Virus record (IMG/VR): IMGVR_UViG_3300025276_000022
Source: a virus
DNA length: 64,000 nt
Direction: 5' to 3' (one strand)
The notes under the pieces were generated by a model. It saw nothing but the letters and a program-made list of their open reading frames with translations. It ran no database searches and was not told the origin of the DNA. This document shows, piece by piece, positions 1 through 64,000 of the stretch (positions within the stretch are counted from its first letter, which is position 1; each line of letters begins with the position of its first letter). Position numbers and translations under genes: made by a program.

Positions 1-9
1 GACGGTGCG

Positions 10-528
10 ATGCAAAGAAGCTTGGTCTTCAGAGACTTGGGTTCTAATGATACGCTCAAGGAAGTTGCACGACAACTGCTAGATCAGAACGACATAGATA
101 CCTACATCTCTAAGTTTTTCCCTATGGTACCACTCGAAGGGTTTTCGGTGGGGTGGCACCAAGACAATCATTATATCAAGGCCGACCCTAGTCGTCTGAT
201 CAGTTGTGATGTATTTGTTAATGGTGCGGATAAGGAGAATGGTTGCCTACGTATTATACCTAACTCCCATACCGAAGAGTTTGACCATAACCAGAGATCA
301 CACCGTGTGTTTGACTGGATAGATATAGACGAAGAGTGTTCGACTATAGTAGACATAGAGTGTGACACTACATTCGCAGTTTTCTTTCACCCAAACCTAG
401 TACATGGATGTTATAGAAATAGAAGTGATAGATATCGTTATAGTATTGCTTGGGAATATATTCATGAAGGATATGTTCCGAAAACACATAATGGCCATAA
501 TTCTCAGGATAGGTTACCCGTGATATGA
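10..528 (+). CDS. Phytanoyl-CoA dioxygenase-family 2OG-Fe(II) oxygenase (possibly 5'-truncated by the window edge)
   Basis: WHQD (HxD), ENGCLRIIPNSH, distal LVHG and RYS motifs typical of the PhyH family. Confidence 0.85.
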   Translation: MQRSLVFRDLGSNDTLKEVARQLLDQNDIDTYISKFFPMVPLEGFSVGWHQDNHYIKADPSRLISCDVFVNGADKENGCLRIIPNSHTEEFDHNQRSHRVFDWIDIDEECSTIVDIECDTTFAVFFHPNLVHGCYRNRSDRYRYSIAWEYIHEGYVPKTHNGHNSQDRLPVI

Positions 529-1325
529 AAGCAATACAGATTGTAATAAAAGGTGACGAACGATCAGAAGAATATGCACATCTTTCTAGACGTTCTTTCC
601 AACGTGCCATCGACGATGGTTACATCGACTCCATCGAAACCTTCGATGCGATCACCCCCCAATCAGAAGACTTCCAAGAACATGTAGATAAGTACACGTG
701 GGATAAGAGTCTGATGACTCTAGATACACTTTCCGGAAAGGGTAAGGATGATCATTCCCCTACAGAGAAAGCTGGGATGTGTTCTCACTGGGAACTTATG
801 CGTCAACAAGGAGAGTCAGACGAGAAGTTCTGGATCATGGAACACGACACTTGGTTGATAGAAGAACGTTATGAAGCGTTTAAACTTCTCTCGGAGTACT
901 CTGAAAACACCCTCTATGCGAACATTGGACTATTCATGGGCATGTACTGCATGGACAAAGGGTTTGCTCACTGGAGTCAACACATGTTGACCAACAACGA
1001 TTTTCCTATAAACTGCGGCCCATACTGCGTTTTACAACGTCTTTTCAGAACATACACAACTGACTACCTTACTCGCCCAGAAATAAATTATTACGGAATT
1101 CGCAATACCGCCTTGCATCCTTGGTCTGGATGTGATACAATAGGCGTAGGTCGTGACATTGGAGTTTACTTTAATTTATTTGACGAACATAATACTGGTA
1201 TCCCAACACCAACAACTCAGTTGATTTCAAAACGTCTGAGTGTGACTCAAGACCACCATGGCTATAAAGATACGCATATACAAGAACCTTGGACTAGACA
1301 CAAATTCTTTAAGGTAATTGATTGA
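525..1325 (+). CDS. GT25-like glycosyltransferase
   Basis: FDAITP, EKAGMCSHWELM and IMEHD motifs of GT25 (LPS biosynthesis) proteins. Confidence 0.65.
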   Translation: MKAIQIVIKGDERSEEYAHLSRRSFQRAIDDGYIDSIETFDAITPQSEDFQEHVDKYTWDKSLMTLDTLSGKGKDDHSPTEKAGMCSHWELMRQQGESDEKFWIMEHDTWLIEERYEAFKLLSEYSENTLYANIGLFMGMYCMDKGFAHWSQHMLTNNDFPINCGPYCVLQRLFRTYTTDYLTRPEINYYGIRNTALHPWSGCDTIGVGRDIGVYFNLFDEHNTGIPTPTTQLISKRLSVTQDHHGYKDTHIQEPWTRHKFFKVID

Positions 1326-1333
1326 TAAGGGGG

Positions 1334-1362
1334 TTGACAGACAGCGCTAAATAATGTATAAT
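1334..1362 (+). promoter_or_regulatory. Sigma70-type early promoter
   Basis: TTGACA-17nt-TATAAT. Confidence 0.85.
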
Positions 1363-1388
1363 GTATATTAAATCGTGAAAGGTCTTAT

Positions 1389-2537
1389 ATGAATTATCAA
1401 CCATACAATCTCCAAGATGTCTATGACGCGGCATCTCAGAAAAAATTTAAAGTAGTGTCTACGTTCGCTGGCGGTGGTGGTTCATCCACTGGATACCGAC
1501 TGGCAGGTGCTGACATTCTCGCAGTTAACGAGTTCGTCGAAGAAGCACGGGTCACCTATAAAGAGAACTATCCGGACACTCCAATTCTTCCCGACGATAT
1601 CAAACAACTATCTGGTAAAGATTTCCTAGAGCTCACTGGTCTCAAGAAAGGTGAACTGGATATTCTTGACGGATCTCCTCCTTGCTCTGCATTTTCTGTT
1701 GCAGGCAAACTCTCTCATTCATCTGATGGTAAACACTCTGATGGTTGGGGACAGACCAAGTCCTATAGTGACGGTAAGATTGTCGAGAACATCGAAGACT
1801 TGTTCTTTGAGTTCTTACGTGTAGCTAAAGAAATCTCCCCCAAGGTAATCATCGCAGAGAATGTTAAAGGTCTGACCATTGGTGAGGCAAAAGAATACTA
1901 CAACCGCATCCTTAATGAATTCGAGAATATTGGATATGAGGTTGTCTCTGAGGTTATGGATTCTCGTTACTACGGTGTCTCTCAGACTCGTACTCGTGTA
2001 ATCTTCATTGCCGTAAGACAAGATGTTGCCGACGAGGTTGGGTTAAACTTCCTAACTATGAATCACTTGTTCCCTGCACCAAGCCGCACAGCGATCCCTC
2101 TCAAGGATGTTCTGGTTGGTCTGGAGTATGATAACGAAGAAGTCGAGTACCTAACAGAGAAGTTCGAAAGAACTGCGTACTGGAAAGATACTGGATCTCT
2201 GATGCCAACCTTTCCTGATAAAGTTTTGACTGGGGGTGACTATCATCCGAAAGGTCACCACTTCAATCTCAAGAGAGTATCGCTCGAAGTCCCTGCCCCT
2301 ACTCTTACTGCGATGGGTAGCGGAGATACTACTGCTGGTGCATTTCATTGGAGTGATCCAAGAAAGTTGACACTAGGTGAATTAAAGCGTATAATGTCAC
2401 TACCCGATGACTTTAAACTAACGGGCAAGTGGAACCAGAAGGCAGAACGTATTGGTCGTATGGTACCACCATTAATGATGAAACAGATTGCTGAGTCAGT
2501 CTATGATAACGTATTGAAGGTATATAATGAAAGATAG
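1389..2537 (+). CDS. DNA cytosine-C5 methyltransferase, probable carboxymethyltransferase
   Basis: Motifs FAGGGG (I), GSPPC (IV), ENV (VI), QTRTR (VIII); motif X reads GRMVPP instead of GN(A/S)VP. Confidence 0.9.
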   Translation: MNYQPYNLQDVYDAASQKKFKVVSTFAGGGGSSTGYRLAGADILAVNEFVEEARVTYKENYPDTPILPDDIKQLSGKDFLELTGLKKGELDILDGSPPCSAFSVAGKLSHSSDGKHSDGWGQTKSYSDGKIVENIEDLFFEFLRVAKEISPKVIIAENVKGLTIGEAKEYYNRILNEFENIGYEVVSEVMDSRYYGVSQTRTRVIFIAVRQDVADEVGLNFLTMNHLFPAPSRTAIPLKDVLVGLEYDNEEVEYLTEKFERTAYWKDTGSLMPTFPDKVLTGGDYHPKGHHFNLKRVSLEVPAPTLTAMGSGDTTAGAFHWSDPRKLTLGELKRIMSLPDDFKLTGKWNQKAERIGRMVPPLMMKQIAESVYDNVLKVYNER

Positions 2538-3246
2538 AGAAAGCACAACCCATAGAGATTTTACATTCGGTCACCGCGAAGAAGGTTTCGATAATCATAT
2601 CGATGCTTCGATTCGCCACTACTCCTCACTACACGATGACGTAGTAAACTTATCTCGTTACTTTGTAGAGAACGATACTAAGGTTGTAGACATTGGATGT
2701 AGTACAGGTAAGACCATCGAAGCCATGGTCAAACAGAATCATGAAACTGCGCCCAATGCACATTACTGTGGTGTTGAGTATGCCGAAGTGTTTCAAGCAG
2801 AGATGACTGATCGAGAAAAGAGACTTAATGGTGAAGGTCATCATATCTGTTTTCAAAACAAGAACATCATCCACCACAACTTTTCAAACTGTTCTCTTGT
2901 AACTTCTATCTTCACGTTGCAGTTCATGCAACCGCTATGGAGAAAGAAGGTAATGCAAAACATCTATGATGGTCTTAACGAAGGCGGTGCGTTCATCTTT
3001 GCCGAGAAGACTTATTCAGAGAACTCACGTATCCAAGATATGATAACCTCTACGTTCTATGAGTACAAAGCAGAGCACTTCACCTATGAAGATATTATGG
3101 AGAAAGAGAAGACTCTCCGAACTATGTTGAAACCAATGACTTGGAACGAGCTTGTCGCTCTACTAACCTCAGTTGGTTTTGATTCGACAAAGATTCAACC
3201 GTTCTGGATGAATCATTTGTTCGTCGGTGCTATTGCAATAAAGTAA
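2527..3246 (+). CDS. cmoA: CmoA-like carboxy-S-adenosylmethionine synthase
   Basis: DFTF..F..HI..SI..Y, VVDIGCSTG, FTLQF, IYDGLNEGGAFIFAEK align with bacterial CmoA. Confidence 0.85.
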   Translation: MKDRESTTHRDFTFGHREEGFDNHIDASIRHYSSLHDDVVNLSRYFVENDTKVVDIGCSTGKTIEAMVKQNHETAPNAHYCGVEYAEVFQAEMTDREKRLNGEGHHICFQNKNIIHHNFSNCSLVTSIFTLQFMQPLWRKKVMQNIYDGLNEGGAFIFAEKTYSENSRIQDMITSTFYEYKAEHFTYEDIMEKEKTLRTMLKPMTWNELVALLTSVGFDSTKIQPFWMNHLFVGAIAIK

Positions 3247-3265
3247 ATTATTTAGCTATAAGCCC

Positions 3266-3294
3266 TTGACTTTTGTTTCGAAAAGAGGTATAAT
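3266..3294 (+). promoter_or_regulatory. Early promoter of the TTGACTTTTGTTT cassette family
   Basis: TTGACT-17-TATAAT; near-identical to 45817-45845 and shares the GAGTTGAGAGAGA leader. Confidence 0.85.
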
Positions 3295-3332
3295 AGGTAC
3301 TTAGTTAATCGAGTTGAGAGAGAAAATATATT

Positions 3333-4820
3333 ATGATTGCGACGAACTCTACCCACATACATAAAATTGTTTGCGAAGAACTTGTGTCTAAATCTCATGA
3401 GGCGTACACCTACAAGTGGACTATCAAAGACCCTGATAGCAATAAAACCTATTTTTATGGTGGTCGCAGACATAACGAGTATCAGCCTAATGCGTATATG
3501 CATTCAAGTAAGAATGCTAAATTTCTTGACATTCTTAGTAAGAGTAAGGATGTAACATATGAGGTCACTTCTGTAGGTACTCATGAAGAGGCAGCGCTCG
3601 AAGAGGCTCGAATGTTAACAGACTCTAAAGCTAAGAGTTCAGAATATTGGTTTAACTCTACCAATGGTTTAGGTGGTAAAGGTGGTAAAGGTGTTGGTAA
3701 AACATTATTTTTAGACACTCTCACTAGTGAGATGAAACGTCTTATGAACGGTGAAGAAAACCTTAAACCAGACCAAGTCGGGCCTATGGGTATCACCAAG
3801 GGCAACTACTCAAAAGCAGATTTAAGAGATATTGTTGTTATCCGACAACAATTCGTACAAACGCGTTCATACCAATTTAATTCCTCTCACGTATCTACTT
3901 TGGCGGAAGGGTTTGATAAGAAATCTGACCCAAATGAATGGGAACCTATTGTCGTTCTTCTGGATGCTAAGGTAATAGATAACAAAGTAGTATATTGTGA
4001 CAAAGGTGGCGTAGTTGTTATTTCAGGTAATCACCGTTCGCGTGGTTTAGTACGTTCTACTAATGGAGTATCTTTGAATGCCTATAACATTCCCCATAAG
4101 TCTTGGGAAAAATTAGACGACATAGACATGAGAACGTTATCTAATAGATTTAACCCAAACCCTGAAAAACCTGTACTCAAGCAAGACCCTGAAGCGGCCG
4201 CAGCATGGGTCTTGGGTTGGTGTGAAAATAGAGGTCTAACAAAGATTGCTGATGATGGAGTTACAAAGATACCTGATATTAAACACTCCCTCGTTAAAAA
4301 GGAACTTATCGAAGTTAATAACTACACTCAGGGCGATTTCAATAGTGTTATAAAAGAGTGCCAGAAAAAAATCGAGAAACAATTTATAGCTGATGGAGAT
4401 AATATGCTAGATTGGGCAGACGCGGCTATGTCTCTAGACCCTGTCTTAGCTGGTACCCTTGACCATTATAAAACGAGGTTAATAGACGAAGGGCAACATA
4501 CCGATGTTTATAAGATTTCAGGTAAGGTTCTTAACTGGGGTAAACTCTCAGATAGGATTTATGATAAAAAACAATGCGAGATTAAGACCCATCATAACTT
4601 ATTGGTATTAGTGTACCATGCGACTAAGGAAGATATGAAGGAGTGTAAAAAGGGTCTATATAAAAAATGTAAAGTATTCTCAGATGATTTTATTGCGGGT
4701 AAACCAGACCGTAAAATTGAGTATATGCATCTGCCTATCACCAAGTCATACCTTCAATATAAAAGCCCGTTGAAGCTTGACTATGATATTGTTTGCGATA
4801 AACTAGTAGAAGGTTTGTAA
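3333..4820 (+). CDS. Seg-like GIY-YIG domain fused to a ParB/Srx-like domain
   Basis: N-terminal YTY..FYGG..YMHSS..E..WFNSTN pattern; central PIVVL..ISGNHR ParB-like motif. Confidence 0.6.
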   Translation: MIATNSTHIHKIVCEELVSKSHEAYTYKWTIKDPDSNKTYFYGGRRHNEYQPNAYMHSSKNAKFLDILSKSKDVTYEVTSVGTHEEAALEEARMLTDSKAKSSEYWFNSTNGLGGKGGKGVGKTLFLDTLTSEMKRLMNGEENLKPDQVGPMGITKGNYSKADLRDIVVIRQQFVQTRSYQFNSSHVSTLAEGFDKKSDPNEWEPIVVLLDAKVIDNKVVYCDKGGVVVISGNHRSRGLVRSTNGVSLNAYNIPHKSWEKLDDIDMRTLSNRFNPNPEKPVLKQDPEAAAAWVLGWCENRGLTKIADDGVTKIPDIKHSLVKKELIEVNNYTQGDFNSVIKECQKKIEKQFIADGDNMLDWADAAMSLDPVLAGTLDHYKTRLIDEGQHTDVYKISGKVLNWGKLSDRIYDKKQCEIKTHHNLLVLVYHATKEDMKECKKGLYKKCKVFSDDFIAGKPDRKIEYMHLPITKSYLQYKSPLKLDYDIVCDKLVEGL

Positions 4821-5687
4821 TTGATACGAGACTTACTTATCGACCACATAACAGGAAAGGTGCCGCACGATAAGGTTGCGGTACTTCTTTCTGGTGGTGT
4901 TGACAGTATCAGTGTGGCAATCGCTGCACAGGATGCTGGGAAGACTGTACACGCGTATAGTTTCCATCTCGAAGGACAACCATCTTATGACCATGCGAAG
5001 GCAAAAGAAGTCGCAGAAATCATGGGGTGGGAGTTCACCACTATTATCGTCCCTACTGATAACCTAGTTGAAGACTGGCACCGACTAGTCAAACATGGTT
5101 GTCGCAAGAAATCCCACTACGAAGCCGCAGTGTTTCCCTTCCTCTATTGTTATGAAAACATGTTAGAAGAATACTGTATTACTGGATGGGGTGCAGACGC
5201 CTACTTCGGTTGCAGTAAGAAAGCAATGATACGATACTCTTCTTTTAAAAAGAAGCGCAACTACGTCAAGTACTGTAAAGAGAACAACCAGACGAGAGTT
5301 AACTGGAATGAGTTCCGTAATGCCTATCTAGACGGAGACTGTGCAGGACTACAGCAACACACCAATCTTGCAGAGAAGCATGGTAAGGTGCATGTCACTC
5401 CATATCTAGACCCACGCGTACGCGAGTACTTTATGAAGTTTTCGTGGGAAGAACTCAACAAACCAAAACAAAAGAATATAATCCGTGAAGAATTTAATAT
5501 TGAAGATCTGTTTGGGAAAGTCAAGCCCCATATCAATCTTCAGTTGGGTAGTGGTATTGATACACTGTTCGAGACTCTTCTGGATAATCCGGAGGTAAAC
5601 TATAAAAGAAGACAGCGAGTGATGGACATGTGCCGCGACTGGTACACCGATCATACTACTTCTAATCTTTCTGATTTCATGTCTTGA
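4821..5687 (+). CDS. Asparagine synthase-like PP-loop ATP-dependent amide ligase (no glutaminase domain)
   Basis: LLSGGVDS PP-loop, ITGWGADAYFG, TPYLD and KNIIR motifs; TTG start. Confidence 0.8.
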   Translation: MIRDLLIDHITGKVPHDKVAVLLSGGVDSISVAIAAQDAGKTVHAYSFHLEGQPSYDHAKAKEVAEIMGWEFTTIIVPTDNLVEDWHRLVKHGCRKKSHYEAAVFPFLYCYENMLEEYCITGWGADAYFGCSKKAMIRYSSFKKKRNYVKYCKENNQTRVNWNEFRNAYLDGDCAGLQQHTNLAEKHGKVHVTPYLDPRVREYFMKFSWEELNKPKQKNIIREEFNIEDLFGKVKPHINLQLGSGIDTLFETLLDNPEVNYKRRQRVMDMCRDWYTDHTTSNLSDFMS

Positions 5688-5712
5688 CAGACTCTCCTAA
5701 TCAAGGTATAAT
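5684..5712 (+). promoter_or_regulatory. Sigma70-type early promoter for gp43
   Basis: TTGACA-17-TATAAT, 6 nt before the ATG. Confidence 0.85.
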
Positions 5713-5718
5713 AGCCCC

Positions 5719-8196
5719 ATGACAAAATTTTACTCTTCTGCTATCCGTATGGGTAAGCACATTCTATATCGCGGTTACGAGAACGGCCTACAGGTCAAGA
5801 AACGTATTCCATTCCAACCTAAACTATATGTCACCAGTCAGAACGAATCTGATTGGAAGACTCTGGACGGTCTCCCCGTTGCCGAGTGCGTCTTGGACTC
5901 TATGTCTGATGCGACTGACTTCCTCAAGAAGTATGCTGATGTGCATAACTTCAAGGTATATGGTAACAACAATTACGTTGCCCAGTATATCGGTGAACAA
6001 TTTCCCAATAAGATAAACTTCGACCGCGATCTAATCCGGACTGCCAATATCGATATCGAGGTTTATAGTAAGGAAGGTTTCCCTGAGCCAGGCAAGGCTG
6101 CATATCCAGTGACCTCTATTACAATGCGCAAGAATGATGGCACCTACTGGGTGTGGGCATGTGGAGACTATGTCACTACTCGTGAAGAAGTCCTCTATAT
6201 CAAATGCGACAACGAGATGGATCTTCTCCGCAAGTTTATTGAGCACTGGTCTCACTACGCTCCTGACATTCTGACAGGTTGGAACAGTCGGTTCTTCGAT
6301 ATCCCATACATCGTTAACCGTTGCGTTAACCTGTTCGGTGATGACACGTTATTGAAACGACTATCTCCTTGGGGTGCGGTACGTGAACGTAATGTAACTA
6401 TTCAAGGTCGCGCCAATCAGGAATACGTGATTGAAGGTGTCGAGCACCTAGATTACATTGAAATCTTTAAGAAGTTCACACTCAACACTCTGGGTCAACA
6501 AGAATCCTATCGTCTAGACCATATCGCCCACGTTGTCTTGGGTGAACGCAAGTTGTCCTATGAGGAGCACGGAAACCTCCACGCTCTTTATGAAAACGAC
6601 TTCCAAAAGTTTATTGACTATAACATCAAAGACGTGGAGTTGGTTCACAAGATCGATGAGAAACTCGACTTGATTACTCTGGTACTCACCATGGCATATC
6701 GTGGTGGTGTTAACTATGGTGACACACTTGGTACTACTAACATCTGGGACAGCATCATCTACCGTATGCTGAACAAGATGAAGGTCGTAGTTCCTTCCAA
6801 ATCTGAGAAGCCTAAGACTTCATATCCGGGCGGTTATGTTAAAGAACCTCAAGTTGGGTCACACGACTGGGTTACCTCTTTTGATTTGGCGTCTCTATAT
6901 CCCAACATCATTGTTCAATATAACATGTCACCTGAGACTGTGATGGACGGTTTCCATAATGGTGTAAGCGTCGATAAGTTTCTTGATGGATCATACAAGG
7001 TATCTGAGTCTAACGTCTCTATTGCGCCAACTGGAGTCGCTTTCTCACATGATAGAGAGGGGGTCATTCCTACGGTGATTAAACAATACTACACGGAACG
7101 TAGTCTTATCAAGAAGGAGATGTTGAAACTCCAGCAGGAATACCAGAAGAATCCGACTAATGCTTTGGCCTATAGGATATCGTCACTGGACAACCAACAG
7201 ATGGCTATCAAGATTCTTATGAACTCCCTCTATGGTGCGCTCGGTAATCGATACTTCCGTTACTTTGATCAACGTGTTGCAGAGTCAATTACTCTTGCAG
7301 GGCAACTTGCAATCAAATGGGCAGAGAGAGCAGCCAATAATGAGATGCAGAAACTTCTTAAAACAGATGAAGATTATGTTGTAGCAATTGACACGGATTC
7401 TCTATACATTCGTATGTCTGCCCTTGTGGATAAGTTTTCTCCTAAAGACCCTGTAAAGTTTCTTGACAAGATATGTTCCGAGCACTTCGAGAAAGTTCTG
7501 GAAAATTCTTATAATGAGATGGCAGAAGTTACTGGTGCGTACGAGAATCGTATGGTGATGGAACGTGAGGTAATCGCAGACCGTGGTATCTGGATGGCGA
7601 AGAAACGATATATCCTTAATGTGCATAACTCTGAGGGTGTGCAGTACGCAGAACCTAAACTCAAGATGATGGGTATCGAGGCAATCAAGTCATCGACTCC
7701 TTCGGTTGTCCGTGACAAGATGAAAGAAATCTTCCGCGTCATTGTAGAAGGTACCGAGGAAACCACCCAGAGATTTATCCGTGAGTTCAAGACTCTGTTT
7801 AATACATTACCACCCGAAGATGTTTCGTGGCCCCGTGGTATCTCTAATCTCGATAAGTGGAAAGACCGAGAGACTATTTTCAAGAAGGGTACTCCCATAC
7901 ATGTTCGCGGTGCGTTATGTTATAACAATCTAATCAAGGAGAATAATCTTGGTAATAGATATGAACTGGTCAAGCCAGGCGAGAAGGTAAAGTTCGTCTA
8001 TCTAAAAGTACCGAATCGTCTGGGTGAAAACGTTGTGGCATATCCTCAACATCTCCCCGAAGAACTGGGACTGGGTAAGTATATCGATTACGACTTAATG
8101 TTCAGTAAGACTTTCATTGCCCCTCTCGAACCAATTCTTGATGCAGTCGGTTGGGCTTCTGAACCTCGTGCCACATTGGAGGACTTCTTCGGATGA
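5719..8196 (+). CDS. 43: Family B DNA polymerase (T4 gp43-like)
   Basis: DIEV exonuclease motif, [27 protein letters not shown]; C-terminal clamp-binding LEDFF. Confidence 0.97.
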
Positions 8197-8609
8197 TCAC
8201 AGACTTTTGCGTTATATGCGGAACGAAAGAAAATCTTCATAACCATCATATTGTTTGTAAGAAGAGTAAACTGAAACCAATATCTGGCGACATTGATCAT
8301 TATACAAACCTCATAACTCTCTGTGGAGAACATCATGGGTGGATTCATGGTATGAAACCTAATAGATTCAATGACAATAACCGTTTAAGAACGGCTGGAA
8401 TAAAGAAAGCACAGAAAGAAGGAAAGTATCTTGGACGTGTTCCAACTGCGCAAAGAAAGTCTAAAGAGATTCAGAGATTGCATTCAGAAGGAATGAAACC
8501 GGCATTAATTGCAAAGGAACTCAACATAGGAGTCGCGAGTGTCTACCGATATAGAGAAAAAGAAAAAAAACAAAAGCAAATGACAGATCAAGCGCAATTC
8601 TTCGGTTGA
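8193..8609 (+). CDS. HNH endonuclease with C-terminal resolvase-type HTH
   Basis: CVIC..HHI..NLITLC..HH..IH, then [20 protein letters not shown]. Confidence 0.8.
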
Positions 8610-8634
8610 CAGACACCCAACGTTATGGTATAAT
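8606..8634 (+). promoter_or_regulatory. Sigma70-type early promoter
   Basis: TTGACA-17-TATAAT, 6 nt before ATG 8641. Confidence 0.85.
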
Positions 8635-8640
8635 GGCCAC

Positions 8641-9582
8641 ATGAATTACGAATTAACTATATTTAAAAATCAGTTCGATAACAAGACCCATCGTCATATG
8701 GTTCTTGACGATTGGTATAAGTTCGTAAATGTCCTGAAGAACATGTATAAAGAGAAAGGAGAGAAAGGTGGAAATAATTCTAGTCCTCTTGTTAGTCCTG
8801 CTGTTTTCGAAGTGGATACTACGCGTAGTAATAAATCTACTCGCTATTGGGGTGGGTGGTGTTGCGTTGATGTTGATGATCATAATTTCTCTAGCGATGT
8901 TCGAGTCCTTAACCAAGAGTTGCACGAACTCTTTGGCCAGTACGACTACGTTGTGTACAACACTGCATCAAGCAGAGACGACCATCTCAAGTTTAGAATC
9001 GTATTTCGACTAGATGAACATATCGATAATGCTCGGATCAAGGCATTCTGGTATGCACTGAATACTGAACTGGGTGAGATGGGAGATCCACAGACCAAAG
9101 ATCTTGCACGTATGTATTATGTTCCTGCACAGTACCCTAATGCGACTTCGTTCTTCATTACTAATCAAGGGTCTGCTCTAAACACATCTGAGTTGATCGC
9201 AAAACATCCTTACCATGAAAAGACTGGTAATTCTTTCTTAGACAGACTACCTGTAGAGATGCAACAGGCAGTTATACAACATCGTAAGGACAGTCTAAAT
9301 AATACCGACTACAATTGGTCGACATACCGTGACTGTCCGTTCTGGCCCAAACGATTGGGTGTAGAGTACCAAACTATCAATGATGGTGGTTGGTACGCTA
9401 AGATGTATAAGATTATGCTTGCAGTTGCTGGGAATGCATATGCGAAAGGTTACCCTATCACCGCAAGTCAGATCTCAGATATGTGTCGTGATTTTGATCG
9501 TGAGACAGGTAACTGGTATGAAAACCGCCCATTGACCGTAGAGGCTGATAGGGCATTAGAATATATTTACAGGAATAGTTAA
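8641..9582 (+). CDS. AEP-superfamily primase/polymerase-like protein
   Basis: VDVDD, YNTASS..KFRIVF and DPQTKDLARMYY motifs. Confidence 0.65.
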   Translation: MNYELTIFKNQFDNKTHRHMVLDDWYKFVNVLKNMYKEKGEKGGNNSSPLVSPAVFEVDTTRSNKSTRYWGGWCCVDVDDHNFSSDVRVLNQELHELFGQYDYVVYNTASSRDDHLKFRIVFRLDEHIDNARIKAFWYALNTELGEMGDPQTKDLARMYYVPAQYPNATSFFITNQGSALNTSELIAKHPYHEKTGNSFLDRLPVEMQQAVIQHRKDSLNNTDYNWSTYRDCPFWPKRLGVEYQTINDGGWYAKMYKIMLAVAGNAYAKGYPITASQISDMCRDFDRETGNWYENRPLTVEADRALEYIYRNS

Positions 9583-9583
9583 T

Positions 9584-10522
9584 ATGAATAGAGTATTAGT
9601 AACAGGTGCAGCAGGATTTATCGGTTCACAATTATCGGATCGATTACAGAAACGTGGATTGACAGTGAAAGGTATTGATAATTTCAATAACCATCTATAC
9701 ACTCCTGAATTAAAAGTAGATCGTATGAAACACTTCGATCTAGATATCTGGGGATGTGATCTAAAGGATGAGATAAAGCTCGAAGCGTTATTGAGAGACT
9801 TCCGTCCAGACACTATTATTCATCTTGCCGCAATGGCAGGCGTTCGTGATTCTATGGGAAAAGAGAAGTCGTACCACGCAAATAACATAGATGCTACACA
9901 GAACCTTATTGATATCTGTAAACAACATCTACCAGAGACTCGCATTGTATATGCGTCAACGTCTTGTGTATATGCTGGATCCCCGACTCCGTGGACAGAA
10001 GGTGAAGAGACTGGTAAACAATTAAACGCATATGGTTATACCAAGTGGGCGAATGAATGTCAGATGCAATCGTCTGGTCTAAACACAACTGGTCTACGTT
10101 TCTTCACAGTATATGGCCCTTGGGGTCGTCCTGATATGGCTTTGTTTGACTTTACTAAAAATATACTTGACGGAAAGGAAATAACCGTGTATAATTACGG
10201 TAAGATGAAGAGAGACTTCACTTTCGTAGAAGATATCCTAGACGGTATTGAAGTTGTCTTAGACAATGACGATCTATCGGGAGAGATATTTAATATCGGA
10301 CGTGGTGAACAAGTCGAGTTGCTAGACTTCATTGGTGAGATCGAGAAACAAACTGGGAAGAAAGCAATTAAGAATCTTGCTCCCCAACATCCTGCGGATA
10401 CTTTAGAGACTTGGTCTAATACTGCTAAGTTACAAGCACTTGGTTATGACCCGAAGGTAAGTATCGCAGAGGGTGTTGAAAGATTTTACGAATGGTTTAA
10501 AACTTATAATGGAATCGAATAA
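9584..10522 (+). CDS. NAD-dependent epimerase (UDP-glucuronate 4-epimerase-like)
   Basis: TGAAGFIG, HLAAMAGVR, YGYTK, LRFFTVYGPWGRPDMA. Confidence 0.92.
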   Translation: MNRVLVTGAAGFIGSQLSDRLQKRGLTVKGIDNFNNHLYTPELKVDRMKHFDLDIWGCDLKDEIKLEALLRDFRPDTIIHLAAMAGVRDSMGKEKSYHANNIDATQNLIDICKQHLPETRIVYASTSCVYAGSPTPWTEGEETGKQLNAYGYTKWANECQMQSSGLNTTGLRFFTVYGPWGRPDMALFDFTKNILDGKEITVYNYGKMKRDFTFVEDILDGIEVVLDNDDLSGEIFNIGRGEQVELLDFIGEIEKQTGKKAIKNLAPQHPADTLETWSNTAKLQALGYDPKVSIAEGVERFYEWFKTYNGIE

Positions 10523-10857
10523 TGAGCAAGAGTAAATTAAGAAAAGCATATGAAGCACGGCTCGGTGATGCAGATGGCGAGTTGAGACTATATGACGCTA
10601 AAGGTAATGAGATTTATACCGAAACCTCTGACAGTTATTGGGTGAAACGAGAATACGACGCTAAAGGTAATGAGATTTATTGGGAAACCTCTGACGGTTA
10701 TTGGTGTAAACAAGAATACGACGCTAAAGGTAATCAGATTTATTTTGAAACCTCTATGGATGGTGTGGCTTTAGACAAACTAGCTTGTAGCGATAAAGTA
10801 TTTATCGACGAGCAAACTGGTAAGAAGTTTAAAATGGTGGAGGTGAGTGGTGACTAG
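10522..10857 (+). CDS. Small YD-repeat protein
   Basis: Three YDAKGN(E/Q)IYxETS repeats. Confidence 0.75.
   Translation: MSKSKLRKAYEARLGDADGELRLYDAKGNEIYTETSDSYWVKREYDAKGNEIYWETSDGYWCKQEYDAKGNQIYFETSMDGVALDKLACSDKVFIDEQTGKKFKMVEVSGD
10591..10755 (+). repeat. 63-nt tandem repeat, about 2.6 copies
   Basis: TA(T/C)GACGCTAAAGGTAAT(G/C)AGATTTAT-NNN-GAAACCTCT recurs every 63 nt. Confidence 0.9.
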
Positions 10858-11836
10858 AGCAACAGCAGACGATGTTAACACACGATTTCGAATAGGAATC
10901 GTTGGACATGGATTTGTTGGCCAGGCAGTCGAGTATGCGTTTATGCATCCGCTTGTCGACTTCAACTACTATGACCCCAAATATGAAACCACCCTTGATA
11001 CTCTGACAGACGCACCAGCAGATATTCATCCTAAGTGTTTCTTTATATGTGCGCCCACACCATCCGCAGATGACGGTTCGGTAGATTCTTCTATCGTGGA
11101 AGCTTCGGTGCTTAAATGTCTTAACTATACTGATGCTCTTGTCGTAGTTAAATCTACAATCACCCCCGAATCTATTGACCGTCTTTACTCTGGTATGAGT
11201 AGAGAACAGATCGATCGTTTCGTTTATAACCCTGAGTTCTTGACAGAGAAGAATGCTAAGGCAGACTTCGTCGGTGCTAAGTTCCACGTCATTGGTGGTA
11301 TGCCAGTAGCCGCACGAGAACTCATTGACGTGTATGAGATCTTTGGTGCATGTGAGTCTAACGACTATCACCGTATGACCGCATACGAAGCATCCTTTGT
11401 TAAATATACCATTAACTCATACCTGTCTACTAAGATCACATTCTTCAATCAGTTATATGATCTGGTCAACCTGTATGGTTGTAACTACAATACTATTGTT
11501 CGTGCAGTAGGTAAAGACGATAGAGTTGGTGTAGGTCACACCCGTGTGCCTGGCTTTGATGGTAAACGAGGATTCGGTGGTGCATGTCTACCCAAAGATA
11601 CAAGAGCATTCTTAGACTTTTCGACACATGAGTTTGCTGATGGAACTACAACTAGTTTCGATTTGTTAGAGAAAGTACTTGACATCAATAGTACTTATCG
11701 TGTACAATACACCCTTGATGAAAGAGAAAAAGTTAATAACATTACATTCGTAAATTTTGGAGGCAAAAATGTCAATAATGGACAAACTAAAGAAGAACTC
11801 GAAGATCAAAGAGACAGCGATCCTATCGACGAGTAA
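10847..11836 (+). CDS. ugd: UDP-glucose 6-dehydrogenase family (short form)
   Basis: GIVGHGFVG, VKST, NPEFL, KYTINSYL, GFGGACLPKD. Confidence 0.9.
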   Translation: MVTRATADDVNTRFRIGIVGHGFVGQAVEYAFMHPLVDFNYYDPKYETTLDTLTDAPADIHPKCFFICAPTPSADDGSVDSSIVEASVLKCLNYTDALVVVKSTITPESIDRLYSGMSREQIDRFVYNPEFLTEKNAKADFVGAKFHVIGGMPVAARELIDVYEIFGACESNDYHRMTAYEASFVKYTINSYLSTKITFFNQLYDLVNLYGCNYNTIVRAVGKDDRVGVGHTRVPGFDGKRGFGGACLPKDTRAFLDFSTHEFADGTTTSFDLLEKVLDINSTYRVQYTLDEREKVNNITFVNFGGKNVNNGQTKEELEDQRDSDPIDE

Positions 11837-12815
11837 ATTCTTCACTGAAAAAGAGATGGTACCGACTGATGTTCCGATGGTGAACGTCGCGTTATCTGGT
11901 TCTGTAGATGGTGGTATCTCGCCAGGCCTTACAGTTCTTGCAGGGCCATCTAAACACTTTAAGACATCGTTCGCTTTATTGATGGCAGGCGCATACCTTG
12001 AAGCCAAACCCGATGCAGTGATGTTATTTTATGATTCCGAGTTTGGATCACCTCAGTCATACTTCGCACAGTTTGGTATCGATACTAGTAGAGTGTTGCA
12101 TACACCTATAGCAAACGTCGAAGAGTTGAAGTTTGACTTGATCGGTCAACTAGAGAACCTAGACCGCAAAGACGATGTCATTATCGTTATTGATTCTATT
12201 GGTAACCTTGCGTCTAAGAAAGAACTTGACGATGCACTGAACGAGAAAGGTGTTGCCGACATGTCACGTGCGAAGGCACTGAAAGGTCTGTTCCGTATGT
12301 CAACTCCGTATCTGGCGATGAAGAATATTCCGATGCTTGCAATCAATCACACTTATAAAGAGATTGGCTTGTTTCCGAAAGATGTAGTTAGTGGTGGTAC
12401 TGGTATCTATTACTCTGCCGACAATATCTGGATTATCGGTCGTCGACAGAATAAGACGGGTACCGAAGTGACTGGTTATGATTTTGTTATCAAGGTCGAG
12501 AAGTCTCGGTTTGTGAAAGAGCAGTCCAAGATTCCAATCTCTGTATCTTGGGATGGTGGTGTTGAGAAGAACTCTGGTCTCCTCGAAGTTGCATTGGCTG
12601 GTGGGTATGTTATCAAACCAAGTAATGGTTGGTACTCTCGTTGTCACGGTACTGAAGCAGAAGATAAGAAGTTCCGCACCAAAGATACTTTGACCAATGA
12701 GTTCTGGGCACCTATTTTCGAAACGAGTGACTTTGCTACATTCCTACAGAAGACTTATCAGATAGGATATAAAAGCGAGATCAACCCTGAATTGATTCTA
12801 GAGGAAATAGTATAA
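11769..12815 (+). CDS. uvsX: UvsX RecA-like recombinase
   Basis: AGPSKHFKT, FYDSEFG, DSIGNLASKKE, SGGTG; GGAGG ribosome-binding site. Confidence 0.95.
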   Translation: MSIMDKLKKNSKIKETAILSTSKFFTEKEMVPTDVPMVNVALSGSVDGGISPGLTVLAGPSKHFKTSFALLMAGAYLEAKPDAVMLFYDSEFGSPQSYFAQFGIDTSRVLHTPIANVEELKFDLIGQLENLDRKDDVIIVIDSIGNLASKKELDDALNEKGVADMSRAKALKGLFRMSTPYLAMKNIPMLAINHTYKEIGLFPKDVVSGGTGIYYSADNIWIIGRRQNKTGTEVTGYDFVIKVEKSRFVKEQSKIPISVSWDGGVEKNSGLLEVALAGGYVIKPSNGWYSRCHGTEAEDKKFRTKDTLTNEFWAPIFETSDFATFLQKTYQIGYKSEINPELILEEIV

Positions 12816-13177
12816 TGAAACCCTTAGATCTAGATAAACCTTCGGAGAACATCGACTACAAATTAGTACCTACTGTAGTCGATGGTAAGGACGCATGGAA
12901 TGTTGATCTTCTTCGCTCTCCTTTTGGTGATGTAACGATTCGTTTTGAAAATGTACGAATTAATGGTGAAGAGCAAAATATAAGTTTTAGCTTCGAAGTG
13001 GTTGACACAGACGACACAAGTGTGTATAATAGTGATCATGTTGCATTGCAAGAGTTCGCCAGTGAAGTGTTAGGGGACATCCTAGACGCAGCGATAGACA
13101 CTGGCTCATTATATAAAAAGGATACACATGACGGACATCAACCTACAGCAGACGATTCTACGGAATCTACTGACTAA
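12815..13177 (+). CDS. Hypothetical protein in the T4 gp40 position
   Basis: Acidic 120-aa ORF between uvsX and gp41 (synteny only). Confidence 0.5.
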   Translation: MKPLDLDKPSENIDYKLVPTVVDGKDAWNVDLLRSPFGDVTIRFENVRINGEEQNISFSFEVVDTDDTSVYNSDHVALQEFASEVLGDILDAAIDTGSLYKKDTHDGHQPTADDSTESTD

Positions 13178-14528
13178 CGATTCGTATATGAGGAAGGTCG
13201 CCCCCTTCCTCTCCCCCGAATACTTTGAGGGTACTTACAAAAGTATCTTCAAAGAGTTCACTACCTATATTGCCAAGTACAATAACCTCCCCTCTAAAGA
13301 AGCTCTCAAGATTGAGATTGATTCGGAAGGTAGAATGTCCGATGAACACTATCGTCACACTATGGACATTCTACCGGACATCTTTAATTTCGTTGAGGAA
13401 GACTTGACGTGGTTGGTAGAGCGTACTGAGAAGTGGTGTCAGGATCGCGCAGTATTCAATGCAGTGATGGAGTCTATCTCTATCATCGATGGTAAACACC
13501 AAGAACTTTCCAAGAATGCTATTCCCGAAGTACTGTCCAAAGCACTGTCAGTGTCCTTTGATACTAACATTGGTCATGACTATCTCGAAAGTGTAGATTC
13601 TCGTTGGGACTATTACCATACTGATGAAGAGAGAATGCCTTGGGATTTGGATTACTTCAATCGTATTACGAAAGGTGGATTGCCTAAGAAGACTCTTAAC
13701 ATCGCACTCGCTGGTACTGGTGTTGGTAAATCGTTGTTTATGTGTCATGCCGCAGCTGCAGCATTAAGTCAAAATAAGAACGTTCTCTATATTACTATGG
13801 AGATGTCCGAAGAACGTATCGCAGAAAGAATCGATGCTAACTTACTGAACGTCCCTATGGATCAACTTGAACATCTTAGTAAGGATATGTTTTCAAGTCG
13901 TGTTAAGAGTATCGCAGATAAAACCACGGGCAAACTTATTATTAAAGAATACCCGACTGGTAGTGCACACTCAAACCACTTCCGTGCACTTCTAAACGAG
14001 TTAAAGTTGAAGAAGAAGTTCTTACCCGATATCATCTTTATTGATTACCTGAACATATGCTCGTCGTCTAGGATGAAGGCTATGGGTGGTTCTATCAATT
14101 CATATACATATATAAAGTCTATTGCAGAAGAGCTGCGAGGTCTTGCTGTCGAGTTTGATGTTCCGGTAGTGTCTGCAACTCAGACTACACGGTCTGGTTA
14201 TAGTAATGACGACGTAGGACTAGAGGATACTTCTGAGTCGTTTGGATTGCCTGCTACTGCGGATCTGATGTTTGCCTTGATTAGTAATGATGAACTGAAT
14301 GCGCAGGGTCAGATAATGGTCAAGCAGTTAAAGAATAGATATAATGATATTGGTCAGAATCAAAGATTTGTATTAGGTATTGACCGTAGTAAGATGAGGT
14401 TGTTTGATGTGGATCAAAACGATTCACCACTAAATAAAGAAGTAGATCATGGCCCAGTTTTTGATAACTCTAACTCAGGCCAACGAATTTCTTCTGAGAG
14501 GATGAACTTTGACGGTTTCAAACTATAA
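13128..14528 (+). CDS. 41: Replicative DNA helicase (T4 gp41)
   Basis: LAGTGVGKS, ITMEM, IDYLNIC, SATQTTR, QLKNRY; promoter at about 13002-13030. Confidence 0.96.
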   Translation: MTDINLQQTILRNLLTNDSYMRKVAPFLSPEYFEGTYKSIFKEFTTYIAKYNNLPSKEALKIEIDSEGRMSDEHYRHTMDILPDIFNFVEEDLTWLVERTEKWCQDRAVFNAVMESISIIDGKHQELSKNAIPEVLSKALSVSFDTNIGHDYLESVDSRWDYYHTDEERMPWDLDYFNRITKGGLPKKTLNIALAGTGVGKSLFMCHAAAAALSQNKNVLYITMEMSEERIAERIDANLLNVPMDQLEHLSKDMFSSRVKSIADKTTGKLIIKEYPTGSAHSNHFRALLNELKLKKKFLPDIIFIDYLNICSSSRMKAMGGSINSYTYIKSIAEELRGLAVEFDVPVVSATQTTRSGYSNDDVGLEDTSESFGLPATADLMFALISNDELNAQGQIMVKQLKNRYNDIGQNQRFVLGIDRSKMRLFDVDQNDSPLNKEVDHGPVFDNSNSGQRISSERMNFDGFKL

Positions 14529-14538
14529 GGAGTCCAAC

Positions 14539-14736
14539 ATGGATCCAGTTACGCAAACTATTCTTACACTAGTGCTAATGTTTATTGCCAATATGGTAGG
14601 TAAACGAATTGGTAGAAATGAAGGTATATCCGCAGCTGTTACGTATATGATAGATATGGGTGCCTGCACAGAAAAAGACTTAACTAAAGCAAACGAAAAG
14701 TTTATGGATGATATGTCAGAAGAGGATGATTATTAA
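14539..14736 (+). CDS. Small membrane protein
   Basis: AAGGAG ribosome-binding site; N-terminal hydrophobic helix. Confidence 0.6.
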   Translation: MDPVTQTILTLVLMFIANMVGKRIGRNEGISAAVTYMIDMGACTEKDLTKANEKFMDDMSEEDDY

Positions 14737-14738
14737 AT

Positions 14739-15416
14739 ATGAGTGAAGTTGTAATTCGTAATAAAGAAATGTTGGATGTCCTGAATGGATTCTCTGATGA
14801 GTTGTTGTCTAAACCATCTTATAACGATGAGAAATACTGGACGTATCATGAGCGCAGTGATATCACTAAAGGCGACTACTACACTTCTCGTTTATACTTA
14901 GACGATTGTCTCTCTAGATATCCTGAACTAGTAGGGCCGCCTGACAGATACTTTGCACAACCTATATCTAAAATGGTTCGTGCGGATAAGGAAATGTGGG
15001 GTGCGTTTATGCAGAAGGTCAAATACGACTTCGCTGCAGAAATTGGTGCACATACATCCGCATTACTTTCATACTATCCGCCAGGCGGTTTTGTTGGTTG
15101 GCATAACAATTATGATGCGAGTGCGTATCAAGTATTGTTTACGTGGTCAGAAACCGGAGAAGGGTATTTCGAATACTATGATAAGAAGACTGATCAAATT
15201 ACTCGTATCCACGATGTGCCTGGCTGGCAATGCAGACACTATTACTTTGGTTCGAGAGAAGAAGAAGATTTACATTTTTGGCATGCTGCTTATGCAGGGT
15301 GTCAGAGAATCACACTAGCCTACAAGTTTGTTAATGGTGGCAATGTGAACAACCCCGAAGATGCGCAAGCGAGAGCAATGCGTGATATGTTAATTGATGA
15401 TATAGAGAGTGAATAA
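14739..15416 (+). CDS. 2OG-Fe(II) oxygenase/cupin-like protein
   Basis: YPPGGFVGWHNN, WHAA and RITLAY motifs. Confidence 0.65.
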   Translation: MSEVVIRNKEMLDVLNGFSDELLSKPSYNDEKYWTYHERSDITKGDYYTSRLYLDDCLSRYPELVGPPDRYFAQPISKMVRADKEMWGAFMQKVKYDFAAEIGAHTSALLSYYPPGGFVGWHNNYDASAYQVLFTWSETGEGYFEYYDKKTDQITRIHDVPGWQCRHYYFGSREEEDLHFWHAAYAGCQRITLAYKFVNGGNVNNPEDAQARAMRDMLIDDIESE

Positions 15417-15697
15417 TGAAGACTAATGATGTAGTAACAGTAGTGACAGTGAGCGGTGAGTATGTTGGGAGGTTAGATAACTTTAGTGCCGATGGTACTG
15501 TAACTCTAAAAGACCCACGTATGTTGATTACTGGTGAACAGGGTATTGGTTTTGCTCGTGGTGTATGTATGACCAGTGAAGAAAATCCCGATACGGTTTT
15601 GTTTCAGCAGTATGTATTATGTACGGCAACAAACAAAGACTTCGCTGCCGCATGGACTAAAGCAACCAGTGGAATAGACTTGGTCGTGCCGACATGA
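15416..15697 (+). CDS. Sm-like fold protein
   Basis: VVTV..SGEYVGRL..VTLKDPR beta pattern. Confidence 0.5.
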   Translation: MKTNDVVTVVTVSGEYVGRLDNFSADGTVTLKDPRMLITGEQGIGFARGVCMTSEENPDTVLFQQYVLCTATNKDFAAAWTKATSGIDLVVPT

Positions 15698-15933
15698 TCG
15701 GCCCTGATAAAGAAAAAGTCGCAGCTGCGGTACGAGAGATGTCAGATAGCATGTTACGTATCGACGCAGAGAAAGAACTGATGAAAGACATCGTCGATGT
15801 CACTGCCGAGAAGTACGAGATTGATAAAAAACAATTCCGTAAGATCGCTAACATATTTCATAAACGAAACCTAGAAGAGGCTCGCACTGAGACGAACGAG
15901 GTTTTTGAACTTTACGAGGAGTTGTTTAAATAA
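15694..15933 (+). CDS. T4 DsbA-like dsDNA-binding protein
   Basis: EMSDSMLRIDAEKELMKDI..KKQFRKIA..HK..YEELF. Confidence 0.7.
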   Translation: MIGPDKEKVAAAVREMSDSMLRIDAEKELMKDIVDVTAEKYEIDKKQFRKIANIFHKRNLEEARTETNEVFELYEELFK

Positions 15934-16733
15934 TGCTATTAACTGCTGGATGTAGTTTTGTATGGGGGGATGAGTTAAAAGGATTTGATCAAGATCCCCC
16001 TGCTCACTGGGGACGCACTTTCACTTCAATACTTGCTAGGAAACTAGGTATTGACTATGTTAACCGTGGTGTGTGTGGTGCTTGTAACGATAAGATCTTT
16101 AGGGAAGTCACCGACTTCCTTCATAATGATGACAATCGAGGTAAGGTGACTCATCTAGTAGTTATGTGGTCTGCATGGCAACGTGCAGAAATCGTAGAGT
16201 ATATGCCACCGGATCGTGAAGTTAAGATTGGTAGACAGAACGATGTTACACAGTACTCAGAATTGCGCACAGATTTAATATACTGTAAGAAAAAAAGAGC
16301 TAGTATGAAAAAGTGGTATGGTACTGCATACGATTCTAAGACAGATATCATGCACACTCTCAGTATGATGAAGGCACTTGAGGTCATATGTGATGCAGCT
16401 GGGATAAAATTAATCCAAGGTGTTTTCCATAAAAGGAACTGGTCTAACATTATGTCTATCTTGACAGATGCGCCCGGATTTCAAGATAGTGCTCCATATT
16501 TAGAGGAAGAACGTATAGCCTCTATACCATATTATAGTAAATGGTTAAAAGATTCTATTGGTAGTTTAAAAGATACTAGTCGAATTGGAATGGGTAAGGG
16601 TATAGATCTATACAGTCTTTGTGTAGAATTGGATGATATGAGACCCCACGGACATCCGGGCGAAAAGACTCAAGTAGTATTTGCGAACGAATTACTTGAG
16701 TCTTTCATTAAGTTAAGTGAAGAAAACGTATAA
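15933..16733 (+). CDS. SGNH hydrolase-like protein
   Basis: GCSFVWG, N.GVCGACND, GHP motifs. Confidence 0.7.
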   Translation: MLLTAGCSFVWGDELKGFDQDPPAHWGRTFTSILARKLGIDYVNRGVCGACNDKIFREVTDFLHNDDNRGKVTHLVVMWSAWQRAEIVEYMPPDREVKIGRQNDVTQYSELRTDLIYCKKKRASMKKWYGTAYDSKTDIMHTLSMMKALEVICDAAGIKLIQGVFHKRNWSNIMSILTDAPGFQDSAPYLEEERIASIPYYSKWLKDSIGSLKDTSRIGMGKGIDLYSLCVELDDMRPHGHPGEKTQVVFANELLESFIKLSEENV

Positions 16734-16736
16734 ATA
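16729..16736 (+). promoter_or_regulatory. T4-type late promoter
   Basis: TATAAATA. Confidence 0.7.
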
Positions 16737-16768
16737 TAACCAGTATAATATAACTTTGGAGTAATGTA

Positions 16769-17086
16769 ATGAGCGATAATGTAATTTTAGTAGGTATCAT
16801 TTTAGTCATAGTAGGATTTATTGTTATGAGTAAAAAATCTAGCACTGGGTCAACTGGTAAAGGTACTACCCCAGTAAAGCCATCAACGCCTGTGGTAGAT
16901 CGCCATGCTGAAAGCATTGCTGTACAAAGAGACATGTTTTCTAAAATGACTGTTACTCAATTAAAAGTATATGTTAAAGAAAACAAATCTAAATTGGGAG
17001 AATCGACGGGTCGTATGCCAACTAAGAAGGCCGAACTCATTGAAGCTGCTATGCAAATATTCCAATCTTGGACTGAAGAAAAATGA
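16769..17086 (+). CDS. Membrane-anchored protein with Rho-N/HeH-like C-terminus
   Basis: N-terminal TM helix; KMTVTQLK..KKAELI. Confidence 0.55.
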   Translation: MSDNVILVGIILVIVGFIVMSKKSSTGSTGKGTTPVKPSTPVVDRHAESIAVQRDMFSKMTVTQLKVYVKENKSKLGESTGRMPTKKAELIEAAMQIFQSWTEEK

Positions 17087-17760
17087 AAACCTTTAAAACC
17101 TTCTTGAACGAAGGAGTCAATGATCCAGCAATCTTCAAAGCAGTCTTTCTTGCAGGCGGGCCTGGATCAGGTAAGTCTTTCATAGTCGGTAAGACTGGAC
17201 TAACCTCTATGGGTTATAGAGTAAGTAATTCTGACGATGCGTTCGAAGCAGGCCTAAAGAAAGCAGGACTAGAAATGAGTCCTGAGAATATCTTTTCTGT
17301 TAAAGGTCAAGAACTTCGAGGTAAGGCTACTGCAATAACTAAAACTAGACAGACTATGTATATCAAAGGTCGGTTAGGATTAGTCATCGACGGTACTGGT
17401 AAGAATCTTGAAAAGATGAAGACCCAAGCAAAAGACCTTAAAAAGATTGGATATGATGTTGCGATGATATTTGTCAACACTGACCTAGAAACTGCTATGG
17501 CTAGAAATCGCGCAAGAGCGAGAAAACTACCTGATGATATGGTCAAAGAATATTGGCAAGAGATCCAAAACAATATAGGTGCGTTTCAAAGTTTGTTCGG
17601 TAAGAAGAACTTTCTAGTTGTCGATAACTCAGATGGTAAAGACTGGACTTCCGAAACTCTTCGTGCATACAAAGACGTAACAAGATTCACTGAGGCACCT
17701 GTGGAGAATGCCAAATCTAAGAAGTGGATTGCCGCAGAAAAGAAAAAGAAAACTCGCTAA
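17083..17760 (+). CDS. Zeta-toxin/AAA_33-like P-loop kinase with capsid-targeting-like N-terminus
   Basis: MKTFKTFLNE; GGPGSGKS; VIDGTG; RNRARAR lid. Confidence 0.8.
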   Translation: MKTFKTFLNEGVNDPAIFKAVFLAGGPGSGKSFIVGKTGLTSMGYRVSNSDDAFEAGLKKAGLEMSPENIFSVKGQELRGKATAITKTRQTMYIKGRLGLVIDGTGKNLEKMKTQAKDLKKIGYDVAMIFVNTDLETAMARNRARARKLPDDMVKEYWQEIQNNIGAFQSLFGKKNFLVVDNSDGKDWTSETLRAYKDVTRFTEAPVENAKSKKWIAAEKKKKTR

Positions 17761-17767
17761 GAAATGA

Positions 17768-17828
17768 TTGACAAGGGAAGTTCATTGTAGTATAATGACA
17801 CTCTAACACAGAGGAACTACAATGAACT
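17768..17828 (+). promoter_or_regulatory. Early promoter embedded in a 13-bp inverted repeat covering the next start codon
   Basis: TTGACA 17768, TATAAT 17791; AGTTCATTGTAGT (17779-91) / ACTACAATGAACT (17816-28). Confidence 0.8.
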
Positions 17829-17947
17829 ACCAGTCGAATCTCGCTAAAGAATATGCTCTCCTACTATCTAAGGTAGGGGACAGCCCCACCCCCAAACAAC
17901 AAAAGAAATTAGATAAACTTCTAAAACTTTTGCGAAAAACTGTTTGA
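17822..17947 (+). CDS. 41-aa hypothetical protein (not in the ORF track)
   Basis: GAGG ribosome-binding site and own promoter; MNYQSNLAKEYALLL... Confidence 0.6.
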   Translation: MNYQSNLAKEYALLLSKVGDSPTPKQQKKLDKLLKLLRKTV

Positions 17948-18000
17948 CATCTTCCCCCAATAAGTGTATAATAGCTTCTTAATCTTAGGAGAACTTTATA

Positions 18001-18543
18001 GTGCGTATATATATCTTGATTTCTATTCTTGTCTTTATTGGCAACAGTCTTGCCTTTGTAGGTTACATTAATTTTGTTCATGCAGAAACACCTGATATAC
18101 AAGACGAAAGAGAACTTGAATGTCTCGCAATGAATATATACCATGAGGCAAGAAGCGAAAGTCTTGCTGGACAATATGCAGTCGCAGACGTTACCCTAAA
18201 TAGAATGCAGGATAGACGATACCCATCAACGATATGTGGTGTTGTCGAACAAGCTGTATTGAGTCAGTGGGGTCTCGATAGAGGTCTAGAAATACCAAAG
18301 AAGAATATGTGTCAGTTCAGTTGGTATTGTGACGGTCTTTCGGACGAACCACTAGAAACATACTCTTGGTTACGTGCAAAAGATATTGCACATGATATGA
18401 TGTACTATAGCAAGCATAATGGTTTAACAGAAGGATCTACGCATTACCATGCTAACTATGTAAATCCGACGTGGAGTTACCACGAGAAGATGAGACTTAT
18501 AGGTAGGATTGGTGATCACATTTTCTATAAAGAGGAATACTAA
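18001..18543 (+). CDS. SleB/CwlJ-like cell wall hydrolase
   Basis: CLAMNIYHEARSE, VTLNR, CQFSWYCDG, HYHA, IGDHIFY; promoter 17944-17972. Confidence 0.92.
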   Translation: MRIYILISILVFIGNSLAFVGYINFVHAETPDIQDERELECLAMNIYHEARSESLAGQYAVADVTLNRMQDRRYPSTICGVVEQAVLSQWGLDRGLEIPKKNMCQFSWYCDGLSDEPLETYSWLRAKDIAHDMMYYSKHNGLTEGSTHYHANYVNPTWSYHEKMRLIGRIGDHIFYKEEY

Positions 18544-18800
18544 TGACAATCGATTATGCATCACTTCCAACAGGTTTATTCTCGGAAGACACGGACGTAG
18601 ATAATGCATATATATTATACGATCACACAGGCGGATTAATCTGTGTGTACGGTGACGCAGAACGGGCAATAGATCGTGCCGCAGAAGAGATCACCAAAGA
18701 TTACCAGTATGATACTGTACATGTTGATGTGTTCGATTGGGCAATCATGGTACGAAGTTCTATTGGAGAAATTACCATTTTAGTAGAAAAGATCTATTGA
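18543..18800 (+). CDS. Hypothetical protein
   Basis: GAGG ribosome-binding site; coupled to the upstream stop. Confidence 0.6.
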   Translation: MTIDYASLPTGLFSEDTDVDNAYILYDHTGGLICVYGDAERAIDRAAEEITKDYQYDTVHVDVFDWAIMVRSSIGEITILVEKIY

Positions 18801-18836
18801 CAGACCAGATCCTTTTTGTTATAATAGCCGAACAAT

Positions 18837-18912
18837 GTCCCGTTCGTCTAGAGGCCTAGGACACCGCCCTTTCACGGCGGTAACAGGGGTTCGACTCCCC
18901 TACGGGATGCCA
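18837..18912 (+). tRNA. tRNA-Glu (UUC)
   Basis: Cloverleaf, CCGCC-CTTTCAC-GGCGG, encoded CCA; promoter 18797-18825. Confidence 0.97.
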
Positions 18913-18938
18913 TATTATTAATCAAGAGAGTTATTGTT

Positions 18939-19142
18939 ATGCCTATAAAGTACAAAGAAGATTCAGAAGTTAAAGACCGCACAACCGGAAAGGTTAAGGT
19001 CACAAGATATTATATTCACGCCCTTCCTACTCCTAGTCTTTTAGAAGAGTTTGGAAGATGTAGTATCCCCAAGATTAAAGTTAAATTTCGTAATGAACTA
19101 GTGAAGCGTGGGTTTTCAAATCAAGACATATTATCTCTATAG
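18939..19142 (+). CDS. Hypothetical protein
   Basis: ORF with GAGAG leader between tRNA genes. Confidence 0.6.
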   Translation: MPIKYKEDSEVKDRTTGKVKVTRYYIHALPTPSLLEEFGRCSIPKIKVKFRNELVKRGFSNQDILSL

Positions 19143-19194
19143 GCCTCTTGACAGACCAAGAAGTTTATAGTATAATAGAGTCTTAGTAAGTAAT

Positions 19195-19269
19195 TCCGAA
19201 GTAGCTCAGCGGTAGAGCAGTTGACTGTTAATCAATTGGTCGTTGGTTCGATCCCAACCTTCGGAGCCA
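19195..19269 (+). tRNA. tRNA-Asn (GUU)
   Basis: TCCGAAG/CTTCGGA acceptor stem, CTGTTAA loop, CCA; promoter 19148-19176. Confidence 0.97.
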
Positions 19270-19273
19270 GAAT

Positions 19274-19358
19274 GCGAGTGTGGCGAAATTGGTAGACGCG
19301 CAAGATTTAGGTTCTTGTTGAGAAATCAGTGGAGGTTCAAGTCCTCTCACTCGTACCA
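19274..19358 (+). tRNA. tRNA-Leu (UAG)
   Basis: CAAGA-TTTAGGT-TCTTG, long variable arm, CCA. Confidence 0.95.
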
Positions 19359-19378
19359 ATAAATGAAATGGATATATT

Positions 19379-19633
19379 ATGAAACCTGATACTAAATGGT
19401 ACCCCGACAATCTTGACTGGTACGTTAAATGGGCTGCGACTGTTTGCATCCTCACTGCTGTAATGTTTCGACAAGCAGGGCCCGATTGGAGATTGTACGA
19501 TCTTGCTGTGGGATTTGTCGGTACAGGACTTTGGGCGTGGGTGTCAGTGATGTGGGAAGACCGCGCACTGATTATACTAAACTCAGTTATGATGGTAATG
19601 CTGGGATCAGCACTTATGAGGGAATTTTTATGA
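19379..19633 (+). CDS. Three-TM membrane protein
   Basis: DWYVKW..W.DRALIILN pattern with hydrophobic helices. Confidence 0.7.
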   Translation: MKPDTKWYPDNLDWYVKWAATVCILTAVMFRQAGPDWRLYDLAVGFVGTGLWAWVSVMWEDRALIILNSVMMVMLGSALMREFL

Positions 19634-20010
19634 GTCAGTTAATGTACGCACACACTCCACCTTACACCAATGAGACTGTAGAGTTCGAAAGGTATTCTGA
19701 TGGGGTCTCTATGAGATCTGCCGCAGATATAGGTACCATCGATTACAAATTTAACGAAGGTAAACTCATAGAAGAGTTTAAGGATTACATCGACTCTACA
19801 TATAACGCACACTATTGCACTTCTGGTATTCAATCCAGTGAAGTCATTATTGATCGCGGGCATGGTATGGGTTTCTTTCTAGGTAATGTGGATAAGTATA
19901 ATGCACGTTATGGAAACAAGGGTGATGTATCGGATCACCGAAAGGATCTTGTGAAGGTTTTGCATTATGCTCTATTAGCATTACACACCCATGATTTGGA
20001 GAATACGTAA
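19630..20010 (+). CDS. DUF3310-like protein (T7 gp1.7 nucleotide kinase-like)
   Basis: HY..GFFLGNVDKY..RYG.KG..DLVKVLHY. Confidence 0.7.
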   Translation: MSQLMYAHTPPYTNETVEFERYSDGVSMRSAADIGTIDYKFNEGKLIEEFKDYIDSTYNAHYCTSGIQSSEVIIDRGHGMGFFLGNVDKYNARYGNKGDVSDHRKDLVKVLHYALLALHTHDLENT

Positions 20011-20013
20011 AGA

Positions 20014-20213
20014 ACGAGTCTGGTAACTCGGACTAGTAGTATGTTGTTCCTTCTACGATGAGAATGAGGATTAGTTACCTCAAATAGGAACACGACACCA
20101 AGTAGGTCGGTAGCTGGTACCGTTAGTCAGAAGCGCTGGAGACCGTGCGAGGTAATAGTTATAAAGATAGGCTATCTTTAGCTAAGGTCAAAGAAGGGGT
20201 TTGTGGCACCAGA
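20014..20213 (+). ncRNA. Putative structured ncRNA(s) in the tRNA cluster
   Basis: No long ORF; several helices; CCA ends at 20100 and 20211. Confidence 0.5.
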
Positions 20214-20221
20214 TAAATTAA

Positions 20222-20298
20222 GGACTGGTAGTTCAGTTGGTTAGAATGCCGGCCTGTCACGCCGGAGGTCGCGAGTTCGAGTCTCGTTCAGTCCGCCA
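20222..20298 (+). tRNA. tRNA-Asp (GUC)
   Basis: CCGGC-CTGTCAC-GCCGG, CCA. Confidence 0.97.
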
Positions 20299-20354
20299 AA
20301 TCTACATTTAAGCTGGAACTATATATAGCTCCTCCCACCAACTTAAAGGAAGAT

Positions 20355-20435
20355 ATGGAACTTTTAGATATCTTGATCGTTGGAGCGGTTACTTTGCTTA
20401 TTATATATTTCGCTCTATTTCATGAAGAAGATTAG
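20355..20435 (+). CDS. 26-aa single-TM miniprotein
   Basis: AAAGGA ribosome-binding site; MELLDILIVGAVTLLIIYFALFHEED. Confidence 0.5.
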   Translation: MELLDILIVGAVTLLIIYFALFHEED

Positions 20436-20520
20436 ATAAATCATAGTCTCGGAATGACTTAAAACTTGCACTGGTCGTTACGCCCGTCACCTAAGTATGT
20501 GAAAAACTGCTTAATAATTA

Positions 20521-20597
20521 CGGAGATTAGCACAGTTTGGTAGTGCGCTGCATTTGGGGTGCAGAGGTCGTAGGTTCGAATCCTCCATCTCCGACCA
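20521..20597 (+). tRNA. tRNA-Pro (UGG)
   Basis: CGGAGAT/ATCTCCG acceptor stem, TTTGGGG loop, CCA; one T-stem mismatch. Confidence 0.93.
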
Positions 20598-20614
20598 CTT
20601 ATTTTGGAAACAAT

Positions 20615-20980
20615 ATGAAAAATATCTTACTCGTTATAATGATCGCTCTGATCGTAGCATCTTTTGCATCTGCACAGAGTTTTAAATTCGCCAAGGATGA
20701 TCATAAATTCTTAGTAAAGGAAATTGAAAACCTAACACCGGCCGTTGAATTCATCCTATTAAAAACTGATGAAGAGTATGATGCAGCACGTAAAGAGTTC
20801 ATAGGCAGTGGTTGGAACAACGTAAGTGCATTCACTCGATGGAATGAAACCGAAGGTACGTGTAAGATATATGTTAAAGATCCATTGTGGAAGTACGAAC
20901 CAGAACTTATAGGGCATGAAGTTGCTCATTGTATATGGGGACGGTTCCATCGTGGTAAGAAAGGAGTGAGAACTAATTAA
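20615..20980 (+). CDS. Secreted HEXXH zincin-like protein
   Basis: Signal peptide ending ASA; GHEVAHC..G.FH. Confidence 0.65.
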   Translation: MKNILLVIMIALIVASFASAQSFKFAKDDHKFLVKEIENLTPAVEFILLKTDEEYDAARKEFIGSGWNNVSAFTRWNETEGTCKIYVKDPLWKYEPELIGHEVAHCIWGRFHRGKKGVRTN

Positions 20981-21074
20981 GGGTCTGATTCCCCTTTTGA
21001 AATAACTGAATCAGTGGTGCACCCTTTGCCAGAGAGTCTTGTTTCTCTCTTTAATCAACAAGCAAGTGGTACCA
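20979..21074 (+). ncRNA. Two tandem H-type pseudoknots
   Basis: AAGGG-T-CTGATTC-CCCTT..GAATCAG-TGGT and AGAGAG-T-CTTGTTT-CTCTCT..AAGCAAG-TGGT. Confidence 0.65.
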
Positions 21075-21091
21075 GTGGTAAGAGGTAATGT

Positions 21092-21166
21092 TGGGGTGTC
21101 GCCAAGTGGTTAAGGCCTCGGGTTTTGATCCCGATATCGGAGGTTCGAATCCTCCCACCCCAGCCA
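21092..21166 (+). tRNA. tRNA-Gln (UUG)
   Basis: TCGGG-TTTTGAT-CCCGA, CCA. Confidence 0.96.
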
Positions 21167-21226
21167 ATATAATTTTCAAAAGACTTGACAGACGTATAAG
21201 TAAGTGTTACAATAGCTGTATTAAAT

Positions 21227-21314
21227 GGAGAGTTGGCAGAGTGGTCGAATGCACCTGACTTGAAATCAGACGAACCGCAAGGTTCCGTAGGTTCGAATCC
21301 TACACTCTCCGCCA
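21227..21314 (+). tRNA. tRNA-Ser (UGA anticodon)
   Basis: CTTGAAA loop, long variable arm, GCCA end; promoter 21185-21213. Confidence 0.95.
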
Positions 21315-21344
21315 TTTACATAATACATTGACGAGTTCTATATT

Positions 21345-22760
21345 ATGAAGTATAAAGTACTACTATTATCATCATCTATTTTCCTAGCATCGTGTGGTGG
21401 AGGATCTACTAGTTCCCCTGAACCGATTGCTGTTATTCCCCCAGCACCTACTCCTCTTGAGATATCTATTGGTGAGTTAAGGGATATAATGAACGTGACC
21501 TCTCCTACAGGTTCGTACGAAGGATACATTCTCCCAGAAAGTGATGACTTCTTCAACATCCCCCAAGATCCTAGCAACCCTGTTACTTCTGAGAAAGTAG
21601 AGTTAGGTAAGTTGCTTTATCATGAAACTGGTATGACCTCGTCTGAGACTAGCAAGACCGATATGGTCGACACGTGGTCTTGTGCATCATGTCACAATGG
21701 CCAGAACGGATTCAAGTCTGGTATTCGCCAAGGTATTGGTGAAGGTGGTGTCGGTTTTGATCACCGTACTTTCGCAGAAGGTATGGAAGAACTTGCAGAC
21801 ATACAACCACTAACATCTCCTACTGTATTGAATAGTGCATATCAAGAAGTGATGTTATGGAACGGTCAGTTCGGTAATGTGATGGGCGGTATAGTGAATG
21901 TGGGTATTGACCCTGAACGTCACTTCACCGAAGGTACCCCGAAGGAAGCAAACCTACGACAGTTGTCTGGTCTTGAAACACAAGCAGTTGCCGGTCTAGG
22001 TGTTCACCGAATGGATGTTACTAGTGATGAATCCATCCTTAGTAACAACGAAACCTATCAGATGATGTTTGAGGCTGCATACGGAACTTCACGACCGACC
22101 GATATGTTAGAGGCAGCATCCTTTGCGATTGCCGCATACGAAAGAACTATCCTTGCAAACCGTGCACCATTCCAAACGTTCCTACGTGGAGATGAGACTG
22201 CACTGTCTATAGAGGAAGTAGAAGGTGCAAAAGTATTCTTCGGTAAAGGTAACTGTGCTGGTTGCCACAACGGCCCTGCACTATCATCACCTGTAGGATC
22301 TATGGCGCAAGAAGTGTTTATGACTCTTGGTTTCCATGACTTGGATATGTGGGAAGATACTGTCGGTGAAGTTGGCCAAGCGGTAAAAGAAGGTCGTGCT
22401 GGATTTACTGGTGACAGTATGGAAAAGTTCGCGTTCAAAGTACCGCCACTTTACAATCTTATAGATACTACTGTATTCGGTCATGGTGGTTCATTCACCA
22501 GTGTTGAAGATGTGGTAAGATATAAAGTTGCCGCAGTTCCACAACATCCACAAGTTGAAACGACTGATGTGGACTACCGTTTTGTTCCATTAGATTTGAG
22601 TGAAGAAGATATCTCAAACTTGATTGCATTCTTAGAGCAGAGTTTGTATGATCCAGATTTGATGAGATATGTACCAGACACATTGCCTAGTGGTAACTGT
22701 GTAACCAACAATGACCAGCAGTCACAAGACGACTTAGGATGTACTGACAATGGATTATAA
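21345..22760 (+). CDS. Di-heme cytochrome c peroxidase/MauG-family lipoprotein
   Basis: Lipobox LASC; NP..EKVELGKLL; CASCH and CAGCH heme motifs; FKVPPLYN; GHGG. Confidence 0.9.
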   Translation: MKYKVLLLSSSIFLASCGGGSTSSPEPIAVIPPAPTPLEISIGELRDIMNVTSPTGSYEGYILPESDDFFNIPQDPSNPVTSEKVELGKLLYHETGMTSSETSKTDMVDTWSCASCHNGQNGFKSGIRQGIGEGGVGFDHRTFAEGMEELADIQPLTSPTVLNSAYQEVMLWNGQFGNVMGGIVNVGIDPERHFTEGTPKEANLRQLSGLETQAVAGLGVHRMDVTSDESILSNNETYQMMFEAAYGTSRPTDMLEAASFAIAAYERTILANRAPFQTFLRGDETALSIEEVEGAKVFFGKGNCAGCHNGPALSSPVGSMAQEVFMTLGFHDLDMWEDTVGEVGQAVKEGRAGFTGDSMEKFAFKVPPLYNLIDTTVFGHGGSFTSVEDVVRYKVAAVPQHPQVETTDVDYRFVPLDLSEEDISNLIAFLEQSLYDPDLMRYVPDTLPSGNCVTNNDQQSQDDLGCTDNGL

Positions 22761-22971
22761 TACTAAAAATATTGAAGTGATGACGAGTACCAAGCAGGGT
22801 ATGATTGACCGACTAAGACGTAAGAATTCTAGGAGAGTTGAGTATATCGACGTTCGAATAGAACAGCTGACTATAGAACGAGACAATCCAAATAATTCGG
22901 AAGCAGATTCTAAGTGGTATAACAGATGCATCCAAGAACTCAATTGGGTAAAGCAGCAAACACAGGTGTAA
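22750..22971 (+). CDS. Hypothetical protein
   Basis: ORF ending WYNRCIQELNWV. Confidence 0.6.
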   Translation: MDYNTKNIEVMTSTKQGMIDRLRRKNSRRVEYIDVRIEQLTIERDNPNNSEADSKWYNRCIQELNWVKQQTQV

Positions 22972-22973
22972 CG

Positions 22974-23159
22974 ATGGTAACAAAAAACGATATTACTGGA
23001 GATGCTATACGCTCCAAGTCGTTATCAAAACAAGGACGTGATAACTGGGACGACATCTTCGGGAAGAAGAACACGGAAGAAGCGCCTACAGAAGTAAAGA
23101 TAAACACGGTTATAAATAAAGATACTCTGATACTAACACGAGAAGATTTTATAGAGTAA
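22974..23159 (+). CDS. Hypothetical protein
   Basis: KNDITGD.I.SK..NWDDIF motif. Confidence 0.6.
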   Translation: MVTKNDITGDAIRSKSLSKQGRDNWDDIFGKKNTEEAPTEVKINTVINKDTLILTREDFIE

Positions 23160-23160
23160 T
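23109..23160 (+). repeat. 52-bp direct repeat, copy 1 (contains late promoter TATAAATA)
   Basis: One mismatch to 24059-24110. Confidence 0.95.
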
Positions 23161-23165
23161 TCCTA

Positions 23166-24065
23166 ATGTTTTATGTTTTGTCTAGCCACAATATTTATGC
23201 ACTAAGACGACAATTTAACACACTGTCAAAAAATAATACTACGGTAATTATAAATACATTAAGCGATACGTTTCGAGAACAAGCAGAATCTTATTGTAAG
23301 GAAGAAGATCTTCGATACTTTATAACAGAGAGTGATGGAACTGCCGCTACTGGTAAGAACAGTTTCCTAGACCAGTTTGATAAAGACGGTGTGCCACATG
23401 CAGTATTGATTGATGGAGATGACTATCTAACACCAAGAGGTGTCCACTGTTATAAAAGAATGATGGGGAAGAAAGATAGTCCAGATGCTTTGATACTGTT
23501 TAATCAGGTATCCCTTATGTCACCTGATGATCAAAACACAGAAAGAACGCAATGTGAAAAAAGGCCACATGAAGATATAACCCATATGCCCAGGCATTAC
23601 ACCCAAGGTTCTGCTGTAGTAGATTGGGATTCCCTCGCACAAGGTGATTTGATAGTAGACAATGTCCCAGATGCAACCGAAGCTGATGTTGATATGTTTA
23701 GAAAATATATAACTTTACTTGGAAGTGGAATGGGGATAGATGAGTTGAGCACTCGACTAGTTTTTATGTCGAGGAAGGTAATACCTTACAGATTTAAAGA
23801 TTTAGTTGTTGGAGAGGACACCCTTCAATACTTAGAAGTAAAAGATGCCTTTGACCGCGGCGAACTAGTGATGGTCGCTCATGAAGAGTCTAAAGCACCT
23901 ACCTACATATACGATATACGAATATCAGGTATTGCAGTAAAGGAAAGTGGTCGAGCTCGAGGAAGAGGGGGTTTAACTTGGATGGCAAGACTACTAAAAG
24001 AATTAGAAAATTTACATGGGAAGAACAAGTTACATAACACAAGAGTTCCCATAACGGAGTTATAA
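23166..24065 (+). CDS. GT-A fold glycosyltransferase-like protein (paralog of 37992-38948)
   Basis: ITESDGT..TGKNS, IDGDD, VGEDT. Confidence 0.6.
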   Translation: MFYVLSSHNIYALRRQFNTLSKNNTTVIINTLSDTFREQAESYCKEEDLRYFITESDGTAATGKNSFLDQFDKDGVPHAVLIDGDDYLTPRGVHCYKRMMGKKDSPDALILFNQVSLMSPDDQNTERTQCEKRPHEDITHMPRHYTQGSAVVDWDSLAQGDLIVDNVPDATEADVDMFRKYITLLGSGMGIDELSTRLVFMSRKVIPYRFKDLVVGEDTLQYLEVKDAFDRGELVMVAHEESKAPTYIYDIRISGIAVKESGRARGRGGLTWMARLLKELENLHGKNKLHNTRVPITEL

Positions 24066-24110
24066 ATAAAGATACTCTGATACTAACACGAGAAGATTTC
24101 ATAGAGTAAT
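24059..24110 (+). repeat. 52-bp direct repeat, copy 2
   Basis: GTTATAAATAAAGATACTCTGATACTAACACGAGAAGATTT(C/T)ATAGAGTAAT. Confidence 0.95.
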
Positions 24111-24119
24111 AGCATTATT

Positions 24120-24193
24120 GGGGGAATAGTATAACGGGATTACTGCGCCCTTGCACGGCGTCGATCGGGGTTCGATTCCCCGTTCCTCCACCA
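24120..24193 (+). tRNA. tRNA-Ala (UGC)
   Basis: G3:U70 in GGGGGAA/TTCCTCC, CTTGCAC loop, CCA. Confidence 0.95.
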
Positions 24194-24194
24194 A

Positions 24195-24384
24195 TTTCCC
24201 CACTGTACGGGGCTCGGTACTACAGAGATGAACGTTGCGCTTTTAATAGCGCACTAACTTGGTAACTGCGATCTCTCAAACGTGCGTGTTATTAATACCA
24301 CGGCAGTCGGGAAACCACAATCCCAACAAGTTAAGGTTCACCAATCATAAAGTACCATTAAGAGCCCCGTACTCGTGGGGATCC
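24195..24384 (+). ncRNA. About 185-nt structured ncRNA
   Basis: Closing stem CCCCAC/GTGGGG + GTACGGGGCTC/GAGCCCCGTAC + GGTACT/AGTACC, with nested inner helices. Confidence 0.7.
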
Positions 24385-24482
24385 TTACGTGACTAATAAA
24401 GTGAAATGAGTCACCCATCGCCCTTGACAAATCTGTCCAAATCCTTTATAATGTAGTATATTAAATTGAATTGGATTATATT

Positions 24483-25202
24483 ATGTTTAAACATGTTCCC
24501 GTAGAACTGACTGAGATGACTGCTGTTACTACTGACACTGGTCGTCAATACGAAACCCCCGAAGGTATAACCTTACCTTCTATCACCACTGTTCTTTCTA
24601 TTCTCTCTCGCGACTCCATTGCTAAATGGCGTGCTCGTGTTGGTGAGAAAGAAGCTAACCGTGTCTCCTATCGCGCATCTACGCGTGGTACTGCGGTTCA
24701 CGAAATCTGTGAACAGTATGTCAATAACGATCCCGACTATGAAAAGTACATGGCCATCAATCCTGACAATGGTGAGATGAAGATGACTAAACGTACTCCC
24801 GATCTAATCGATTCCTTCCTAAAGATTAAACCAATCCTTGACGAACGTCTTACCCTTGTCCATGCACAAGAAGCACCTCTGTACTCTACCCATCTGGGTG
24901 TGGCAGGTCGTGTGGATTGCGTCGGTGTCTTCGACGGTAAGTTGTCGATCATTGACTACAAGACTTCTATGAAGCCTAAACGCCTTGACTGGATTAAGAA
25001 TTACTTCATGCAAGAGTCTGCATATGCAATTATGTGGGAAGAACGCACTGGAATGCCTATCACTCAGTTAGTGACCGTCATCTCTGTCGACAATCACGAA
25101 CCTCAAGTATTTGTTGAACACCGTGATAACTGGGTGCGTCCACTCCGTGATACTATTGCTCAATATAAAGAAGAAAATAGTGCTAATGCTCTTGACATAT
25201 AA
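24483..25202 (+). CDS. PD-(D/E)XK exonuclease (Cas4/RecB-like)
   Basis: PSITTVL, RGTAVH, AGRVD, IIDYKTS, Q.SAYA; promoter 24424-24452. Confidence 0.9.
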   Translation: MFKHVPVELTEMTAVTTDTGRQYETPEGITLPSITTVLSILSRDSIAKWRARVGEKEANRVSYRASTRGTAVHEICEQYVNNDPDYEKYMAINPDNGEMKMTKRTPDLIDSFLKIKPILDERLTLVHAQEAPLYSTHLGVAGRVDCVGVFDGKLSIIDYKTSMKPKRLDWIKNYFMQESAYAIMWEERTGMPITQLVTVISVDNHEPQVFVEHRDNWVRPLRDTIAQYKEENSANALDI

Positions 25203-25258
25203 ATAGTATCTGTTATACTCTATAAACAAACTTGAGTTAAATAACGTAGGAATTTTTT

Positions 25259-26413
25259 ATGGCAGCTTTATCTTACAAAGAAATTACCAAGGAGAACAAG
25301 GAGTATCGTTCTGAGCTTCTTGTCGAAAAGGTTTTTTCTAGAAACGGAAAGTCTAATAATTTTGTTATTGAAGGAGAAGGTGTTCTGGTCGCAGAATATA
25401 TTAAGATAAACGACAAGAAGATCTCTTCTGGAGATACCCATGATATAGTAGGTATGATATTTGCTCTGAAACTTTTACCCGTTTCCCAAAGAAAGATTTT
25501 AGTATGCGGTAAATTTCAAGGACAGTCTGCGAATAAATCGTTTCTTATATCTAAATTAGAGAAGACCGAAGAATTTGGTGGTCAACCTGCCGGCGGTACC
25601 AGAGTAAACAAAGGTATCCAATTCGAACACGACTTCGTTGATGTTCTAAACGAACAACTTTCGGGTACTATGAGTAGTAAGACGTATTCGAAAGAAGTCG
25701 ACTACATTCTCAAAGCTTGTGCTAAAAAGGAAAGATCTCCGGTAGTAAAGATATTGGCGGAAGGTGGACAGAACCAAAGTCGTCCTATCGCAGTACAGGG
25801 CGGTAAGTTATATATTGCCCCTAATGACCATAAAGCACATGGCGAGAAGTTGACTGATATTACTCTAGTTCACGCCAACAACAAAAAATCATATCTATCT
25901 TTGAAGTTCTCAAGTACTCTCACTTTCATGAATGCTGGTGTTGGAATGATCTTCACTCAGAGAGACATGTTAAATAATGAAGTCACTACTCCAATCGGTA
26001 AGCAGATAATAGAGACGTTTGGGTTGGACGAAACTATGTTTTGTGAGGTGTTCACGCAGTATGGAAAACAAAAGTTTCCTTCTGTAAAAACCTCTATGAA
26101 CAATACCAAGTTAAAGAATTTCCTTCAAACATGTATCGGCTCTGGTTATTGGATGGTTCATGGTATGGAAGGTGGAAAGGTTTACTTCTGGGAAATGTCT
26201 TCTGCGAAAAATCCGCAGTATTCTACTATCACGGGTGATGTTGAGATTCAATACGGTGGTTCTTCAGGTAAAGGTAAACGTATTGATATCGTGTTCAGCA
26301 ATCAATATTTTGACTTTAAGATAAACATTAGAAATAAACAGGGGGGTTTGTATCCTTCACACATAATGTGTGACTATAAGAGCAAACCAGCAACAGGAAA
26401 AGTGTTACTATGA
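25259..26413 (+). CDS. Hypothetical protein, PD-(D/E)XK restriction endonuclease-like
   Basis: GIQFE..LTDITL..YLSLK; TATAAATA at 25198. Confidence 0.5.
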   Translation: MAALSYKEITKENKEYRSELLVEKVFSRNGKSNNFVIEGEGVLVAEYIKINDKKISSGDTHDIVGMIFALKLLPVSQRKILVCGKFQGQSANKSFLISKLEKTEEFGGQPAGGTRVNKGIQFEHDFVDVLNEQLSGTMSSKTYSKEVDYILKACAKKERSPVVKILAEGGQNQSRPIAVQGGKLYIAPNDHKAHGEKLTDITLVHANNKKSYLSLKFSSTLTFMNAGVGMIFTQRDMLNNEVTTPIGKQIIETFGLDETMFCEVFTQYGKQKFPSVKTSMNNTKLKNFLQTCIGSGYWMVHGMEGGKVYFWEMSSAKNPQYSTITGDVEIQYGGSSGKGKRIDIVFSNQYFDFKINIRNKQGGLYPSHIMCDYKSKPATGKVLL

Positions 26414-27630
26414 ATACGTTTCAGCAGTTCATCACAGAGAACAAAAATACACACATGACTCATATTGAGGACAAGGTTCTCTATGGTGGTGTTGATGGTA
26501 CGCGTCAGGCTATTAATGCTCTGCGTGGTCTACGAGATCTACTTGCTGGACATGGTGCCGGTAAGGTCTCTGTCAAGTGGGACGGTGCTCCTGCTGTATT
26601 CTGTGGAACAGATCCAAGTGACGATAAGTTCTTTGTTGCTAAGAAAGGTATCTTCAATAAGAATCCAATGGTATACAAGACTAATGCTGACATCGATGCT
26701 GATACATCTGGTGACCTAAATGCGAAGTTAAAGGAAGCATTACTATATCTTCCGGAGTTAGGAATCGTGGGTGTTATTCAGGGAGACTTCCTTTTCGGTA
26801 AAGGTGATGTATCTACCAAGGTTATCGAAGGACAGAAGTATACTGCATTCCACCCAAACACTATTGCATATGCAGTACCATATGATCAAGCAAAATCTGT
26901 ACGAGATGCTAAGATCGGTATCGTGTGGCACACTACGTATAAAGGTGCTACTTTCGAATCTATGACAGCGTCATACGGAGTAGATGTTTCTAAACTAACG
27001 AAGTCTAAGAACGTATGGTCTCAAGACGCGATGTTGCGAGATGCTACTAAAGCGACAATGTCAGACAAGGACACCGTTGAAGTTAATGCACGTTTGACTG
27101 AGATCGGTCGTCTATTCAAGCAGACCTCTGCAAAAACTCTAAAGACCTTAGAGGCCTCTCCGAAGTTAGCACAGGCGATAGAAACCTACAACAATTCGTT
27201 CGTTCGTGCCGGTGCATTGTTGCCTGACTCAAAAAGACATGTTAGCGGATTGATAAGTAATAGACAAGCTTACTATAAAAAGGAGATAGACAGTAAGAAG
27301 TCTGAACGTGGTAAGGAGACGTGGAGACAGAAATATGCAGACGAAATGGAGTTTTTCTCTGCAAAAAACCGTGCTAACCTAGTTAAAATGTTCGAATTAC
27401 AGAAATTGATAGTTTTGGTCAAATTAAAACTTATAAATAGTTTAGACAAACTAAAGACAATTGATACTTTCGTTAAAACTTCTAAAGGTTACAAAGTAAC
27501 TGGTGAAGAAGGTTATGTAGCAATTGACACACTTGGTGGTGATGCGGTGAAACTTGTTGATCGTATGGAATTCTCATACAACAACTTTTCATCCGATATA
27601 TTAAAGGGCTGGGATTCAGCTCGTAAATAA
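26410..27630 (+). CDS. ATP-dependent ligase-like nucleotidyltransferase with capsid-targeting-like N-terminus
   Basis: MNTFQQFITE; KWDG (I), QGDFLF (III), EGYV (IV), VKLVDR (V). Confidence 0.65.
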   Translation: MNTFQQFITENKNTHMTHIEDKVLYGGVDGTRQAINALRGLRDLLAGHGAGKVSVKWDGAPAVFCGTDPSDDKFFVAKKGIFNKNPMVYKTNADIDADTSGDLNAKLKEALLYLPELGIVGVIQGDFLFGKGDVSTKVIEGQKYTAFHPNTIAYAVPYDQAKSVRDAKIGIVWHTTYKGATFESMTASYGVDVSKLTKSKNVWSQDAMLRDATKATMSDKDTVEVNARLTEIGRLFKQTSAKTLKTLEASPKLAQAIETYNNSFVRAGALLPDSKRHVSGLISNRQAYYKKEIDSKKSERGKETWRQKYADEMEFFSAKNRANLVKMFELQKLIVLVKLKLINSLDKLKTIDTFVKTSKGYKVTGEEGYVAIDTLGGDAVKLVDRMEFSYNNFSSDILKGWDSARK

Positions 27631-27654
27631 TGGGATAAACCAAAAAAGGAATAG

Positions 27655-28029
27655 ATGACTATGATGTCATTTAAAGATATGGTAAATGAAGTACTCGACG
27701 TAGCACAACGTCGAAAACTTGCACAGCGAATGAAAAGAAATAAATCCAGAATTGCAATCGCACGTAAACGTAGCGAAAAGAAAATTGCTAACATGGATAC
27801 CCTCAAGAAACGTGCACGTCGTCAAGCACGTAATGCAATGGTCGCTAAGATCACTAAGGGTAAAGGTAAAGCGGATATGTCTATCGCTCGTAAGAAAGAC
27901 ATAGAAAAAAGGATGGAACGTCCTGCCGTACAATCACGTATAGATCGCCAGGCTAAGAAACTTGTAAAGGTTGTTCGTAAGCAAGAAATCGAACGCAAAA
28001 GAAATAGGTCTAAAGGCGATAACAAGTGA
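27655..28029 (+). CDS. Highly basic protein
   Basis: MMSFKDMVNE start; very Lys/Arg-rich. Confidence 0.7.
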   Translation: MTMMSFKDMVNEVLDVAQRRKLAQRMKRNKSRIAIARKRSEKKIANMDTLKKRARRQARNAMVAKITKGKGKADMSIARKKDIEKRMERPAVQSRIDRQAKKLVKVVRKQEIERKRNRSKGDNK

Positions 28030-29705
28030 TTAAGAATTTTAGTCAATACCTTGTCGAAGAAGAACGAGAAGTTTACTTTACGTTTGGTCGTATGAATCCT
28101 CCTACGATTGGCCATGGCAAGGTGATGGATGCGTTAGCAATAAAGTCTGGGAAATCAGACTATAAGGTATTTGTGTCACAGTCACAAGACGCGAAGAAGA
28201 ATCCTTTAGCATACGCAGATAAAATCAAGCACACAAGAAAAATGTTTCCGAAACACGCACGGAATATCATGGTGGATAAGTCTGTTAAAACAGCTATCAA
28301 CGCCATGGTCGTACTATATGACCAAGGTTACAAATCCGTAACACTGGTTGTTGGAGACGACAGAATTACAGAATTCGATGTACTATTAAATAAGTATAAT
28401 GGTACTAAAGCAAGACATGGTTTTTATAATTTTAAAAATATCAAGATAGTATCTGCCGGTAAGAGAGATCCAGATTCTACTGGTGTCGAAGGCATGTCTG
28501 CTTCCAAACAAAGAGAGAACGCGTCTAGTGATGATTTCGTTTCTTTCTCGCAAGGTGTTCCTAAGTCAATGTCAGATCCAGACACACGTAAGTTATTTAA
28601 CGACGTGCGTAAGGGTATGGGGCTAAAAGAAGCAAATGGATTCCGTAATCACCTAGAACTAGAAACAGTATCCGAAACACGAGAGAAATTCGTGCAAGGA
28701 GAATTGTTCGAGGTAGGCGATATAGTAGTAATCAAAGAAAGTGAAGAGGTTGCTACTATATCCGTCCTAGGTGCAAACTACGTCATCGTTGAAACTAGCG
28801 ATGGTAAGAAGATGCGTAAATGGTTAGAGTCTGTGGAGTTGATCTCCGAAGACGTTGACCAGAAGCAACTTAATGATTTAGAGAAGTTCGGTGACCGTCT
28901 ATTGAAGAAGTTCAATATCGACATCGAGTTTACTCGACACTTCGCAGACCGTATGAACGATACACGTAATAGTCCTGCTATTAAGGTAACGGAACTTCAA
29001 CGTCTGTTTAAGAAGATTGCAAAGAATAAGGGCAAAGGCATAAAAAAGCATGGGGATGCTGAGGCAGTATTGAAAGATATGCAGTCAGACCTAAATTTAC
29101 CTGTCGTTGTAAACTATAAGGACGGTGAGTTCGAAATGGTTAACAAGACTATTATGCGTAAGAAGAACTTCAAAACTACTAGTCCGGTCGTGCAATACGA
29201 AGGACAGGATCCAGATATCAAGGATCGTGAAGGGACTCAACCATCACGTTATCACAAAGGTCTAGAGAAATCTACCAAGGTAAAACGTGACGCACACTTC
29301 AAAGCAAAGAAAGATGGCCCAGCGCCAGGCGATGCAACTGCCAAGACCAAACCTTCCAAGTACACCAAGTCATTCAAGGACATGTACGACGAAGATTGTT
29401 GGGACGGTTACAAGCAAGTCGGTATGAAAAAGAAAGGTGGTAAGACAGTCCCTAATTGTGTTGCAGAAGATAATAGTCAAGGTATTAACGAAGGGTTCAT
29501 GGACACAGTAAAGTCTAAGACCATCAATAAAAAAGAATATCAACATGCTTTGTCTACTTTAAAGAAGCTTCTGACTCGTAAGAGTGATGAGAATAAAGGT
29601 AAACTAACTCATAGTACAGAGTATTATGCACAGAAGGTTGCCAAATCATATTCGGGTATGAGCACTAAAACACTGCATAGTATGTTAGGGAAATGGAAAC
29701 CATGA
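28026..29705 (+). CDS. Cytidyltransferase-like (HxGH) multidomain protein
   Basis: FGRMNPPTIGH, VVGDDR, MSASK, followed by several small modules. Confidence 0.8.
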   Translation: MIKNFSQYLVEEEREVYFTFGRMNPPTIGHGKVMDALAIKSGKSDYKVFVSQSQDAKKNPLAYADKIKHTRKMFPKHARNIMVDKSVKTAINAMVVLYDQGYKSVTLVVGDDRITEFDVLLNKYNGTKARHGFYNFKNIKIVSAGKRDPDSTGVEGMSASKQRENASSDDFVSFSQGVPKSMSDPDTRKLFNDVRKGMGLKEANGFRNHLELETVSETREKFVQGELFEVGDIVVIKESEEVATISVLGANYVIVETSDGKKMRKWLESVELISEDVDQKQLNDLEKFGDRLLKKFNIDIEFTRHFADRMNDTRNSPAIKVTELQRLFKKIAKNKGKGIKKHGDAEAVLKDMQSDLNLPVVVNYKDGEFEMVNKTIMRKKNFKTTSPVVQYEGQDPDIKDREGTQPSRYHKGLEKSTKVKRDAHFKAKKDGPAPGDATAKTKPSKYTKSFKDMYDEDCWDGYKQVGMKKKGGKTVPNCVAEDNSQGINEGFMDTVKSKTINKKEYQHALSTLKKLLTRKSDENKGKLTHSTEYYAQKVAKSYSGMSTKTLHSMLGKWKP

Positions 29706-29974
29706 TTAATTTTAAGAAATACCTTGACGAAAAGAGATATGCCATGTATGATACAGTTGACTTGGACGAAAGTCCGGACGGTATCTCTGCAAAGGCAAAG
29801 AAGTCAGGTATCTCTACAGAGACACTAAATACTGTGTATCGACGTGGAGTTGCAGCATGGAAGACGGGTCACCGTCCCGGCACAACACCACAGCAATGGG
29901 GAATGGCGAGAGTCAATGCCTTTATAGTAAAGAAAAAGAAAGGTGGTCTCAACCACGACAAGGATTTAGCATAA
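29702..29974 (+). CDS. Conserved viral protein (DUF5824-like)
   Basis: MINFKKYLDE; VYRRGVAAWKTGHRPG..QQWGMARVN. Confidence 0.65.
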   Translation: MINFKKYLDEKRYAMYDTVDLDESPDGISAKAKKSGISTETLNTVYRRGVAAWKTGHRPGTTPQQWGMARVNAFIVKKKKGGLNHDKDLA

Positions 29975-30035
29975 TCCGAAATACCTAAATAGCAATACAA
30001 ATTTTAACTACTATTTTCAAAGGACGACATAACAA

Positions 30036-33000
30036 ATGGGTATCAAATTACAAGCTGGAAGCAAATTTAGTGCGGGCATGAAACTCTCCACCGCAAACGC
30101 TGGTTGGAGCATGATAGTGGGCGCCGATTTTTCTGACGGAGCAAGCGGAGAAAGCAATGGTGGTGCAGTATATCTGGTTAAAGAGAACGGAGAACAGGTA
30201 GATCTTGTTCCCTCGGATCAAAATATTGGCAGTTATGGTATGTTGGGTAAAGCAGTAGCTACTAATGGAGACGTTATTGTTATCGGTCATGGCCATAATG
30301 ATTTGCAAGAAAACAACGCTGGAGCTGTGTTTGTTTTCGATTCTAGTGGTCAAGAGTTATACGCACATTATGATGTTACTCCGGTTTCTGGTGAGGGGTT
30401 TGGCGATGCTATTGCACTTAGTCAAGACGGAACCAGAATGGCTGTACGTAAGAGTCTTCCTAATTACGCTGGTGTTGTGGTCTTAATGGACATTGATGGT
30501 TCCAACAAAGTTGAAATAACCTATGGCACTGACTTTTTTGGAGGACTTGGTTATCGATTTGGATTTACCGCTAATAAGTTTGTCATTGCCGATACAGAAC
30601 ATCCGGCGGCACGTGCTGGTGAAGTTTATATCTATAACTTAGACGGTTCTCTATCAAGTGTAGTTTCTTCTCCTGCATCAGGCGATGCTCGCTTTGGTGA
30701 AAACCTAGCGGTTGATCACTCCGGATCTAAATTTGTGGTAAGTGCTCCATATGCTAACGGCGAAGCGGGCGCAATGTATGTGTACGAAGAAGATGGTACT
30801 TTGCTTCATACAATAACAACGTCTGGTTCGAACAGACTTGGTCAACATGTCGCATATGGTTCGGGTAAGATAGTAACACTAGATAAGAAAACTAATTTCT
30901 CGCTTAAACTTCGCATATTTGACGAAGATGGGTCTAATGAAATTGTTAAAACTAGCACGACCGAACAGTATCACTTTGAGATCACCCATTGGACTGGTGC
31001 TCTTTCAATATTTGGAAACGTTATTGCCGCTGGCGCGAGTGGGTATACCCAACGCGGCCCCCACAGCAATGCCAATTATACTATGGCCAACAATCCGAAC
31101 CCAGGCCCGGATGTTAATGGTATCGTATTCTTATACGATCTAGACGGTACTAATGAAAGAAGGATTGTTCCTACTGATCCAAATATAACTAATCCAAACT
31201 CGTTCTACATGCCACAGTTTGGAGTAGGCATAGCAGGATATCAACAAGCAGCGCCTGTGATGCCATATGTTGCTCCAGTATATGATTGGACTTCAGCAAC
31301 ACAGCCACTTAATCTATCGAATGGTGGTGGCGATTCAACAGGTGCCGTGGCAAGTAACAGCACTGGGTTTGCTCAAGGGCATATGTCCTCGCCCAGCGAA
31401 GTAGTTGTATATGATACTTCTGGTAATGTTGTTCATACTATATCTGGGCCAGTCGGTGCCAGTTCTTTCGGGGGATATAGAATGCTGCTTATGAACGAAA
31501 CCCATATATTAATAGCATCCTATAACTACGCGACTGATGGATTAAATGTTGGTAAAGCTTGGTTACATGATGTAACAACTGGTACATTATTACATTCATT
31601 CCTCCCTGCTGGTTATGCTCAAAACACTGGGGTCGACCTTGCATTCGGTTCCTGTATTGGATTGTCTGAAAAGTATGCCGCAATTGGTATAAATGCATAC
31701 GCCGACCAGCCAAAGATTCATCAATATGATGTTTCTACAGGATTACTAGTACGAGAAATTACACCACATGCGCCAGTAGGAACAAACCAACGTTGGGGAC
31801 ACGGTGTTGCTATATCGGACTCTTATGTCGCGGCTGGTGTGCCGAGCGGATCAAACCACGGGTACGTAGAAATATTTGACGCCTCAAACGGACAGTTCTT
31901 GAGAACTTTAAATAATCCACAACCAAGCAGCTTGGATTATTTCGGCACCACAGTGAGGATTTCTGGTGACTATATTTGCATTTCTACTCCTAACGAAGAT
32001 AGTCCTACCTTTGGATATGACACTGGTGTAGTATACGTATTTAATATAACCGATGGTTCTTTACTACAAACTATTACTCCAACTATCGCCACAGGCAGCT
32101 TCGGTATGGATATTTCTGTTTCAGGCAAATATCTTGCTATTAGTGACTACGCCCACGTCCCCGGCCGGACAACAGACTACCCCGGCCGTGCCTTTGTTTA
32201 TGATATGACAGATGGTTCATTGTTATATACTGCAAATAATCCAACTCCAGTTGATTATGATTTCATGGGACAGTCTGTCTCGATTTCGGGCGGATCATTA
32301 ATTACTGTTGCGAGGAATGATGGACAGAACCAAGCACATGTGTGGAAAGCACCGTTAGGCTCTACTCAACTTCCATATGTTGCTCCGCCTAGTGCACCTA
32401 GTGCACCTAGTGCACCTACACCAAATAAAATCTTAATGTACTCGCCAGACAATTTGTACAACAGCGCGATCAATAATATCCGTGGTGGTTTGGTGATGTC
32501 GGATTTTGACGGTAGTAACTCTATCACTTTACAAACACTAACACCACAGTCTAGTGCCGGTGGTGATGGTAAAGTTGTAAGTATCACACGGTCAAATAGT
32601 CAAATTAGAATTTATGACCAAACTACTGGTCAGTTAGAACAGACCTTTAACGATGCGACAGTAGATTCCGCTATGGCAGCCCAAATTAATGAGTCCGCTA
32701 TGTCTATCGCTATTGGAGCAGGAAAAATATTCATTAACGCTGCTGAATATTATCCAAATGGCCTTGGTGCGATTATCGTCGTAGATTTACTGGATCGTAA
32801 TGTTCCTACATACCTTATTACTCCTGTAGTGTCAGGTACATACTCTCGAATCGGCACGTCCGGTTACGGCGGACTTAGATTCATTGAGGGTAGAATTTAT
32901 GCCGGTTCAGCACCGTGGGATGCCACTGCTAGAGGAATACATGGTTTTGATGTAGATGGATCCAATCCTACGTTTATCCCCACCAGTTACGGGACACATA

Positions 33001-33455
33001 GTTTTGTTAAATACGGTGACAACTGGGCAGCGAGTAATGGAGATGACGGAGTAGAGATACTATCTTCAACTGGACAAGTCCTACACTCTGTGAAGGTTTC
33101 TCCACAATTTGGGTATCACTTAGAAACTACTTTATCCGGAAAGTTGGTTGTTGTCGACCATACTCAGTTTAACAGCAAAGTTTATATATATGATGAAGGA
33201 CTTACTAATGAGGTTGTTATTAGTGGTGATCAACAAGCGAACGATGATTTATGGGGTGATGGTAGTGTCACCAATCGTGCTGGTGTGGCAGTCTTCGGTA
33301 ATGATATACTAGTATCGGCGAAAAATGCAGATGCTAACGGTCTAACTAACTGTGGAGCAGTATATCGTTACAACGACTCTGGAGTTCTACAGGATATATT
33401 CTACGGAACTGTCAACCAGCAAATGTTAGGTCAACGTATCGAAGTAGCTTACTAA
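30036..33455 (+). CDS. Large FG-GAP/beta-propeller repeat protein, probable virion adhesin
   Basis: Recurring FG..VA, GA and GAVYVF blades; PYVAP and PSA linkers. Confidence 0.8.
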   Translation: MGIKLQAGSKFSAGMKLSTANAGWSMIVGADFSDGASGESNGGAVYLVKENGEQVDLVPSDQNIGSYGMLGKAVATNGDVIVIGHGHNDLQENNAGAVFVFDSSGQELYAHYDVTPVSGEGFGDAIALSQDGTRMAVRKSLPNYAGVVVLMDIDGSNKVEITYGTDFFGGLGYRFGFTANKFVIADTEHPAARAGEVYIYNLDGSLSSVVSSPASGDARFGENLAVDHSGSKFVVSAPYANGEAGAMYVYEEDGTLLHTITTSGSNRLGQHVAYGSGKIVTLDKKTNFSLKLRIFDEDGSNEIVKTSTTEQYHFEITHWTGALSIFGNVIAAGASGYTQRGPHSNANYTMANNPNPGPDVNGIVFLYDLDGTNERRIVPTDPNITNPNSFYMPQFGVGIAGYQQAAPVMPYVAPVYDWTSATQPLNLSNGGGDSTGAVASNSTGFAQGHMSSPSEVVVYDTSGNVVHTISGPVGASSFGGYRMLLMNETHILIASYNYATDGLNVGKAWLHDVTTGTLLHSFLPAGYAQNTGVDLAFGSCIGLSEKYAAIGINAYADQPKIHQYDVSTGLLVREITPHAPVGTNQRWGHGVAISDSYVAAGVPSGSNHGYVEIFDASNGQFLRTLNNPQPSSLDYFGTTVRISGDYICISTPNEDSPTFGYDTGVVYVFNITDGSLLQTITPTIATGSFGMDISVSGKYLAISDYAHVPGRTTDYPGRAFVYDMTDGSLLYTANNPTPVDYDFMGQSVSISGGSLITVARNDGQNQAHVWKAPLGSTQLPYVAPPSAPSAPSAPTPNKILMYSPDNLYNSAINNIRGGLVMSDFDGSNSITLQTLTPQSSAGGDGKVVSITRSNSQIRIYDQTTGQLEQTFNDATVDSAMAAQINESAMSIAIGAGKIFINAAEYYPNGLGAIIVVDLLDRNVPTYLITPVVSGTYSRIGTSGYGGLRFIEGRIYAGSAPWDATARGIHGFDVDGSNPTFIPTSYGTHSFVKYGDNWAASNGDDGVEILSSTGQVLHSVKVSPQFGYHLETTLSGKLVVVDHTQFNSKVYIYDEGLTNEVVISGDQQANDDLWGDGSVTNRAGVAVFGNDILVSAKNADANGLTNCGAVYRYNDSGVLQDIFYGTVNQQMLGQRIEVAY

Positions 33456-33473
33456 AAATAAATAGGATACCTT

Positions 33474-33656
33474 ATGAGCAAAACTAAGAAACCTCGTAAC
33501 AAAAAGATGTCACAAGCCAAGAAGGAAAAGTTACAGTCTACTAGTTTTGAAAACAACCAATTTAGCACAATGGGGTCGCAAGGCCCCAAACTAAAGGCAA
33601 CCAATATTAATACAACCGCAACGAAAATGATTCGGGGCGCATCAAGAGGAAGTTAA
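33474..33656 (+). CDS. Small basic protein
   Basis: AGGA ribosome-binding site; Lys-rich. Confidence 0.6.
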   Translation: MSKTKKPRNKKMSQAKKEKLQSTSFENNQFSTMGSQGPKLKATNINTTATKMIRGASRGS

Positions 33657-33658
33657 AG

Positions 33659-35719
33659 GTGAAGAAATTTAGTGAGATAAGAACTCATACTCAAGAGGCA
33701 AAAGAACATACGTACACTGTGGTTCATGCTAAGAAAGGTAAAGTAGTAGTTACTGCACCCACTTCATATGATGCGGCAAAGAAAGCGGCAAAGCAATGGA
33801 AACTAAAGTCTACTGGCGGTGTTGATGCTCACATTATGGAAGCAAAACAAGCTATAGTGTGGAAAGTTAAACCACCAAAGGGTCAGAAGAATATTCATCC
33901 TGATTCCAAATGGCCAGGAATAAAGCCAGGCGATATCCAAAAGATGAATGAGTCTGTCGAACTTGACGAACTTTGCGAAGCGCAAGGCAAGTTAAATGCC
34001 AAAGGCGAGATCGAGATGACTGCGAAGAACTACGCCAAGATTCACAAGGACTTTAAGACCAAGATCAAAGGAACACCTTTTGCTATGCAGATACATCCTA
34101 AGACTGGCGGTTCTGCACTGTTCCCTGTTACGTTCATCAAAGAGTCTACCGACCTCACGGAAGGTAAGAACCTCATTCCTCAGTTCCAAGATATCGTCAA
34201 GAACAAACAAGCGAAAAAGATCGGTGGTACTATGATAGATATGTACACCGCAAGCACCATTACCCATGTATATGATAAAGTATCTGATGCCAATAAGAAG
34301 AAGATGGAAACATCAAACATTAATGTGCTTATCGGACTTTCACGTAAAATCATGGGTGCTGGCCAAAAGGAATCAGTAGAGGTTGTAGAGGGAGACGAAT
34401 ATAAGAATATCTCCAAGACAATAACCCAAACTCCTAAGCATAAACGAGACAAGAAAGCAACCGCTGCAAAACCTGCCAAGACTAATGCTAGAGAAGTTGC
34501 TCGTCGTAAAGCGATTGAGAAACATCAAGCAAAGAACGCTGCTAAGAAAGAAAAAGGATACTGGGACGAGAGTGCCAAAGGTATGGTAGGCGGTTTCTCA
34601 GTAGAGATACCAAAACAAACTATCTCTGGTAAGACTATCGGTGGTGGTAAGAACGGAATCTTTGTTAAAGCTAAGACTGCTCGTCAAGCAATCAGCATGG
34701 CAGCAAAACGTCTGGGTGTTGATTTCAAGATGCTTAAAGTCGGTAAGGTATTGAAAGAAGGTGTTGAATCAATAAATGAAGCAAAAGTAGAAACAGAAAG
34801 ACACTTTGGTAAAAAAGGTATTATCATTATGATTCGTGATGGAAACAAAATGATATCTGCAATATTCAAAGATAAAAAGAACGCTGATGAATTTAATAGA
34901 AACAAACCAGCTGATGTTAAAAAACTTATACAACTTGCTAAGGAAACAAAATATCCAAAAGCAATTGATGAATCGGTAAACCTTGAAGAAGGAAAAATGA
35001 AAGAGTTTCATGACTATATTGATCAAGGTAAATCTGCACAGTGGATTGCTAAGAAGATGGGTCTGGACATGAAGACTGTAAAAGAATTGATGGCAGACAT
35101 GAAAGAGTCTGTCGAAGAAGGTAAGACTGGTGCAGCACGATTGACCAACCGACTAAAGAAGTCCGGTGTTGATCTTGACAAACGTGCCAAGGATCGTGCC
35201 GCAAGTCATGCAGAACTAAAGAAGAAGTATGCTACTGAGTCTGTCGAACTGGACGAAGCATATCAGCAGTTCTTGGATAAGACTCCTAACTGGGGTGAAG
35301 ACAAGGCAATCTCTTATGGACGCAAGAAGGGTTACAAAGAGATCGGTGTATGTGGTCACGGTAAGATAGATGGTATTGTATTGTTCGGTATGGATGCTGG
35401 CGACAAAGCATATGTCGGTAAGGAAGCAAAGATTAAGACTGGTCAAACAGTATTCCGTTATGCTACTAGCCGCACTGTCGCAGGCGATATCTTTCCTTTA
35501 GTTAAGATTGATGTTAAGAAAGGTCTTCTATATAACCTATCTCAGAAGTCTAGTGAAGGTGAGATCGAACACGCAGAGTTTGAAACTAAGAGTTCTAAGC
35601 TAAGATATCTTCGTCTTCTATCTACTGCGAACCTCCGTGATATTGTTGGATTCGATGCAGAGGTTAAAGAATCTACTGCACCTAAAACTCTTAGCGATAT
35701 TAGAGCGAAAAGATTTTAA
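33659..35719 (+). CDS. Modular putative internal head polyprotein
   Basis: MKKFSEI start; basic modules separated by ES(V/T)xxxE linkers. Confidence 0.7.
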   Translation: MKKFSEIRTHTQEAKEHTYTVVHAKKGKVVVTAPTSYDAAKKAAKQWKLKSTGGVDAHIMEAKQAIVWKVKPPKGQKNIHPDSKWPGIKPGDIQKMNESVELDELCEAQGKLNAKGEIEMTAKNYAKIHKDFKTKIKGTPFAMQIHPKTGGSALFPVTFIKESTDLTEGKNLIPQFQDIVKNKQAKKIGGTMIDMYTASTITHVYDKVSDANKKKMETSNINVLIGLSRKIMGAGQKESVEVVEGDEYKNISKTITQTPKHKRDKKATAAKPAKTNAREVARRKAIEKHQAKNAAKKEKGYWDESAKGMVGGFSVEIPKQTISGKTIGGGKNGIFVKAKTARQAISMAAKRLGVDFKMLKVGKVLKEGVESINEAKVETERHFGKKGIIIMIRDGNKMISAIFKDKKNADEFNRNKPADVKKLIQLAKETKYPKAIDESVNLEEGKMKEFHDYIDQGKSAQWIAKKMGLDMKTVKELMADMKESVEEGKTGAARLTNRLKKSGVDLDKRAKDRAASHAELKKKYATESVELDEAYQQFLDKTPNWGEDKAISYGRKKGYKEIGVCGHGKIDGIVLFGMDAGDKAYVGKEAKIKTGQTVFRYATSRTVAGDIFPLVKIDVKKGLLYNLSQKSSEGEIEHAEFETKSSKLRYLRLLSTANLRDIVGFDAEVKESTAPKTLSDIRAKRF

Positions 35720-36396
35720 TGAAAAGTTTTCGTTCATTTATAACAGACAGTGTTGATGCCGAGAAAGAATATGGTAAGTCATTTGTCGCGTCTGCCAAGT
35801 CAGTTGGTGTGCAACGTAAGTTGACCAAAGAACTTGGTGTTAAACTCAAAGAGGTAGAGAAGTCTTTGGGACACGGTGGTGGTGGTAATGGACTTACACC
35901 GGATGATGTGAAGTCGAACCCTAAGTGGAAAGCGGCAAAGAAAGCATTGGATGTTGCATTCAAGAAAGAACAGCAAATGAACCAAGCGATGTCAAAGGCG
36001 TTTGGTAAGCAGATGAAAGACTTCCGTAACAAAGACCGTAGAGGTTATATGTCTTTGTTTATCGGAGAGTCTACAGAAGCTTGTTGTGAAGACTGCGTAG
36101 AAGAACTCATCATTGAAGACGGTGTATTCATCAACGAAGATGGTAAGAAAGATAACGTGAAACTTAACAATCCTACCCGTGGTGGTAGTAAGAAGTTTTA
36201 CGTATATGTAAAGAATGAGAAGGGTAACGTGGTTAAGGTTTCTTTCGGAGATCCCAATATGGAGATCAAAAGAGATGATCCAGCACGTCGTAAAAGTTTC
36301 AGGGCGAGGCACAACTGTGCAGATCCTGGCCCGAAGTGGAAAGCACGGTACTGGTCATGTTATCAATGGCGAGCCGGTGCAAAAGTAGATAATTGA
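35719..36396 (+). CDS. Putative internal head protein with conserved C-terminal domain (DUF6321-like)
   Basis: MKSFRSFITD; KKFYVYV..VSFGD..RRKSFRARHNC..ARYWSC. Confidence 0.7.
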   Translation: MKSFRSFITDSVDAEKEYGKSFVASAKSVGVQRKLTKELGVKLKEVEKSLGHGGGGNGLTPDDVKSNPKWKAAKKALDVAFKKEQQMNQAMSKAFGKQMKDFRNKDRRGYMSLFIGESTEACCEDCVEELIIEDGVFINEDGKKDNVKLNNPTRGGSKKFYVYVKNEKGNVVKVSFGDPNMEIKRDDPARRKSFRARHNCADPGPKWKARYWSCYQWRAGAKVDN

Positions 36397-36401
36397 TACG
36401 T

Positions 36402-36409
36402 TATAAATA
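36402..36409 (+). promoter_or_regulatory. Late promoter
   Basis: TATAAATA. Confidence 0.7.
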
Positions 36410-36531
36410 CACTTAACCTTAACTAATAAGTCAACTAATTACATTAATAAACATTTTATTATACATTAATATAAACTTTATTACTAATTTATTTAAGACT
36501 TATATCATTTAGACTAATGGGCTGATCGAAA

Positions 36532-36843
36532 ATGGCAGATAATAACACCGCATTAATAGACCATGTGCAACGTGAGGAATCTCGACTCGCAAGAATTGAG
36601 GACAAGATAGATAAACTTTCAGACGCAATGATCGATCTCGCTCGTGCTGAAGAAAAACTTATAAACATAGAAAAATCAAGCTCCCAACATTTTGAACGTA
36701 TGAATCGTTTCTCCATGAGAATGGATGATATGGAAGATACCGTTCAGGAACAGGGAAAGACAGTAAAGGTCATGCAGTATATCATTACGTTATCTGCAAC
36801 CGTCTTTGCTGGTTTGGTCGTCAAAGTATTCTTTGACGCTTAA
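36532..36843 (+). CDS. Coiled-coil protein with C-terminal TM helix
   Basis: RLARIEDKIDKL heptads; hydrophobic C-terminus. Confidence 0.7.
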   Translation: MADNNTALIDHVQREESRLARIEDKIDKLSDAMIDLARAEEKLINIEKSSSQHFERMNRFSMRMDDMEDTVQEQGKTVKVMQYIITLSATVFAGLVVKVFFDA

Positions 36844-36862
36844 TATTTAACCGGAGACTAAA

Positions 36863-37726
36863 GTGATGTCAAACATCAATAATATAATGGAGGCTTATTT
36901 GTCAATGAAGGTCTCCGAGCAAGAAGCACTTGCCGAAGCTAAAAAGTTGGATGCAGTAGACGATAAGGCGAACGATAAGAAGTTCACTGATCGTAAAGAT
37001 AAAGATATAGATAACGACGGTGACGTAGATTCATCTGATGAGTTCTTACATAAGAAGCGTAAGGCAATCGACAACGAGATTGACGGTGGAGAGAAACCTG
37101 CTGACAATGCTAAACCTAAGAAGGGTGTTAATCCTTTCAAGAAGGAAGAAGTTGAGATTGACGAAGCACGTCAAATGAAAGATCCTAAGAAAGACACTAT
37201 GGTCACTAAGGGTGGTAAGACTATCGTAATCGACAAGTCTAAGGAAGCAGAATACCTCAAGAAGGGTTGGACACTATCTGAAGAAAAAGACGAAGAAGAA
37301 GATGATGTCGAGACTGATAAGAAACCTTTCCCACCTAAGAAGAAGAAGCCTGCAGATGTAGATGGTGATGTTGAAGAACCAGAAGCTGACGGAGATTCCG
37401 AAATTAAAAAGAATCCCAAGACTGCGGATAAGAAAGCTGAGATCTCTAAGATCGAGAGTGTAGACACTCGTTCTGCGTTTGAAAAAATGTGGTCAGAGAT
37501 TGTTGAAGCAACTGCGCCTAAGAAAGATGGCGAGAAGTACGATGATAACTCATCCCAGCACGATAAGGACGTTATCAAAAATCATAAGAAGTCTGATAAG
37601 AAGATTGAAGATGGTGTAGAAGATAGTCACGCCAAGACCTTTAAAGCTGGTGGTAAGGATCAAAAACAAGCCCCTGCTCGAAGCGGTGCTGACAATCTGA
37701 AAAATGGTGACAAATCACCTAAGTAA
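36863..37726 (+). CDS. Charged low-complexity protein (prohead core/internal protein-like)
   Basis: DKDIDNDGDVDSSDEFLH motif; EEVEIDE linker. Confidence 0.65.
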   Translation: MMSNINNIMEAYLSMKVSEQEALAEAKKLDAVDDKANDKKFTDRKDKDIDNDGDVDSSDEFLHKKRKAIDNEIDGGEKPADNAKPKKGVNPFKKEEVEIDEARQMKDPKKDTMVTKGGKTIVIDKSKEAEYLKKGWTLSEEKDEEEDDVETDKKPFPPKKKKPADVDGDVEEPEADGDSEIKKNPKTADKKAEISKIESVDTRSAFEKMWSEIVEATAPKKDGEKYDDNSSQHDKDVIKNHKKSDKKIEDGVEDSHAKTFKAGGKDQKQAPARSGADNLKNGDKSPK

Positions 37727-37754
37727 TTCATTGTTATTGATAAGGTATTAAATC

Positions 37755-37988
37755 ATGTTAGAACCTATGCTTCGGTATATTGTAGAGCTATTTCGTCAAG
37801 ATCCACCGACAGAAGTTGTTACAGTTAAGGGGACTAGTGATGAAAACGTTCCTACTATACCGATAGAGGATATGACTAAGGGTCAAATAGACGAACTTGG
37901 AAAGGCGAATGGTGTAAGATTAGACTGTCGCCGTAGAAAAGGAATTCTAGTTGCGAAGATGAAGGAAGCAGGAATCCACCACGGATAG
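37755..37988 (+). CDS. HeH-like small protein
   Basis: MTKGQIDELG..GVRLD.RRRK. Confidence 0.55.
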   Translation: MLEPMLRYIVELFRQDPPTEVVTVKGTSDENVPTIPIEDMTKGQIDELGKANGVRLDCRRRKGILVAKMKEAGIHHG

Positions 37989-37991
37989 TCC

Positions 37992-38948
37992 ATGTCTTTC
38001 AAATACTATGTGCTTACTAGTAGTAACATCCGGACATTAGAACGTCAATTTGCTACCCTCAAACCTAATGAGACCGTGGTTATCATAAACTCTCTGGATC
38101 CAGAGTACGTTATTGAGGCCACGGGATTTTGTACGAATAATGATATTCAATATCACATAACCGAATCAGACGGCACACCTTCAACTGGTAAGAACTCATT
38201 GCTCGATAAATTCTTAGAGAGCGATAACGAGTATATGGTACAGGTTGACGGTGATGATGTAATCACCCCCTACGGTAGAAACCTCTACCGAACAGTTGCT
38301 CACTGCGACTCTCCCCCAGACATGATATGTTTAGCGAATCAACTGTCGATCAAAACTCCTCGAGCAGACTTCTTCTCTTTGTTTCAAAAGCAAGTAGACA
38401 GTAGATCCGTTAGCAAGAAGCACTTCTATATCCCAATGAAACATTCTCATCATTGGACACATGATTTAAAAACAAGAAACACTCGTGGGGTTTATGTTCC
38501 TAAAGTCAGCGAACCGGACATAGAAAAACTTATTAGAGTTGGTATTGAGCCAACTGTCGCTAGACAATGGATGGAGAACCGAAAGGTAGCAGAAGATTAT
38601 AGTGTGGATTATGGTGACATGATGAACACTCTCAACCGGCTTGTATTCTACTCACGTAAGGCAGCAGAGTATACTAGGTTCGATACTGAGCATAGAATAG
38701 GTGAAGATGCTCTACAATACTATCAATTGAAAAAACTATCGCATGAAGGTAAATTGGATATGCGAGTAAGGAATGAAAATCCTAAGTACTCTTATCTGTA
38801 CATGCAGGATTTTGATAGTACTACTCGACATGGAGTTCCAGAACTTAGTTGGATATTGCCTCTTATTACAAAACTAAATAGTATGGATATGTATCCAAAG
38901 GGGTACAGACTACCGGAGTTTGAAGACCCATACTATGAAGTTGACTAA
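37992..38948 (+). CDS. GT-A fold glycosyltransferase-like protein (paralog of 23166-24065)
   Basis: ITESDGTPSTGKNS, VDGDD, IGED. Confidence 0.6.
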   Translation: MSFKYYVLTSSNIRTLERQFATLKPNETVVIINSLDPEYVIEATGFCTNNDIQYHITESDGTPSTGKNSLLDKFLESDNEYMVQVDGDDVITPYGRNLYRTVAHCDSPPDMICLANQLSIKTPRADFFSLFQKQVDSRSVSKKHFYIPMKHSHHWTHDLKTRNTRGVYVPKVSEPDIEKLIRVGIEPTVARQWMENRKVAEDYSVDYGDMMNTLNRLVFYSRKAAEYTRFDTEHRIGEDALQYYQLKKLSHEGKLDMRVRNENPKYSYLYMQDFDSTTRHGVPELSWILPLITKLNSMDMYPKGYRLPEFEDPYYEVD

Positions 38949-39303
38949 GAATAATCTTGTAGTCTATGCTGCAAAGCATTACTACAACCCCACCTTTATC
39001 GACGGTGAGGAATTTAATGATGATATCAAGAGATTTAAGTATGTGAAGAGACTGGTGAATCGGTATCATCAGCATGGCGACCTTGCCGAAAGACTGATAT
39101 TGAATCATCTAATAGTGATCTTTAATGTCTTTGGTTATGAGGCTGGAGTTGAGATGTTAGCATTAAAACTCCCTCTAGAACAGTGGCCAACAATCAAACC
39201 ATTTCTCATTTTTCTGAATGCTATAAAAAATGATGATATTACAGGTATCGAAATGGATAAATACGTTATAGAAAAGTTGAGAGAAATAAGATGGGCATCC
39301 TAA
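38935..39303 (+). CDS. Conserved T4-like hypothetical protein
   Basis: YAAKHYYNP..KRFKYVKRL..ERLILNH. Confidence 0.75.
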   Translation: MKLTKNNLVVYAAKHYYNPTFIDGEEFNDDIKRFKYVKRLVNRYHQHGDLAERLILNHLIVIFNVFGYEAGVEMLALKLPLEQWPTIKPFLIFLNAIKNDDITGIEMDKYVIEKLREIRWAS

Positions 39304-39884
39304 AGTCAGCCGCAGACATAGTCTACACAATTAGATTTTTAAAACTACTCGTTACTAAGTTCGAGGACACAGGTGCGTTCAAAGCAGGCATCATTGATAA
39401 GGACGGTAAAAAGAACCCAGACTTCTCTATGGATAAGATGGATGACCGTGAGGCATATCGTGATCATTATACCTCCTTCCATCGTCTTGTTTATAACCTA
39501 AAGAAAATTATGGCAAAGGCTCCTGGCGGTTCTTCGGTAGTCGCTCGGTATGGTGCTGCGCTTGCATTGATTAAAGAACATGGTGAACTATCTAACTCTA
39601 ATCTACAAAAGATACATGAGAAGACTGGTATTGATATCTTGGACATTCTAATGGAAAGTTCTCAGTGGTATGTCCTAGAGAATGGATGCGTTGGACAAGG
39701 TGTCTATCGTATGCGTAATAACTCTATGATTGATACTGGAGAAGAATTAGTCCGGAAGGGAGATCAAGTACGTATCTCCGAAGATAATCTATGTCATAAC
39801 ATCCTAGGTATACCCGTATACGAAGGAACCCACTTACGAACAGGTAAACGTATTCTGTTCTCCGCTAACGAGATAATGAAATGA
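39291..39884 (+). CDS. Conserved T4-like hypothetical protein
   Basis: YTIRFLKLL..AFKAGIID..YT.FHRLV.NLKK. Confidence 0.75.
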   Translation: MGILKSAADIVYTIRFLKLLVTKFEDTGAFKAGIIDKDGKKNPDFSMDKMDDREAYRDHYTSFHRLVYNLKKIMAKAPGGSSVVARYGAALALIKEHGELSNSNLQKIHEKTGIDILDILMESSQWYVLENGCVGQGVYRMRNNSMIDTGEELVRKGDQVRISEDNLCHNILGIPVYEGTHLRTGKRILFSANEIMK

Positions 39885-40072
39885 AAACATATAAAGAATT
39901 CATGCAATCATTCGAAGAAGAGATTGCTAACAATACTTCAGGCGTTTCTGGTGCTGGTGAAAACCCAGACCAAACCGTAGTTATACGCAAGAAGCACGAT
40001 CGCAAAAATTCGCGTAAGAATGCAGCTGCACTACTCAGAAGAGTTTTTCCAGAAAGATTTGAAAATAAGTAG
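39881..40072 (+). CDS. Small protein with capsid-targeting-like N-terminus
   Basis: MKTYKEFMQSFEE. Confidence 0.65.
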   Translation: MKTYKEFMQSFEEEIANNTSGVSGAGENPDQTVVIRKKHDRKNSRKNAAALLRRVFPERFENK

Positions 40073-40137
40073 TAACTGTCCCTTGACAAACTAACCAAAG
40101 TACTATATAATTCTATATTAAATCGAAGAGTTATAGC

Positions 40138-40473
40138 ATGAAAATTATTGAACGCCCCGACTACAAGATCGTCATTCTTGAAACTAATGACGATAGCCTC
40201 GGTGACCTATTAGAAACCAATGATATGGATAAACTCATATTCGTTGCTATGCAAGGTTACCACGCAGGCGACCTCCCTATAGAAAGATTCCTAGTTAAAA
40301 ATCGCACTGCCCCATTTAAAAATCATTTAATGTGGGAAGGCTTCTTTGACCCTAAAGAAGAGGACGCATACATAGTTAACCGTTGTAATTTGTTCTGGGA
40401 ATCTGGTAAAGGGATGCTCATCGAAGAGTATGAGTATCAAAGTGATGAACCATTCTACGACTACAGCAAATAG
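40138..40473 (+). CDS. Hypothetical protein
   Basis: Downstream of promoter 40083-40111. Confidence 0.65.
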   Translation: MKIIERPDYKIVILETNDDSLGDLLETNDMDKLIFVAMQGYHAGDLPIERFLVKNRTAPFKNHLMWEGFFDPKEEDAYIVNRCNLFWESGKGMLIEEYEYQSDEPFYDYSK

Positions 40474-40479
40474 GTTATT

Positions 40480-40833
40480 ATGTCCGGTATACTGAACCAT
40501 CTAAAGGGGTATGAATCTTTGTATAGAATCATATCCGGTATTGACAAAAACCTATTTAAAGTGTATAATATCCCGTATTGCACACATCAAAGCAATGAAG
40601 TATTTCTCGTAGTAATGTCAGATGATGTGCATATACCTACCGAGATACGTGAAGCATGGTCAGTTGCACAAGGCCATTGTCTAGATAACGGGGTGACTCT
40701 AAACCTTATTATCATGAAGGTAGAAGAATATAAGAATTGGGTGAACACTGAATTGCCCTATATAAATGATGTCGAGTGCTCTTCGACACCTAAATTACTT
40801 GAAAGTGGTTACTTCTCTATAGATGGAAAGTGA
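40480..40833 (+). CDS. Hypothetical protein
   Basis: ORF only; contains an internal TTGACA/TATAAT promoter. Confidence 0.5.
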   Translation: MSGILNHLKGYESLYRIISGIDKNLFKVYNIPYCTHQSNEVFLVVMSDDVHIPTEIREAWSVAQGHCLDNGVTLNLIIMKVEEYKNWVNTELPYINDVECSSTPKLLESGYFSIDGK

Positions 40834-40855
40834 TCCAACTAATGGAATAATAATA

Positions 40856-42853
40856 ATGACAGTCGATGTGAAATATGATAGGGACGAGTTACTTACAGAC
40901 TATGCTGTAGGAATGCTAAAAGATTTTTATATGATAGATGGAGAAGATTCTCCGCAAGACGCATATGCAAGAGCAGCGACTGCATGGTCAATGTATAAGG
41001 GGCAGATGGATGAAGTCCTAGCACGACGATTATATGAATATGTTTCCAAGAAATGGTTTATGTTTGCTTCACCAGTCCTCTCAAACGCACCAGATGGTGA
41101 CAAGAAGTCAAAGGGACTTCCTATCTCATGTTTCCTCACATATGTACCGGACACGTTAGAGGGACTAATTGACCACACCTCAGAGTTACGCTGGTTGTCC
41201 GTTATGGGAGGTGGAGTTGGTGGTCACTGGAGTGATGTACGTACGGTGTCTGACATAGCGCCCGGGCCCATACCTTTCATGCATACTGTAGACGCAGATA
41301 TGATTGCCTACCGACAGGGTAAGACGCGTAAGGGTTCTTATGCAGCATACCTAGATGTTGGTCATCCAGACATTATTGAATTCCTAAATATACGGATACC
41401 CACAGGTGATGTTCAACGTAAAGCTCTGAACATTCACAATGCTATAAATATTAGCGATGAGTTTATGACTGCGGTTATAGACAACACAAATTTTAACTTA
41501 CGTGATCCTAAAGATGGTACAGTAAAAGAAGCCATCAATGCACGTAAGTTATGGGAGCGAATCCTTGAGGTTCGATTCCGTACGGGTGAACCGTACTTAA
41601 ACTTTATTGATACTGCGAATCGAGATCTACCCCAACCTCTAAAGGATTTGGGATTGAAGATTCACGGATCAAACTTATGCAATGAAATTCACTTACCAAC
41701 ATCAGCAGATAGAACTGCGGTATGTTGTCTGTCTTCCCTCAACTTAGAGTACTATGACGAGTGGAAGGATACCAACATTATACGAGACATCGTCCGTATG
41801 TTGGATAACGTTCTTGAGTACTTTATTGAGAACGCACCGGACAACATCTCCAGAGCAAGATACTCTGCGGAACGTGAACGATCAATTGGTTTGGGTGCAA
41901 TGGGATTCCATTCACTCTTACAAAAGCACTCTGTCCCTTGGGAATCTGATAAAGCCCGAGAGATAAATAAGGTTGTCTTTGAGAACATCCAAAGACAAGC
42001 TGTAGAAGAGTCACGGCTCCTAGCGAAAGAGCGAGGCGAATACTCAGACGGTATATCGTCAGGAATGCGTAATTCGCATCTAATAGCAATCGCGCCTAAC
42101 GCATCGTCAGGAGTCATTTTATCTACATCACCATCTATCGAACCACTGAAGGCATGTGCTTATACGCATAGAACTCGTGCTGGTTCGTTCTTAGTGAAGA
42201 ACGTTTATCTGACCCGACTTCTAAAAGAGAAGGGTCATGATAACGAATCTACGTGGACAAGCATTATCACCAAGAAAGGGTCGGTGCAACACCTACCTTT
42301 TCTGAATGAAGGTGAGAAGGCAATCTATAAGACTGCGCAGGAACTTGATCAAAACTGGGTGGTGACCCACGCGGCAGACCGGCAACCATTTATTTGTCAG
42401 GGTCAGTCAGTCAATCTATTTTTCCCATCGGGTGCACCTAAGGCATATGTCAATAAGGTACACTTCAGCGCATGGAAGAAAGGGTTGAAAGGTCTATACT
42501 ATCTACGCACCGAAGCTACATCACGTGCAGAGACGGTATCGGACAAAGTCGAACGAGTCGCATTGATGGACGACCACCGAACGATAATCTATGGGAAATC
42601 TAACTGCCCATGGTGTGTTAAGGCAATAGAAGAGTTACAACTCCGTGGAGTTGACTTCGACTATATCGACCTTGAAGAAATAAAGAAGTCTGCGGCAGAA
42701 GTAACTGGTCGTAAAGATGTCAAAACGGTTCCACAGATTTATATCGAAGGAAGATATATCGGTGGTTATGAAGACCTTATGCTCCAATTAGAAACTGATA
42801 TAGACCTTGGGCCTATTGATGACGGAGATGAATGTCGAGCATGCGAAGGATAA
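40856..42853 (+). CDS. nrdA: Class I ribonucleotide reductase alpha subunit with inserted glutaredoxin domain
   Basis: ISCF, GSNLCNE, APNASS, LYYLR; CPWC..TVPQI..IGGY; terminal CRAC. Confidence 0.95.
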   Translation: MTVDVKYDRDELLTDYAVGMLKDFYMIDGEDSPQDAYARAATAWSMYKGQMDEVLARRLYEYVSKKWFMFASPVLSNAPDGDKKSKGLPISCFLTYVPDTLEGLIDHTSELRWLSVMGGGVGGHWSDVRTVSDIAPGPIPFMHTVDADMIAYRQGKTRKGSYAAYLDVGHPDIIEFLNIRIPTGDVQRKALNIHNAINISDEFMTAVIDNTNFNLRDPKDGTVKEAINARKLWERILEVRFRTGEPYLNFIDTANRDLPQPLKDLGLKIHGSNLCNEIHLPTSADRTAVCCLSSLNLEYYDEWKDTNIIRDIVRMLDNVLEYFIENAPDNISRARYSAERERSIGLGAMGFHSLLQKHSVPWESDKAREINKVVFENIQRQAVEESRLLAKERGEYSDGISSGMRNSHLIAIAPNASSGVILSTSPSIEPLKACAYTHRTRAGSFLVKNVYLTRLLKEKGHDNESTWTSIITKKGSVQHLPFLNEGEKAIYKTAQELDQNWVVTHAADRQPFICQGQSVNLFFPSGAPKAYVNKVHFSAWKKGLKGLYYLRTEATSRAETVSDKVERVALMDDHRTIIYGKSNCPWCVKAIEELQLRGVDFDYIDLEEIKKSAAEVTGRKDVKTVPQIYIEGRYIGGYEDLMLQLETDIDLGPIDDGDECRACEG

Positions 42854-42880
42854 CAATAATTTAAAAGGTCTAATACTAAT

Positions 42881-43861
42881 ATGTCACTATTAAAATTTTC
42901 TACATCATACAAACCTTTCCTCTACCCTTGGGCAGTGGAATTGACTAAGAAACATGAAGAGATCCATTGGATCGAAGATGAAGCAGAACTATCCGAAGAC
43001 GTGCAGGATTGGAAAACAAAATTGACTGAGGAAGAGAAAACCTTCATCACTCATGTGCTACGATTGTTCACACAGTCGGATGTACAGGTAGGAGAGAACT
43101 ACCACGAACTTCTAATACCGAAGTTTAAAAATAACGAAGTACGTAACATGCTAGGATCTTTCGCAAACCGCGAAGGTGTGCATCAACGTGCATACGCTCT
43201 ATTGAATGATACTCTTGGCCTACCAGACGAAGACTATCACGCATTCTTAGAGTATACCGAAATGGCGGATAAGATCGACTTCATGAAGAGTGGTAACATA
43301 TCTACTCACATGGGACTCGCACTTGCGTTGGCACAGTCAGTGTTCAATGAAGGTATGTCTGTATTCGCATCATTTGTTATGCTACTTAACTTCCAACGTT
43401 TTGGAAAGATGAAGGGTATGGCAACAATTGTCGAGTGGTCTATTCGAGACGAGACTATTCATGTACAAGGTAATGCGAAGTTGTTCCGTGAGTTCACTAA
43501 TGAACACTCACGTATTGTGAACGACGAACTAAAGTCTAAGATCTACGAGATGGCAGAGAATGCTGTTAAACTGGAAGACAAGTTCATTCAACTCGCATTT
43601 AAAGGAAATCATGTTCAAGGGTTAACTAAGAAAGAAGTTCGCGACTATGTGCGTCACATTGCTGACCGTCGTCTACTCCAGTTAGGAATGAAGCCCATGT
43701 TCAAACAAAAGACAAATCCACTCCCTTGGTTAGACTGGGTACTGAACGGAGCATCACACGACAACTTCTTTGAGAAACGTGTGACCGAATACTCGGTTGC
43801 TGGTATGGACGGCGAAGACTTCGGTTGGGAAGAGTTGGAGTCAGAGACAAAATATGGATAA
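42881..43861 (+). CDS. nrdB: Ribonucleotide reductase beta subunit
   Basis: FTQSD, EGVH..AY, EG, RDETIH, NFFEKRVTEY. Confidence 0.95.
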   Translation: MSLLKFSTSYKPFLYPWAVELTKKHEEIHWIEDEAELSEDVQDWKTKLTEEEKTFITHVLRLFTQSDVQVGENYHELLIPKFKNNEVRNMLGSFANREGVHQRAYALLNDTLGLPDEDYHAFLEYTEMADKIDFMKSGNISTHMGLALALAQSVFNEGMSVFASFVMLLNFQRFGKMKGMATIVEWSIRDETIHVQGNAKLFREFTNEHSRIVNDELKSKIYEMAENAVKLEDKFIQLAFKGNHVQGLTKKEVRDYVRHIADRRLLQLGMKPMFKQKTNPLPWLDWVLNGASHDNFFEKRVTEYSVAGMDGEDFGWEELESETKYG

Positions 43862-44000
43862 GCAATACGGTATAGAATGCCCTATCTGCGATATCGAAAC
43901 TGTTATTGGGGTGCCGTACGATGATGATCTTCCTCGGCATTGCCCCATGTGCGGTTCGGACGCAGACGCTGAGGAAATAGAACCAGAAGAGTTTGATTGA
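43854..44000 (+). CDS. Zinc-ribbon miniprotein
   Basis: CPIC..CPMCG. Confidence 0.7.
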   Translation: MDKQYGIECPICDIETVIGVPYDDDLPRHCPMCGSDADAEEIEPEEFD

Positions 44001-44033
44001 TCCTACACCTTTAATGCTTATATAAGTAGGTGT

Positions 44034-44450
44034 ATGGAATGGACATTTGAAGACAAAGCTTTCGACCCCGAAGAATCTTTTCTAGAAGATTATCAGGGAT
44101 TCGTGTACATAGTGACTGAACTCAGTACTGGGAAGAAGTACCTAGGTAAAAAGTTTTTCTGGAAACCCAAAACCCTGCCAGTAACAAAGAAGCGAAAGCG
44201 TAAAATAAAAACGCGAGTACAGTCTGACTGGAAGAAATATTTTGGGTCAAGTCTAGAAGTAAAAGCTTTGGTAGAACAGAAAGGTGCAGAGAGTTTCAAG
44301 AGAGAAGTTTTAAAACTCTGCCGCACCAAAGGGGAATGCTCCTACTACGAAGCAAAACTACAGTTCCAATATGATGTCCTACTCAGTGACGAATTCTATA
44401 ACGCCTTCATCGGCTGTAAGATACACGCGAAACATTTACCAAAAGATTAA
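44034..44450 (+). CDS. GIY-YIG family protein
   Basis: GFVY..KKYLGKK..YFGSS..FKRE..FYN. Confidence 0.8.
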   Translation: MEWTFEDKAFDPEESFLEDYQGFVYIVTELSTGKKYLGKKFFWKPKTLPVTKKRKRKIKTRVQSDWKKYFGSSLEVKALVEQKGAESFKREVLKLCRTKGECSYYEAKLQFQYDVLLSDEFYNAFIGCKIHAKHLPKD

Positions 44451-44453
44451 TCT

Positions 44454-44777
44454 ATGAGTATTACCATGACTCCTGCTGCGGAACATCATGTACTCACACA
44501 TCTACAGCATCGTGCTAAGGGTGTGGGTGTGCGATTGGGTGTCCGTACTACTGGGTGTTCTGGTTTATCATATGTGCTAGAGTTTGTCGACGACACTCAC
44601 GAAGAAGATATTGTCACGCAATGTGGCGAGGTCAAATTAGTTGTAGACCCTAAGAGTCTAATGTACCTAGACGGTACTGAATTGGATTATGTTAGGGAAG
44701 GTCTTAACGAGGGATTCGAATTTAAGAATCCCAACGTATCAGACGAATGTGGTTGTGGAGAAAGTTTCCACGTCTAA
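44454..44777 (+). CDS. iscA: A-type Fe-S cluster carrier IscA
   Basis: [28 protein letters not shown]. Confidence 0.95.
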
Positions 44778-44950
44778 AGAGTAGGGACGATATTAGCGTA
44801 ACTGATCACTTGATCACCACTGTTAAAGTTCCTTGGCGTAATGACAAGTCCATACTGATTCATCATCTTAACAATACCTACCCTTATAGTGTCGCTGCTG
44901 TGTTTATACTGGACAACATCGCCTATATTAATTTTAACTCTCATAACCAT
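44774..44950 (-). CDS. Small KOW/SH3-like early protein (not in the ORF track)
   Basis: GGAG ribosome-binding site; [16 protein letters not shown]... Confidence 0.5.
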
Positions 44951-44955
44951 TCTCC

Positions 44956-45123
44956 TTAAAACCGTGCGACATACGCTTCATCAGAAGACATCCGAGAGCG
45001 GTTACAAGGCACTTGCAAGTTAATCTTCTCTGCATACTCATGAGCAGCCATCGCACTAGAGAACACCTTAGCACATAGGGGGCGATCAGTCTTGATACAC
45101 AATAGACGGTAGTAATAAAACAT
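44956..45123 (-). CDS. Hypothetical early protein
   Basis: Coupled to the upstream stop. Confidence 0.55.
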   Translation of the reverse strand: MFYYYRLLCIKTDRPLCAKVFSSAMAAHEYAEKINLQVPCNRSRMSSDEAYVARF

Positions 45124-45440
45124 TAGTTCACTTCCTTGAAGCCGCACATCGCGACCTTGTAAGTTTTGTTGTCAAGCAACATGTAGTCTCCCATCGAGGT
45201 AGACCGCAAACCATACGTCACACCATCATGGACTGGCAAATCTACCAACACGGTCACATCTTCTGAGTAGTCTGGATTGAACTCTTTGGTAAAGTCTTTA
45301 CGACTCCAAGAACCTTGGATGTTCTGAGTACGAACATATGCATACTCAAGAGCGATGTCGCCAGTGCGATCACCGACGTTTACTTTAGCAACGATTGACG
45401 GAGTCTTCTCAAATGCTTGGTGGGTTACTGTAATAATCAT
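45123..45440 (-). CDS. YodL-like hypothetical protein
   Basis: LRSTSMGD motif. Confidence 0.65.
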   Translation of the reverse strand: MIITVTHQAFEKTPSIVAKVNVGDRTGDIALEYAYVRTQNIQGSWSRKDFTKEFNPDYSEDVTVLVDLPVHDGVTYGLRSTSMGDYMLLDNKTYKVAMCGFKEVN

Positions 45441-45451
45441 AATAATATTCC

Positions 45452-45670
45452 TTAAGCTAGGTCAATGGATAGTTTGGCATTGTACCAGAAATCTGATACA
45501 TCTGAATAGAGCACGACACACTGGTCGTGTTCGTAGTACTTACGTAGATTAAGTACAAAGTTGGTTAGTGAAGAACACCACACTTGGGTGATGTCATTCC
45601 CATGATGCCACCGCATAAAGGCAGACTCAATGTAAGACATGGGTAACGCAGAAGGTGATTGGTTTTTCAT
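45452..45670 (-). CDS. Hypothetical early protein
   Basis: Behind minus-strand promoter and GAGAGA leader. Confidence 0.6.
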   Translation of the reverse strand: MKNQSPSALPMSYIESAFMRWHHGNDITQVWCSSLTNFVLNLRKYYEHDQCVVLYSDVSDFWYNAKLSIDLA

Positions 45671-45701
45671 AATTTTCTCTCTTAACTCAATTTGTACAGC
45701 T

Positions 45702-45845
45702 ATTATATCATACTCGTTTTGAAAACGCAAGGCAATACAGCATTTTCTTTAGAACTTTTTGGCATATAGGGGTGGGCAACTATGCTTTATTGGTATAAAA
45801 ATAATAGTATAATGCCTTGACTTTTGTTTCGAAAACGAGTATAAT
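45702..45845. promoter_or_regulatory. Divergent early promoter pair
   Basis: Minus strand TTGCGT-17-TATAAT (45730-45702); plus strand TTGACT-17-TATAAT (45817-45845). Confidence 0.8.
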
Positions 45846-46176
45846 AGCTACATAAAGTCGAGTTGAGAGAGAGAATTGTTATGATGAAATTTGTATTGCG
45901 AAATGTTGTTAATGACCAGTTGATTGTTAATATGATGTTCGATACCGAAGCAGGTGCTATAGAGTACCGTGAATTGTTCACTGAGAAAGGAACTGCTTGG
46001 ATTGATTACTGTAAGGTTAGTTGGGAAAAATAATAGCTATATAAACTTGAGACGAGAGAGAATATTATGAGTGTAGAGAAAACTGTAACAACCACCACCC
46101 CCCAGCGGCAACTCACAAGCGCAGAGGCGATTGCGGTGTTCCGCAAAGCCCGCGCGGCCGCGAAGGAGAGAGCAGC

Positions 46177-46680
46177 ATGAAAATTGTTATTCAGACACAA
46201 CTACGCGAGAACTATGGTGCCCATACGTGGGACGGTGAAGGTAGATGTCCCCAACGCTGGAAGTTTAAGGGGGGTAACACCTACTTCGTCGACTGCACCT
46301 TAGCAGAGTCGCAAGACCCAGGCTACTGGTGTGAGTTAGCGTCTCTCATTAATGTACGTGACGAGTACTTTGATGAGTACATCACTAGTGAAGAGTTAGT
46401 GGATGCGATTGATTTCGATCCTGCTAACTACCACGAACATTGGGAGAACCCAATCTATTTGGAGAGAACCAATGGGGTTAATTGGGATGCTCAACAGATC
46501 TTTGAGTACAGTGAATACTTCCCTGCTCATGGGATTCTGAAACAGAAGGTGACTTCTTGGATGATGTTCCCAGATGGGATTGTAGAACACCACTCAGTTC
46601 TAGTCGAGACATGTGAAGGTGACGTGATGAGCTGGAAAGACGCGAACGAATATTACTCTGAAATGAAAGGAACTGTATAA
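46177..46680 (+). CDS. Hypothetical early protein
   Basis: TQLRENYGAH.WDG.G.CPQ.WKFKGG motif. Confidence 0.75.
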   Translation: MKIVIQTQLRENYGAHTWDGEGRCPQRWKFKGGNTYFVDCTLAESQDPGYWCELASLINVRDEYFDEYITSEELVDAIDFDPANYHEHWENPIYLERTNGVNWDAQQIFEYSEYFPAHGILKQKVTSWMMFPDGIVEHHSVLVETCEGDVMSWKDANEYYSEMKGTV

Positions 46681-46919
46681 TGAATATGGCATATTGCGAT
46701 TACATCGCACACACAATATTGAGACCAGCGCTACAAAATGACGGCAAGGATCAGGGCCCACTTAACCGCCCAGAACTTGATAAAGGAGTTATAAGAGAGG
46801 TCGGTCACGTGAAGATGGATTTGGATCCTGTAGAGGGTTATATGGTATCCACCGCCAAGAGAATCGACGTGGTAGATATGAATGGTACGAAATACCGTAT
46901 CACGGTTGAAGAAATTTAA
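46680..46919 (+). CDS. Hypothetical protein
   Basis: AAAGGA ribosome-binding site; coupled. Confidence 0.65.
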   Translation: MNMAYCDYIAHTILRPALQNDGKDQGPLNRPELDKGVIREVGHVKMDLDPVEGYMVSTAKRIDVVDMNGTKYRITVEEI

Positions 46920-46995
46920 TTAGCGAAATGCCTTGACTTTTGTTTTGATTACATGTATAATAGCTACATAAACTGATAAAGAGAGAGATTTGAAT

Positions 46996-47268
46996 ATGCC
47001 TACTAACTACTTTGGTCTAAGAAAAAACCCTGAGTTCACTAAGTTCCGCAACTATGTTCTGTCGTTCTATGCGTACGACGGTCTTTACCCTGTAGAGGGC
47101 CTCAACGTTGAAGTTGTTGAACGTGCTATCGTTAAGTACATCGAAATATGTTCTAGTCCTGCTCGTCAAGAGTCTTGGGGTCACGGTGACTCTGTTGACC
47201 GCGAGAGAGTTCGGGATTTAATAATTGACACAACTTCTAGTAAACTTAAAGTCAAGGAGACTGTATAA
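46996..47268 (+). CDS. Hypothetical early protein
   Basis: Promoter 46933-46961; GDSVDRERVRD motif. Confidence 0.7.
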   Translation: MPTNYFGLRKNPEFTKFRNYVLSFYAYDGLYPVEGLNVEVVERAIVKYIEICSSPARQESWGHGDSVDRERVRDLIIDTTSSKLKVKETV

Positions 47269-47540
47269 TGGATAATCAAATCGTGTATATATCTGACCCT
47301 TCACACTCTTACTTGAGAGTGCCAGTTCGTAAGGTAGAGAACCTAGGTTTCATGAACGAAATCTCTGAGTACTCTTTTTTCAACAACCATTACGTATGGT
47401 TAGAGTGCGACTGTGATGCTCAGTTGTTCTTTGATGCGTTAGATGACCGTGGTCTGGCAGAACCGACTATCTACATGGAAACTCTTAATGAACAGGCACC
47501 GTTTAGATTGTATCCACGGTTCTCTGCGAAGGCTGCTTAG
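47268..47540 (+). CDS. Hypothetical protein
   Basis: DPSH..LRVP..IS.YS..WLE.DCDA. Confidence 0.7.
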   Translation: MDNQIVYISDPSHSYLRVPVRKVENLGFMNEISEYSFFNNHYVWLECDCDAQLFFDALDDRGLAEPTIYMETLNEQAPFRLYPRFSAKAA

Positions 47541-47697
47541 TGACTTACGCAATGGTAATGTGTGTCGAGTGGTATGACGAAAATGATGACCGCCAAATAC
47601 AGTGGAATGTTCGTGACCCTGAACAGTTAAAACGTGAACTAATCGCGCAGAACATTCCGGAAGATAAGATTGAAATATACGAGAAAGATGTATCCTA

Positions 47698-48204
47698 ATG
47701 AAGACAGAGACCATTTTAGAAGAAGCAATACCGTTCGCCACACAGATGCACGAGGGGCAATTACGAAAGTATACTCATGAACCCTATATCGAACATCCTT
47801 TGGCTGTCGCAGATTTAGTTGAAGAGTACATGGACGCTCGTAGATGCGTTTACGACGATGATGCTATTATGACCGCAATGACTATTGCAGTTCTCCATGA
47901 TGTTGTCGAAGATACCGAAGCAACTATGGAAGACATCGTTGAACTGTTCGGAGAAGAAGTTGCTACCGGAGTTTGGTTCTTAACTAAATGTCCAGACTAC
48001 GTAGGTAACCGTGCTACTCGAAAAAAGATATGTGAAGATCGACTTGCCAGTGCACCGGAGATCGTCAAGATTATTAAGGCGTTTGATATGCAGCATAACA
48101 GTCTTACTCTAGAACGAGACGACCCTGCTTTCTATAAAGTATTTGTACGAGAGGCCGAGAGTTTATTGGCCGCGATGAAGTTAGAACACATCTTGCCAAA
48201 ATAA
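47698..48204 (+). CDS. HD-domain RelA/SpoT-type small alarmone hydrolase-like protein
   Basis: HEGQLRK..EPYIEHP..VA; LHDVVEDT. Confidence 0.85.
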   Translation: MKTETILEEAIPFATQMHEGQLRKYTHEPYIEHPLAVADLVEEYMDARRCVYDDDAIMTAMTIAVLHDVVEDTEATMEDIVELFGEEVATGVWFLTKCPDYVGNRATRKKICEDRLASAPEIVKIIKAFDMQHNSLTLERDDPAFYKVFVREAESLLAAMKLEHILPK

Positions 48205-48290
48205 ATCACTTATTTTCATAATAAGTCTTGACACGTAATGAAAATAAGTGTATAATAGCTGTATAAATTAATGAAAAGAGAAACTATATT

Positions 48291-49247
48291 ATGTCTACTA
48301 TGAACGATGTGCTTCAAATTGAAACTTCCGCGACAGTTGGTAAATGCCCTTGGGGTATCGGTACCGAAGTCTCTAACGATTTAACTCCTATCCAGATGAT
48401 GCAGAAAGCAGGCGTCGATTGGTCAGTTGAGAAGATCCCTACTTACGCTCGACACAACAATGTTGAAGTACCTACAGGTATGGAAGCACTTGTGCGTTCT
48501 ACTGACAGTAAGATCCTCACCCAAGTGGGTGGTAACTGGAACCCAGTTCAAAACGAAACCGCATTCGAATTCTTCAACGATTACTGCTCTGCCGGTGATA
48601 TGGAAATGAGTTCTGCTGGTTCTTTGAAAGATGGTAAGATGGTCTACGCAATGGCTAAGGTCAAAGAGTCATTCGATATATTGAAGGGTGATCAGGTTGA
48701 TTCATATCTTTTATTCTCTAACCCACATGAGTACGGTAAGTCAATCGACGTTCGATTCACTCCGGTTCGTGTAACTTGTATGAACAGTCTGTCACTTGCT
48801 CTACGTGGAACTGCGGTTAACTCAACTAAGATTAACCACCGTAAGGCATTCGATCCAGAACAGGTTAAAATCACTATGGGTCTTGCCCACGAGAAGTTTG
48901 ACCAATACAAAGAGATGGCAGAGTTGTTATCAAAACGACAGTTCACTGCTGATACTCTTATCCAATACTACAACTCTCTTTTCCCTTCACAGGCACCGAA
49001 GGAAGAAGTTCGAGTTTACAACGACCTCGCACCGAATGCCAAGAAGGCATACGAGTTGTTAGAGACCCAGCCAGGCGCTGAGTACGGTCGTGGAACATGG
49101 TGGCAGGCGTTTAACTCAGTTACGTATCTAACTGACCACCGATTAGGTCGTACCGCTGACAGTCGAATGACTTCTGCATGGTACGGTGCAAACCAAGTCA
49201 AGAAGAAGCGTGCAGCTGAACTTGCAGTAGAAATGGCGGTAGCATAA
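48291..49247 (+). CDS. DUF932 phage/plasmid protein
   Basis: PVQN..AF, AGSL..GK, TPVRVTCMN, GTWW.AFN.VT; promoter 48228-48256. Confidence 0.85.
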   Translation: MSTMNDVLQIETSATVGKCPWGIGTEVSNDLTPIQMMQKAGVDWSVEKIPTYARHNNVEVPTGMEALVRSTDSKILTQVGGNWNPVQNETAFEFFNDYCSAGDMEMSSAGSLKDGKMVYAMAKVKESFDILKGDQVDSYLLFSNPHEYGKSIDVRFTPVRVTCMNSLSLALRGTAVNSTKINHRKAFDPEQVKITMGLAHEKFDQYKEMAELLSKRQFTADTLIQYYNSLFPSQAPKEEVRVYNDLAPNAKKAYELLETQPGAEYGRGTWWQAFNSVTYLTDHRLGRTADSRMTSAWYGANQVKKKRAAELAVEMAVA

Positions 49248-49516
49248 TGTATACTAGTAATCGAGAATACAAAAATAGGTATGGGGACAAATATGAGTTC
49301 GTTGGAACGGACTCTCCATCTAGATTCATTCTGGAGGGTAATCTTAAATACTGTAGGATGGGTGGTAAGGAAGGCGTGGAGAGAATCGACCAATTAGATT
49401 TGGGTATGATAGATCCTAGTGGTGGCCCTTACATAGATCTAGGTACCTTGATAGACAATAAAAAAATAACTAAAATTTCTGTATACTCAGAAGTAATCAT
49501 GTTGGAGACAGAATAG
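49247..49516 (+). CDS. Hypothetical protein
   Basis: NRYGD..DPSGGPYI motif. Confidence 0.7.
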   Translation: MYTSNREYKNRYGDKYEFVGTDSPSRFILEGNLKYCRMGGKEGVERIDQLDLGMIDPSGGPYIDLGTLIDNKKITKISVYSEVIMLETE

Positions 49517-49731
49517 TGGAGATTGAAATAACAGATGAATCGCTTGAACGTATTATGGTAACCCAACTCACTCAGAGTCTGGAGTGGGCTCGTAAAGACT
49601 TGTCTACGTATGATGTTGGTTTAAATGCAAACGCAAACGTGGTAGGTGTCCCCGAAGCAGACAAAGAAGAACTGCGCAAGGACATTGAAGCTTACGAAAG
49701 AATTCTCAATTATTGGACGGTACAATTATAA
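49516..49731 (+). CDS. Hypothetical protein
   Basis: GGAG ribosome-binding site, GTG start. Confidence 0.6.
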   Translation: MEIEITDESLERIMVTQLTQSLEWARKDLSTYDVGLNANANVVGVPEADKEELRKDIEAYERILNYWTVQL

Positions 49732-50150
49732 TGAAAAATCGATTCGACCTAGAACAAGAAATCATGGACTGTTGGAAAGTTACCGATGAGATCAATATGG
49801 TGACTAAACACTTCATCGATAGTCCACAATGGGAAGGTATGAGTGCTGAACTGGCCGATGCCTTGATGAACAAATACTTTGCGATTGCGGAACTTTATGA
49901 ACTCAAGTTTACAAATCTATTCGAGACCTTTGTCGATTGTATACCTGACTTGAAAGATTCTATCGAAAATAATTTAGGAGAGTATGTTTTTTCTGAAGCA
50001 GAACGACGTTTCATCACTGACGATACCGTTGATTTTTCCTCGCCTTGGGATGTAGAAGCTCCCAGTCCTCAAATGGATTTACGTCTAAATGATGTCACGC
50101 CCGAAGGTTGGGACAACCCTAGGGCGTGGGATAAAACTACTAGAGGTTAA
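49731..50150 (+). CDS. Hypothetical protein
   Basis: RFDLEQEIMDCW..LYELKF. Confidence 0.65.
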   Translation: MKNRFDLEQEIMDCWKVTDEINMVTKHFIDSPQWEGMSAELADALMNKYFAIAELYELKFTNLFETFVDCIPDLKDSIENNLGEYVFSEAERRFITDDTVDFSSPWDVEAPSPQMDLRLNDVTPEGWDNPRAWDKTTRG

Positions 50151-50209
50151 ATATCTCTCTCGTTAGACCCCTTTGTTCTATAAATAGAAATAGACAAGGG
50201 GAGCGTCTA

Positions 50210-50479
50210 ATGAAAACTTTTCATATAGCAGTACGAACTGCATTGCTGTGTTCTTTACTTTGGATTGGTGGTACAGCACTTTTAATTAATGAATATATAA
50301 AGGTAGTGCAAACAAAAGATTTTCAGATTATGATGTTGAAGTCTGACGTTAGCAAGAATAAACAATTAACTACAGTATATGATACAACATTAAAAGATTT
50401 TCTTTGGAGAATTCAAAACCGCGAAGAGATTCGTCTTGCCAAGAAAACCTTTATGTGTTACAAAATTGATAAGGTATAA
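50210..50479 (+). CDS. TM plus coiled-coil late protein
   Basis: TATAAATA at 50179; N-terminal TM helix. Confidence 0.6.
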   Translation: MKTFHIAVRTALLCSLLWIGGTALLINEYIKVVQTKDFQIMMLKSDVSKNKQLTTVYDTTLKDFLWRIQNREEIRLAKKTFMCYKIDKV

Positions 50480-50481
50480 TA

Positions 50482-50913
50482 ATGATTAAGTTTAATAAAG
50501 AAGTCTTTGAAGTTTTCGAGGAATATAAGAAAGCAGATTCCAGAGAATCCCGATTAGATGTATTGAAAAAATATGAAGACAACTGGGCGTTCAAAGATAT
50601 TCTTCGTGGATCCTTCGACGAGTCTTTGGAATTTCTACTTCCTTCTGGACGCCCACCATTCACTCCCAATAAAGCGGAGTCGGTTCCCTCTACCCTACTG
50701 AAGCAGCACAAGCAATTTGGTAACTTTATTAAGGGTGGTACCGGAGAGCAAACCCCAGCGTTTAAACGCGAGAATCAATTCGTCCAGCTTCTAGAATCCG
50801 TTCATCCGGAGGATGCTGAGTACGTTCTGAAAATGGTGGCGAAGAAGCCACCGTGTCGTTACATAACCAAGAAACTAGTACAGGAGGCATTTCCGACCCT
50901 GATACACGAGTAA
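50482..50913 (+). CDS. Conserved T4-like hypothetical protein
   Basis: LP.GRPPF..KRE..FVQLLE.VHP. Confidence 0.75.
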   Translation: MIKFNKEVFEVFEEYKKADSRESRLDVLKKYEDNWAFKDILRGSFDESLEFLLPSGRPPFTPNKAESVPSTLLKQHKQFGNFIKGGTGEQTPAFKRENQFVQLLESVHPEDAEYVLKMVAKKPPCRYITKKLVQEAFPTLIHE

Positions 50914-51119
50914 TCTTTTCGACTAACTAACTTCCAAGGAGATCCATATGTCGAGTGATGTACAACAGTTGAACCAAGTAATAGTAACAAAAACCCAGTA
51001 TTGTAGTTCACTGGATACCTATACTAAACAACTTTCTCGTTAGGAGGTGATCATCTCTTCAGGAGCGTACAGTGAGTCTCTTGTCGTAGTGATTGAATAT
51101 AATTTGGAATGGATATATA

Positions 51120-51362
51120 ATGCCACAGTATGATTTTAGAAACAAAGAAACCGGAGAGGTCACGGAAGTGCTTCTCCGTATTTCTGAATACGACCAATGG
51201 TTAAGTGACAACCCAGAATGGACACGTTACTTCCCTGCGGATTCAGCACCCAAGATAGTATCGGGGGTTAAGTCTACTATGAGATTAGCAGGTTCTCAGT
51301 GGAATGAACATCTTACAAATATTAAGAAAGGTTCGGACAAAAACAATACTATAAAGGTTTAG
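51120..51362 (+). CDS. FmdB-like protein
   Basis: MPQYDF..ETGE..NP. Confidence 0.65.
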   Translation: MPQYDFRNKETGEVTEVLLRISEYDQWLSDNPEWTRYFPADSAPKIVSGVKSTMRLAGSQWNEHLTNIKKGSDKNNTIKV

Positions 51363-51366
51363 AGCT

Positions 51367-51567
51367 ATGAAGTTTTTAAATTGGCTCCGACTTGGGCCGA
51401 CGAATGGTAAGAAGGTAGAAGACGGAACTCCAGATCCCGAAGATTTATCTGTAGCAAACGCATACAAAACTAGGTGGGTATGGTATCACACTATACTTGC
51501 TATTGAAATTTTAATGACCAATGTACTGTTGGCGTGTATCTTGGTAGTTCTTGCTATCAAGTTATAA
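51367..51567 (+). CDS. Membrane protein
   Basis: AYKTRWVWYHTIL plus TM helix. Confidence 0.7.
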   Translation: MKFLNWLRLGPTNGKKVEDGTPDPEDLSVANAYKTRWVWYHTILAIEILMTNVLLACILVVLAIKL

Positions 51568-51575
51568 GGAATATA

Positions 51576-51875
51576 ATGTTAATTAATGAATTGATTGAGA
51601 AGACTATAGAATGGCATCGAGCTCGTAACCTAATTGATGGTGCGAACGACAAAGACCAATTTATGAAACTCATCCAAGAGTGCGGTGAGTTGTCAGATAA
51701 CATCTGTAAACAACAAGACATCCGAGACGACATTGGCGACATCATGGTCGTACTGATTAATATTGCCGAGAGAAATGGAGTTACCCTTGAAGATTGTTTG
51801 GCCGTGGCCTACGACGACATTAAAGACCGTAAAGGCAAAATGGTCGATGGTGTCTTCATTAAAGAAGAGAAGTAA
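51576..51875 (+). CDS. MazG-like NTP pyrophosphohydrolase
   Basis: KLIQECGEL..DDIGD..AYDDIKDRKG. Confidence 0.88.
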   Translation: MLINELIEKTIEWHRARNLIDGANDKDQFMKLIQECGELSDNICKQQDIRDDIGDIMVVLINIAERNGVTLEDCLAVAYDDIKDRKGKMVDGVFIKEEK

Positions 51876-51879
51876 TACA

Positions 51880-52323
51880 ATGAACCGCGAAGCAGTATAC
51901 AACCAACTCAAGGTCGATGAAGGAGTCGTTTATGAGATTTACCTCGACCACCTTAACTACCCCACGTTTGGTGTTGGACACCTAGTTAAAGAAAGTGACG
52001 GAGAGTTCGGGTTTGCGGTCGGAACGAAGATATCCCCCGAAAGAGTTAGCGAGGCATTCCAACAAGACCTCGACACCTCAATCGATGAATGTTGTGTACT
52101 ATACGGAGAACGGTTCAATAGTTTCCCAGATGAGGTTCAGCAAGTCTTGGTCAATATGATGTTTAACCTAGGTAGACCAAGACTAAGTAAGTTCAAGAAC
52201 ATGTATGCCGCGGTACTCGAAAGTGATTGGACGACAGCTGCTATTGAGGGACGCGATTCAAAATGGTATCGTCAAGTAGGACTTAGGTCTGAACGACTAA
52301 TGAGAAGGTTAGAGAATGTCTAA
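51880..52323 (+). CDS. T4 lysozyme-like endolysin (GH24)
   Basis: DEG..YLDHL..TFGVGH; NMMFNLG; DSKWYRQV. Confidence 0.9.
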   Translation: MNREAVYNQLKVDEGVVYEIYLDHLNYPTFGVGHLVKESDGEFGFAVGTKISPERVSEAFQQDLDTSIDECCVLYGERFNSFPDEVQQVLVNMMFNLGRPRLSKFKNMYAAVLESDWTTAAIEGRDSKWYRQVGLRSERLMRRLENV

Positions 52324-53170
52324 TAATGTAATATTCCAATACATGATCGTGAGTAAAGAAGTAGATGCTCGTGGTGATATTAAAGGGTGGGACGGTACAC
52401 GTTCTTCCTTGTACAAAGAAGTAGCACATATCTCTCGTACCTCATTCGAAGAGTATGCAGAAAAGATTGGAGCGTCGCACATATACTCTGACGAGCGTGT
52501 TGCGACAAAAGGGCATGGATGTTCAACCTCCCTATTGCACGAGTGTGCACGTGTCTGGCTAGACCCTATGTTCGACCAGTACGACAACCTACTATTCGTA
52601 GACACAGACATCGTGGTCAACACCGAAGAGAACATCTTTGATCAGATGGAATCTGGTGCTGATGTATACGGTGTACTAGAGTCCGACTTCGTTACTGCTA
52701 ATGGGGGTGGGTACAACTCGTGGGATAGTAACGAAGAGAACTACAGAAGTTTCTGTCGTAAGTTCGATATGCATGACTGTCCTATCGTACCTGTAATGCC
52801 ACCTAATCGTCCATCCAAACTAACCATCATGAACACCGGAGTTGTACTCTGGTCTAAGGAAGCACGTCTACGTGCACGTGAACTATTCATGGCATGGGAT
52901 GATTGGTGTTACGCTGGTGACTTCCATATGTCTATCCTTAATGATCAGCCGTACATCTCTGCACAGTTGATGAAGCATGAGTTCGACGTAGAGACTATCG
53001 ATACTACTTGGAACGACAGTCCACACTATGCCACAGAGCAAGAGTTCTTTGATAACGCAAAGTTCTGTCACTACACTGGTGGTGAATGGAAAGTCGACAT
53101 GGTAAACCACTGGAGAGAACATCGTTTTAAAACTACGCCTTGGGAACGTAATATACATTCGCTACCATAG
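52316..53170 (+). CDS. GT-A glycosyltransferase
   Basis: FVDTD, NTGV, DQPY, WN, HY motifs. Confidence 0.8.
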   Translation: MSNNVIFQYMIVSKEVDARGDIKGWDGTRSSLYKEVAHISRTSFEEYAEKIGASHIYSDERVATKGHGCSTSLLHECARVWLDPMFDQYDNLLFVDTDIVVNTEENIFDQMESGADVYGVLESDFVTANGGGYNSWDSNEENYRSFCRKFDMHDCPIVPVMPPNRPSKLTIMNTGVVLWSKEARLRARELFMAWDDWCYAGDFHMSILNDQPYISAQLMKHEFDVETIDTTWNDSPHYATEQEFFDNAKFCHYTGGEWKVDMVNHWREHRFKTTPWERNIHSLP

Positions 53171-53247
53171 AATATATTTTCAAAACAAGCCCTTGACAAA
53201 CCTCTCCTTTACATGTATAATGTATATCTAACTGGAGAGGTTTTTTT

Positions 53248-53412
53248 ATGAAGTACGATAAAGCTGGTGTTGCTCACGCAATACAGAAACACATATATGA
53301 TGCAGCGAACCCTGATTGGAGTTCCCTCGAATCGGAGTTATTAAGAATTGGGTACATGGATATTGAAGTGTTTTATATAATGAACAATGTGAGAGAAGAG
53401 GGTGTGGCGTGA
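53248..53412 (+). CDS. 54-aa hypothetical protein (not in the ORF track)
   Basis: Promoter 53193-53221; GGAGAGG ribosome-binding site. Confidence 0.6.
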   Translation: MKYDKAGVAHAIQKHIYDAANPDWSSLESELLRIGYMDIEVFYIMNNVREEGVA

Positions 53413-53984
53413 AAGATAAAGTAATTTTAGTAGACTGTGATGGTGTGATCCTAGATTGGCAGTATGCCTTTCAACGATGGATGAGTCGTCATGGATATAC
53501 GGTAGTCAAGCCTGATGTATATGACATCGGTGAGATGTATGGGTTGATGTGGTCAACCGAAAAGAAGCAGTTGTGTCGTATGTTCAATGAGTCTGCCGCG
53601 ATTAGAAAGATTCCACCTCTACGTGATGCGATCAAGTACATCAAGAAGTTGCACGAAGAGCACGGTTATGTGTTCCATGCAATCACTTCTTTAAGTGACG
53701 ACGAGTACTCACAGCACTTACGTACCAAGAACCTATGTGAACTCTTCGGTAAGACTGTTTTCGAAACGTATGTGTACCTAGACACTGGTGCTGACAAAGA
53801 CGAGGCGTTAGAAGCCTATCGTGATACCGGATGTTTGTGGGTAGAAGACAAGGTAGAGAACGCAATCGCTGGTGCGAAGGTCGGACTTGAACCTGTAGTC
53901 ATGAGACACGTCTATAACCAAGACACCGACTTCCCTCTAATGAACAACTGGAAAGATGTGTACGAACACGTAACAGGAAAATAA
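53409..53984 (+). CDS. HAD 5'(3')-deoxyribonucleotidase-like protein (T4 gp30.2-like)
   Basis: DCDGV, ITS, K, WVEDK. Confidence 0.85.
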   Translation: MKDKVILVDCDGVILDWQYAFQRWMSRHGYTVVKPDVYDIGEMYGLMWSTEKKQLCRMFNESAAIRKIPPLRDAIKYIKKLHEEHGYVFHAITSLSDDEYSQHLRTKNLCELFGKTVFETYVYLDTGADKDEALEAYRDTGCLWVEDKVENAIAGAKVGLEPVVMRHVYNQDTDFPLMNNWKDVYEHVTGK

Positions 53985-54004
53985 TCATCTCTGTGATCCA
54001 TTCG

Positions 54005-54027
54005 GGAGTCTTCGGACTCCTTTTTTT
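54005..54027 (+). terminator. Rho-independent terminator with UUCG loop
   Basis: GGAGTC-TTCG-GACTCC-T7. Confidence 0.9.
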
Positions 54028-54071
54028 ATGTATAAATAACTGCATTACAACAATACTATTATAGGTGAATA

Positions 54072-55538
54072 ATGAGATACGTGGGTTACAGTGAATTTTA
54101 TCATGATTCAGGTCTAGCTATTATTAGCGAAGATGGTGTTGTGGACTTTGCCACACACGGAGAGCGATACTCCAAGAAGAAGAACGACCCTAATATTCCG
54201 GATGTGTTGTGGGACATGATCAATAAGGATGACCACGTATCATTCTATGAAGATCACAAGATCAAGTTCGACATGCGCGGAGGGTTCGATGGTCTTGCAA
54301 CACTAGCATACCCTAAAGACGCTGAGTACGATACCTTCCATATGCACCACGAATCTCATTGTGCGGCTGCGTTCTACACACGTCCGTGGGAATCGAAGGA
54401 TGACACTGTACTTGTATCTATCGATGGGGTAGGTGAACTACAGACTGCGGTCATCATGGATGCAGACTTCAACCTAATCAAAGAGTGGCACTACCCTAAG
54501 TCGGTAGGTCTAGTCTATACCCTTACTACTAAGTTCCTTGGTCTACGTCCACTCGAAGATGAGTACGTGGTCATGGGTCTCTCTGCGTACCACGATACAT
54601 GCCCGAAGTCTAAGGCAATAACCGATTGGTTGATCCGGTGGTATGATAACCTAGAAGACATCGCACCAGAAGTTGCAATGGGTATTGAGGTAGGGGGTGA
54701 AAATTCTCAACGTGAAGTAGCTCGGGTACGATTTAGATCAGAGTTCGAACGTCGAATCCTATCCGTAGAAGATAAGGTAGCGGCACGTGCTACCCAAGAC
54801 TTCGCAGACTATGCAATCATGAAGATCATGACCGAAGCATCCAAGTACGGTAAGAAACTATGTTACTCCGGTGGTTGCGCACAGAACGTGGTGATCAACT
54901 CTAGGTTGTTCGAACTGTTCGATGAGGTACATATCGCATGTTCACCTACAGACGCTGGTTCCGGTCTGGGTACCGCTGCACGTTCATGGGCCAAGGCGAC
55001 AGGTAAAGATAAGTTGATCTGGTCTCCATACTGTGGGTACGATATCGAACGTCCGGTCGACCCTAGTGAGATCGTAGATCATCTACTCAGTCATAAGGTA
55101 TGCGGTATCGCGAACGGTAAGGCAGAGTTCGGGCCTCGTGCGTTAGGTAACAGATCCCTGATTGCAGACGTACGCTATGACGTACAGGATACAGTGAACG
55201 GAATCAAACGTAGACAGAAGTACCGTCCGTTTGCTCCTGCCATACTAGAAGAGTACGCAGAAGAATATTTCAGTGGCCCTATGAATGACCATATGCAATT
55301 CACTTCAACTGCATTACATGATTACGCACCTGTAACCCACGTAGATGGGACAGCACGTGTACAGATCGTGAAGAAAGACTGTGAGTCGATCTTCCGAAAG
55401 GTAATTGAGGAGTACCATGATAGAACTGGTGTTCCAATGTTACTAAATACTAGTCTCAACATTCGCGGCCGACCAATGGTTAATGACGAACATGACGCCG
55501 AGATGTGGGAACAAAAGTATGATGTGAGGGTGTTCTGA
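54072..55538 (+). CDS. NodU/CmcH carbamoyltransferase
   Basis: HDS, ERYSKKKND, HHESH, DGVGE, GGCAQN, EFGPRALGNRS, LLNTSLN; TATAAATA at 54031. Confidence 0.93.
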   Translation: MRYVGYSEFYHDSGLAIISEDGVVDFATHGERYSKKKNDPNIPDVLWDMINKDDHVSFYEDHKIKFDMRGGFDGLATLAYPKDAEYDTFHMHHESHCAAAFYTRPWESKDDTVLVSIDGVGELQTAVIMDADFNLIKEWHYPKSVGLVYTLTTKFLGLRPLEDEYVVMGLSAYHDTCPKSKAITDWLIRWYDNLEDIAPEVAMGIEVGGENSQREVARVRFRSEFERRILSVEDKVAARATQDFADYAIMKIMTEASKYGKKLCYSGGCAQNVVINSRLFELFDEVHIACSPTDAGSGLGTAARSWAKATGKDKLIWSPYCGYDIERPVDPSEIVDHLLSHKVCGIANGKAEFGPRALGNRSLIADVRYDVQDTVNGIKRRQKYRPFAPAILEEYAEEYFSGPMNDHMQFTSTALHDYAPVTHVDGTARVQIVKKDCESIFRKVIEEYHDRTGVPMLLNTSLNIRGRPMVNDEHDAEMWEQKYDVRVF

Positions 55539-55539
55539 T

Positions 55540-55704
55540 ATGGGACACTTACGGGAAATAGGTCTGTCCTATATAGAACATCTATACAGAGCGTGGACAC
55601 TCGCGTTTGTCTGTATAGTACACGGCCTATTTCCTTTTATATGGGAACATAAAGCAAAAGAGATTATTAACAGCGACCCCCACGATTTTAAGGTGAAAAA
55701 ATGA
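55540..55704 (+). CDS. Small DUF6356-like protein
   Basis: HL..IG.SY.EH..IVHG.FPF. Confidence 0.55.
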   Translation: MGHLREIGLSYIEHLYRAWTLAFVCIVHGLFPFIWEHKAKEIINSDPHDFKVKK

Positions 55705-56060
55705 TGAGCTACGGAAGCTTGGAAGGACACGAAGAATCTATTGCAAAACCAATCAAACAAAAGATTGAACTTGAGGTAGAGTTTGATACTACACAGAAAG
55801 AAGTAACTCCGACTAAGTTCAGTACCTTGCTACAGTTCGCGGATGTAATCGATGCGTATCGACTTTTCCCACGAGCATTCATAGGGTCATACCTGTACCT
55901 ATTACTCGAAACCACCCAATGGTTCATGACGATACCTGAACCCAATGCATCACAGGCAGGTCTTATATCTGTAGTGGTAGGTGCTGGTGCCGCATGGTTC
56001 GGACTGTACACGTCTACAGGTTCCGGCCGGCAGATAAAAAGTATTAAGACTGGCAAATGA
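55701..56060 (+). CDS. Two-TM membrane protein (holin-like)
   Basis: D.YRLFPR..WFM..QAGLISVVVGAG. Confidence 0.65.
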   Translation: MMSYGSLEGHEESIAKPIKQKIELEVEFDTTQKEVTPTKFSTLLQFADVIDAYRLFPRAFIGSYLYLLLETTQWFMTIPEPNASQAGLISVVVGAGAAWFGLYTSTGSGRQIKSIKTGK

Positions 56061-56941
56061 AACCATCTGAATTAGTCACTTGGCGAGGAACGCCAGGCGT
56101 AGGTGATTTCATGTGGGCATTGAATTGCTGTCACAAGTATGCCGCGGATCATGATGTATCAAAGATTAATTTGGAACTTCACTGGGAACACGGTGAAGAC
56201 CATAACCATCACTTCGAAGATCCAGAAACGATCATCGAACGATGTAACTACATACACAACTTCTACCATCAACAAGAAAGGGTAGAGATACATCACATAT
56301 TCAATGCTGATGGTAGGTACAAGCATTGGAAGTTTAATGATGATGTTGTTTTGGAAACAAACGGTGATCGTAGGATAGCAGCAATAGACAACCACGGATT
56401 CAAAGCAAGGTTCTTTTTTGAGTCAGGTTACTATGATGATACTCCGGGCTCCGATGCACCGGACAACGATTGGATATTCCGAGAGGATTCCTTCCGAGAC
56501 TATAATCCTAATCGTATTGTGTTCTGGAGACCTACATGGAATGCAGAGAGACCTCGTACATGGAAGCGGATCTTTAACGACTCCGACTGGGATCATCTGA
56601 TAACACACTTCCGTCGTCTAGGGTTCGATATGCATGAACTATCGTATCGTACCCCAGTATCCGAGGCCATGCATTTAATCGCTACCTCACGTATGGTCAT
56701 ATGCTACGATGGTATCTGGCATTACGTCGCAAAGAACTTTGCTCGACCTCTCGCAGTAATCAGTGGTGAGGGTGTGACTAAATACCATACATCGAATGCT
56801 TTAAGACTCAACCCAGAACTACCAAGCGAAGAGATGGGAGCATGGTGGTGGATAGAACATATAGAAGATCTATTAGAACAAACTAAACGTAAATCAGTAG
56901 ACTACGAAGACAGGATGAAGACTTATTATGGAAATGACTAG
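56057..56941 (+). CDS. GT9-like glycosyltransferase
   Basis: GVGD, WKR, YDG..HYVA..PL.VI. Confidence 0.55.
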   Translation: MKPSELVTWRGTPGVGDFMWALNCCHKYAADHDVSKINLELHWEHGEDHNHHFEDPETIIERCNYIHNFYHQQERVEIHHIFNADGRYKHWKFNDDVVLETNGDRRIAAIDNHGFKARFFFESGYYDDTPGSDAPDNDWIFREDSFRDYNPNRIVFWRPTWNAERPRTWKRIFNDSDWDHLITHFRRLGFDMHELSYRTPVSEAMHLIATSRMVICYDGIWHYVAKNFARPLAVISGEGVTKYHTSNALRLNPELPSEEMGAWWWIEHIEDLLEQTKRKSVDYEDRMKTYYGND

Positions 56942-57917
56942 AGAAACATTTCAGATCGACCGAGCAGTAATCGAGGTCGCGGGCGGATGTAACTATTCAT
57001 GCTCTATGTGTCCCCAAGACCTACGTGAAGGTGGTCGACATAAAGGGTTCCGTCGTATCATGAAGCTCGCTGAGTTCGAGAAGTATGTAGCAGACTGTGC
57101 GCAGTACGGACTGAACGTTGTCAACCTAGATGGTTCGGGTGAAGCAACCATGGCGAAGAACCTACCTGAATATATCAAGGTAGTAAAGAAGTATGGTGCC
57201 AAGGCATTCATCTTCTCTAACGGATTCAAGATGACTGGTAAGTACATGAGAGATTGTGTTGATGCCGGACTTGACTTCTATCGATTCTCATTCATCGGTT
57301 CGGACGAACAAGACTACAGTAAGTGGATGCACAATGCAGTAGGCGGACACTACGCTCAGATTAGACGTAACATCGAAGAGATGGTTGCGTACGTCAAAGA
57401 GACTGGTTCAGAGTGTGTCGTATCTACCTACCACCTAATCACCGACAACGATAAGATCGACGAAGAACTAGAGAAGTACAAGACCTTGGTTGATGAACTA
57501 GGCGTCAAGACTGAGATATGGAAGATGCATAACTGGTCTGGTGTTCAGGACATATCGGAGTCAGGCGTACGTGAAGGTAAGAAGAAGACATGTGGACGAC
57601 CGTTCTCTCCGGACGTAGTGATACGTGCTGGTGGTCTAGACAAAAAGACTGGTGCAGTACACCCATGTTGTCAGGTACTTGGACGTGACGAAGAAGCAGT
57701 ATTAGGTCACGCCTCAGAAGATAACATACTTGACATCTTCTTTGGTGAAGAGTACGAGACGCTACGTGAACAGCACCGCACCGAACAATACCCAGACTTC
57801 TGTAAGAGCTGTGACTTCTTAGTTGAAGATCCAGAGGTACTAGTCTACACCAACCACGAACGTGATCTAATGAAGATGCACGGAACTAATTTCACACTTA
57901 ACGACTACAGGGATTAA
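56928..57917 (+). CDS. Radical SAM/SPASM protein
   Basis: CNYSCSMC; C.RPF..PCC..CKSCD. Confidence 0.9.
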   Translation: MEMTRETFQIDRAVIEVAGGCNYSCSMCPQDLREGGRHKGFRRIMKLAEFEKYVADCAQYGLNVVNLDGSGEATMAKNLPEYIKVVKKYGAKAFIFSNGFKMTGKYMRDCVDAGLDFYRFSFIGSDEQDYSKWMHNAVGGHYAQIRRNIEEMVAYVKETGSECVVSTYHLITDNDKIDEELEKYKTLVDELGVKTEIWKMHNWSGVQDISESGVREGKKKTCGRPFSPDVVIRAGGLDKKTGAVHPCCQVLGRDEEAVLGHASEDNILDIFFGEEYETLREQHRTEQYPDFCKSCDFLVEDPEVLVYTNHERDLMKMHGTNFTLNDYRD

Positions 57918-57919
57918 AC

Positions 57920-58123
57920 ATGTTTAATTTAGAAAAACTTTCTTTTTATGGTATGCTGGCAAAGACTTGGATCGCAGCAAGACTAGAAGAACGTACAACA
58001 TACGACGGCGTAGTGATTGTCGCAATCTGCGGTAGTTATCTCATCTTTGACGGACTGATCGTCATGGGTGCATACGCTGGTATTCTATATGGTCTATGGA
58101 CTATGTGGCAACAACAAAAATAA
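57920..58123 (+). CDS. Small membrane protein
   Basis: WI.ARLEERT.YDG plus TM helices. Confidence 0.65.
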   Translation: MFNLEKLSFYGMLAKTWIAARLEERTTYDGVVIVAICGSYLIFDGLIVMGAYAGILYGLWTMWQQQK

Positions 58124-58262
58124 TTACCATAAATCACCTCAGCAAGATTTATGTTATTATAAATAATAGGACTTATACCGCAATTGACTGGCCAGTCCAG
58201 CGATTTTTATTTCGCACCGTACGGTGTAAGAAACTCTTTAAAGAATACTACGAGGAATACCA

Positions 58263-58982
58263 ATGACAGACCAACACAGCACGGTAACACTTAACGACCA
58301 CTTTATGGTTGGTAGTGCTACATCCGGCCACGATTTTGTTATGAACATGTATGGAATGTACATTCGGTTCGAACAACTATTACAGACCGAAGACACTAAT
58401 TTGCAGTTATCTAACTCTGCTTTCGAACACCTATACAAACCTCTCGTTGCTACCTCTCTAGGTCATCAACCAGTAGGCGATACCGCTACTGCCGAAATCA
58501 TAATTGAAGGTATGGATCGTGGTGTAGTCGCAACTGATCAGTTGTTGAAGATCACTCGCGACTATAAAGATGTCTTAGTACATCTGTGGAAAGGGTTTGA
58601 GTCAGATTCAACTTGGGAAGAATTCCGTGACGGCCCATTAGGGTTTGAACTGATCACTTCTTATGAAGAAGACGCAGCCAAGTTCGTATATGATATGGAA
58701 ATCGAATTTGAAGAACTGGTATCTTCACCACAACGTGTGTTAACTTCTTTAGTAAACCACTTACTACCACGTCAAGACAATCCGGAACTAGATTCATTCG
58801 GACAACCAAAACGAGAAATCAGCATCAGCTGTATCGATCGAGTGGTCGATAGTTGTTCGGTACGTGAGTTACGTGAAGGAAATGGAAATTCCATAGGACT
58901 ACTCGACAGTGTGGGTATACACAAACAGTTCTTATCCTCAGCACAAATCGATGAGATAGAAGAGTTTATAGGAAACCTATAG
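58263..58982 (+). CDS. Degenerate sulfotransferase-like protein
   Basis: RDYKDVLV, FEELV..P, VG.HK..LS..Q; TATAAATA at 58158. Confidence 0.45.
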   Translation: MTDQHSTVTLNDHFMVGSATSGHDFVMNMYGMYIRFEQLLQTEDTNLQLSNSAFEHLYKPLVATSLGHQPVGDTATAEIIIEGMDRGVVATDQLLKITRDYKDVLVHLWKGFESDSTWEEFRDGPLGFELITSYEEDAAKFVYDMEIEFEELVSSPQRVLTSLVNHLLPRQDNPELDSFGQPKREISISCIDRVVDSCSVRELREGNGNSIGLLDSVGIHKQFLSSAQIDEIEEFIGNL

Positions 58983-59008
58983 CACTCATTTAGTTCAAAG
59001 ATATATAA

Positions 59009-59041
59009 AGACGGGTTAGGAAACTTTCCCGTCTTTTTTTT
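59009..59041 (+). terminator. Rho-independent terminator
   Basis: AGACGGG/CCCGTCT stem plus T-tract. Confidence 0.7.
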
Positions 59042-59056
59042 GGTTATGGAAATGTT

Positions 59057-59737
59057 ATGACTACAGTATGCTGCGTTCTTTGGGGAGATAAGTTCTCTAC
59101 CGATTATGTACATCATCTGAAGGCCGGTGTAGAGAGAAACTCTACGGTCGACTATGAGTTCGTATGTTACAGTGACAGACAGATTGAAGGTGTTAAGACA
59201 GTCATTCTCAATGAAGGGATGGTTGGTTGGTGGAACAAGTTACAGCTCTTTGACGGCAGAATCGATGGGCGTGTCGTCTACCTAGACCTAGACACCTTAA
59301 TCACTGACAACATCGATTGGTTGTTAACGTATGATGGAGAGTTTGCTGGTATCGAAGACCTAGGTGTTATCAATGAACATCAACCACACTTGAAAGGTAA
59401 ACTTCAGAGTGGTGTCATGGCATGGAACTCAGCCGACATGACTTGGGTATACAACGAATTCGTATTCTCGCGAGCGAACATAATGTCTACCTTTAGAGGA
59501 GATGGTGAGTATCTGGATAGTGTGATAAGTAAGTTCAAAAGAGTTTTTATACAGCACGAGTATCCTAACCAGATAAAATCTTATAAGTATCAAGTGTACC
59601 CTAATAATATTAAAGGTACATCTATAGTATGTTTCCACGGTAGACCCAGTATCATTCAGTCTATGAGTGAAACAATACAGACACCGATAATGACTTACTC
59701 CCCCCAAGAATGGGTGCGTGAGTACTGGAGAATATAA
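59057..59737 (+). CDS. GT-A glycosyltransferase
   Basis: WGDKF, GWWNKL.LF, YLDLD, GDGEY, FHGRP. Confidence 0.85.
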   Translation: MTTVCCVLWGDKFSTDYVHHLKAGVERNSTVDYEFVCYSDRQIEGVKTVILNEGMVGWWNKLQLFDGRIDGRVVYLDLDTLITDNIDWLLTYDGEFAGIEDLGVINEHQPHLKGKLQSGVMAWNSADMTWVYNEFVFSRANIMSTFRGDGEYLDSVISKFKRVFIQHEYPNQIKSYKYQVYPNNIKGTSIVCFHGRPSIIQSMSETIQTPIMTYSPQEWVREYWRI

Positions 59738-59738
59738 T

Positions 59739-60212
59739 ATGTTAAGTGGACTATTAGGTTCGTTACTTGGTTTTGGTGGTTCGGTTGTACCTGCTCTCAC
59801 CGATCATTTCAAGTCAAAGGCTAATCAAGAATTCGAACTAAAGAAAATGGAAAAGATGGCAGAACTAACTGCCGCAGGATACGACCAAGAGATTAAAAAA
59901 TTCCAAGAGATGGGATTGGCAGAAGAGCAGAAGGCATTGCTCGCACACGATACTGCAATATCAACGGGTACAGGATTCATGTCCGGACTCCAGAAGTCTG
60001 TACGTCCTGTAATAACATACTGTTTCTTTGCGCTATTCACAGTGATAGAATATAATCTATTACAAGAAGCGTTACGTACTGGTACCCCAATGACAGAAGC
60101 ATTAGACATTTTGTGGGACGAAGATACCAAAGCGATATTCGCTGCGATCATATCGTTCTGGTTCGGATCACGTGCAATAGAGAAAGCACGCGATCACCAT
60201 TCTATTAAATAA
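59739..60212 (+). CDS. 3TM holin-like protein
   Basis: SVRPVITY..IISFWFGSR. Confidence 0.75.
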   Translation: MLSGLLGSLLGFGGSVVPALTDHFKSKANQEFELKKMEKMAELTAAGYDQEIKKFQEMGLAEEQKALLAHDTAISTGTGFMSGLQKSVRPVITYCFFALFTVIEYNLLQEALRTGTPMTEALDILWDEDTKAIFAAIISFWFGSRAIEKARDHHSIK

Positions 60213-60220
60213 GGTTAGGT

Positions 60221-60571
60221 ATGTACAAATATGAAGCAACAATCCGTAGGTGGGTCGATGGGGATACTGTCGACGTGGATATTGATCTTGGGTTCGGTCT
60301 TGTTTATAGCAATCAGCGCTTGCGTCTATACGGCATTGATGCTTATGAATCACGCACACGAAACCTTGACGAAAAGAAAAAGGGTCTGGAAGCAACTGAG
60401 TACGTCAACCAGATCGCTCCCGAAGGATCTACTGTAAGCATCATCACTCATAAGACAGGTAAGTACGGTAGGATACTCGCAGAAGTATTCGTCGAGACCC
60501 AGTACAATGAATGGCAGTGTATAAACAATCTCTTAGTAGAGGAAGGTCATGCGTCGATATACACTGCATAA
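60221..60571 (+). CDS. Thermonuclease (SNase-like)
   Basis: VDGDT, RLYGIDAYE, GKYGRIL, LVEEGHA. Confidence 0.92.
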   Translation: MYKYEATIRRWVDGDTVDVDIDLGFGLVYSNQRLRLYGIDAYESRTRNLDEKKKGLEATEYVNQIAPEGSTVSIITHKTGKYGRILAEVFVETQYNEWQCINNLLVEEGHASIYTA

Positions 60572-60911
60572 AATACTAGGGATTGCTGTGTTAGTATTTC
60601 TTATGGTATCATGTGAACCAGCCCCAAGTAAAAAGATATCAGGTACGCAAGACTATAGTGCTACCCAGTTTCCTATTACGGTTCACACATACGACACTAA
60701 GTCGGAACTAAATAAAGCGGTAAGAAATAAAACACAGCATGGTCAAAACGTCGAAGGATTAGCTTTGTGGTTTCTAGGAAAAGAAACTTCCAAAATGAAA
60801 AGATGTGAGATTCATGTAGTAACACCCAAAGGAGTCGAAGACGATTATATGACTACTTGGGGACATGAACTAGCACACTGTGTGTTTGGTACCTACCACA
60901 AAGAACCATAA
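60549..60911 (+). CDS. HEXXH zincin-like lipoprotein
   Basis: Lipobox MVSC; GHELAHC.FG.YH. Confidence 0.65.
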   Translation: MRRYTLHKILGIAVLVFLMVSCEPAPSKKISGTQDYSATQFPITVHTYDTKSELNKAVRNKTQHGQNVEGLALWFLGKETSKMKRCEIHVVTPKGVEDDYMTTWGHELAHCVFGTYHKEP

Positions 60912-60920
60912 GGAATTGGA

Positions 60921-61553
60921 ATGACACGTATTAATGTGATGGGCAATGGAGATGGTGCCTGCCTGTTTGAAAACGGTACTGACGGAGAGTTACTTGTATG
61001 TAACATGCCTCCTGTAGAACTCAGTAAGAGTGAGGTTTACGCTTCATTCATGGTAGACTTCAAGATGATGTTGGCCCTAGAAGAGGGTAAGGTTAATCTT
61101 GGAGAGTATGACTGGATTCTGGGCACACGCCCACGTAGATGGATGGAGATGAAACCATCGTTCTATCTGAAGTACTCCCAGAACATTAGAGGGTTCCATA
61201 CCTATGTACCTCCGTACGCTCAGTTGCCTGGACACAAATTGGCCGAAGCAGCAACTAACTATAGTTGTGGACATATGGCAGTAGACTATGCATGTCGTAT
61301 TATGAAAGCGACCGAGGTGCACTTGTACGGGTTCGATTCGATGTTTGACATGAATCTAAACAGTCACACAGATAAGTTCTTAAAGAGTGATAGAAGCGCA
61401 TTAAACATACATCGTATGGCAAGTAACTGGCGGCCTATCTGGTCTGGATTCTTCCGAGAATTTAGTGAGGTCACCTTCATTATTCATCACACACATTCTG
61501 ATATTAAATTAAATATACCATCGAATGTTACTATAGAAACGGGAGAGTTATAG
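60921..61553 (+). CDS. GT29/MptE-like protein
   Basis: VMGNG, CN, SCGHMA..A..VHLYGFD. Confidence 0.55.
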   Translation: MTRINVMGNGDGACLFENGTDGELLVCNMPPVELSKSEVYASFMVDFKMMLALEEGKVNLGEYDWILGTRPRRWMEMKPSFYLKYSQNIRGFHTYVPPYAQLPGHKLAEAATNYSCGHMAVDYACRIMKATEVHLYGFDSMFDMNLNSHTDKFLKSDRSALNIHRMASNWRPIWSGFFREFSEVTFIIHHTHSDIKLNIPSNVTIETGEL

Positions 61554-61684
61554 TGAAAAGAACAATTGAAGTGATATGGGAATTCATATCCGATACTGCA
61601 TGGGATTTTGAAGCAGTATGGAAGTATAGATCTAACGTACTTATATGGTGCGCAATAGCAGGGTTCATACTTTACTGGTTATAA

Positions 61685-61713
61685 AAAAAGGGGATCGCAA
61701 TGATCCCCTTTTT
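61685..61713. terminator. Bidirectional terminator between convergent genes
   Basis: AAAAAGGGGATC-GCAAT-GATCCCCTTTTT. Confidence 0.9.
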
Positions 61714-61738
61714 CGTTTCTTACTGTCGGGTAAGTTCC

Positions 61739-62584
61739 TTAGAATACTTTGATCATGTTCTTCATGATATCGCATTCTTCCGGACGGCCGTTTGAAATCG
61801 CAGAGTCCCACTGCCCTCTAACTGAAAATGCTGTGTCGACCATACTCTTACTATCTTTCTCTTCACCGTTAAACCATTTAACTGCGGAAGGTGCACCGTA
61901 GTAAATGTCGACCATATCAAATTCTGGGGTGCACATAGGTGCAAATATCTCACGGACTTGATCTTCTTCAAAACCGATTTCTTGGTCTTGCATAGGAACA
62001 CCTAAGAATACAACTGCATCAAACTTCTCATGCTCTCCTTCGATTGTCCAAGATGATTGTCCATGTTTGTATTGTTGCGAACTAAAAACAGAATTCTCTA
62101 CTAAATTTAACTCTTCGTAAACTTTATGCATAACACCTTTATGCTTACTCTCAGGTGGACGTTGAATAGAAAAGTTTACATCGTATCCGTACTGTTTCAT
62201 CAAAGCAGGTATGAATTGAGCAACGATGTTCATGTCTGGGAATGAAGACATCTCTTCACGCTCTGGGGGCATTATATCAATCATACGACCAGCGAACTGA
62301 TCTAACATCCAATGTGTCTGACCTTCATTGAAATGACCAACGAATAGGATGTTCTTATATCCTTTACTCGTCAATGCATTACAGAACATTGGTGCACGAG
62401 ACACAGCCTCTTCTGACATGTTGATCTCAAAAGATTTGTGACGTAGATATTTTCCCTTACGGATAGTTAAAGAATCTAATAGATCGTTAAGTCCACGAAC
62501 CATAGATTCTTTAGATTGTGATTCTACAAATTTTTGTGTCTGACCATCAACTAAGATGGCTTCTTCTTTAGTACTAAAAAACAT
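61739..62584 (-). CDS. Hypothetical protein
   Basis: 281-aa ORF with AAGGA ribosome-binding site. Confidence 0.75.
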   Translation of the reverse strand: MFFSTKEEAILVDGQTQKFVESQSKESMVRGLNDLLDSLTIRKGKYLRHKSFEINMSEEAVSRAPMFCNALTSKGYKNILFVGHFNEGQTHWMLDQFAGRMIDIMPPEREEMSSFPDMNIVAQFIPALMKQYGYDVNFSIQRPPESKHKGVMHKVYEELNLVENSVFSSQQYKHGQSSWTIEGEHEKFDAVVFLGVPMQDQEIGFEEDQVREIFAPMCTPEFDMVDIYYGAPSAVKWFNGEEKDSKSMVDTAFSVRGQWDSAISNGRPEECDIMKNMIKVF

Positions 62585-62587
62585 TGG

Positions 62588-62842
62588 TTAGGATCCCTTA
62601 TAGATGTTTTGTATGTGTGTTTCGAATTGCTCGATCTTGTCCAATCGATTTGGCCATAAGATGTATTCCTTTTCAGGATTCGCCTTTAGATTCGTCAATA
62701 AAGGTTGAATCGCGTTGAACAAGTTATCAAGACGGGTATGGTAATCATCAGCATCAGAAGACACGGACTCTAACTGTTGGACAGCTTCGAGTTCAGACTC
62801 GTCTACTACTGTGAAACCGAAATCAAATAATTCTGTTTTCAT
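62588..62842 (-). CDS. Conserved T4-like hypothetical protein
   Basis: FDFGFT.VDE.EL..NPEKEYI.WPNR; TATAAATA 5 nt upstream of the ATG. Confidence 0.75.
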   Translation of the reverse strand: MKTELFDFGFTVVDESELEAVQQLESVSSDADDYHTRLDNLFNAIQPLLTNLKANPEKEYILWPNRLDKIEQFETHIQNIYKGS

Positions 62843-62931
62843 AGGGTTATTTATACTTTTTTTTGCTGTCGCTGTTGACATTGTGTTATTTTTCTGTTAT
62901 AATATGCTTCTATTACCGAGAGGGACAATAC

Positions 62932-63489
62932 ATGAATATTTTTAGACTTGACAATGATCCAGTAACTTCTGCACAGATGATGTGTGACAAGCACGTAGTT
63001 AAAATGGTGACCGAATATGGTCAACTACTTTCTACTGCTCACCGTGTACTAATGGGTACACCAGAGAAACGTCCATCCAAATCAGGAAAACGTATGGTAG
63101 ACCATTATTTAGTCAAAGGCGAAGCCAAGGAAAGATTGTTATATAAGGTCGCCCATAAGAATCATCCGTCTGCTATCTGGGCCCGAGAGAATAACGAAAA
63201 CTACCGATGGTTATACAAACACTTCAAAGCAACTGCGAAGGAATACGAACATCGTTATGGACGTGTGCATATGACATACGAGAAGTTAGGGTCTATGTTA
63301 TGGATCTCACCTATCCCACCAGACGGTACCGATTACCGATGGGCCCGTGAGACAGAGATGCCTCAATGCATGCCTGATCATTGTAAGAGAGATGATGTAG
63401 TTGAAGCATATAGAACGTACTACCGCGAAGAGAAGAGAAGCTTCGCAAAATGGACTAAGAGAGAAGTGCCACACTGGTTTTCAAAATAA
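62932..63489 (+). CDS. Pyrimidine-dimer glycosylase/DenV-related protein
   Basis: MNIF.LD..CDKHVVKM..E..QLLSTAH; HPSAIW; AYRTYY; promoter 62875-62903. Confidence 0.8.
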   Translation: MNIFRLDNDPVTSAQMMCDKHVVKMVTEYGQLLSTAHRVLMGTPEKRPSKSGKRMVDHYLVKGEAKERLLYKVAHKNHPSAIWARENNENYRWLYKHFKATAKEYEHRYGRVHMTYEKLGSMLWISPIPPDGTDYRWARETEMPQCMPDHCKRDDVVEAYRTYYREEKRSFAKWTKREVPHWFSK

Positions 63490-63558
63490 GTTGACAGGTG
63501 CACTTTAGTATGTTACAATACAATTCAATTAACAATAAGACTATAGGAATATATCTTA

Positions 63559-63765
63559 ATGGATGAAATAAGATTTGTTGAGATGATCAACGAAGACGTT
63601 CAGGCGTTGACTCTTGAGATGAGTGACTGCGCAGGACATATGGTAGCAGTGAAAGGGCTTCAGATCAGTTCGCTTCAGTCACTAAGGAATAGAGTGATGG
63701 AAGAAGCTTCTAGAGGTTTCTTTCGCACTTTTCCGACGCACCTGAATGACGAGGACTTTAAGTGA
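63559..63765 (+). CDS. Hypothetical protein
   Basis: Promoter 63491-63519; AGGA ribosome-binding site. Confidence 0.55.
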   Translation: MDEIRFVEMINEDVQALTLEMSDCAGHMVAVKGLQISSLQSLRNRVMEEASRGFFRTFPTHLNDEDFK

Positions 63766-64000
63766 ACATGAATTTATGGGTGGGACGTATTCTACTAATA
63801 TTGTGGTTGAGTTTCGCTCAGAAGGCAGACGATGATTTGTATGGTGTACTCACTAGCATTCGACGATTTAATGAATGTAGAAGAGTCGTACACTTGACAA
63901 CCCCCTAGAACGTTTCTTATAATGTACAATGTATATTTTATGAAACAAATTGAGGATTTATTATGATGCACGGTTCAATGCGACATACAACGACTGGTCG

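Follow-up and report, generated by a model that had tools for sequence, protein, structure and literature searches.

What is the product of the open reading frame at positions 33659-35719 (plus strand), in which an uncultured marine T4-like phage carries ten small basic proteins strung within a single gene? We examined this locus in the window, which is the whole stretch of 64,000 nucleotides under analysis and part of a ~141-kb contig. The first-pass annotation had described a modular frame with about ten Lys-rich modules, and our analysis agrees: the ORF is real and its modules are separable. Translation begins at a GTG codon and yields 686 aa (pI 9.7, 16% Lys), laid out as a leader of 13 residues, a short tail and, in between, ten basic modules rich in Lys with seven acidic ES-type linkers; two more joints are of the type E|S or E|A. 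Every module is basic (pI 8.2-10.6, 12-24% Lys, K >> R), in contrast to the acidic linkers (pI about 4.1). Homologues are found in metagenomes, at least 566 of similar size and 277 shorter.

Reading along the plus strand, the leader, (M/V)KKFSEIRTHTQE, occupies 33659..33697 and is followed by module A (33698-33841) and module B (33842-33949). These two are joined at AHIME|A (about 33827-33844), and aa 61 is the site of 25 homology breakpoints; this joint had been overlooked, while every linker that the annotation listed was found in its place. Linker 1, ESVELDE (33950..33970), forms the putative double site MNE|SVELDE|L and leads into module C (33971..34141), which is found in numerous orders (F-J-C-H-A and A-H-C-J-F among others). 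Linker 2, ESTDLTE (34142..34162; IKE|STDLTE|G), precedes module D (34163..34369), often C-terminal in other homologues, and linker 3, ESVEVVE (34370..34390), precedes module E (34391..34567). Module E is very basic (24% Lys) and ends in YWD; 19 breakpoints map to aa 304, and the E|S joint of WDE|S (34568-34573; WDE|S at about 34562-34573) follows it. Module F (34568..34756) also exists as a single-module gene with its own leader, a stand-alone gene of 74 aa on 11 contigs (P0303). Beyond linker 4, EGVESINE (34757..34780), lie module G (34781..34969), linker 5, ESVNLEE (34970..34990), the helix-turn-helix-like module H (34991..35104), linker 6, ESVEE (35105..35119), module I (35120..35236), linker 7, ESVELDE (35237..35257), and module J (35258..35671), a folded alpha/beta domain of 138 aa and the most widespread module. 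The KE|ST joint, a VKE|S site at about 35666-35677, precedes the C-terminal tail STAPKTLSDIRAKRF (35672..35716). The same tail stands behind different last modules in 31 of the 234 family members, and two other tail types occur. The full-length AF2 model (mean pLDDT 39.9) is too poor to show linkers as exposed and gives a slight hint of it at most, through dips at linkers 4-6.

The linkers follow a recognizable pattern. ES[VT][EDN][LIVM]xE or ES[VT]EE occurs six times in the ORF and not once elsewhere in the six frames of the window, and it is absent from phage T4. A logo of 315 unique ES contexts reads [MILV]-K-E-S-V-E/D-L-D/E-E-A/G. The proposal that the linkers resemble prohead-protease sites stands, as the motif is conserved, is not a product of chance and agrees with the rule of gp21-type proteases, hydrophobic-x-Glu, which is loose and is present inside modules too. 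Conservation also extends to the DNA level, as claimed: the 12-nt repeat GAGTCTGTCGAA recurs without mismatch at 33950, 35105 and 35237, and between the 22-mers at 33949 and 35236 identity is 95%. Codon choice within linkers is biased relative to the rest of the same ORFs, for Leu (CTT, 75% vs 31%) and for Asp (GAC, 88% vs 38%).

Comparison with relatives shows how the modules move. The annotation had suggested searching for the modules in other orders, and had named collinearity of homologues over their full length as an observation that would speak against it; they are clearly not collinear, since 89 different module orders occur among 120 metagenomic homologues. Of 308 internal homology ends, 85% lie ≤3 aa from a joint, vs 23% expected. 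The exchange of modules through linkers is also seen between genomes of 96-98% DNA identity: in the relative L001, the A+B block (33698..33949) and module G are replaced precisely at the leader and the linkers. The A+B block gives way to unrelated sequence between flanks of 96-97% identity, linker 1 persists as 24 identical nt beside the different upstream cassette, and homology stops at linker 4 and restarts, at 98%, at linker 5. Module I carries an exact direct repeat, GAGTCTGTCGAA, on both flanks, linker 6 beginning with it; in L004, L005 and L006 the module is missing and one GAGTCTGTCGAA copy fuses H to J in frame. In other contigs the ESVELDE joint connects quite different modules, with six copies in L132, for example, and the module families run to dozens (133 segment clusters). 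Some relatives carry HNH, nuclease-like and HTH-like modules and a phrog_23027 module.

Module G had been noted as AT-rich and of separate origin. Both statements are correct: G+C content at 34781-34969 is 29%, compared with 37-48% in the other modules, and the nearest relative has unrelated sequence at the equivalent place. Module G is a recently imported cassette. Its relatives are mostly N-terminal in other, leaderless proteins, some of which contain DUF3008.

Could the linkers, then, be DNA recombination joints or scars only, their likeness to protease sites being a coincidence and any processing falling to another protease? The exact 12-22-nt repeats at joints, the Leu and Asp codon bias and the position of the crossovers, which fall within the repeats when relatives are compared, are all compatible with such a view. 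We nevertheless regard it as very improbable. The amino acids are retained, yet the codons differ at several synonymous sites (Val GTC/GTT/GTA 39/39/22%; first Glu GAG/GAA 70/30%), which points to selection on the peptide. In addition, the variant joints ESTDLTE, ESVEVVE, EGVESINE, ESVNLEE and EEVEIDE have little DNA in common but keep the Glu and the hydrophobic P3, and the residue preceding the motif is constrained as well, P3 being M, I, V or L in 51%. Comparison of relatives does show the 21-nt linker coding sequence to be an in-frame recombination joint for whole modules; the peptide that it encodes would be under selection as well.

The leader resembles a capsid-targeting sequence (CTS). 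Homologues with an ATG start begin MKKFSEIR..., and the family logo is M-K-T-F-K/S-E-L/I-R-E|S. This leader is N-terminal in 98 of the 234 family members irrespective of the module that follows, and the module directly behind it can be A, F, J, E or C, depending on the homologue. The first hydrophobic-x-E Glu of the leader family is mostly residue 9; the leader of our ORF has F4 and I7, and its first acidic site is E13, where P3 is Thr rather than hydrophobic. In the T4 CTS, residues 4 and 7 target and residues 8 and 10 steer processing (PMC9026906). Processing in T4 is blocked when position 10, the last one of the CTS, is Asp. The leader resembles T4 MKTYQEFIAE (PMC8442874) and the gp21 N-terminus of the relatives, MKLISEYVE, and it shares with a CTS the length of the propeptide (~10-19 residues), the targeting residues 4 and 7 and a putative gp21 site at the end. 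The modules behind it are small, basic and Lys-rich, as CTS cargo is; T4 internal proteins (IPs) are highly basic (PMC8442874) and contact DNA by Lys only (PMC3012670).

A strict T4-type N-terminal pattern occurs in 5-6 ORFs of the window against 0.6 expected, and in all of T4 only in IPII, IPIII and gp61.1. The pattern alone is no proof, because T4 gp61.1 is CTS-like yet not known as packaged; ORF 39881, a homologue of gp61.1, was rejected as cargo. That one targeting signal loads the chain, as suggested, is plausible, but it cannot account for the entire family: 26 of the 234 members start with another conserved N-terminus, MFKKPEDI..., and many module-G proteins are leaderless.

A gp21-type protease is encoded in the lineage. 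All four of the long related contigs with such polyproteins (4/4) encode a Peptidase_S77 of the gp21 type within a head module of T4 order, and in the relatives the major capsid propeptide has GFLAE|S or GFLTE|T at its end. The protease gene and the head genes are absent from the 64-kb window. Double sites of a similar kind are known from SPN3US, where gp53 and gp54 open with ...ARE|SVE| (PMC5694885).

Two further genes of this kind lie downstream on the plus strand. The next gene (35719..36396, 225 aa) opens with the leader-like MKSFRSFITD... and continues with two modules and a GESTE joint (36064-36078); in L001 the frame ends at this joint, and in L066, L067 and C48C1 the C-terminal domain is a separate gene. 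C48C1, a complete genome, encodes an ES-linked polyprotein of smaller size. The third (36863..37726, 287 aa) has the joint EEVEIDE|A (37145-37165), and the module behind this joint directly follows a leader in P0081. A late promoter candidate, TATAAATA, is enriched in the window (12 vs 4.4 expected); upstream of the polyprotein gene there is no conserved late promoter, as the near-match AATAAATA at 33457 is not conserved in relatives.

Neither the whole protein nor any single module has a match above threshold in Pfam or PHROGs, and these searches gave no known anti-defence or effector family for any module and no peptidase domain. A comparison with 50,697 phage records, T4 among them, by tblastn and megablast matched neither the protein nor its 10-kb region, and tblastn over the same records gave no homology to IPI, IPII, IPIII or Alt. 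HTVC008M has the neighbouring enzymes and weak leaders only, with no ES-linker polyprotein. In the searchable literature we found no description of the motif, or of such a polyprotein together with a prohead protease or internal proteins. Some sources label relatives 'predicted transcriptional regulator'.

Two modules gave structural indications. Module H, guessed earlier to be an HTH, matches the HTH unit of PDB 8vd6 with a whole-chain E of 4.5e-10 (about 0.01 per repeat), the only PDB sequence match of the polyprotein, and weakly matches GerE and HTH_40; the guess thus has some backing from sequence, at a weak level. Relatives show an LPD5 match below threshold (25.8 bits vs a cut-off of 27). 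Module J forms 170 clusters at 50% identity, including many stand-alone proteins of 120-160 aa, and its AF2 model reaches a pLDDT of 89.6. Its fold has no Foldseek match in the PDB (best VIA-align Z 4.1), and its profile has none among PDB sequences. Structural matches in BFVD are uncharacterised proteins of the T4-like phages nt-1, KP15 and RB43; by sequence, the module J profile finds nothing in RB43, KP15, nt-1 or C48C1.

The HTH-like module H, the naming of relatives as regulators and the position of the gene among genes of replication and nucleotide metabolism would also suit an uncleaved multi-domain protein that binds DNA or regulates, with the acidic segments as mere spacers. We think this quite unlikely. 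Spacers have no need of seven near-invariant residues at unrelated junctions in distant contigs, and the protease rule is fitted on both sides of the motif. The same modules are found as leader-bearing single genes, and a free module order is unusual for a cooperative multi-domain protein. As for the gene neighbourhood, T4 IP genes likewise lie far from the head cluster (65-66 kb vs 103 kb).

We therefore favour, with a probability of roughly 0.62, the reading that the gene product is head cargo which is loaded through its leader, which the prohead protease cuts at the linkers and which stays with the DNA. The leader (consensus MKxFxELRE|S) would act like the T4 CTS and carry the whole chain into the core of the assembling prohead, where the gp21-type protease, judging from the motif fit, would cleave hydrophobic-x-Glu sites behind the Glu. 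In each joint, [MILV]-K-E|S-V-E-L-D-E|A/G, there are two or three potential sites; cleavage there would free ten basic proteins (about 4-15 kDa) and an acidic peptide of six residues, and leader and C-terminal tail would be trimmed off. The basic pieces would remain on the packaged DNA and, like T4 IPI-III, probably accompany it into the cell. As the comparison of relatives shows, recombination between linker copies deletes, inserts or replaces whole modules in frame, so that related phages differ in module sets and orders. Cleavage, packaging, injection and an anti-defence role are what we infer.

A variant of this reading accepts loading and cutting and makes the pieces idle after injection, serving as DNA counter-ions or packing, or makes them scaffold-like filler that is degraded and expelled. 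That all modules are basic, Lys-rich and small agrees with it, as do the zero matches to effector families and two facts from T4, namely that IP lysines touch DNA phosphates (PMC3012670) and that core proteins have many cut sites and are then cleared (PMC5694885). Such a role leaves unexplained, however, the replacement of cassettes between 96-98% identical genomes, the dozens of module families, and the folded, conserved module J together with the HTH-, HNH- and nuclease-like modules of relatives; pieces of 4-15 kDa would also be larger than typical expelled scaffold peptides. We consider it unlikely. Under the favoured reading the pieces are at least Lys-rich, DNA-associated cargo, and the speed at which cassettes turn over suggests an action on the host for some of them.

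A broader proposal, which we advance tentatively and at somewhat less than even odds, is that one joint of seven residues, ESVELDE with its variants, is the standard capsid-cargo 'plug' of marine T4-like phages, a prohead-protease site and an in-frame recombination site in one. Any small protein flanked by it could join a leader-tagged chain and be loaded, freed and injected, and the whole would act as an integron-like cassette array at the protein level through which phages quickly re-assort an arsenal of injected proteins for host takeover or anti-defence.

If the head-cargo reading is true, a single leader could load ten or more small proteins at fixed 1:1 ratios, and one short motif would account for protein release and rapid exchange alike. 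Abundant ocean phages would then supply module families by the dozen as candidates for proteins that act during infection's first seconds and are hard to detect by homology. Leader and joint might serve as parts for packaging foreign proteins in T4-type heads, as the T4 CTS already does. To our knowledge, no tailed phage is known to use a polyprotein for capsid loading. The T4 CTS and the gp21 processing of internal proteins are reportedly the subject of Mullaney and Black 1996.

The closest parallel among known systems is offered by T4 IPI, IPII, IPIII and Alt, which have a capsid-targeting sequence and are processed by gp21 (reviewed in PMC3012670 and PMC9026906). Common to both are an N-terminal tag of ~10 residues with an aromatic or hydrophobic residue at 4 and 7 and a hydrophobic-x-Glu end, highly diverse cargo behind a conserved tag, the cargo being small, highly basic and Lys-rich, genes away from the head cluster, and a gp21-type protease in the lineage. 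T4 cargo is a single protein per gene with one cut, whereas here ten or more modules would travel under one leader; there is a standard internal joint at which in-frame recombination also takes place, the C-terminal tail after a last site is conserved, and there is no sequence homology.

Polyvalent proteins of phages and conjugative elements (Iyer et al. 2017, PMC5512222) likewise unite unrelated domains, two to fifteen of them, within a single phage or plasmid polypeptide of changing architecture, and the ten modules here and the 89 architectures among 120 homologues show the same variability. For polyvalent proteins, packaging and delivery along with the DNA have been proposed, as has processing in some cases. 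They have large enzymatic domains, built-in peptidases and no standard linker. Our modules, on the other hand, are mostly 40-70 aa long and lack a peptidase, and we attribute their processing to the prohead protease, which would act at one uniform motif. From the polyvalent repertoire (LPD domains, MTases, ARTs, peptidases, nucleases) there is no Pfam match here; relatives have the sub-threshold LPD5, the sole domain link, and some have HNH.

In PeSL cassettes (Arbiol et al. 2010, PMC2839356), short repeats also serve as crossover points between nearly identical T4-type phages, and recombination at repeats inserts, deletes or replaces modules as it does here. A PeSL is intergenic, consists of an early promoter and a stem-loop terminator and moves whole genes, whereas our repeats are 12-24 nt of in-frame coding sequence and the exchange takes place inside the gene. 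In the head and ejection proteins of phiKZ, 201phi2-1 and SPN3US, a gp21-related protease cuts after Glu in a short motif with clustered, redundant sites (PMC5694885, PMC9026906). The extra sites of these giant phages lie in long propeptides removed from one mature protein, whereas here they lie between independent, shuffled modules. We regard the polyprotein as a variant of the T4 internal-protein system.

The source of the window is an uncultured marine T4-like myovirus, represented by a partial genome. Its T4-type DNA polymerase shares 73% identity with the enzyme of Phage C48C1 (Kyanoviridae) and about 46% with those of cyanomyoviruses, and the window also codes for a gp41-type helicase, a ribonucleotide reductase and eight tRNAs. 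The ORF at 33659-35719 (plus strand, 686 aa) is a real gene. We accept its GTG start because a GAGGA ribosome-binding site is present and because ATG-started homologues begin MKKFSEIR, in agreement with it. A very basic 60-aa ORF (33474-33656, MSKTKKPRNKK...RGASRGS), whose stop lies 2 nt upstream of the polyprotein start, is kept in C48C1 and several metagenomic loci, and we therefore regard it as a real gene too. Comparison of the window with its relatives revealed no conserved late promoter upstream of the polyprotein. An AT-rich intergenic stretch (36402-36483, 25% G+C) upstream of the gene at 36532 contains a perfect late-promoter-like TATAAATA, then two tandem 22-nt repeats (TACATTAATAAACATTTTATTA).

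The polyprotein consists of a leader (residues 1-13), ten modules, A to J, of 36-139 aa each, and a 15-residue C-terminal tail after J; seven acidic ES-type linkers serve as joints, and modules A, E and J are each followed by an E|S or E|A joint (bars mark putative cuts). All linkers listed in the first-pass annotation were found in place, as were their repeats at the DNA level and the AT-rich module (G, 34781-34969, 29% G+C vs 37-48% in the others); one joint, AHIME|A between A (33698-33841) and B (33842-33949), had been overlooked. Every module has a pI of 8.2-10.6, with Lys far exceeding Arg, and the linker pI is about 4.1. In all six frames of the 64-kb window, the pattern ES[VT][EDN][LIVM]xE or ES[VT]EE occurs six times in the polyprotein ORF and nowhere else, and it is absent from the whole of T4. 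Across 22 phylogenetically non-independent linkers of polyprotein ORFs, Leu is CTT in 75% of cases vs 31% in the rest of the gene (p = 1e-4) and Asp is GAC in 88% vs 38% (p = 5e-5), other synonymous positions being variable. This pattern fits selection on the peptide together with common ancestry or DNA exchange. The tail (35675-35716, ...PKTLSDIRAKRF) resembles the leader (KKFSEIR). Immediately downstream the next gene begins with a leader-like sequence (MKSFRSFI, 35719-35760), its ATG overlapping the polyprotein stop codon by one base. The tail could be the remnant of an old leader or an additional targeting signal.

Among 5.8 billion proteins searched, over 566 relatives have a similar length and 277 are shorter. 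When the ten query modules were mapped onto the best 120 relatives, 89 distinct architectures emerged (e.g. F-J-C-H-A, E-H-A-J, J-I-H-D and A-H-C-J-F), and 85% of internal homology ends fall no more than 3 residues from a module joint, vs 23% expected (n = 308, alignments of at least 60% identity). These results bear out the modular organization proposed earlier. Cutting 234 family members at their linkers produced segments that form 133 clusters; 46 of these contain at least three members. Single-module genes also occur, such as the leader plus F (74 aa, 11 contigs), module G is seen mostly in leaderless proteins, and in some relatives an HNH domain and a phrog_23027 module accompany modules of the window. 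Modular shuffling at joints that resemble protease sites is shown by these comparisons and is the best-supported part of our analysis.

At the DNA level, both flanks of the gene and most of the gene itself are 96-98% identical between the window and the related locus L001, in which unrelated sequence takes the place of A+B and of G. The identity breaks off and restarts at the leader and at linkers 1, 4 and 5; at linker 1, 24 identical nt adjoin different cassettes. In the window, module I (35120-35236) has the exact direct repeat GAGTCTGTCGAA on both sides; in three other related loci (L004, L005 and L006) the module is missing and one copy of GAGTCTGTCGAA joins H (34991-35104) to J (35258-35671) in frame. 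The gene following the polyprotein has a joint of the same kind (GESTE, 36064-36078) at the site of the L001 stop codon. The first-pass annotation had proposed cassette shuffling and named collinear homologues as evidence against it. The DNA comparison with these four loci is decisive. Collinearity fails and the cassette idea holds: cassettes are replaced at linkers between the window and L001, and the architectures likewise contradict collinearity.

The joints resemble protease sites. A logo of 315 unique ES contexts reads [MILV]-K-E-S-V-E/D-L-D/E-E-A/G and holds two nested hydrophobic-x-Glu sites and one S-x-E site, fitting the hydrophobic-x-Glu cleavage rule of the T4 prohead protease gp21 and its giant-phage relatives. 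SPN3US gp53 and gp54 start with clustered sites such as ...ARE|SVE| (PMC5694885). The same ESVELDE joint connects wholly different modules in other contigs, with six copies in an 823-aa frame of L132, which argues for a recognised peptide. This frame (1476-3944 of L132, IMGVR_UViG_3300025676_000004) opens with the leader-like MKTFNKIKE, and its modules are unrelated to the window's; the same 135-kb contig encodes Peptidase_S77. The protease gene lies outside the window and was seen in related contigs: all four long ones (134-151 kb) with such polyproteins encode Peptidase_S77, GFLAE|S or GFLTE|T stands at the end of their capsid propeptides, and one, when read, has the T4 gene order 17-18-19-20-21-22-23. 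In four relatives including C48C1 the protease starts MKLISEYVE, close to the polyprotein leader; T4 gp21 has LIE-9 at the matching place (PMC9026906).

The start M-K-x-F-x-E-L/I-R-E occurs in 98 of the 234 family members, irrespective of the following module, and residue 9 is mostly the first Glu in a hydrophobic-x-E context. The T4 capsid-targeting sequence (CTS) is MKTYQEFIAE (PMC8442874), in which residues 4 and 7 serve targeting and residues 8 and 10 processing (PMC9026906). Against head loading and cleavage, Thr occupies P3 at the first acidic site in the leader of the polyprotein itself. Another conserved N-terminus, MFKKPEDI..., with the C-terminus ...LKTIKEYSE, is found in 26 of the 234, and this class occupies the syntenic position in the related loci L066 and L067. 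Several independent lines suggest that the polyprotein is probably loaded into the head and cleaved, a reading to which we assign a probability of roughly 0.6. The leaderless G proteins, the lack of a conserved late promoter and the poor full-length AF2 model weigh against it as well.

The strict T4-type N-terminal pattern, run on T4 as a control, matches only IPII, IPIII and gp61.1 there; in the window it matches 5-6 ORFs vs 0.6 expected. They comprise a P-loop kinase (17083-17760, MKTFKTFLNE), a ligase-like protein (26410-27630, MNTFQQFITE), a cytidylyltransferase polyprotein (28026-29705, IKNFSQYLVE) and the ORFs at 27655-28029 ((M)MSFKDMVNE) and 29693-29974 (MINFKKYLDE). With such starts at about ten times chance, the enzymes may also be head cargo. 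A 63-aa ORF (39881-40072) starting MKTYKEFMQSFEE is a homologue of T4 gp61.1 (MKTFKEFIKED...), which is small, conserved and CTS-like at its N-terminus; T4 gp61.1 shows that such a start is no proof of packaging.

Module H is HTH-like. For J, AF2 gives a confident alpha/beta fold (pLDDT 89.6), with no solved relative in PDB sequence and structure searches; look-alikes of J exist among uncharacterised proteins of nt-1, KP15 and RB43, which are T4-like phages. The full-length AF2 model is poor. No module matched anti-defence families; given T4 IPI* (PMC3012670) and the fast turnover of modules, anti-defence delivery would be a reasonable guess and no finding. The C-terminal domain of ORF 35719 (...YWSCYQWRAGAKVDN; 36079-36396), called 'HVA1 family' in some records and fused in the window, also occurs at L066 3412-3774 and L085 (C48C1) 15092-15409, where C48C1 has it as a gene apart that carries a CTS-like leader of its own, and in pelagiphage podoviruses, roseophages and archaeal spindle-shaped viruses. 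At L085 13425-15092 (OQ984149.1 66424-68091), the complete deposited C48C1 genome carries a single-module gene of 67 aa that starts with the polyprotein leader (MKKFTEIRE|A) and a 373-aa protein with joints ESTDLEE, KESVQE|S and NESVELEE. C48C1 is a possible experimental entry point.

The searchable literature on the motif, and on polyproteins with prohead proteases or internal proteins, yielded no description of such a system. One parallel is with the T4 internal proteins, which are small and highly basic (PMC8442874), contact DNA via lysines (PMC3012670) and have their genes at a distance from the head cluster (65-66 kb vs 103 kb). Leader, gp21-type processing and basic cargo would be common to them and the window protein, but they are not homologous to it, and it is a polyprotein. 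It also agrees with the polyvalent-protein concept (PMC5512222), although it is without the domain repertoire and built-in peptidases of that group. PeSL-mediated shuffling (PMC2839356) is a parallel exchange mechanism, whereas here exchange takes place in frame, within a gene.
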